Made by a program: the position numbers and the translations under genes. This document shows, piece by piece, positions 1 to 32,000 of a DNA stretch of 32,000 bases. The stretch comes from Geotalea uraniireducens Rf4 (GTDB lineage Bacteria; Desulfobacterota; Desulfuromonadia; Geobacterales; Geobacteraceae): assembly GCF_000016745.1 (NCBI RefSeq), contig NC_009483.1:3930001-3962000 (forward strand). The letters are read 5' to 3'. Positions within the stretch are counted from its first letter, which is position 1; every line of letters begins with the position of its first letter. The notes below the pieces were generated by a model, which searched no databases, was not told the origin of the DNA, and saw only the letters and a list, made by a program, of their open reading frames with translations.

Positions 1-228
1 CGCCGATTTCAGGAGATGAGGCTTCCCGGCAGAGATAACCGAGTTCCATCGACATGCCTTCAAGTTGCTGCAACACAGCCGGGTCATCGTCGGATTGAGA
101 TGTGAACTTGCTTGGGTTAATGCCTTTAAGAATCATTTTAGTTTTGATGATTTTCTCCAGCATTGGGTTGCCGGCAGCCCTCTGCCTGAGAACAAAATCG
201 ATCATCTCTCTAATTTTGCCCGCCATAA
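1..228 (-). CDS. hypothetical protein, 5' part only (gene runs off the left window edge)
   Basis: Absent from the ORF track because it has no stop in the window. The reverse-strand ATG at 228-226 is preceded by the RBS AAAGAGGGGA (238-229). It reads MAGKIREMIDFVLRQRAAGNPMLEKIIKTKMILKGINPSKFTSQSDDDPAVLQQLEGMSMELGYL... with no stop down to position 1. The overlapping + ORF 65..346 has poor composition. Confidence 0.5.
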
Positions 229-387
229 TTTCCCCTCTTTAATTCATGTCGTTAAACACAAAAATTTTCATCACCAATCAATGAAATCCATGAAAATCAA
301 ACTTCATTCGCTAATATCGATGCATGCGCAAAATCTTTTCTGTTAGCAATTTCAGTCTGGTGCGCCGACCGCTTTCAGAATATTTAT

Positions 388-403
388 TGCAACTTGAATA
401 CCA
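388..403 (-). promoter_or_regulatory. candidate sigma-54 (-24/-12) promoter
   Basis: The reverse strand reads TGGTATTCAAGTTGCA. The GG and GC are spaced exactly as in the consensus TGGCAC-N5-TTGCA. It lies about 160 nt upstream of the ATG at 228. Confidence 0.4.
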
Positions 404-614
404 TAAATAAAACAATGTTTTTAAAGATAAGGCCGCGCCAATAAAACTCCCTGCGGAATTGTAACTGCACGTAAAATCGGATTTTTTAAACAAATAATGC
501 ACCAGCGCACAAAATCGAAAGAGCGCAACAGGTGCAGAGAAAGGCTACAACGCGGAGATTGTCCCCACCGCACCTTGTGGATTTTGCGTAAGGTGAAGCA
601 TGGAATAAGGGCAA

Positions 615-654
615 AAGAAAAACCGCCGTCCCCTTGCGGGAGCGGCGGTTTTTT
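615..654 (-). terminator. rho-independent terminator (A-tract / GC hairpin / T-tract, potentially bidirectional)
   Basis: AAAAACCGCCGTCCCCttgcGGGAGCGGCGGTTTTTT. On the minus strand it directly follows the stop of ORF 659..1045. A near-identical copy lies at 7231-7279. Confidence 0.7.
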
Positions 655-658
655 AGCA

Positions 659-1640
659 TCAGGGGAGGACCAGATACCATTGTCCTCCATCTCGAACGAG
701 ACGTCGCATGATGGTCCAGTCAGTCCGCGGCTGCTCCATGACAAAATCCCACTGTAGCTGATGCGTCGGCTGAACGGGGCAATTTCCTGTCGGAAAATCG
801 GTTGGCAACCTGGTTACTTTCGTGCGATAGGTGCTCGGAACGGTTCGTTTCAGTTCATTTTTCAACCAGAAATTGAACGCTGGATTGTTTACGTTGCGCA
901 CTGCAAGACAATCGGGATGGACCAAGCGTTCCAGGGCGCTCGGGTCCCCAGTTTCTGACCAGAAGCACCAATCTTGCGCCGAAGGTCCGCTATTGAGCAC
1001 CATTTCCCTTTTGCTGCATGTCGCAGATCGGTGCGAACTGCTCAAGGTCGATCACCTCGGCTGGTCGTGAACTGCGTGCAAATGCCGGATCCGCGTCGGC
1101 AGGGTCGGCGTCTGACGCCTTCAGAAACGCCACCAGCATCTGATGCCGGGCGGGAAATTCCTCGATCTTGGCGATATAACGGTATCCGCACGAGCCTGAG
1201 CCATCGTGCGCAGGCTGCAGAGCAGAAAAAACGATGATCCTACCGACGAGCCGATCCTGTTGATCTTGATGTCAACCACCGAAGAGGCGGGACGGCGCTC
1301 GACTTCCTGCAGAATGATATCCATGCCTGTACCGCCCGGCTTTAATGATGTGGCACGGAACAGTTCCCCGTGAGCCGGCGAGGTGAAAAGGAGCAAGGCA
1401 GCGGAGTACAGGGCTGTGACACTGTTTATTCGTACGTGCGAGTTGAGATTATCTTTCATCTGTTAAACTCCATTTTCATCGCATGGATTATGCAGAGGTT
1501 TGTTTCCTGCTCTTGAATCTGTTGTACAACACCGGAATCAGCGCAAACACCGTAGTATTCCTTGACCTGCTCTGTAATAACTTTTTGAGTCACTTGACTT
1601 TCCTCCCTATGTGTATTTCAGCGTACATTTTTTGAGTCAT
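659..1640 (-). pseudogene. fragmented ORF chain, possibly a decayed class-I SAM-methyltransferase-like gene plus an unrelated C-terminal ORF
   Basis: Pieces are chained on the minus strand in different frames. A 16-aa ORF (1640-1590, MTQKMYAEIHIGRKVK) overlaps by GTGA a 45-aa ORF (1593-1456, VTQKVITEQVKEYYGVCADSG...MEFNR). That overlaps by ATGA the 112-aa ORF 1121..1459, which contains VTALYSAALLLFTSPAHGELFRATSLKPGG. This resembles the fD-v-S...l-h...E-fRvLKPGG segment of class-I methyltransferases, but no GxGxG motif I is present anywhere. A second open frame (about 1273-990) and a third (1045-659) continue without a common frame. Confidence 0.3.
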
Positions 1641-1719
1641 TGGTATTCCAGTCGTAATCCAGATAGTCGAGCCGCAATCCTCTATTCACGTTGCAGAGTG
1701 TAACGCTTCTGTTCATCGA

Positions 1720-2049
1720 TCACTTTGATGGGAGGGTGAGCGCGAACTTCTTTCCGAGGAGGAGCCAGCAACTCATATCTTCCTCCCTTTTCCAGCCACC
1801 TTCTTCCACCATAAGCCACCCCTTCATCGGCTTCCCGGTGATGTCCATGGGCCTGACGTGCTTCTCCTTCAGCTTTTCCCCGGCCGCATCGGGGCCGCAC
1901 CTTACGATGAGGTAGTCCCTGTAGATCCCGAAGCACATATTGCCATTGAGCAGATAACATATCCCGCCGAACATCCTCTTCTTCTCGACGTTTTCCCACT
2001 CCCGGACCATTGTATCTATTCTCTGCTCGATCAGCTCACTGTAAGGCAT
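1720..2049 (-). CDS. TfoX N-terminal domain family protein
   Basis: 109 aa. KKRMFGGICYLLNGNMCFGIYRDYLIVR is the typical TfoX_N pattern (MFGG...NG.M......L..R). RBS AAGGAGG lies upstream of the ATG. Confidence 0.75.
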   Translation of the reverse strand: MPYSELIEQRIDTMVREWENVEKKRMFGGICYLLNGNMCFGIYRDYLIVRCGPDAAGEKLKEKHVRPMDITGKPMKGWLMVEEGGWKREEDMSCWLLLGKKFALTLPSK

Positions 2050-2076
2050 TCTGCACCTCCTTGAGAGAATCTTCTG

Positions 2077-2886
2077 TTAATGGTTCAGCCGCCAGTCGTA
2101 ATACTTCCATGCGATCTTTGCGGCTGTCCCGTGTGCGGCGAGAAATTCCCTGGCCGCTCCCTGGTCCAGATAGCGGATCAGAGTTTCGACGATCCCCCTC
2201 GACCCACCGAAATCGGTGCGATACCACTTGAAGATGGGGGAGAGCTTCAGGATATGATTCTCCGGGACAATCTCCACCTCTGGGCCGTTGATGAAGCCCG
2301 CCGCCGCGGTGTCGAGCTGCCGCTCGATCCGCTCCGGGGTATAGAAGTTGATGGGAGGACAGGAGGAGCTGCCGCAGACAAGTGTGAAATGGATACGGGG
2401 ATCGGAGGGATCGATAATGTGCCGCAGCCTTGGATCGCCTTGGGAGAATGGCCGAAAGAGACCGTGGAACTGCCGGCGGTTCCCACGCAAGATGCCGTGT
2501 TCTATGTCATCCGGCGTGAAAGTCATCCCGCCGATTACGTAGCCGATCTTTCGGAAAAAGCCGGAGACTTCCTTGACGGATTCCTGTATCTTCAGTTCGA
2601 TTATCCCGTGGATAACCAAGGTGTTATAGAGATTGACCCAGAAGGCGAGCCGCTCTTCACGGCTGTCGAGCCTTGAGAGGCCGTATTCCCGCAGAAGACG
2701 GGAACACTCCGCGTACTGCCGGTAGGCATCGGAACTGCGCATGGACTCATAGTCAACACGACCATGTTCCAGGTCGTAGAATTCTCCCTTGAGGCGATTG
2801 ATGTCGCTTCTCAGGTGCGCGGCGATATCGATCTCCGGCTTCATGTCGGGGAGCGGTCCATTATTGAGTATCATCATGCCAGCCAT
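2077..2886 (-). CDS. DUF547 domain protein
   Basis: AFWVNLYNTLVIHGII and IHFTLVCGSSSCPPI are the two hallmark DUF547 motifs. The start was chosen at MAGMMILNN (ATG 2886) because GGGAGAA precedes it; the track start at 2913 lacks an RBS. Confidence 0.8.
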   Translation of the reverse strand: MAGMMILNNGPLPDMKPEIDIAAHLRSDINRLKGEFYDLEHGRVDYESMRSSDAYRQYAECSRLLREYGLSRLDSREERLAFWVNLYNTLVIHGIIELKIQESVKEVSGFFRKIGYVIGGMTFTPDDIEHGILRGNRRQFHGLFRPFSQGDPRLRHIIDPSDPRIHFTLVCGSSSCPPINFYTPERIERQLDTAAAGFINGPEVEIVPENHILKLSPIFKWYRTDFGGSRGIVETLIRYLDQGAAREFLAAHGTAAKIAWKYYDWRLNH

Positions 2887-2919
2887 GGTTATTCTCCCGC
2901 AATATGAGGGCATTACTCG

Positions 2920-3621
2920 TTATGTCATACGGTTATGCTTGCCTTTCCCGTTTTGTGGATGCCGGAACAGTCCGCGTAACGAGTCCGGTGCATGCCGTTC
3001 AACCCAGACAGGCATGAGGAAAAAAAGCAGCACCATCACTATTCCGACAACGACCGCCAGCCTGCCGTTCACCACCAACGCAGCCCCAAAATTGTTGTAG
3101 ACGAACGTGAGCGGGAGCATACCGAAAAACGTCGCCAGACTGAACCGCGAGAGCGACATCTTCGTCATTCCTGCTCCGTAGCTCACCATGTCGAACGAAA
3201 CCACCGGTATGAGTCGGGTGAAGAATACGACGCCGGTCAGCATCCGATTCGAACAGGCGGTACAGAAATTGATGTGCCCACGCAGAAACCTCTCGATCAG
3301 GCTTCGTCCCAGCAGCCGGGCAATCGTGAAACTTATGATCGAGCCGCCGAGTGCTCCGACAGCAGAGTAAAGCGTCCCCAGATAAGGACCGAAAAAGATG
3401 CCGGCGGCGATGTCGAGCGGCAGACTCGGCAGCGGACTGGCAACCGTCAGAGCCATCACCGCCATAAAGCCGATCGGGGCAAAACTACCCATGCGCTTCA
3501 GCTGGTCAAGTATGGCTTTCTGGCTGAATTGGTCCTGAAAACCGGCCGACTTGGCAATGAAGAGAAAAAGCACTGCCAGGATTGCGATCGATAGAAATTT
3601 TAGAGCTTGCCGTGTCCGCAC
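2920..3621 (-). CDS. TVP38/TMEM64 (DedA/SNARE-associated) family membrane protein
   Basis: 233 aa with multiple TM helices. It has the family-type segment GGSIISFTIARLLGR...LIPVVSFDMVSYGAGMT. GTG start. Confidence 0.75.
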   Translation of the reverse strand: MRTRQALKFLSIAILAVLFLFIAKSAGFQDQFSQKAILDQLKRMGSFAPIGFMAVMALTVASPLPSLPLDIAAGIFFGPYLGTLYSAVGALGGSIISFTIARLLGRSLIERFLRGHINFCTACSNRMLTGVVFFTRLIPVVSFDMVSYGAGMTKMSLSRFSLATFFGMLPLTFVYNNFGAALVVNGRLAVVVGIVMVLLFFLMPVWVERHAPDSLRGLFRHPQNGKGKHNRMT

Positions 3622-3686
3622 AGACTCTGTCCCATTCGTTTGAACCTGAATGACGGGCCGGACTCTTTTCCGGCCCGCCGTGACCG

Positions 3687-4166
3687 CTACTTCTTCACCT
3701 TACCGGTGTAAAGATAATCGTTCCCCTTAACTTTGGCATGACAACCGATGCACATATCCACTTTTCCGGAAGCCTCGATTTTCCCGTCAGGGAGATATTT
3801 CATCCAGAAAATGTCCCCCGCTTCGGGATTATACCCCTTGACCTTGTACATCACCGTGACCGCGGCAAGCATCTTGTCAGGCATGTAGTTCTCCTTGACG
3901 ATGATCGCCCCATTCTGCAGCCCCTTTTTCGCCTTGATCGACTTCAGTGCCACATCATTCACGTAGGTGGTGAGCAGTGCACCGTGTGGCTCCGTCCCTT
4001 TATAGAGCTTTCCCTTGCCCGGCCAGAGCTTCCAGTTTGTGTACGGCTTCTCTTTCGTCAGGTACTCGTGGAGCTTGTCGGCATCGGCTCCGGGCATGCC
4101 GGCATGGGCGACTGCCCCCATCATCAACCCTGCTGCTGCGACAACTGCAAGCATCTTTTTCATCAT
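3687..4166 (-). CDS. cytochrome P460-like periplasmic haem protein
   Basis: Signal peptide MMKKMLAVVAAAGLMMGAVAHA and a single C-terminal CIGCH haem c motif. Size and the GA..VKEN.../FWMKY pattern fit the P460 family. AGGAGG lies 3-6 nt before the ATG ATG at 4166/4163; the track N-terminus (4223) is rejected. Confidence 0.6.
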   Translation of the reverse strand: MMKKMLAVVAAAGLMMGAVAHAGMPGADADKLHEYLTKEKPYTNWKLWPGKGKLYKGTEPHGALLTTYVNDVALKSIKAKKGLQNGAIIVKENYMPDKMLAAVTVMYKVKGYNPEAGDIFWMKYLPDGKIEASGKVDMCIGCHAKVKGNDYLYTGKVKK

Positions 4167-4235
4167 CCACCTCCTGGCTGCGATTATGCGGCCTGATTGC
4201 CGCACTATTGAGTCTGGGTTCACGAAACGTGCGTC

Positions 4236-4691
4236 TCAACATCTCAGGCACTGGATGTTCCCCTTTTCACCCCAACGCCGAATCGCCTCATTCATTTGCG
4301 CCAACCCTGCTCTGACCGACGCCCCCATCCCAAGGTTGAAGAGTGGCCCAAGAATTCCTCCAAACTCTGACCTCTGGATGAATTTCAGGCGATGAGGGGC
4401 AAGGATTTCGAGTTCGGTACAGTATTTCCAGGTAAACAATCCAGCAAACAGCAAGGTATGTTGCCAGCAGAATCTTGACTGTGGCTCCACTGTCAGCATC
4501 TTCGGTCTGACAACGAACGGACCGATTTCCGGAAGGTTAACAACCAGTTCCAACTGCTCACCGGCGTTCATTCGTCCCGTCGCCCGTTGAAACAATGGGT
4601 TCCACTGCGGGTAGAGCTTGCAATCGGAAAGCAGTTCCCAAATTCGCTCAACCGGCGTTTCAAGCGTTATTTCTGTCCGAATTTCTTTCAT
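4236..4691 (-). CDS. SRPBCC (START/polyketide cyclase-like) family protein
   Basis: MKEIRTEITLETPVERIWELLSDCKLYPQWNP... is a typical SRPBCC N-terminus. About 150 aa. Confidence 0.7.
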   Translation of the reverse strand: MKEIRTEITLETPVERIWELLSDCKLYPQWNPLFQRATGRMNAGEQLELVVNLPEIGPFVVRPKMLTVEPQSRFCWQHTLLFAGLFTWKYCTELEILAPHRLKFIQRSEFGGILGPLFNLGMGASVRAGLAQMNEAIRRWGEKGNIQCLRC

Positions 4692-5032
4692 CTCGCACCT
4701 ATGTGACACTTTCTCGATACGACCAGCATGCTCAGGCTATCTGGCCGTTCCCGTTCAATAGCGCCCTGAAAACCCTGAAAGAATTTTTCGCCTGTTGTTC
4801 GTCGCATGGTATCACCTATCTTTCGCCTAACGGTCTGCCTGCCAGAATGACAGTTCCGATAAATACGGATTTCATAAGGTGGACCCCGTTGGCTTCAAAT
4901 TGCATTCAGATTTGAGTCTGGAAATCTTCACTTCATGACTCATTATCGACGAATCAGCCAATGCATGATGTAAGATGGCTTACATTTGAAAAAAAATATT
5001 GCTGTGTCTTTAACAACCAATTACTGGTTGAA

Positions 5033-5869
5033 TCATGACAAAAGACCATGCAGATCAATGACTATGGCTGTACAGTCATCCTGCGGCGGATCGGATATCC
5101 CGAAATCAATGAGCGTGCCGAAGAGGCGCTCAAGAAATTCCATATAGTCAGCATCAGAGGTAGCCTGTAAAAAGCGCTTTAACCGGTCGAGTCCGAACTG
5201 CTCACCTGAGGCATTGGTGGCTTCGATAATGCCGTCCGTATAGAACAGAAGCCGGTCTCCCTTCGTAAAACTGAATGATTGCAGATGCATTTCCGCTGCC
5301 TCGAAAAAACCGACCGGAGGTCCAGTGGAATGAAGTTCATGGACAATTCCGTTACGCAGTACCAGCGCCGGCACGTGACCGGCATTCACATAGTGCATGT
5401 TGAGCGTTCCCGGATTGATGATGCCGTAGAACAGTGAGGAGGAAAAATACTGGTCGATGGTTTGTGAGCGCCGGGCGAAATCAACGAGGAACGTATTGAC
5501 CTGCTGCATCAATTCCAGCGGAGCACAGGTTCCGAGGGTTGCCCGATGAATATAACCATAGATGAGCGACATGACCACCGAAGCATGCAGACCGTGACCG
5601 GTGACATCGCCGATGAAGAGCGACTGGCACTCATCGGGCATGGTGATGAAATCGAAATAATCGCCACCGAGCCCTGCCGCCATCCGGTTTTTGATGCCGA
5701 TGCAACACCAGGTACAGACCGGCGAACTCTTGGGCAGGAGGAGTTGCTGAACCTTCTCAGCCAGATCCAGTTCCGGAGCGTCTATAATGCCATTTGCTGC
5801 CCCCTTGTTATTGCCCAACACTGGCCTCATGTTCGATGCACCCCTCGTCATGTCATCGTTTGTTGCCAT
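5033..5869 (-). CDS. PP2C-family (SpoIIE-like) serine/threonine phosphatase
   Basis: GGDYFDF...IGDVTGHGLHASVVM...YVNAGH...LFYTDGIIEA...DDCTAIVI are the SpoIIE/PP2C metal-binding motifs. The start is uncertain (ATG 5869 after GAGGGG, or GTG 5878). Confidence 0.8.
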   Translation of the reverse strand: MATNDDMTRGASNMRPVLGNNKGAANGIIDAPELDLAEKVQQLLLPKSSPVCTWCCIGIKNRMAAGLGGDYFDFITMPDECQSLFIGDVTGHGLHASVVMSLIYGYIHRATLGTCAPLELMQQVNTFLVDFARRSQTIDQYFSSSLFYGIINPGTLNMHYVNAGHVPALVLRNGIVHELHSTGPPVGFFEAAEMHLQSFSFTKGDRLLFYTDGIIEATNASGEQFGLDRLKRFLQATSDADYMEFLERLFGTLIDFGISDPPQDDCTAIVIDLHGLLS

Positions 5870-5925
5870 ACAGCTCACCCCTCTAATGTGCTACGGACAT
5901 CGACACCCATCGCTGGCGTAAAACA

Positions 5926-6456
5926 CTAAAAATCAATCTCCACCTGCAGGGAATCGAGAAATTTGTTGAAGGAGGTAAAAAGCTCCATGACGCCGAGGGC
6001 CTCGATGATCTCCGCATCCGTCGCCCCTGTCCGGCGCAGAGCGGCAAATTCCTCATCCGAAATCCTGAGCGGTGAGAAATTCGCCTTGCGGGCAAAAGCG
6101 ATGAGTGCCTGCTCTTTTCCGCTGAAATCGGCTTTCTCTAGATCCTCTTCGATGGTCTTGATCTCGCTTTCGGAAACTCCGAGGGACCGCAGGGCACCCG
6201 TATGGGCAGCCACACAATAGGCGCAGCTGTTGTCTCTGGAAACGAGAACGGCAATAGTCTGCTTGGTCTTCTGACTTAGACTCCCTTCCGCCATGACCGC
6301 CTTGACCTTGCTCCAGTTGGCCCGGAGCAGAGGGAGATGGTGAGCATATGTCTTGAACAGATTCGGCACCATACCGAACGCCCCCTCTACCTCAGCGAAA
6401 ATTTCCTTCACTTCAGATTCGGCAGTACCTGTCTCGATAGTTGTTATCCTTGCCAT
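5926..6456 (-). CDS. carboxymuconolactone decarboxylase / AhpD-like alkylhydroperoxidase family protein
   Basis: 176 aa with CAYCVAAH (CxxC..H), the AhpD-like active-site motif. RBS AAAGGAGAA. Confidence 0.85.
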   Translation of the reverse strand: MARITTIETGTAESEVKEIFAEVEGAFGMVPNLFKTYAHHLPLLRANWSKVKAVMAEGSLSQKTKQTIAVLVSRDNSCAYCVAAHTGALRSLGVSESEIKTIEEDLEKADFSGKEQALIAFARKANFSPLRISDEEFAALRRTGATDAEIIEALGVMELFTSFNKFLDSLQVEIDF

Positions 6457-6501
6457 CGTCCTGTTCTCCTTTGTTGGTTGGAATGAAGTGAAAACGCCTG
6501 C

Positions 6502-7089
6502 TTATACTCGCAAATCAAGAGTGATCCTCAGCGTATCCAGGCACTCCCGCATGGGACGTTCATCCTTTTTTAGTCGTGACATCATGATGCCCCCTTCGAT
6601 GGTGGCAATGATATGCTTGGCCAATGCTTCGTCATTGATATCAGTTCTTATCTGACCTCTTTTCTGTGCAGCTGCCACCGCCGATGCGACCCTGCTGATC
6701 CACTCGTCAAACACGCTGTCAATAGCTCCGGCAAATTCCGGATCAGAATCACTCATCTCCAGAGCGGTATTGCCAAAGATGCAGCCACCTACAAAGCCTG
6801 TAGCCAGATGCTTATCCAACGCACAGCGAAAAAAATTATCAATGCTCGCTCCGGGATTATCACCACCAAGGGCCTTGCCCAGGAACTCCATAAATTCGCC
6901 AGTCGCCTCTTTCAGAACCTCACGTGCGATTGCGTCCTTCCCGGAGAAATGAAAATAGAAGCTTCCTTTCTGCAAACCTGTAGCTACAACCAGATCATTA
7001 ATTGAAGTGGCACTGAATCCCTTGGTGTTGAAGAGTTCACGTGCGGCTTCGAGAATTTTTGCTCGTGTTATCTCGCCTTTGGTTCTCAT
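6502..7089 (-). CDS. TetR/AcrR family transcriptional regulator
   Basis: N-terminal HTH RAKILEAARELFNTKGFSATSINDLVVATGLQKGSFYFHF. The start was set at ATG 7089, which has GGAGG upstream. It lies directly upstream of, and is probably co-transcribed with, the AhpD-like gene. Confidence 0.85.
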   Translation of the reverse strand: MRTKGEITRAKILEAARELFNTKGFSATSINDLVVATGLQKGSFYFHFSGKDAIAREVLKEATGEFMEFLGKALGGDNPGASIDNFFRCALDKHLATGFVGGCIFGNTALEMSDSDPEFAGAIDSVFDEWISRVASAVAAAQKRGQIRTDINDEALAKHIIATIEGGIMMSRLKKDERPMRECLDTLRITLDLRV

Positions 7090-7240
7090 GACTGCCTCCA
7101 AAAAACCGAACGTTTGTTTTATTATTACGCGGATTATGCATTTGTCAATGTCAGACAAAAAAAGCTTGAAAACCGTATGAAATTTGACCAGAAGGGTATG
7201 GGAAAGTATCAGGCCAGAAAGAGAACATAAATAAGGGCAA

Positions 7241-7280
7241 AAGAAAAACCGCCGTCCCCTTGCTGGAGCGGCGGTTTTTC
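7241..7280 (-). terminator. rho-independent terminator, second copy of the 605-653 module
   Basis: AAAAACCGCCGTCCCCttgcTGGAGCGGCGGTTTTT. On the minus strand it follows the aminotransferase operon, after the inserted repeat element. Confidence 0.7.
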
Positions 7281-7294
7281 TTTTGAAACGGATT

Positions 7295-7516
7295 GGAGTC
7301 TGTCGGACTCAGGGCCTGTCAAGAAATAACTGTTACATTCTTGCATCTCATCTTCGGGCCATCTTTGACAGGCCTTCAATCGCCAAATCCTCAGCGTAGC
7401 CTTGGCTACGCCTGCGGTTTGACTCAATCAGCCCGGCCAAATCTGACCCAAATCTGAGCGCCATATTGTTACACTTATTTCTTGACAGGCCCTTAGGAAT
7501 GAATCTACTGCGAGAA
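7295..7516. mobile_element. nested MITE-like repeats: a solo terminus of the 18172-18340 repeat family interrupted by a 181-bp TIR-bounded element (7312-7492)
   Basis: 7492-7516 (CTTAGGAATGAATCTACTGCGAGAA) is 25/25 identical to the reverse complement of 18300-18324. 7295-7313 (GGAGTCTGTCGGACTCAGG) matches the terminal repeat GGAGCCTGTCGGACTTAGG. The inner element has the TIRs GGGCCTGTCAAGAAATAA (7312-7329) and TTATTTCTTGACAGGCCC (7475-7492). Confidence 0.6.
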
Positions 7517-8707
7517 CTACCCGATCGACATCTCCTCAGCCAGGGCCCGCCAGGCGGGAAGGCTCCTCTCGATCATCGCCTCGTCCACGCAGTAGGCGAT
7601 GCGGAAAAAGCCCGGAGCGCCGAAGCCTGCGCCGGGAACGAGGAGGATGTTGTGCTTCTGCGCGGTCCTGACGAACTCCACGTCATCGGCGAGCGGCGAC
7701 TGGGGAAACAGGTAGAAGGCCCCGTCAGGCTTCACCATGCGGAAGCCCATTGCCGTCAGGTTGTCGTAGAGGAGATCGCGCTTTTTCTGATAAGCGCCGA
7801 TGTCCACCGAAGAGCGTTGCAGTTTCGCCACCATGCGCTGCATCAGCGCAGGCGCATTGACGAAACCCAAAGTCCGGTTGCAGAAAACAGCCCCTTCCAT
7901 GAACAGCTCCACATGGGTCATGCGGGGGTTGGCGGCCAGATAGCCGATCCGCTCGCCGGGCAGCGCCAGGTCCTTGGAATGGGAGGTGACGATGACCGAA
8001 TTGTCCACAAAGGTAAAAATGTTCGGCACATGCCTGCCGTCATAGGCGATGCGGGCGTAGGGCTCATCGGAAATGACGAAGATCTGCCGCTCCAGTTCCC
8101 GTTCCTTCCGCTGCACCAGGTCGCCGAGCTTCTTCAGGCTATCGGCATGGTAAATCACGCCGGTCGGGTTGTGGGGGGTGTTGATGATAATCGCCCTGGT
8201 CTTGTCGTTGATGGCTGCCTCGATGGCCGCAAGGTCCAGCTGGAAGGTGTTCCGGTCGGTCCAGACATCGCGGGGGACGCCGCCATGGTTGTCGATGTAG
8301 AATTTGTATTCGACGAAATGGGGGGTAAGAATGATTACCTCTTCACCCGGATTGAGGATGGCCTTGAGGACCACATTGAGTGCGCCGCTGGCACCGCAGG
8401 TCATGACCACTTCGGCAGCGGTCACCGGCTGTCCCGATGCCTCGGCGATCACTTCCGCCACTGCGCTCCGCGTTTCTTCGTAACCAGCGTTACTCATGTA
8501 GCGGTGCATGCCGGGCAATGGTCTCTCGGCCAGGCTGCGCAATTCATCGTAAAACTCCTGCGGCGGCTCGATGTCGGGATTGCCGATGGTGAAGTCGAAG
8601 ACCTTGTCTGCGCCATGGATCTTCCTCAGCCGCTCCCCCTCTTCGAACATCTTCCGAATCCATGAAGCGCCTTCGATATACCCTTGTATCTTGGTTGCGA
8701 TGGCCAT
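7517..8707 (-). CDS. pyridoxal-phosphate-dependent aminotransferase, class I (AspC-like)
   Basis: 396 aa. It has NPTG, the SHSKDLALPGERIGY PLP-lysine motif and FRIAY near the C-terminus. RBS GAGAGGAG. Confidence 0.9.
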   Translation of the reverse strand: MAIATKIQGYIEGASWIRKMFEEGERLRKIHGADKVFDFTIGNPDIEPPQEFYDELRSLAERPLPGMHRYMSNAGYEETRSAVAEVIAEASGQPVTAAEVVMTCGASGALNVVLKAILNPGEEVIILTPHFVEYKFYIDNHGGVPRDVWTDRNTFQLDLAAIEAAINDKTRAIIINTPHNPTGVIYHADSLKKLGDLVQRKERELERQIFVISDEPYARIAYDGRHVPNIFTFVDNSVIVTSHSKDLALPGERIGYLAANPRMTHVELFMEGAVFCNRTLGFVNAPALMQRMVAKLQRSSVDIGAYQKKRDLLYDNLTAMGFRMVKPDGAFYLFPQSPLADDVEFVRTAQKHNILLVPGAGFGAPGFFRIAYCVDEAMIERSLPAWRALAEEMSIG

Positions 8708-8720
8708 TGCCGGGCTCCTC

Positions 8721-9542
8721 TCAGGTTTTTTTATGCCCCATTTCTATCACATCAGCCGGGAGGCGGCAAGGGACCTTTTTCAGCACCTCCACCATCTCGG
8801 CGTGAATCAGGCCGTTACTGGCAAGGACGCGGTGGTCATAGACGGAGAACGGATCGCCGGCGTGGTTGGACACCGTCCCCCCTGCCTCGGCAACGAGCAA
8901 CTGCCCGGCCGCCACATCCCACGGCTTCAGCTTGCATTCCCAGTAGCCGTCCAGCCGGCCGGCCGCAACGTAGGCCAGGTCGAGAGCCGCGGCCCCGGCG
9001 CGGCGCACTGCACGGGCACACATCTGGAAATTCATGAAATTATCGAAGTTGTTTTCATTGACCCAGGTACGGTCATAGGGGAAGCCGGTGGCCAAAAGAC
9101 AGTTCTTCAACGGCTGCCGGACAGAGACATGGAGGGGTCGGCCGTTGACGAACGCCCCCTCCCCTTTCACGGCGGTGAAAAGCTCGTCCATCATCGGGTG
9201 ATAAACGACACCGAGCCGCACAACGCCGTCGACCTCAAGGGCAATGGAAACGCCGAACCAGGGAAAACCGTGGGCGAAATTGGTGGTGCCGTCGAGCGGA
9301 TCGATGATCCACTTGCACGCGGCGCCGTTCGCTGCATAGTCGTTTTCCTCCGCCAGGATATCGTGGTCCGGGCAGGCAGCGCGGATCATGCCGACAATCA
9401 GCTCCTCGCACGCCTTGTCCACCTCGGTGACCAGGTTTATCTCCCCCTTGAATTCAATGTCGTGCTCCGACCAGAGCCGTTCCTTCTGCATCTGCCCCGC
9501 TGCCCTGGCGGCGCGGATGGCAATATCGAGATAGTCATGCAC
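8721..9542 (-). CDS. suhB: inositol monophosphatase family protein (SuhB-like)
   Basis: Motifs EEN...WIIDPLDGTTNFAHG and WDVAAG. A GTG start at 9542 follows GGAAGGAGA; the track start at 9569 lacks an RBS. Confidence 0.85.
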   Translation of the reverse strand: MHDYLDIAIRAARAAGQMQKERLWSEHDIEFKGEINLVTEVDKACEELIVGMIRAACPDHDILAEENDYAANGAACKWIIDPLDGTTNFAHGFPWFGVSIALEVDGVVRLGVVYHPMMDELFTAVKGEGAFVNGRPLHVSVRQPLKNCLLATGFPYDRTWVNENNFDNFMNFQMCARAVRRAGAAALDLAYVAAGRLDGYWECKLKPWDVAAGQLLVAEAGGTVSNHAGDPFSVYDHRVLASNGLIHAEMVEVLKKVPCRLPADVIEMGHKKT

Positions 9543-9713
9543 AGTTGTATTCTCCTTCCGATTCATCAACAGTCAGAGCCTTACGGGGCTCAGCCATACA
9601 GTCTTCTCAACGCGACATCGTGTCGCGATAACGGTGCCAGCCTGACCGGCGGAACGTAGTGGAGACCGGTCCTGGCGTTTGTTTTGTGTTTCGCTCTTTG
9701 ACAATCATTATAA

Positions 9714-9740
9714 TAAAAAAGGCCAGATAATTATCCGGCC
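9714..9740 (-). terminator. rho-independent terminator of the islet operon
   Basis: The reverse strand reads AAGGCCGGATAATTATCTGGCC followed by TTTTTTATT, 37 nt after the stop at 9777. Confidence 0.6.
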
Positions 9741-9776
9741 TTGTAGAGTTTCAGATAGTGAAATGCTCATGTCTAG

Positions 9777-10205
9777 TCATCTATTATCTTGATTACGGTT
9801 AATTATCACATCTAGTATATATGAACCCTCGGATACTACTTCGTCATTTTTTGTAATCTTGGCATTAACTGTAAGCACAGACGTTTCTGCCAGTGTAAAT
9901 TGAAATTTTGGCACTGGGATATGGAATATCCTTGGTCTGCCATTTGCCCCAATCATAGCTGCCATTTTAGCAAATTGGTTTTCACCTAAAGACATAGTGA
10001 CTTGCATTGCAAAGTCATTTGTATCCTTTGTGATATTATCTTCGATTGTAATAAGTGATGCAAGCATAACTGGTATCTGCATATCTTGAGGAGCATCATG
10101 TGGTATGCCTATGTTAATAGAATCTCCAACAATCCCCATCAGAGATAGTTTGTTTCCTATTTCTTGCCTAATATCTTCTCCTATAATTATATTTTTTATA
10201 ATCAT
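9777..10205 (-). CDS. uncharacterised beta-rich protein (142 aa), third gene of the MqsR/MqsA-like operon
   Basis: The ATG at 10205 overlaps the upstream stop as ATGA (10205-10202). The sequence is MIIKNIIIGEDIRQEIGNKLSLMGIVGDSINIGIP..., with no signal peptide or TM segment. The N-terminal pattern vaguely recalls a DUF family I cannot name with certainty. The gene is AT-rich like the two genes upstream. Confidence 0.6.
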   Translation of the reverse strand: MIIKNIIIGEDIRQEIGNKLSLMGIVGDSINIGIPHDAPQDMQIPVMLASLITIEDNITKDTNDFAMQVTMSLGENQFAKMAAMIGANGRPRIFHIPVPKFQFTLAETSVLTVNAKITKNDEVVSEGSYILDVIINRNQDNR

Positions 10206-10780
10206 TTTGTTATAACTCCCCATGTTGATTTAGGCTCATATGAAGATACTATGGGTGTAGCTAAAAAGCTTCCTTCTAATATTAGTTCTTTTTTACCATC
10301 TGTTGCGTTATATGATCCAGATGTATTAATTGTGTGTCTGTCAAAAAAAATACAAAGCTGTTTAAGGCGATATTTCGCTTGTGCATGTTCAGAAAAGTTA
10401 TCATCGGCCAATTCGAGAAGATCAGGTGAAAACCTAATTAATCTCAGAAGTGCTAGAGCAGAGTGAGAGATACGTCCGCGTTTCCATCGTGCAGTGGTGC
10501 GATATGGTAATCTGAGCGCCTTTTCAACATAAACCATTGTTTTCCCGGATTTTACCAGGGAATCCATTAAAGCAGGTGCTGATGCAAGATTGGCCTTGGT
10601 TATGGCTTTAGTCAAGTCACGGTCATAACTGTTATCAAAATCACCTTCTTCTTCGCAATCATTGCAACGAAATTGTTCGTGAACAAATTGAACATCATTG
10701 TCAAATGGGATTGGGAAATGTTCCGTTACCGAGATTTTTTCTGTATTGTCCGAATCGCAGAAAGGGCATAGCGTTTTCAT
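10202..10780 (-). CDS. MqsA-family antitoxin-like protein (zinc ribbon + XRE-type HTH) with an extra ~65-aa C-terminal region
   Basis: Cys5-x2-Cys8-x30-Cys39-x2-Cys42 (CPFC...CNDC) reproduces the MqsA zinc-ribbon spacing. It is followed by YVEKALRLPYRTTARWKRGRISHSALALLRLIRFSPDLLELAD, an MqsA-like HTH. The ATGA overlap with the upstream toxin-like gene and the toxin-first gene order match mqsRA. Confidence 0.7.
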   Translation of the reverse strand: MKTLCPFCDSDNTEKISVTEHFPIPFDNDVQFVHEQFRCNDCEEEGDFDNSYDRDLTKAITKANLASAPALMDSLVKSGKTMVYVEKALRLPYRTTARWKRGRISHSALALLRLIRFSPDLLELADDNFSEHAQAKYRLKQLCIFFDRHTINTSGSYNATDGKKELILEGSFLATPIVSSYEPKSTWGVITK

Positions 10781-11169
10781 GATATTAATCCTCGTAATAC
10801 TCCAAATGGATTGTGTGATAGCGAAGGTGCCTTATCCCCAACTTTAGGTGGATGAAAGGACTTGATAATCCATAGGCCGTTTGATCTTTGATAGAAGGCT
10901 AAGTAAACGTATTTGTCATTGATTCTGAAAGTGTAAGCATCAAATGGTTCATGATTTGGGCTCTTATCCAACTGCTCCGAGTTATCGAGTTCTAAGTCCG
11001 GAAAGTCATAATGAGCCAAAAAACTAAGAAGTTCTGTTTCCGTCATGAGGCTGTAGTGAAGTTTTGCATCTTCTCTGGAAGCCTTGTTGGGTTTGACTTT
11101 GCCGACAATTTTGCAGCTGGCAATAAATTTGGAAAAATTATAATGAGGGCCGTGTGATCGAGCTACCAT
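10777..11169 (-). CDS. MqsR-family toxin-like protein (130 aa)
   Basis: Pattern match along the length of E. coli MqsR: PHYNFSKF / ASREDAKLHYSL / ELLSFLAHYDF / FDAYTFRINDKYVYLAF / LWIIKSFHP versus PHTRLSQV / RSALLNADELGL / VIIGLSESDF / QDVYRPRLVTGQVYLKI / VLIVSFKEK. RBS GGAGGG. Alignment was done by eye only. Confidence 0.6.
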   Translation of the reverse strand: MVARSHGPHYNFSKFIASCKIVGKVKPNKASREDAKLHYSLMTETELLSFLAHYDFPDLELDNSEQLDKSPNHEPFDAYTFRINDKYVYLAFYQRSNGLWIIKSFHPPKVGDKAPSLSHNPFGVLRGLIS

Positions 11170-11219
11170 AAGCCCTCCATTGCGTCAATATATACATTTT
11201 GTACGCTGAAATCAATTGA

Positions 11220-11248
11220 ATTATACGTTACGTTACATCTCAAGTCAA
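11220..11248 (-). promoter_or_regulatory. sigma-70 promoter of the islet operon
   Basis: The reverse strand has TTGACT (11248-11243), a 17-nt spacer and TATAAT (11225-11220). It lies about 50 nt upstream of the ATG at 11169. Confidence 0.55.
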
Positions 11249-11548
11249 CCTCCGCATTCGACCGCATTCCAAAGCGTATATTCGATCATGTATAACGATT
11301 AAGACTTTATGCGGTGCGAAGCGGAGCCGCCGCATACACTCATGTCGTTAGAGGTTTCCTTCTACGACGATTCCGGCCATTTTCAGCTGCACCCTCCAGC
11401 GGGAACGCATGGGGGTTATCGCCTCTTCCCCGAGAAGCAGCCTACTTATAGCACGTTTCTTAATGGTTTAAAATATTTTACACCCCACATCGACTGGGGA
11501 AAAGCTGCCCTCCTTGGGACTGCAGTGATTTACCATATGCCTTTCCTG

Positions 11549-12151
11549 TTATTCTTCCTGCAACAGCCTGCCGTTCAGAACAACCCGGAATCCTTTAATT
11601 CCCTCATAAAAACTGGTCACACCGTAAAAACCCGGACGCTGCTTCCCGGCCGTTGCCCCGTACAGCGGCTCCAGCAGCAGGCTGTTCACGCTCCCTGCGA
11701 CGAGGGCTATTTCCCGTTCGACGGCGATTTCGTCACCCGGAAGTGCAATGACTATCCTATGGGAGCCTGCTTTCAGGCGCAGATGTTTCCCGAACCTGTA
11801 CCTTATCCCCTCCCCCGCCTCGGGGTCCCTGAGCAGGGTCGGTTCAATCTTTTCCGCCGACAACTCCCCCTGCACATGCATTGCCTGTCCGTCAATGTTG
11901 ATAAGCAGCCTGTATTCGGGAGTACCGTGGAAGTTCTTCTCAAATGCGTAAACTCCCGGCTTGTGGGTCTTCAGGGAAGTGGCAATACGCAGGTCTGCAT
12001 ACCCTTGCGGCATTGGGCTTCCGTTCGGCAACTCTTGAAACACATGGGATTGTGTGTTCACCGTTGCTGTTTTTATAAGTTCCATGCTTCTCGCACAACC
12101 GCTTAATGCAACTGATGCTGCAAGCAACGCCAATGCAATCGTTCTTTTCAT
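11549..12151 (-). CDS. lipoprotein of unknown function (downstream of the RND pump)
   Basis: The start was set at MKRTIALALLAASVALSGC (lipobox LSGC) after GGAAAGGAGA. The track N-terminal extension to 12289 would overlap the pump gene. Confidence 0.7.
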   Translation of the reverse strand: MKRTIALALLAASVALSGCARSMELIKTATVNTQSHVFQELPNGSPMPQGYADLRIATSLKTHKPGVYAFEKNFHGTPEYRLLINIDGQAMHVQGELSAEKIEPTLLRDPEAGEGIRYRFGKHLRLKAGSHRIVIALPGDEIAVEREIALVAGSVNSLLLEPLYGATAGKQRPGFYGVTSFYEGIKGFRVVLNGRLLQEE

Positions 12152-12258
12152 CACTGTCTCCTTTCCAGGTCTAAATCGATTCGTTTCACTGAGTGAACCC
12201 CTTTTGTCGATACTTCGCCGTCGGCAGGACCACGGGGCATATACCAATTCGTTTACAT

Positions 12259-15200
12259 CTATTCTTCGACCTTTCTCTTTTCGAACCAACTGTAAACCGA
12301 TGGAATGATTAACAACGTGAGCAGGGTTGAAGTAACCAATCCGCCCACAACAACCGTAGCCAGTGGTTTCTGGATTTCAGAGCCAGTTCCGCTGGCAAGC
12401 AGCATCGGCATCAAACTGAAAATTGCTATTGATGCGGTCATCAATACCGGCCGCAATCTGTCAAGACTTCCCTTCCTGATCGCTTCCTGCAAATCAAGCC
12501 CTTCTTCGCGCAGTTGCGAGATGCGTGATACCAGAACAAGCCCGTTCAAGACGGCAACGCCGAACAGGACGACAAACCCTACAGATGCCGGAACAGACAG
12601 ATATTGCCCGGAGATGAAGAGAGAAAAGACGCCGCCGATCAAGGCAAACGGCAGGTTGGAAATGACCAGCAGCGCCAGGCGGATCGACCTGAAGGTGACG
12701 TACAGAAGCAGCAGGATCAAGCCGATGGCCACCGGTCCGATGATCATCAGTTTGTTCATTGCCCTCTGCTGATTCTCGAACTGGCCACCCCAGGTAAGAT
12801 AGTATCCAGCCGGCAGCTTGACATTCGCTTTGATCTTCTGCTTTGCCTCGGCGACAAAACTGCCGATATCCCTGCCGGAGATGTTCATCTCGATGCCGAT
12901 CCTTCTCACCCCGTCCTGGCGGCTGATCTGGGCCGGGCCTTCGATCATTTTCACCTCCGCCAGCTGTTCGAGCGGAACATTGATACCGGTTTTCGTGGTG
13001 ATCAGCAGATTCTTGATCGCTTCCAGGGAATTCCTTTTTTCTTCCGGCAGACGGACCGATATATCGAAGCTGCGGTTTTCTTCATACAGCTGCGATGCCG
13101 CTTTACCGGCAACGGCAATTTCGATTACCTTTTGCACGTCGCTGATATTCAGGCCATACCGGGCAATTCTCGACCGGTCGATGTTAACGGTCAGGTACGG
13201 CTGTCCCGAAACCTTTTCCGCGTTCAGATCGGTCCCACCCTTTACAGTGGACAGGACCTTGGCTATCTCGGCCGATTTTTCACTGAGCACGTCGATATCT
13301 TCACCAAACAGCTTGAGAATCAGCTGAGCCCGGGTCCCGGCTACGAGTTCGTCGATGCGGCACTGGATCGGCTGACTGAAACCGAAGGTGATCCCGGCAA
13401 TCGATTCCAAAGATTCACGCATCTCATTGGTCAGCTCTTCTTTGGAAATATCCCGTTTCCATTCACTCTTTGGTTTGAATATCCCCACATAGCCGGTCTT
13501 GTCCGAGCCCCTGGTATCCAGGGCGACGCCGGTCTGTCCGGTCCGGGACACGATGGTACCCAGTTCTGGAAACTGCTTCAGCTTTTCCGCGGCACGTTGA
13601 TTCACCTCCATCGCCTTGGCCAGGGAAACACCGGGAAGCATGGAGACGTCCATGTCAAAGGAGCCTTCATCCATGATCGGGATGAATTCCGTTCCCAGCC
13701 GTGTTACCAGAAAGAGCGAGGCAACCAGGAGAACGCCCGCAACACTCAACACCATCTGCTTCCTGGTCATGGCATATTCAAGCAGCGGCAGATAGAGCCT
13801 GCTTGCATGCTTCATGATGAAGCTCTCTTTTTCCGGGTGCGGCTTCAGAAACAGGATGCAGAGGACCGGGATAACGAATATCGAAAGGAACAATGAGGCA
13901 AGCAGTGCAATCGCCACCGTTATGGCCAGCGGGCCGAACATCTTCCCTTCGATCCCTTCCAGGGAAAGAATGGGGATGAAGGTGAGGGCGATGATAAGCT
14001 CACCGAAAATGCTCGGCTTTCTGACTTCCATCACCGCTTTGAGCACGGTCAATACTTTTGGATGTTGCCCCCCCTCTTCGCTCAAATGTCGCTGGACATT
14101 TTCCACCTGGATGATGGTCGTATCGATGATCATGCCGATGGAGATGGCCAGGCCGCCGAGGGACATCAGGTTTGCGGTTATGCCGACAAGTTTCATGACA
14201 ATGAATGTCGCCAACAGAGAAAGCGGCAATGCTATGAGGACGACAAGGCTCCCCCGAAAGCTGTTCAACAGGAGATACAGAACAATCAGCACCAGAATGG
14301 AGCCTTCCAGCAGCGCCTTGTTGACCGTGCTGACGCTCGCCTTCACGATGTCGCTTCGGTCGTAATAGGGAACGAGCTTGATTCCCTCCGGAAGGATATT
14401 GTTTCCGTTGATTTCCCTGACTTTTTCTTCTACCCGGCGCACAACGTCGCGGCTGTTTTCGCCGCGCAGCATCATGACGATACCACCGACACATTCATCC
14501 TTGCCGTCCTTCATGGCGGCGCCCATCCGGACCGCCTCGCCGACCTTTACCTGGGCGACGTCGCGGATATACGTCGGAGTACCACCCGGAGATTTCAGGA
14601 CAATGGTTTCGATGTCGCTGACATCTTTTATCAAACCAACCCCGCGGACGATATATTGATCCGTGCCCCGCTCCAGGAGGTTGCCGCCGACGTTTTCATT
14701 GTTGCTGCCGATGGCTGAGTAGACATCGTCCACAGTTATCGCATATTTCAACAGCTTCTCCGGTGACACGATCACCTGGTACTGCTTGAAATACCCGCCA
14801 AAGGAGTTGATCTCGTTTACTCCGGCAACACTCTTCAACTGGGGGGTGACAATCCACTCCTGAATGGTTCGAAGGCTGGTCAGGTAGGCAATCTTCTGTT
14901 GCGGGTCATCCGGCATCTTACCTTCGAGCGTGTACTGGTAGATCTCGCCCATGGCCGTACCGATAGGCCCCATGGCGACCTCGACCCCCTTGGGGACCTT
15001 CTCCCGCGCCTCCGCCAATCGCTCGAACACCAACTGTCGGGCAAAATAGATATCCACATTATCCTTGAAGACAATGGTGACTATCGACAGGCCGAACTTG
15101 GTCACCGAACGCATCTGTTCGATGTCGGGCAGGCCGCGCATGGCCATCTCAATCGGGGAGGTTACGTTTCTTTCTATTTCTATTGCAGACAGACCATCTG

Positions 15201-15357
15201 CGTGGCTTACTACTTCAACCTGAATGTTGGTGACATCCGGAAAGGCATCAATCGGTAGTCGCAGATATGAGTACAATCCGAATGCAATGATCAGCAGCGA
15301 AAGGAATATGACCATCCCTTTCTGCCGCAACGTATAGGCTATTAATTTTTCCAGCAT
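12259..15357 (-). CDS. heavy-metal efflux RND transporter, CzcA/CusA family
   Basis: 1032 aa with 12-TM RND architecture. The N-terminus LPIDAFPDVTNIQVEVVSHADGLSAIEIERNVTSPIE is typical of HME-RND pumps. Confidence 0.95.
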   Translation of the reverse strand: MLEKLIAYTLRQKGMVIFLSLLIIAFGLYSYLRLPIDAFPDVTNIQVEVVSHADGLSAIEIERNVTSPIEMAMRGLPDIEQMRSVTKFGLSIVTIVFKDNVDIYFARQLVFERLAEAREKVPKGVEVAMGPIGTAMGEIYQYTLEGKMPDDPQQKIAYLTSLRTIQEWIVTPQLKSVAGVNEINSFGGYFKQYQVIVSPEKLLKYAITVDDVYSAIGSNNENVGGNLLERGTDQYIVRGVGLIKDVSDIETIVLKSPGGTPTYIRDVAQVKVGEAVRMGAAMKDGKDECVGGIVMMLRGENSRDVVRRVEEKVREINGNNILPEGIKLVPYYDRSDIVKASVSTVNKALLEGSILVLIVLYLLLNSFRGSLVVLIALPLSLLATFIVMKLVGITANLMSLGGLAISIGMIIDTTIIQVENVQRHLSEEGGQHPKVLTVLKAVMEVRKPSIFGELIIALTFIPILSLEGIEGKMFGPLAITVAIALLASLFLSIFVIPVLCILFLKPHPEKESFIMKHASRLYLPLLEYAMTRKQMVLSVAGVLLVASLFLVTRLGTEFIPIMDEGSFDMDVSMLPGVSLAKAMEVNQRAAEKLKQFPELGTIVSRTGQTGVALDTRGSDKTGYVGIFKPKSEWKRDISKEELTNEMRESLESIAGITFGFSQPIQCRIDELVAGTRAQLILKLFGEDIDVLSEKSAEIAKVLSTVKGGTDLNAEKVSGQPYLTVNIDRSRIARYGLNISDVQKVIEIAVAGKAASQLYEENRSFDISVRLPEEKRNSLEAIKNLLITTKTGINVPLEQLAEVKMIEGPAQISRQDGVRRIGIEMNISGRDIGSFVAEAKQKIKANVKLPAGYYLTWGGQFENQQRAMNKLMIIGPVAIGLILLLLYVTFRSIRLALLVISNLPFALIGGVFSLFISGQYLSVPASVGFVVLFGVAVLNGLVLVSRISQLREEGLDLQEAIRKGSLDRLRPVLMTASIAIFSLMPMLLASGTGSEIQKPLATVVVGGLVTSTLLTLLIIPSVYSWFEKRKVEE

Positions 15358-15411
15358 CGGTGTTTTCTCCTGTTGCTGTGCAGTTCAGCACCGGTTCATA
15401 ACTCCCCCCGT

Positions 15412-15508
15412 CCCCCTCTTACCTTAAGAGGGGGCGAGAATGGCGACTTCATCGATGCTCCGCCCCAGTCACTACGTTACGTCCCTCCCCTTAGTTTAAG
15501 GGGAGGAC
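15412..15508. repeat. two related GC-rich palindromic hairpins in the MFP-pump intergenic spacer
   Basis: The hairpins are CCCCCTCTTAccTTAAGAGGGGG (15412-15434) and GTCCCTCCCCTTAgtTTAAGGGGAGGAC (15481-15508). Confidence 0.6.
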
Positions 15509-15516
15509 AGGTGGGG

Positions 15517-16749
15517 TTACTTGCCGTGGCCATGTTCGTCCGTCATCTCGCCCTTCTTCACTTCCGACTTGAGGATGAACGCTCCCTTGACCGCGTAACG
15601 CTCACCCTCTTTAAGGCCGGAAACAATCTCGACCACGCCGCCTGTTGCCCGGCCTGACTGAATCTGGCGCGCCGCGAACTCGATTTCGCTTTCCGCGACG
15701 AAGATCACCTTCTTACCATCCAGATCCTGCAGGGCATCTTCGGGGACCGCCACCACCGGCGGCGCATCAGCCGGCAGCGCCAGTTCGACGGTGGCGAACA
15801 TCTCCGGTTTCAGCTTTCGGCCAGGATTGGCTACCTCGATCCGCGCCTTGACCGTGCGGGTGGCCTCGTCAACCAGGTCGGCAATGTAGGTGATGCGGCC
15901 TTTCAGCTTCAGGTCGGGAAAGGCGCCGACACTGACGATTGCCGCCTGCCCCTTACGCACCTTGGCCAGGTCTTTTTCGTTGACGTCGACCATGACCCAG
16001 ACAGAGGAAAGGTCCGCAACGGTGTAGAGGCTCTTGGAAGGGTCGGCGAGCTCGCCGACAATGGCGTGCTTCTCGGTGATAATGCCGCTGATGGGGGAGC
16101 GTACCGGCAAGAGCGGCTTTTTATGGCTTTCCCCCTTGAGGTCGGACGCTGCAACTCCATACAGGGAGAGGCGTTCTTCGTCGGTGTGCAGTTCGGTCTG
16201 GGCAGTCTTGTAGTCGGTCTCGGCCTGAAGAATATCCTTGCGGGCAGCGATCTTCTTCTCCACGAGGTTCTTGATCCGGTCCATGTTGGACTGGGCCAGG
16301 GCCAGCTTGGTCTTTGACTGGTGGTAGCGGCCCAGCGCCTCGCCCAACTCGACGCTGTCCAGGGTCGCCAGCGCCTGTCCTGCGGAAACGCTGTCACCCA
16401 GGGAGGCCTTGACGCTGACGATCTTGCCGCTGATGCGGGGCGATACGTGGGCGATCCGGTCGGCATTGGCCTCCACCTTGCCGGTAGCGCTGATAACACC
16501 GGCTAAACGTTGCTTTTTCGCCGGGACGACAACCACGCCGTTCTGCTTCTGCACTTCGGCGGTCATCTTGACACTGCCTGCCTCGCCATGTTCGTCGTGA
16601 CCTTCATGGCCTTCTTCCTTGTGGCCTGCTTCCTCATGTTCCGCATGCTCCCCGCCGCCGCTTTTGGTATGGGTAGAGCGATAGTAGAGGCCGCCACCCA
16701 GGGCCACGGCGGCCAGGATAAGTCCGATGATGATTGCTTTTTTGTTCAC
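15517..16749 (-). CDS. efflux RND periplasmic adaptor (MFP, CzcB/CusB-like) with His-rich termini
   Basis: 410 aa with an N-terminal TM anchor. It has HlyD-type lipoyl/beta-barrel segments and the His/Glu-rich stretch GGGEHAEHEEAGHKEEGHEGHDEHGE, and ends DEHGHGK. Confidence 0.9.
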   Translation of the reverse strand: MNKKAIIIGLILAAVALGGGLYYRSTHTKSGGGEHAEHEEAGHKEEGHEGHDEHGEAGSVKMTAEVQKQNGVVVVPAKKQRLAGVISATGKVEANADRIAHVSPRISGKIVSVKASLGDSVSAGQALATLDSVELGEALGRYHQSKTKLALAQSNMDRIKNLVEKKIAARKDILQAETDYKTAQTELHTDEERLSLYGVAASDLKGESHKKPLLPVRSPISGIITEKHAIVGELADPSKSLYTVADLSSVWVMVDVNEKDLAKVRKGQAAIVSVGAFPDLKLKGRITYIADLVDEATRTVKARIEVANPGRKLKPEMFATVELALPADAPPVVAVPEDALQDLDGKKVIFVAESEIEFAARQIQSGRATGGVVEIVSGLKEGERYAVKGAFILKSEVKKGEMTDEHGHGK

Positions 16750-18041
16750 TGCGCACCTCCGGTAAGATCGATTGCCACTGCTGTTTCAAGCTTCACGAGA
16801 GCTGTCTGCCGGTCATGCAGCGCCGTTAGATAGCCGTCGTTGACCTCAAAAAACTTCTTCTGCTCCTCGATGACGGTAAGAATCCCCACCTCGCCAAGAC
16901 GGTATGCCTCCTGCACCAGCTTCAGGTTCTCTTCCAGCTGGGGGATGATCTCCCTGGTATAGATTGACAGGGATTTTTCAGCTGTGGCCAGTCTCGCAAA
17001 GGCCGCCTCCACCTCCCGTTCGGCGGTCACCCGGGCAAAGGCGTAACGGTTTTCGGCGCTACCCTTTCTGGCCTGCGCCTCGCGAATGCCTGCCTGGTTA
17101 CGATCGAAAAGGGGAATGGGAATGGAGAGCTTCAGGCCGATGAGGTTATCCCGGTCCTTCACGTCGCTCCCGGCCACTTCAATGGCCGTATTTTCACGCT
17201 GATAGCCGAACCCAGCCGTGATGTTGGGAATCCTCTCGGCCTGCGCCAGGGCAATTTCAGCATCGCCTTTTGCCTTTTCGGCCTCCAGCCCCATGATGTC
17301 GGGACGTTTTGCCAGTGCCCAGCTTTTCAGCTCCCCGAGGTTTTTCGCTAAAGGCTTTGCCTCCAGTGAGCCGATAAAGCGGGCCTCCTCATTCGGAGGA
17401 AGCCCCGTGAGGGCAAGAAGCCTCGCCTTGGCCGGATAGAGCCCCCGTTCGGCCTCGACTTTTTTCCCCTCGCTCCTCGCCACCTCCACGCGGGCAAGGT
17501 TTACCTCCAGCTCCGGGATATCCCCGGCCTCAAGCCGCTGTTTCGTGACCTCCAGAAGCTGATTGTTAAGGGCTATGGAACGCTCCGCCAGTTCCACCCT
17601 CTTTCCCGCCAGCAACAGGTCATAAAAGGTGGTCTTGACCTCCTCCACGAGAAGCCGCCCGGAGTTGTCGACCTGCCGGTCGAAGCTTTCGATTTCTTTA
17701 TCTGCCACTGCCAGACGCTTCCCTCTTTTGCCCATTGTCAGAAATTCCTGGGAAATGCCGACGGAGATCAGGTTTTCCGATGGGCTGCCGGAAAGTTCGC
17801 CGGTTGTCCCGTCCAGATCCAGGACCGGATTGGGGTAGAGACCGGCCTTGATCTTGCCTGCCTCCCGTATTCCCTTCTCCTCGCGGAGCGCTTTCAGCTC
17901 GCCATTGTTTTGTTGGGCAAATTCGACGGCCTGCTGGAGCGTAAAATTCTTTTCCCCGGCTAATGCCGAGCTCTCGCCGGATAAACTGCAAACGGCCTGG
18001 AGCAATAAAACTGCTCCCGTCACAGAAATTGTTCGTACCAA
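16746..18041 (-). CDS. TolC-family outer membrane efflux protein (CzcC-like)
   Basis: 431 aa with a signal peptide and two repeated OEP coiled-coil halves. ATGA-type overlap with the adaptor gene. TTG start after AAGGAGG. Confidence 0.85.
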   Translation of the reverse strand: MVRTISVTGAVLLLQAVCSLSGESSALAGEKNFTLQQAVEFAQQNNGELKALREEKGIREAGKIKAGLYPNPVLDLDGTTGELSGSPSENLISVGISQEFLTMGKRGKRLAVADKEIESFDRQVDNSGRLLVEEVKTTFYDLLLAGKRVELAERSIALNNQLLEVTKQRLEAGDIPELEVNLARVEVARSEGKKVEAERGLYPAKARLLALTGLPPNEEARFIGSLEAKPLAKNLGELKSWALAKRPDIMGLEAEKAKGDAEIALAQAERIPNITAGFGYQRENTAIEVAGSDVKDRDNLIGLKLSIPIPLFDRNQAGIREAQARKGSAENRYAFARVTAEREVEAAFARLATAEKSLSIYTREIIPQLEENLKLVQEAYRLGEVGILTVIEEQKKFFEVNDGYLTALHDRQTALVKLETAVAIDLTGGAQ

Positions 18042-18171
18042 GACAATTACCTCCTTGTCAGTTTTATGCAGTTATGATTGGTCTGTGATTAACCGGATAG
18101 CTGAAATGGAAGGTGATAGCGCCCAAGACGCACTACTCCCTTCAGGCTTCTGGATGAAGCACTCTCTTCAG

Positions 18172-18340
18172 CTAGGAGCCTGTCGGACTTAGGGGAACGT
18201 AGCGAGAGGATGGAAAATCGAGGACAGATTTCCGGAAATTTGAGAACGAATAGTGAACCTATTCGTCGAAAATTTACGGGGATATGGACCGATTTGCCAT
18301 TCTCGCAGTAGATTCATTCCTAAGTCCGACAGGCTCCTAG
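18172..18340. mobile_element. MITE-like element with perfect 22-bp terminal inverted repeats
   Basis: The repeats are CTAGGAGCCTGTCGGACTTAGG (18172-18193) and CCTAAGTCCGACAGGCTCCTAG (18319-18340). The element is 169 bp with no ORF. It ends 1 nt before the stop codon of 18341..18706. A family member terminus lies at 7295-7516. Confidence 0.7.
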
Positions 18341-18706
18341 TCAGACGAGGATATGCGGGGGAATGAATTTGGATAGGTATACTTCGGGTAAGGCTTCGAA
18401 TGGTTCGGAAAATACAAGAAAGGCTATTAGCGGGGAATAGCTGACCTGGACAGACTGCACGGTCAGCGAGGCGTTGCAGGAGCAGTAGCAGGACGAATCG
18501 CAATGGTGGGATTCTGAAGGTCCGTTGCCGGGACATGAGGGGCACTGCTTTTCGATCGGACTGAGGTAACTGCTGTCGTGGTCGCAATGGACATCACCGG
18601 ATAGTTCCGCAGCATGCGCATTCCGGCAAAACCCGGTCACGGAAATGGCGAAGATGACGATTACCATGAATATAGAGATATATTTATGAATATGCGAGCG
18701 CATCAT
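18341..18706 (-). CDS. small secreted Cys/His-rich protein (putative metal-binding), first gene of the RND efflux locus
   Basis: 121 aa with a signal/anchor IFMVIVIFAISVTGF..AHA. The mature part contains HCDHD, CPSCPG and HHCDSSCYCSC. No family is recognised. Confidence 0.55.
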   Translation of the reverse strand: MMRSHIHKYISIFMVIVIFAISVTGFCRNAHAAELSGDVHCDHDSSYLSPIEKQCPSCPGNGPSESHHCDSSCYCSCNASLTVQSVQVSYSPLIAFLVFSEPFEALPEVYLSKFIPPHILV

Positions 18707-18829
18707 ATGCCCATCGACATTTTGATTTGAAACAATTATTCTCGGATTATTTATGCACGATAAAACAGGACAAAGTCAAGGGTTATATGCCACTGCTCCC
18801 TTGAGCGTGCTGCGCTACAACGACAGCTT

Positions 18830-19579
18830 TCAAGCCGGAAGGGGAAAAAGAAGAACGAACGTGGTTCCTTCGCCGACGATGCTTTTCACCTGGATCCGCC
18901 CGCCGAGACGTTCTACGATGTTTCTGGAAATGAACAGCCCGAGGCCGGTCCCCTCGCCGGCCACCTTGGTCGTGTAGAAGGGCTCGAAGATATGTTCGAC
19001 CGCTTCCGCAGCTATCCCCCTGCCGGTATCCGCCACCTGCGCCTCTAAAAACCTGCCGTCATCGGTCAAGGCGGTTTTCAGAAGGAGGGTCCCCCCTTCT
19101 TCCATCGCCTGAAGCGCATTCATGATCAGGTTGATGAAAACCTGCTTGAGCCGGTTGCCGTCGGCGGCAATGGGAGGGAGGCCATAGTCCTTCTCCTCAA
19201 TGACGGAGATGGAGCGCTTCTGCGCCTCGTACTTAAGGAAGGCCATGACCTCCTGGAGCACCAGGTTGACATCCGCTTCTGCCTCAACAGCCTCTTCCTT
19301 GCGGGCAAAGGAAAGAAGGCTCCGGGTGAAATAGGAGAGACGCTGGGCCTCCAGACCTATCCGCTCCACCATTTCCTTGACGAATTCAGGCAGATCCTCT
19401 TCACGCAGGATCATCTGCGCTGCCGAGACAATTACCGAGAGCGGGGAGTTCAGCTCATGAACCATCCCGGTCGACAACATCCCCAATTCCGCCATCTTCT
19501 CGTTGAAAGCCAGCTGTTCGAGGACATGCTCATCGAGCCGTCCATCTGCACCGACATATTTTTCGAGCGGATTATTCAT
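18830..19579 (-). CDS. cytoplasmic histidine kinase lacking a sensor domain (HisKA + HATPase_c only)
   Basis: H-box MVHELNSPLSVI, N-box INLIMNALQAM, G-boxes DTGRGI and GTGLGL. 249 aa, no TM segment. Confidence 0.85.
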   Translation of the reverse strand: MNNPLEKYVGADGRLDEHVLEQLAFNEKMAELGMLSTGMVHELNSPLSVIVSAAQMILREEDLPEFVKEMVERIGLEAQRLSYFTRSLLSFARKEEAVEAEADVNLVLQEVMAFLKYEAQKRSISVIEEKDYGLPPIAADGNRLKQVFINLIMNALQAMEEGGTLLLKTALTDDGRFLEAQVADTGRGIAAEAVEHIFEPFYTTKVAGEGTGLGLFISRNIVERLGGRIQVKSIVGEGTTFVLLFPLPA

Positions 19580-19630
19580 ATATCTCCAGGCGGAAAGGTC
19601 CTTGCGACCTTTCTATCCAAATTTATAATG

Positions 19631-19645
19631 GCATAAGTCATGCCA
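19631..19645 (-). promoter_or_regulatory. candidate sigma-54 promoter of the histidine kinase gene
   Basis: The reverse strand reads TGGCATGACTTATGC with GG/GC at consensus spacing, about 52 nt upstream of the ATG at 19579. Confidence 0.45.
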
Positions 19646-19750
19646 ACAGCATTGCCCCACAATTATCGAGGGTTAAGGGATGCCGAGTAATTTTCGCAGG
19701 CAAAAGTGCTGAAAAAGCATGCACAAATTGCCCACAAATAGCGCAGACGT

Positions 19751-19782
19751 AAAAAAGCCGCCCGATAATCGGGCGGCTTTTT
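19751..19782 (-). terminator. rho-independent terminator after amtB (bidirectional shape)
   Basis: AAAAAAGCCGCCCGAtaaTCGGGCGGCTTTTT, 37 nt after the amtB stop. Confidence 0.8.
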
Positions 19783-19818
19783 CCAACAGCCATATAAATT
19801 GTGTAACAAAAAGACCAA

Positions 19819-21276
19819 TCAGTTATAAGCGCTTTCAGAATGCTGGGTCTGGTCGAGACCAATAATCTCGTCTTCTTTTTCCACCCTGAGGCCGATGGTC
19901 TTGTTGAGAACAAAGGCGATGACGATGGTGACGATAAAGGCATAAGCACCGGCAGCGGCAACCGCAATCACCTGGGTCACGAACTGCTTTACGTTGCCCG
20001 ACATGAGGCCGGTTGCACCGACCGTTGCCAGAACACCGGTGATGAGCGCGCCGAAGGTTCCGCCGACACCATGGACGCCGAAGGCATCAAGGGAATCGTC
20101 ATATTTCAGCTTGGCCTTCATCATGACGCCCAGGTAGCAGACAACACCAGCGCCGACGCCGATGATCAGGGCAGCACCCGGTTGAACGAAGCCGGCCGCA
20201 GGAGTGATGCCGACCAGGCCGGCGACTACGCCTGAGCCAAAGCCGAGGGCCGAGGGCTTGCCCGCATGGATCCATTCTGCGACCATCCAGGCGAGGCCGC
20301 CGGCAGCAGGAGCAATAGTTGTGGTGGCAAAGGCAAGACCGGCCAAACCGCCTGCAGCATCGGAACAGTTAACACCGACAATGGCGCTGCCAGCGTTAAA
20401 GCCGAACCAGCCGAACCAGAGGAGACCGACACCCAGCATGGTGAGGGGAAGTGAGTGGGGAGCCATCCGCTCATGGGGGAAGCCGTGCCGCTTGCCGAGG
20501 AAAATGAGCATCGCCAGGGCAGAGATACCGGAGGAGAGATGGACGACGGTACCGCCGGCAAAGTCCAGGGCGCCTTTCTTGAAGAGCCAGCCGTCAACCA
20601 TCCAGACCCAGTGAGCAAGCGGATCGTAAACGAGGGTGGTCCAGAGCAGGACGAAGAGGCAGTAGGCGGAGAACTTGATTCGCTCGGCCAGCGCACCGGA
20701 TACGAGCGCCACGGTGATCATGGCGAACATGCACTGGTACATGGCGAAAACGTACTCCGGGATGGAGCCGGGCTCGGTCGTCACGTTCTGGAACAGGGTG
20801 TAGACCGGATTGCCGTCCTTGAAGGTGATGAGGCCGTTCAGCATCACCTTGCTCAGGTTGCCGAGGAGACCGCCGAAGGCGTCGGGGCCGAAGGCGAGGG
20901 AATAGCCAATGATCGCCCACTGCACCCCGACGATCCCCATGGCTACAAAAGAGTGCATCATCGTGGAAAGGACGTTCTTCCCGCGGACCATGCCGCCATA
21001 GAAGAGGGCAAGGCCGGGGATCATGAAGAGGACCAGGGCCGCCGAGGTCAGCATCCAGGCGGTGTCGCCGGTATTGAGCACCGGATCGACGTTTTTCGGG
21101 GCTGCGGCGGCAGGTGCAGCAGCGGCAGGTGCAGGGGTTGCGGCCGGAGCAGAAGCGGCCGGAGCGTCGGCAGCAGCGGCTGGAACTTTGGCCGGCTCTT
21201 CAGCCAATGCAGCAACGGGGGCCATAACGGCAGTTATGACCAGAAGCAGCTTTATAAACGACAGTTTGAATTTCAT
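19819..21276 (-). CDS. amtB: ammonium transporter Amt family
   Basis: It has 11 TM segments and the conserved DFAGGTVVHLSSG and GVHGVGGTFG motifs. It carries a signal peptide followed by an Ala/Pro-rich spacer. ATG 21276 follows GGAGG. Confidence 0.95.
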   Translation of the reverse strand: MKFKLSFIKLLLVITAVMAPVAALAEEPAKVPAAAADAPAASAPAATPAPAAAAPAAAAPKNVDPVLNTGDTAWMLTSAALVLFMIPGLALFYGGMVRGKNVLSTMMHSFVAMGIVGVQWAIIGYSLAFGPDAFGGLLGNLSKVMLNGLITFKDGNPVYTLFQNVTTEPGSIPEYVFAMYQCMFAMITVALVSGALAERIKFSAYCLFVLLWTTLVYDPLAHWVWMVDGWLFKKGALDFAGGTVVHLSSGISALAMLIFLGKRHGFPHERMAPHSLPLTMLGVGLLWFGWFGFNAGSAIVGVNCSDAAGGLAGLAFATTTIAPAAGGLAWMVAEWIHAGKPSALGFGSGVVAGLVGITPAAGFVQPGAALIIGVGAGVVCYLGVMMKAKLKYDDSLDAFGVHGVGGTFGALITGVLATVGATGLMSGNVKQFVTQVIAVAAAGAYAFIVTIVIAFVLNKTIGLRVEKEDEIIGLDQTQHSESAYN

Positions 21277-21309
21277 GATAACCTCCACTATACCTTTAGA
21301 TATCTTTGT

Positions 21310-21651
<342 letters not shown>

Positions 21652-21741
21652 TTACTCCCCCTTTGCTAGCTTTACGATTATGGAATCTCGCCCTCTTGAA
21701 AAATGCGGGGGCATTGCTGCCCCCATTACATTGAAGGAGAC

Positions 21742-22560
21742 CTAGGGGAAGTTGATATCGAGCTGGGTAGTAAAGGTGTTGTTGCCCGCCAGCGCTTTTT
21801 CCTTGTATATGTCATAGCCGAAGATTACCGAGACATTCTTGGCAAAGGCCCAGGATACACCGACGTTCACGGCGCCCATGACGTTGTTGCCGCCCATGTA
21901 ATCCACCGCCATCCAGAGTTTGTCGGAAATCTCGCTCATGGTCCTGTCCCAGGAGAGAAGGACACCTTGATTCTGCGACTTGCTCGGATCCAGGCGTGTA
22001 TCCTGGAAAGAATTTTTGGAACCGCGATAGTAACCAGCAGAAACCCTCCCCAGCGAAGGAACAGGGCCGATTGCAGGAATGGTCTTGGCCGCCAGGCCAT
22101 AGATTATGTTCTGCCCCGAGACCACGAAAGGTGCGTTGCCTGCCGGCTGGGTCGGACCAATGTTGTACATGCCGAAGGCAAGGGCCGGAGATAATTTGAA
22201 AAGGGATTCTTCGGGAGTGCCGATTTTGAAATTGCCCATCAGCGGGTGGTTGTCGTTCGGGTTATTGGCGATGACCAGATAGTCAACACCAATTTCCATC
22301 TGCAACTTCTCGAAGGGAAGGATACCCGCGGTGAGGCCGATGTCCATTACGTTTGCGTCCCTGGTGGAAGACGGGGAGGGAGCTGACTTGGCTACTCCGG
22401 AAGCACGGAAATAGTTGTCGATGCCGAGATGCAGAGTCTTGTAACCCTGGACGTCCGTGGAAGGGATCCAGATCTGGGTGGAAGGGGTCGCCATTGCGAC
22501 ACCGGTTGCTGCCATCATAAGCATCGTTGCCAGGGAAAGAATCTTGGTAATCTTTTTCAT
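21742..22560 (-). CDS. outer-membrane beta-barrel (porin-like) protein co-oriented with glnK-amtB
   Basis: Signal peptide MKKITKILSLATMLMMAATGVAMA and alternating beta-strand pattern, ending TTQLDINFP. The start at 22560 lies 7 nt after AGGAG. Confidence 0.6.
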   Translation of the reverse strand: MKKITKILSLATMLMMAATGVAMATPSTQIWIPSTDVQGYKTLHLGIDNYFRASGVAKSAPSPSSTRDANVMDIGLTAGILPFEKLQMEIGVDYLVIANNPNDNHPLMGNFKIGTPEESLFKLSPALAFGMYNIGPTQPAGNAPFVVSGQNIIYGLAAKTIPAIGPVPSLGRVSAGYYRGSKNSFQDTRLDPSKSQNQGVLLSWDRTMSEISDKLWMAVDYMGGNNVMGAVNVGVSWAFAKNVSVIFGYDIYKEKALAGNNTFTTQLDINFP

Positions 22561-22657
22561 TTGCATACTCCTTTGTAATTAAATATAAAATTATTTAACC
22601 TACTGTACCACGTCGTAAACCACTTGCAGCTCCATTGCCCCCTTTCCATGTTCTAAA

Positions 22658-22900
22658 TAGTGTCCATCCGGAAACTCCGGATGAGAAACTATTGGTTTCC
22701 AATTCGGAAACGAGGGATTTTTGACTCGACCATACGGTCGACCCCTTTGGGGCGCCTTCGCGGTCCAACTCGCTTCGCTCGTTGTCGTCCTGGCAAGGAA
22801 ATCGAGGGGTTGCGCGGAGGCGTACATCGGTACGCCGCACAAGCAAGCCTGAAGATTGACACCGCCAGGGCGGAAAAGAACCGTTTCCGGATGGAAACTA
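22658..22900. mobile_element. MITE-like element (243 bp) inside the 5' leader of the porin-glnK-amtB operon
   Basis: The TIRs are TAGTGTCCATCCGGAAAC (22658-22675) and GTTTCCGGATGGAAACTA (22883-22900), matching 17/18. The interior is full of short hairpins and has no credible ORF. Confidence 0.6.
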
Positions 22901-22977
22901 AATAAAAAAGCGCCTCCCACCATGCGGTGAAGAGGCGCCATTGCCTGTACCATCTGTTCAAATGCACAACACTGTGC
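22901..22977 (-). promoter_or_regulatory. leader with ANTAR-type dual hexaloop hairpins overlapping an intrinsic terminator
   Basis: On the reverse strand, hairpin 1 is GCAC-AGTGTT-GTGC (22977-22964) and hairpin 2 is AGGC-AATGGC-GCCT (22946-22933). Both hexaloops have A at position 1 and G at position 4. The 3' arm of hairpin 2 lies within the 5' arm of the terminator GCGCCTCttCACCgcatGGTGgGAGGCGC + TTTTTTATTT (22938-22901). Confidence 0.55.
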
Positions 22978-23002
22978 GTCGATAATTTACGAAAATGCTA
23001 AA

Positions 23003-23018
23003 AGCACAAGCCGTGCCA
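23003..23018 (-). promoter_or_regulatory. sigma-54 promoter for the porin-glnK-amtB leader
   Basis: The reverse strand reads TGGCACGGCTTGTGCT with GG/GC at consensus spacing. It is about 15 nt upstream of the first ANTAR-type hairpin once the expected start site is allowed for. Confidence 0.55.
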
Positions 23019-23085
23019 CATGTATTTGCAAAATGAATTGTCAAATAATTACGAATTGTTACAAAAAAGTCAGAAAATCATGACA

Positions 23086-23123
23086 ATAAAAAGCGGGGCC
23101 GATCTGCACTCTTGGCCCCGCTT
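23086..23123 (-). terminator. rho-independent terminator after nifV
   Basis: The reverse strand reads AGCGGGGCCaagagtgcagatcGGCCCCGCT followed by TTTTATTGTC, 47 nt after the stop at 23170. Confidence 0.7.
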
Positions 23124-23169
23124 CTGATTATTTTTTATGCAGCTCTGCGTTTCATTTCCAGGCAGCTTT

Positions 23170-24321
23170 TCACGCCGCTTTCAGACCACGATGTTCGGAC
23201 TTGTAAAGCCGGCGCAGGTCCTTATCGCTCAACGGCCGCTTCATCCGCTGGGCAATGGTTCGAACCTGCTCCATGAGGCAGACCGCCTCTTTTCTGTTAA
23301 CAACAATGCCCATATTCCTGTAACGCTCCACCAGCCCGCTGGTCCCGGAATGCTTGCCGACGACGATATGCCGGTGCAGTCCGACCTCGGCCGGGTCGAA
23401 GCCTTCGTAGTTGAGCGGGTTTTTGAGTACGCCGTCTGCATGGAGCCCCGACTCGTGGGAAAAGACCCGTTCCCCTACCACCGCTTTCCAGGCCGGCACC
23501 GGCCGCTGGGAAGCCTTGCCGACAAAACGGGAGATCTCCACGAAGCGGTGGGTGTCGACGCCGGGATCGATGCCGCAGGCATGCTTGAGACCCATCACCA
23601 CCTCTTCCAGTGCCGCATTGCCGGCCCGTTCTCCGAGGCCGTTGACCGTTGTGTTGACGAAGCGTGCGCCGGCCTTGATCCCGGCAATGGCATTGGCGGT
23701 CGCCATCCCCAGATCATTATGGGTGTGCACCTCGATATCCAAATCCGGCACCCCGCTGCGCAGTGCCCTGACCCTGTCGAACATGGTAAAGGGATCAAGA
23801 ATACCGAGGGTGTCGCAGAAGCGGAACCTGTCCCCTCCAAGCTCCCGGGTGATCTCCATCAGCTCGCAAAGAAAGCCGATATCAGCCCGGCTGGCATCCT
23901 CCCCCCCGACCGAAACGTAGAGGTTGTGTGCCTTGGCGAACCCCAAGGCGGTCTTCAACTGCTCCTTCACCCACTCACGGCTCTTGCGCAATTTGTGGGC
24001 AATCATCTGATCGGACACGGAAAGGGATATGTCGACAGCCATGATGCCGCAGTCGAGACTGGCCTGGATGTCGGGAATCACCGCCCGGTTCCAGGTGATG
24101 AGGCGGGCGGACAATCCCAGATCGACAAGGGCGCGGATGGAATCGCGCTCCTCCTCTCCCATGGCCGGAATGCCGCATTCCAGTTCCTGCACGCCGATGG
24201 CATCGAGCATCCTGGCGATGGCAATCTTCTCCTTCTTGCTGAAGACCACTCCGGCGGTCTGCTCCCCATCCCGTAGCGTCGTGTCGTCGATGATGATGTC
24301 ACCGTGCACCATATTTTTCAT
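23170..24321 (-). CDS. nifV: homocitrate synthase (NifV / LeuA-family HMGL-like)
   Basis: IIDDTTLRDGEQTAG...HTHNDLGMATANAIAGIKAGA..VNTTVNGLGERAGNAALEE. At 383 aa it has no LeuA regulatory domain. ATG 24321 follows GGGGAGGAAG; the track extension to 24525 runs through the leader repeat. Confidence 0.8.
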   Translation of the reverse strand: MKNMVHGDIIIDDTTLRDGEQTAGVVFSKKEKIAIARMLDAIGVQELECGIPAMGEEERDSIRALVDLGLSARLITWNRAVIPDIQASLDCGIMAVDISLSVSDQMIAHKLRKSREWVKEQLKTALGFAKAHNLYVSVGGEDASRADIGFLCELMEITRELGGDRFRFCDTLGILDPFTMFDRVRALRSGVPDLDIEVHTHNDLGMATANAIAGIKAGARFVNTTVNGLGERAGNAALEEVVMGLKHACGIDPGVDTHRFVEISRFVGKASQRPVPAWKAVVGERVFSHESGLHADGVLKNPLNYEGFDPAEVGLHRHIVVGKHSGTSGLVERYRNMGIVVNRKEAVCLMEQVRTIAQRMKRPLSDKDLRRLYKSEHRGLKAA

Positions 24322-24336
24322 AGCCGCTTCCTCCCC

Positions 24337-24454
24337 AAACAACAGAAAGGCCCCGACCGTAAAGATTGTTCGATGTTCTACGTTCGAAGTTCTATGTTTA
24401 AAACCTAGAACCTTGAACGTAGAACCTTGAACCGTTTCTTCGGTTCCGGGGCCT
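24337..24454 (-). promoter_or_regulatory. long compound hairpin plus U-rich tract in the nifV leader (attenuator or inserted palindromic repeat)
   Basis: The outer stem is GGCCCCG (24453-24447) / CGGGGCC (24355-24349). It encloses the GAACCG-AAGAAA-CGGTTC hairpin and a ~25-bp imperfect palindrome (24375-24425) carrying a tandem GTTCAAGGTTCTA. The structure is followed by TTTCTGTTGTTT and then the RBS. Confidence 0.45.
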
Positions 24455-24487
24455 CGTTGCCACGTGTCCAACTTCTTAAATTGCTCA

Positions 24488-24503
24488 AGCAATAGGCATG
24501 CCA
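24488..24503 (-). promoter_or_regulatory. sigma-54 promoter of nifV
   Basis: The reverse strand reads TGGCATGCCTATTGCT, a near-perfect TGGCAY-N5-TTGCW match. Confidence 0.6.
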
Positions 24504-24646
24504 GTACCTGAAAGCCGTTAAACACAGGATACCGACGTGGAAGAGAGGAACTTGTGCCTCTTTTTTACACAAACATGATCTACTTTGTGGAATTGTACGC
24601 CGAACTAAAGCTGGACCGGACAGTTACGGTATGATATGAATTGGCC

Positions 24647-25807
24647 ATGCTCAAAAGAATCAACCTTCTGCGCGAATTCTCGATCCCCCTCCTTGCCGGG
24701 GTGCTGACCGCCCTGGTCTGGGCCAATGTTGCGCCGGACAGCTATCACAAGTTCAACCACGACCACTTCCTGGGGCCGCTCAGTTTTCACTTCGTCACCA
24801 ACGACATCTTCATGGCCTTCTTCTTCGCCATCGCCGCGGTCGAGATAACCCAGAGCTGCCTCCCCGGCGGAGACATGAGTCCCCTCAACAAAGCGCTAAA
24901 TCCGCTCCTGGCGACAGCCGGCGGGGTAGTCGGGCCTGTCGGGGTCTATCTGGCGCTGAACAGCCTGGTCGGCTCTTCGGCCTTCACCAACGGCTGGGGT
25001 ATCCCCACCGCCACCGACATCGCCTTCGCCTGGCTGGCGGCGCGCCTCATTTTCGGCAAAAATCATCCGGTCATCGCCTTCCTGCTCCTCCTGGCCATTG
25101 CCGACGATGCCATCGGGCTGGTGATCATCGCCGTCTTTTATCCCGACCCGGTCCTCCCCGTGGCGCCACCCTGGCTCATGCTCACCGCCGCCGGAATGCT
25201 GATCGCCTTTATCCTGCGCAGGAAGCAGGTGAAAAGCTACTGGCCGTACCTCCTCTTCGGCGGCGTCCCAAGCTGGTTCGGACTCTTCAAAGCGCACCTC
25301 CACCCGGCCCTGGCACTGGTCTTCATCATACCGTTCCTGCCTCACCCCACCAGGGAGGTAAAACACATGTTCGAAGAGGACCCGAAGGATTACTCTCCCC
25401 TGGCCCGGTTCGAACACGAATGGAAGATCATCGTCGACTTCGGCCTTTTCATGTTCGGCCTCGCCAATGCGGGGGTCGGATTTTCCGCCATGAATACGGT
25501 CACCTGGCTGGTTTTCTGCGCACTTTTGTTCGGCAAAGTGACCGGCATATTTGTCTTTGCGCTCCTCGGAGAGAAGCTCGGCTTTCCCCTTCCCCAGGGG
25601 ATGGGAAGAAGGCATCTACTGGTTGCCGGCATAATCGCCGGAATCGGTTTCACGGTGGCCCTGTTCGTCGCGGGAGAAGCTTTTACCGACCCAGTCGTGC
25701 AGGGTGCGGCAAAGATGGGGGCGATCTTAAGCATCGCCGTCTTCCCGGTCGCCATGGCGGCAGCTAAGTTGCTGGGCATCAGGAAAAGGGGGCATTCATC
25801 TTCATAA
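24647..25807 (+). CDS. nhaA: Na+/H+ antiporter NhaA
   Basis: Motifs GIPTATDIAFAWL and LLLLAIADDAIGLVIIAVFY (the NhaA Asp-Asp region), with about 12 TM segments. The start is ATG 24647 (a TTG at 24641 is also possible). Confidence 0.9.
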   Translation: MLKRINLLREFSIPLLAGVLTALVWANVAPDSYHKFNHDHFLGPLSFHFVTNDIFMAFFFAIAAVEITQSCLPGGDMSPLNKALNPLLATAGGVVGPVGVYLALNSLVGSSAFTNGWGIPTATDIAFAWLAARLIFGKNHPVIAFLLLLAIADDAIGLVIIAVFYPDPVLPVAPPWLMLTAAGMLIAFILRRKQVKSYWPYLLFGGVPSWFGLFKAHLHPALALVFIIPFLPHPTREVKHMFEEDPKDYSPLARFEHEWKIIVDFGLFMFGLANAGVGFSAMNTVTWLVFCALLFGKVTGIFVFALLGEKLGFPLPQGMGRRHLLVAGIIAGIGFTVALFVAGEAFTDPVVQGAAKMGAILSIAVFPVAMAAAKLLGIRKRGHSSS

Positions 25808-27265
25808 TTTCCGCGACGATGCCCACTCCACTTCCGGCCCCTGGCCGACGGCCCCACCCTGCTCCCCCCCGCGCAGACGGAAGTATTCCTCCGGCGTGTT
25901 GACGTTGCTGAAGGAGGCGAAGGCCGGGTCGAACCGGGCCACCTCCTCCGCGTTCACCTTGTTGACGTTGGTGCGGTCGAAGAATGAGACGATCCGCCTC
26001 TCGCCGGTCAGGAGGGTCGCCTCGATGGCCGCCAGGCACCCCTTGCCGTAGACGGCATGGAGCGGCTCCAGGCCACCCGGGCTTTCCGGTATGAGCACAC
26101 CTCCCCTATCCGCCCGGCCGGCCAGGTGCCTGATCAGATCTGCGTTCAGGTACGGCATGTCGCAGGCAACGGTAAAGATCGCCGGGTTGGCACTGTGGGA
26201 AAGCCCCGAATGGATGCCGGCCAGGGCGCCCATCCCCGGAAAGAGGTCCGGCACCTTGCGGCATGGGAGAAAGGCATATTGCTCCGGGTTGTTGGTGACG
26301 AGGATCACCTCGTCGAAGAGCTCGGCCAACTGGCGGTGGATCGCCTCGATGAAGCGCCCCCCCCGATACGGCAGGAGCGCCTTGTTGCTCCCCATGCGGG
26401 TGGAGGCGCCGCCGGCGAGGATCACGCCGGTGACACCGGGGATCGGGTGCGGGGCCCCTGTAGGGGCGCGGTCTCCGCGCCCTGGGCGGGGGCACCCCGC
26501 CCCTACAGATTGTTCAATAAGCAGCCGTTCTTGATGTGCATAGACCGTGAACTTACCCCCCCGCACGTACCCTATGAGGCAGATCCCCGCATCGTCGCAC
26601 ATCCGCACTGCCAGGTCGGTCGGGGAGGTGCGGGAGGCGATGAGGGAGATGCCGAGCCGGGCCGCCTTTGCCGCCATCTCGGTGGATACCCGGCCGGAGG
26701 TGACGAGCATCTTTCCCGCGAGCTCGATCCCCTTCAGGAGCGCCTCGCCGGCGATCCGGTCGAGGGTGTTGTGCCGGCCGATGTCCTCGGCAAAGAGGAC
26801 GAGGTTTCCAAAGGCGTCGCCTACCGCGGCCGAGTGGATGCCACCGTGGCTTCTGTAGCCCTCTGCCCGCCGAGCCAGCTCCTCCATGAGGCGAAAGACG
26901 GCAGCCGGGGTGAAGCGATCGGTTGTCGCCTGGAGAGGGGGTTCCGGCATATCCAGATTAAAAGTAATTCCGGTGCCGCAGCCGCTGGTGAGCACCGGTT
27001 TCAGCCGCTCGGGGAGCTCCCCCCTGATCCGGACGCTGGCGATGCCGAAATCCTCGCATACCGAGAGGACGTGGAAGTCGGCGACGGACGCCACGAACCC
27101 CTGGAGGCGGAGAAACCCCGCCACCAGGAAGCGCAGCTCGTGCGGGGAGGCAACAAGGGTCGCGAGCTCCCGGCCGTTCACGTGCAGGACCAGCGGGAAC
27201 TCCCGCACCACGGCCCCTTCCTTCGGCTCCAGTCGCCCGTTTGTGTAAGTATGGATCGTTTTCAT
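25802..27265 (-). CDS. fusion protein: FdhD sulfurtransferase (N-terminal) + MobA molybdenum cofactor guanylyltransferase (C-terminal)
   Basis: The N-terminal half has the FdhD motifs SGCGTG, GGIHSAAV, EDIGRHNTLDR and TSGRVSTEM. The C-terminal half starts with the MobA motif GVILAGGASTRMGSNKALL. The start was set at MKTIHTYTNG (ATG 27265); the track start at 27343 lies inside a repeat element. Confidence 0.85.
   Translation of the reverse strand: MKTIHTYTNGRLEPKEGAVVREFPLVLHVNGRELATLVASPHELRFLVAGFLRLQGFVASVADFHVLSVCEDFGIASVRIRGELPERLKPVLTSGCGTGITFNLDMPEPPLQATTDRFTPAAVFRLMEELARRAEGYRSHGGIHSAAVGDAFGNLVLFAEDIGRHNTLDRIAGEALLKGIELAGKMLVTSGRVSTEMAAKAARLGISLIASRTSPTDLAVRMCDDAGICLIGYVRGGKFTVYAHQERLLIEQSVGAGCPRPGRGDRAPTGAPHPIPGVTGVILAGGASTRMGSNKALLPYRGGRFIEAIHRQLAELFDEVILVTNNPEQYAFLPCRKVPDLFPGMGALAGIHSGLSHSANPAIFTVACDMPYLNADLIRHLAGRADRGGVLIPESPGGLEPLHAVYGKGCLAAIEATLLTGERRIVSFFDRTNVNKVNAEEVARFDPAFASFSNVNTPEEYFRLRGGEQGGAVGQGPEVEWASSRKL
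26457..26509. repeat. REP-like double palindrome lying inside the FdhD-MobA linker coding sequence
   Basis: CTGTAGGGGCG (26458-26468) pairs with CGCCCCTACAG (26498-26508). These enclose GGCGCGGtctCCGCGCC and GGGCGGGGgcaCCCCGCCC. The translated frame reads SVGAGCPRPGRGDRAPTGAPHP. Confidence 0.6.
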
Positions 27266-27314
27266 GTCAAAACCTCTACGATTAGTACCGATCTTCAGCA
27301 AGACCCGGAAAACC

Positions 27315-27485
27315 CCGAAAACCTTTGAACCGCTAAGTCGCAACCAAAAGTAGGCGCTTCCAAGCGAGAACGCGAAGAAAACCAGAATCGAAAGGGTTTA
27401 ACCCCTGGAAGGATTAACGCCTTCTTTGCGTCCCTTGCGTCTTGAGCAACCGAAGGGAGCGGGCGGTTCAAAGGTTTTTGTTCGG
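27315..27485. mobile_element. MITE-like element between fdhE and fdhD::mobA
   Basis: The TIRs are CCGAAAACCTTTGAACCGC (27315-27333) and GCGGTTCAAAGGTTTTTGTTCGG (27463-27485). The element is about 170 bp, non-coding, and fills most of the 231-nt spacer. Confidence 0.55.
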
Positions 27486-27496
27486 AGTTAGTTTTC

Positions 27497-28342
27497 TCAT
27501 TTCCCCCGCTCGAACCCTTCCCGCGTTGCCAACAGATCGAGATGCATCGTTGCCAGGTCCTCGGCATCGAGGGGTACGCCGGCGTGCCCCTTGCGTGAGT
27601 CCCGCGTCTTGATGTAGCGGCTGCAGCTGCGGCAGACGTCCACCCGGACCGGCCCGTCCCCCGCCTCGAAGTAGGAGAGCTTCTCCGCCTCCTCGCTGCC
27701 GCAGTAGGGGCACTTGATCCGGGTGAAGGGCCAGCTGAACGAGCAGGACGAACATGAGAGGAAACGCCTCCCGTCCTCCCCGGCCAGCTCCGCCATGCCT
27801 GGCCGGGAGCCGCAGACCGGGCAGAACCCCTCCTTCCACCCCTCCACCAGCGCAGGCTCCACCGATTCGGCAAACTCCTCCAGGGCCGTCCTGAGGGCCG
27901 TCTCCAGGACGAACTCCAGGAGCGGGGGAGAGACACAGCAGACGGCAGACGCCTCCACGATCGCCTCCCGCTCCCGCGCCAGACATCCCCGGAAAAGCCG
28001 GGGAAGGTCGAGCCCTCCCCCGTGGAGCGCCTGCCGGAGAAGAGAAAGCTCACCCTTTCCATCCCTCCCCACCCTCGTCATCACCTCGATGACGCTGTCG
28101 AGAAAGTGGGTGGCTCTGGCAGGGTCCACCGTCATCGCTTCCGGGGCGAGGAGCGGGAATCCGAACCGCATCCGCTCTTCTGCGGTGAGGTGGGAGGTGC
28201 GGGAGAACGATATCCCCGTCTCCCCCTCCCGCCCTGCGACCGTGACATAGAGCTCGCGGAAGAGGGTGAGGAGGTCGGCATACTCCGGTGTCTCTCGGCA
28301 AACGTCGTCGAGAAAGGCCTTTTTCTCAGCAATTTTTGTCAT
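27497..28342 (-). CDS. fdhE: formate dehydrogenase accessory protein FdhE
   Basis: Four CxxC pairs: CPVCGS, CSSCS, CPYCGS and CRSCSRY. ATG 28342 overlaps the fdnI stop (TAATG). Confidence 0.85.
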   Translation of the reverse strand: MTKIAEKKAFLDDVCRETPEYADLLTLFRELYVTVAGREGETGISFSRTSHLTAEERMRFGFPLLAPEAMTVDPARATHFLDSVIEVMTRVGRDGKGELSLLRQALHGGGLDLPRLFRGCLAREREAIVEASAVCCVSPPLLEFVLETALRTALEEFAESVEPALVEGWKEGFCPVCGSRPGMAELAGEDGRRFLSCSSCSFSWPFTRIKCPYCGSEEAEKLSYFEAGDGPVRVDVCRSCSRYIKTRDSRKGHAGVPLDAEDLATMHLDLLATREGFERGK

Positions 28343-28974
28343 TAATGGACCTCTTTTCGGAAATTCATGGATTTGACGTCCTTGTACCACTTCGGATGAT
28401 GCTTCCTTGCCCAGGGCCTGGTCACCCTCCCCCAGAGCATGGCCTCGATGGTGCCGGGATTGCCGATGGTCGCCAGGTAGACGTGGACGATGACGAACAT
28501 GACCGACAGGACGAAAAAGAGGCCGTGGACCAGGAGAGAGAGCTGGACGAGCCAGCGGGGGAAGGAGGCGGGTGCCCAGATGAAGATCCCCGTGACGCCG
28601 AGGAGCAGGGTCGCGGCGCCGATGAAGAGCGCGAAGAGCTTCTGGCCGGGATTGTACTTGCCGATATTGAAGTGGGTCGCCTCCCTGGAGAGGTAGCCGC
28701 CGCGCTGTTCTATCCAGCGCCGGTCGTCCGCGTCGAAAGTGGCGACCTCCTTTCTATGGGAGAGGTACATGTAGAGGGAGCTCAGGAAGAAGACGACCCC
28801 GGCGATCTTGTGGACCGCGATGGCGTTTCGCCCCCCGCCGAACAGGGTGAAATAACCGTTGAAGAGCCGAGAATACAGGCCGAGCCCGGAGAGGAGGAGG
28901 GTGAAGAAGCTCCCGGTCACGATCCAGTGCAGGACCCGCTCCTGTGCGCTGAAGCGCTCGATGTAGTTACTCAT
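28342..28974 (-). CDS. fdnI: formate dehydrogenase gamma subunit (cytochrome b, FdnI-like)
   Basis: 210 aa with 4 TM segments. It has the RFSAQERVLHW N-terminus and conserved haem-ligand His residues. It overlaps the fdnH end. Confidence 0.85.
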   Translation of the reverse strand: MSNYIERFSAQERVLHWIVTGSFFTLLLSGLGLYSRLFNGYFTLFGGGRNAIAVHKIAGVVFFLSSLYMYLSHRKEVATFDADDRRWIEQRGGYLSREATHFNIGKYNPGQKLFALFIGAATLLLGVTGIFIWAPASFPRWLVQLSLLVHGLFFVLSVMFVIVHVYLATIGNPGTIEAMLWGRVTRPWARKHHPKWYKDVKSMNFRKEVH

Positions 28975-29743
28975 GGCTCTCCTCCTTGTTGTTGGTTTCG
29001 TCGTCGAGCTTCTTCGGCCCGATGGTCACGTAGTGGAGCAGCATGGCGCCGACGCTCCCCCAGAAACCGAGGATGCCGAGCGGCTTTATCACGTCCTTCC
29101 AGAGGAAGATGGAGACGGGGATGGAAGGCTTCGCGGGGAGGCCGTACTCCTCCGGCTTCCCCTCCAGCGCATAGACCACGCCGAGCCCCATCAGGTCGCT
29201 CTCCCCGTAGATGCTCTTCTTTGCTGCCTTGGCCCTGGCGACCAGCTCGGCCCGGTTGCCGAACTGGATGGACTGGGTGGGACAGGCCTTGGCGCAGGCG
29301 GGGGGCATGCCGCCGGCCACCCGGTCCCCGCAGAGGTTGCACTTGGAGACCTTGTCGTCTGTCCCGTAGCGTGGGATGTTGAAGGGGCAGGCGGATACAC
29401 AGTACTTGCATGAAATGCACTTCTCCCTGTTGAAGGCTACGATCCCCTCCTTTGTCCGGTAGAGGGCGCCCGGCGACGGGCAAACCTTCATGCAGCCGGC
29501 GTCGCCGCAGTGCATGCAGCGCTCGTTCATGAAGAGCCATTTCACGCTGCCGCTATCCGCCTGCTCCACGAACCTGATCCGGTTGTAGAGGTTGGGGGTC
29601 AGGTCCCGGGGGTTCTCGAAGCTCCCCTGGTTGGCGGTCTTGTCCGCCTCCAGCTTGTTCCACTGCTTGCAGGCCACCTGACAGGAGCGGCAGCCGATGC
29701 AGCGGGTCGTGTCGATCAGAAATCCCTTTCTCGTCTCAGCCAT
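28967..29743 (-). CDS. fdnH: formate dehydrogenase beta subunit (4x[4Fe-4S], FdnH-like) with C-terminal TM anchor
   Basis: CIGCRSCQVACKQWN, CMHCGDAGCMKVCP, CISCKYCVSACP and CNLCGDR clusters. Confidence 0.9.
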   Translation of the reverse strand: MAETRKGFLIDTTRCIGCRSCQVACKQWNKLEADKTANQGSFENPRDLTPNLYNRIRFVEQADSGSVKWLFMNERCMHCGDAGCMKVCPSPGALYRTKEGIVAFNREKCISCKYCVSACPFNIPRYGTDDKVSKCNLCGDRVAGGMPPACAKACPTQSIQFGNRAELVARAKAAKKSIYGESDLMGLGVVYALEGKPEEYGLPAKPSIPVSIFLWKDVIKPLGILGFWGSVGAMLLHYVTIGPKKLDDETNNKEESHE

Positions 29744-29749
29744 CTCCCG

Positions 29750-32000
29750 TCACCCCTTTCTCTTGATCCCGACCATAAACGCCTTGGTTTCGGGAATCAT
29801 GGTATTTGCATCGCCGGCAGTCGGCGTCAGCAGGTTTGCCGCATCCCCCACCCCCGGCGTGAACCAGCCGAAGCACCAGGGAAGTCCGACCTCGTGCACG
29901 GTCCGGCCGCCGATCTGGAACGGCCGCATGCGCGGGGTGACGACGGCGACAGCCTCAATCGCGCCCCTGACCGAGGCCACCTCTACGATATCGCCGTTTC
30001 TGATCCCCTTTTCTTTCGCCAGCTCGACGCTCATCTCGACGAACTGGCGCGGCTGCAACTCCAGCAGCCACGGGGTATTGCGGGTCATGACCCCGGTCTG
30101 CCAGTGCTCGGTCACCCGGTAGGTGGTCCCCACGTAAGGGAAGCGGACGTCGCAGGTGGCATAGGCATCCTCGGCAAGCCCCGCGTTGGCGAAGAGCTTG
30201 ATGGCCGGGTTGACCGTCTGCTTCGACATGAGGTTTTCCGGCACCGGGCATTCGAGGGGCTCGTAATGCTCTGGGAACGGCCCGTCCTTCATGCCGGGGC
30301 CGAACAGGGCGCCCACCCCGTCAGGCCGCATGATGAAAGGCTTTCTCCCCTCCTTGGCATCTGCCATGGGAGGCCAGGGGCCGTCGGGGACATCCCCCTC
30401 CCACTTGCCCACCTTTCCGTCGGGGAGGACGGCCGTCGGGTTCCAGTAGACGACCGCCTTCTTCATGTTGTAGGGCTTGCCGTCCGGGTTGACCGAGGCC
30501 CGGTTGTAGATGATGCGCCGGTTCACCGGCCAGGCCCACGCCCATTCGGGGAAGAGGCCGAGGCCGGTCGGGTCCTTCTTTGCCCGCCGCGCCATGAGGT
30601 TCCCCTTCTCGTTGTAGCTCTGGCAGTAGATCCAGTTGCCGCACGAGGTGGTGCCGTCGGCCTGGAGCTTGGCGAAGCCGTCGATGAGCTCCCCCTTCTT
30701 CCCCAGGGGCTTCTTCTCCCAGGGCTTGGGTATCACCTTAGGTGGCGGTGGATTCTCACCAGGTTTCAGAGGCTTCGGCTTCTCCTCCACCTCCTCCAGG
30801 AAGGAGCCGTTGATCTCCTTCGCCACCGCATGGATGTCGACGCTCCTGATGGTGCCGTCGGCCCGTTTGAAACCGTAGTTCCAGGTGAGGTTGGTGAGTT
30901 GCTCGGGGAGCGCCCCCCCATCTTTGGCATAGAGTCCCTTCAGCCTGAAGAAGAGCTCGTTGATGATCTCCGCGTCCGGCTTCGACTGCCCCAGGGGCTT
31001 CACCGCCGCGTAGCGCCACTGGGCCCAGCGGCCGGAGTTGGAGATGCTCCCCTCCTTCTCGAAGGAGGCGGCCGCAGGGAGGAAGAAGACCTCGGTCGGC
31101 ACCTTGGAGGGCTCCATGCCCGGTCCTTTCCAGAAGGAGGCGGTCTCGTTGTCGAAGAGGTTGACCGTCACCATCCAGTCGAGCTTGGCGAGGGCCTTCC
31201 TCACCTTGTTGGCATTGCTCCCGGAACAGGCCGGGTTCTGCCCCCAGGCGAAGAACCCCTTGAACTTGCCGCGGATCATGTTGTCGAAGATCATGAGCCA
31301 GGAGCCGTTCATCCCCGGGTCGAGCTTGGGGAGCCACTGGTAGCCGAAGTCGTTCTCCTTCGTCGCCTTTGCCCCGTAGATCGCCTTCAGGTAGCTCGCG
31401 ATGTACTTGGGGCGGTTCTGCCACCAGTTGGCGCTCTGGGGGTCCTTCGTCTTCGGGGTGTGCTTCTCGTTGTAGGCGGAGAGGTCCTTGAGGTCGGCCG
31501 AAGGGACCGGGAGATAGCCGGGGAGAATATGGAAGAGGAGCCCGTGGTCCGTGGAGCCCTGGACGTTGGATTCCCCGCGCAGGGCGTTGATGCCGCCACC
31601 CGCCACCCCCATGTTGCCCAGAAGGAGCTGGATGATGGACATGGCGCGGATGTTCTGGGTGCCGACCGTGTGCTGGGTCCACCCCATGGCGTAGAGGGAC
31701 GTCCCCGCCCGGTCCGGCGCGCCGGTGGAGGCGTAGGCCTTGTATACCTCCAGGAGCTTATCCTTGGGGGTGCCGGTGATCTGCGACACCTTGTCGGGGG
31801 TGTAACGTGCGTAGTGCCGCCGCAGGAGCTGGAAGACGCAGTTCGGGTCCTTGAGGGCCGGGTCCCGCAGCACGTTGTCGTCCCCGTCCTTCTGGAATCC
31901 CCACGCCTTCGGGTCGTAGCTCCGCTTCTTCGGGTCGTAGCCGGAGAAGAGGCCGGCAAGCTCCCCCGGCAGCTTGAATTCCGGGTTCACCAGGAAGGAG
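29750..32000 (-). CDS. fdnG: formate dehydrogenase alpha subunit (molybdopterin, FdnG-like), C-terminal ~750 aa; N-terminus lies beyond the right window edge
   Basis: The frame stays open through position 32000. The sequence shows molybdopterin oxidoreductase and dinucleotide-binding domain signatures (MGWTQHTVGTQNIRA, NALRGESNVQGSTD, RVTEHWQTG). The Sec/Cys codon and Tat signal would be outside the window. Confidence 0.9.
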   Translation of the reverse strand, partial: SFLVNPEFKLPGELAGLFSGYDPKKRSYDPKAWGFQKDGDDNVLRDPALKDPNCVFQLLRRHYARYTPDKVSQITGTPKDKLLEVYKAYASTGAPDRAGTSLYAMGWTQHTVGTQNIRAMSIIQLLLGNMGVAGGGINALRGESNVQGSTDHGLLFHILPGYLPVPSADLKDLSAYNEKHTPKTKDPQSANWWQNRPKYIASYLKAIYGAKATKENDFGYQWLPKLDPGMNGSWLMIFDNMIRGKFKGFFAWGQNPACSGSNANKVRKALAKLDWMVTVNLFDNETASFWKGPGMEPSKVPTEVFFLPAAASFEKEGSISNSGRWAQWRYAAVKPLGQSKPDAEIINELFFRLKGLYAKDGGALPEQLTNLTWNYGFKRADGTIRSVDIHAVAKEINGSFLEEVEEKPKPLKPGENPPPPKVIPKPWEKKPLGKKGELIDGFAKLQADGTTSCGNWIYCQSYNEKGNLMARRAKKDPTGLGLFPEWAWAWPVNRRIIYNRASVNPDGKPYNMKKAVVYWNPTAVLPDGKVGKWEGDVPDGPWPPMADAKEGRKPFIMRPDGVGALFGPGMKDGPFPEHYEPLECPVPENLMSKQTVNPAIKLFANAGLAEDAYATCDVRFPYVGTTYRVTEHWQTGVMTRNTPWLLELQPRQFVEMSVELAKEKGIRNGDIVEVASVRGAIEAVAVVTPRMRPFQIGGRTVHEVGLPWCFGWFTPGVGDAANLLTPTAGDANTMIPETKAFMVGIKRKG

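Follow-up and report, generated by a model that had tools for sequence, protein, structure and literature searches.

A sigma-54 promoter and a predicted ANTAR-type terminator switch upstream of a porin-like-glnK-amtB operon in the Geobacteraceae

How is transcription of an ammonium-uptake operon controlled between its promoter and its first gene? The locus studied here lies in a 32,000-nt stretch of DNA, which we call the window. The first-pass annotation had proposed that a sigma-54 promoter is followed by an ANTAR-type dual-hexaloop switch upstream of porin-glnK-amtB. The sequence, its conservation and two published studies (PMC2995071, PMC3369931) uphold this proposal, and we consider it very probable that the window leader corresponds by orthology to the published GnfR antitermination leader of GSU0938-glnK-amtB, carried here by another member of the family Geobacteraceae.

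In Geobacter sulfurreducens, Ueki & Lovley 2010 (PMC2995071) described a subset of GnfM/RpoN-activated genes with terminators in their leaders, and this subset names the 'Gsul_0938 homologue operon' (hypothetical protein, glnK, amtB). A conserved GnfR site, CAGGCAANGGCGCC, lay on the upstream side of a hairpin and overlapped with it, and a T-rich termination signal followed this hairpin. GnfR is a REC-ANTAR protein (GSU2822) and GnfK is a sensor-less kinase (GSU0941), adjoining amtB (GSU0940). On G. sulfurreducens nifH the terminator was functional, gnfK and gnfR mutants terminated prematurely, and GnfR phosphorylated by GnfK bound the nifH version of the site, CAGGCAAGGGCGCC, in vitro and in a GnfK-dependent manner; binding and gnfK/gnfR-dependent read-through were shown for G. 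sulfurreducens nifH only. In the definition of Ramesh et al. 2012 (PMC3369931), the ANTAR motif is a pair of hexaloops with A1 and G4; their search asked for stems of at least 3 bp and allowed a variable linker. In their Table S2, the genes annotated as 'Hypothetical protein; P-II; ammonium transporter' are preceded by a dual-hairpin ANTAR target in three genomes, those of G. sulfurreducens, of G. uraniireducens and of one given as Geobacter sp. (NC_011979.1). The G. sulfurreducens match, NC_002939.4:1008412-1008483, falls between nifV (GSU0937, end 1008243) and GSU0938 (start 1008591).

The operon of the window and its neighbours, listed in the direction of transcription, are:

23170..24321, minus strand: nifV, upstream of the operon (TIGR02660, 544 bits)
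21742..22566, minus strand: operon gene 1, a GSU0938-type hypothetical protein of 274 aa, predicted to be a porin-like outer-membrane beta-barrel
21310..21648, minus strand: glnK, P-II protein (PF00543, E = 1.9e-34)
19819..21288, minus strand: amtB, ammonium transporter (PF00909, E = 8.6e-129; TIGR00836, 462 bits, above cut-off)
19777..19751, minus strand: operon terminator after amtB, read from the sequence
19745..19729 and 19723..19707, minus strand: two TGC-N11-GCA sites before the gnfK-like gene, at about -126..-88 from its predicted start
GG 19644/43 and GC 19632/31, minus strand: the gnfK-like gene's own sigma-54 promoter, read from the sequence
18830..19579, minus strand: gnfK-like histidine kinase of 249 aa without a sensor domain (HisKA and HATPase_c only)

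The product of the first gene gave no Pfam or NCBIfam match, and its 3313 homologues are mostly from Geobacteraceae. Its AlphaFold model (pLDDT 64) has a signal helix and about 12-13 strands, and Foldseek matched this model to OmpF/OmpC, FapF and COG4313 channels (E ~1e-5 to 1e-6, TM up to 0.5). Because of the modelled barrel and these channel matches the name 'porin-like' is reasonable and moderately supported, and the protein is probably an outer-membrane beta-barrel channel. Its true start is probably the second ATG, at 22560.

Between nifV and the first gene we found the following elements upstream of the transcribed leader:

23141..23125, minus strand: conserved activator-type site TGCATAAAAAATAATCA, an NtrC-like TGC-N11-[G/T]CA palindrome, recognized by conservation
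about 23123..23090, minus strand: nifV terminator
23035..23061, minus strand: AT-rich spacer with a direct repeat, TAACAATTC (23061..23053) and TGACAATTC (23043..23035)
23018..23003, minus strand: sigma-54 (RpoN) -24/-12 promoter TGGCACGGCTTGTGCT, read from the sequence, with a predicted start site

The -24/-12 element that had been proposed on the minus strand was confirmed, and 42 orthologous loci have an identical or near-identical element with the same spacing to P2. It has GG at 23017/16 and GC at 23005/04 (GG-N10-GC) and differs from TGGCAC-N5-TTGCW at a single position. When at most one mismatch to this pattern was allowed, the window held two sites, the other one lying before nifV. The transcription start is expected near 22992, about 12 nt past the GC. 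Primer extension on GSU0938/0939 under non-nitrogen-fixing conditions (PMC2725144) gave an RpoD-type 5' end rather than an RpoN start, thus a second promoter may exist. With at most two mismatches the sigma-54 pattern occurs 20 times in the window, against 15 expected, and GG-N10-GC matches as well as short hairpins are common. This bears on a reading by chance, in which the terminator described below merely ends nifV transcription and the promoter- and hairpin-like sequences are coincidental. However, nifV has its own terminator, and this one lies upstream of the promoter.

Counted from the -24 element, the conserved palindrome is about 123 nt upstream, and it falls between the stop codon of nifV and the terminator of that gene. 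TGC-N11-[GT]CA was found at -100..-140 in 29 of the 43 orthologous leaders, whereas 0.03 are expected per such interval, and the site at 23141..23125 is probably a GnfM site. The two corresponding sites before the gnfK-like gene match the GnfM footprint reported for gnfK of G. sulfurreducens, which covers -131..-91 and contains two sites (PMC2995071). The first-pass annotation had instead suggested the direct repeat GAATTGTNA as an activator site. The repeat is present at the coordinates given there, but orthologous promoters lack the ACAATTC repeat, and since it is not conserved it was rejected as an activator site. The same interval is generally AT-rich in the orthologues, and a role of the spacer in DNA bending or IHF binding is possible.

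Downstream of the promoter, the leader contains:

22977..22964, minus strand: hairpin P1, GCAC-AGUGUU-GUGC (sequence, RNAfold and orthologues)
22946..22933, minus strand: hairpin P2, AGGC-AAUGGC-GCCU (sequence, orthologues and published consensus)
22939..22900, minus strand: intrinsic terminator, with stem-loop 22939..22910 and U-tract 22909..22900 (RNAfold and orthologues)
22638..22646, minus strand: GAAAGGGGG block of the 5' UTR, conserved in orthologous leaders

Two small hairpins with A1 and G4 in the loops AGUGUU and AAUGGC had been predicted within about 30 nt of the promoter. Both were found, P1 starting 26 nt after the promoter element, and both loops agree with the motif definition of Ramesh et al. 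2012. Each hairpin has a 4-bp stem and a hexaloop; RNAfold draws P1 with a 5-bp stem and a GUGU tetraloop, because positions 1 and 6 of its loop (A and U) can pair. The linker between P1 and P2 is 17-18 nt in the window and 13-32 nt in the orthologues. At P2 the published GnfR recognition 14-mer CAGGCAANGGCGCC has an exact match (22947..22934), which is the only one in the window.

The terminator stem-loop reads GGCGCCUCUUCACC-GCAU-GGUGGGAGGCGC and is followed by the U-tract UUUUUUAUUU. Its 5' arm includes the final three bases of the P2 loop and the entire P2 3' arm, and P2 and the terminator are therefore mutually exclusive. This sharing of an arm was part of the original prediction, and the overlap recurs in 41 of the 43 orthologous leaders, with highly divergent terminator stem sequences. 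Folding with RNAfold, another of the checks suggested at the outset, agreed with the prediction: the terminator has an energy of -20 to -22 kcal/mol, P1 of -5.3 kcal/mol and P2 of -5.0 kcal/mol, and the minimum-energy fold of the leader consists of P1 plus the terminator (z = -3.0; none of 200 shuffles was as good). As the terminator is far stronger than P2, termination is the default and formation of P2 requires outside help. Further downstream, the GAAAGGGGG block recurs in the leader published for G. sulfurreducens and in about 30 orthologous ones, normally 10-25 nt past the terminator. A small ORF after this block (MELQVVYDVVQ) was ruled out, because the orthologues have no conserved ORF and the start codons lie too near the Shine-Dalgarno-like block.

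Conservation was analyzed by scanning one genome per species with the alignment of the porin-like protein as query, which returned 80 loci. About 41-42 of these, mostly from Geobacteraceae, have the same architecture. A sigma-54 element followed 63-99 nt later by GGCAANGGCGCC was found in 42 of the 80. The full covariance model recognized a single site in each of about 41 loci (Geobacter, Geomonas, Citrifermentans, Geotalea, Geomobilimonas and some Desulfuromonadales MAGs), and in all of them this site precedes the porin-like gene. When the model was built from 26 orthologous leaders with the window excluded, positions 22981..22930 scored 47.7 bits (E ~1e-13). The reverse complement of P1 was the next match in the window, at 14 bits, and no other complete dual-hairpin site, for instance before nifV or gnfK, was recognized there by the model. 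The order and spacing of the modules are thus kept in about 41 loci, some of which have a pre-promoter sequence unlike the 3' end of nifV in the window. Together with the score of the leave-one-out model, this leaves the chance reading with next to no probability; the conservation data effectively refute it. Scans against Rfam, in which the first-pass annotation had looked for confirmation, gave none: no family matched, either across the whole window at gathering thresholds or within positions 22560..23060 when E values up to 10 were allowed.

The first-pass annotation had named unconserved loops in the orthologous leaders as grounds for rejecting its reading. The loops of both hairpins proved to be conserved. 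P1 has the form GCAC-ANNGNN-GUGC in 35 of the 43 orthologous leaders, while a few have 7-nt loops. Among 34 aligned leaders, which were picked for having a P1-like hairpin, the P1 loop has A1 in 31, A2 in 29 and G4 in 34, and its positions 3, 5 and 6 are variable. All 34 share the P2 loop AANGGC, with little or no variation and with A1 and G4 in every leader. In a fixed-register alignment 81% of the cells were paired and compensatory changes were seen in 6 of 11 pairs (for P1, in 4 of 6 stem pairs), in sequences whose selection already assumed a P1-like hairpin. The covariation score was 0.103, compared with 0.039 in shuffles; none of 500 shuffles reached it, and slid controls were all lower. 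Since there is almost no variation in the core stems GCAC/GUGC and GGC/GCC, most pairs are uninformative on structure.

The near invariance of the four P1 core pairs would also be expected if P1 served as an operator in the DNA, with a dimeric regulator bound to the palindrome GCAC-N6-GTGC at about +16..+29, and only P2 and the terminator acted at the RNA level. The rare changes in the core (GCGC/GCGC and ACAC/GTGT) preserve both the palindrome in the DNA and the stem in the RNA, and the covariance model scores the reverse complement of P1, as mentioned above. The loop, however, does not behave as part of a palindrome: positions 1, 2 and 4 (A, A and G) are conserved while their palindromic partners 6, 5 and 3 are free. 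This strand asymmetry argues for an RNA signal over a DNA palindrome, and it is the same AANG signature as in P2. Moreover, the outer fifth P1 pair covaries freely (GC, UA, CG, UG), and a requirement for both hairpins has been established for ANTAR proteins (PMC3369931). We therefore regard an operator at P1 as very improbable and keep to the dual-hairpin RNA switch.

The window leader was then compared with that of G. sulfurreducens, where GSU0938-glnK(GSU0939)-amtB(GSU0940) likewise has nifV upstream and gnfK downstream. According to the supplement of Leang et al. 2009, the G. sulfurreducens leader contains, in order, GCAC-AACGCU-GUGC, CAGGCAAAGGCGCC, a terminator, a GAAAGGAGG block and a ribosome-binding site. 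Common to both leaders are an RpoN promoter, P1 of the form GCAC-AANGNN-GUGC, CAGGCAANGGCGCC at P2 and an overlapping terminator with a U-tract, and also the GAAAGGRGG block and the ribosome-binding site ACAAAGGAG. The two align collinearly, about 55% of the 155 aligned positions being identical, and their functional blocks are the same or almost the same. They differ in the P1 loop (AGUGUU in the window, AACGCU in G. sulfurreducens) and in the linker (17-18 nt vs. about 24 nt). The linker spacing of the published Geobacter matches (PMC3369931) is similar to that of the window. The porin-like protein is at best about 75% identical to those of named Geobacter isolates, i.e. the window comes from a different species. 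The exact match to CAGGCAANGGCGCC, the adjacent gnfK-like kinase gene and the published listing of the operon support the link to Geobacter GnfK/GnfR that the first-pass annotation had drawn. The RNA switch is real, well conserved and already published.

An attenuator of this kind could also be controlled without any ANTAR protein, by another RNA-binding protein, by a small molecule, or simply through constitutive partial termination, which would fix how strongly the operon is expressed. No ANTAR domain was found among the approximately 34 ORFs scanned in the 32-kb window, the linker is longer than EutV tolerates, and the GnfR binding data concern nifH RNA, not the leader of this operon. In G. 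sulfurreducens, however, gnfR is unlinked to gnfK, and its absence from the window is therefore expected. Against non-ANTAR control, P2 exactly matches the sequence bound by GnfR~P in vitro, the ANTAR-specific A1 and G4 are kept in both loops across the 34 aligned leaders, and the gene for the cognate kinase is adjacent. No riboswitch family matched even at E up to 10, and a leader of about 90 nt with two 4-bp hairpins seems too simple for a ligand pocket. Control by something other than an ANTAR protein is accordingly improbable, if somewhat less so than an operator at P1, and ANTAR-dependent antitermination remains our preferred reading.

Other ANTAR systems offer further points of comparison. 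The eut leaders of Enterococcus faecalis, which are controlled by EutV/EutW (PMC3369931; PMC8934654, Walshe et al. 2022), likewise have two short hairpins with A1/G4 hexaloops, the P2 3' arm is likewise common to an intrinsic terminator, and the effector is a REC-ANTAR protein activated by a histidine kinase. The eut linker is 5-12 nt, and 3 or 14 nt impairs EutV control, whereas the Geobacter family has 13-32 nt. In contrast to eut, the Geobacter promoter is of the sigma-54 type and works with an enhancer-binding protein, which makes the cascade a two-tier one, and the stem sequences of the Geobacter family are almost invariant. The pathways differ as well, ethanolamine use for eut and ammonium uptake for the window. 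NasR/nasF of Klebsiella oxytoca and AmiR/amiE of Pseudomonas aeruginosa are also ANTAR antitermination systems, with an A1/G4 hexaloop hairpin upstream of an intrinsic terminator and with nitrogen-related target genes. NasR and AmiR are not phosphorylated response regulators, they have other sensor domains (NIT; an AmiC partner), and their operons and leader sequences are different.

By analogy with G. sulfurreducens we infer both the identity of the activator at the window promoter and that the same proteins act on the window leader, with the ANTAR partner assumed. When nitrogen is limiting, an activator of the NtrC type (in G. sulfurreducens, GnfM) would bind 23141..23125 and activate RpoN-RNA polymerase at 23018..23003. 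Transcription from near 22992 would produce P1 first and P2 next. Unaided, P2 (about -5 kcal/mol) would lose to the terminator (about -21 kcal/mol), and transcription would stop at the U-tract to give a leader of about 90 nt. If GnfK phosphorylates GnfR, an ANTAR dimer could bind the A1/G4 hexaloops and keep P2 closed; with P2 held closed the terminator would be blocked, allowing read-through into the porin-like gene, glnK and amtB. GnfK would be encoded just downstream, and its gene would itself be sigma-54/GnfM-dependent.

On this reading, the two-tier nitrogen cascade of G. sulfurreducens, sigma-54/GnfM activation followed by GnfK/GnfR ANTAR antitermination, would be conserved across the Geobacteraceae for the ammonium-uptake operon, down to the loops and their spacing. 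This adds little new knowledge, and the value lies in the annotation: an alignment and a model of 40-odd leaders, the true conserved upstream site, and a first operon gene whose product, co-regulated with GlnK and AmtB, is probably a beta-barrel channel of the outer membrane.

Compared with the G. sulfurreducens leader, the window carries one additional element, between the U-tract and the remaining 5' UTR:

22660..22897, minus strand: MITE-like insertion of 238 bp, directly 3' of the U-tract, with imperfect terminal inverted repeats

The insertion is flanked by a 7-bp duplication, TATTTAG on the minus strand (22904..22898 and 22659..22653), and further copies of the MITE were found in the related loci L001, L022 and L040 (two copies in the last). 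P2 and the GAAAGG block are 287 nt apart in the window and about 43 nt apart in the orthologues, and the 5' UTR is about 390 nt with the MITE and about 150 nt without it. When the MITE is removed, the window leader is collinear with the leaders of G. sulfurreducens, L001 and L022. The 238-bp insertion is not part of the ancestral leader, and it could alter expression in this genome.

The leader of nifV (24487..24322) shows a different arrangement. A sigma-54 element (24503..24488) is followed by a single hexaloop hairpin, GGC-AACGAG-GCC, which resembles P2 only. This hairpin merges into a second, very long one (-63.6 kcal/mol) with a U-rich tract, and in the window the loop of this terminator-type hairpin has been expanded by a palindromic insertion. 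The orthologous nifV leaders of L014, L022, L036 and L045 have a sigma-54 element, GGCAAYGRMGCC and a compact terminator. The sequence suggests that the nifV leader is possibly a single-hexaloop ANTAR-type attenuator, and its single hairpin agrees with the minimal ANTAR motif in its revised form; nifV is absent from the Geobacter ANTAR/GnfR targets named in PMC2995071 and PMC3369931. Tentatively, and with more doubt than belief, both features can be seen as natural variations, the MITE modulating read-through, RNA stability or basal expression and nifV being a genuine single-hexaloop target. The insertion and the nifV leader provide small leads on how ANTAR attenuators tolerate change.

The direct repeat GAATTGTNA (23035..23061), just upstream of the sigma-54 promoter of the porin-like gene-glnK-amtB operon, had been put forward in the first-pass annotation as a possible activator site. 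Further upstream we found another candidate:

23125..23141, minus strand, NtrC-like palindrome TGCATAAAAAATAATCA

The palindrome lies some 123 nt upstream of the -24 element, with the nifV stop codon on one side and the nifV terminator on the other, and is kept in 29 of 43 orthologous promoters. The site of GnfM, an NtrC-type activator of G. sulfurreducens, is likely to be this palindrome and not the repeat. A further sigma-54 promoter, TGGCATGACTTATGCC, belongs to the kinase gene:

18830..19579, minus strand, gnfK-like kinase gene
19631..19745, minus strand, region upstream of this gene

Two TGC-N11-GCA sites are present at about -126 to -88 from the predicted start, which agrees with the footprint published for GnfM on gnfK of G. 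sulfurreducens.

Behind the attenuator, the leader carries an insertion that is absent from orthologous leaders, followed by a conserved block:

22660..22897, MITE-like element (238 bp), directly 3' of the attenuator U-tract
22898..22904 and 22653..22659, duplications flanking the element
22638..22646, minus strand, GAAAGGRGG block

The terminal inverted repeats of the element are imperfect, and further copies of it exist in related genomes (loci L001, 8192-8375; L040, 3427-3570 and 8149-8326; L022, 1848-1902). About 30 orthologous leaders, as well as the G. sulfurreducens leader in the literature, keep GAAAGGRGG 10-25 nt past the terminator; the block resembles a Shine-Dalgarno sequence, but no conserved ORF follows it.

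The first gene of the operon is of the GSU0938 type:

21742..22566, minus strand, "hypothetical protein"

Translation probably begins at the second ATG (22560). Neither Pfam nor NCBIfam gave a match for the protein, and its structural model is an outer-membrane beta-barrel with about 12-13 strands. Among the more distant of the 80 related loci are MAGs labelled Bacteroidales, Verrucomicrobiota and Nitrospirota.

A leader of a different layout precedes nifV:

23170..24321, minus strand, nifV
24322..24503, minus strand, upstream region with its own promoter and leader
24503..24488, minus strand, sigma-54 element TGGCATGCCTATTGCT

Here a single A1/G4 hexaloop hairpin (GGC-AACGAG-GCC) overlaps a second, very long one (-63.6 kcal/mol, z = -5.45), and UUUCUGUUGUUU comes next. 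In the orthologous loci L014, L022, L036 and L045 nifV is preceded by a sigma-54 element, GGCAAYGRMGCC and a compact terminator; in the window a palindromic insert enlarges the terminator loop. The dual-hairpin model, built from orthologous P1/P2 leaders, gave no match at this leader, which may be a single-hexaloop ANTAR attenuator.

Divergent from nifV is an NhaA-type antiporter gene (24641..25807, plus strand). A FdhD/NarQ-MobA fusion protein (513 aa; 25802..27343, minus strand) is encoded next to a formate-dehydrogenase-N-type cluster (27497..31990) with FdhE, cytochrome b, 4Fe-4S and molybdopterin subunits.
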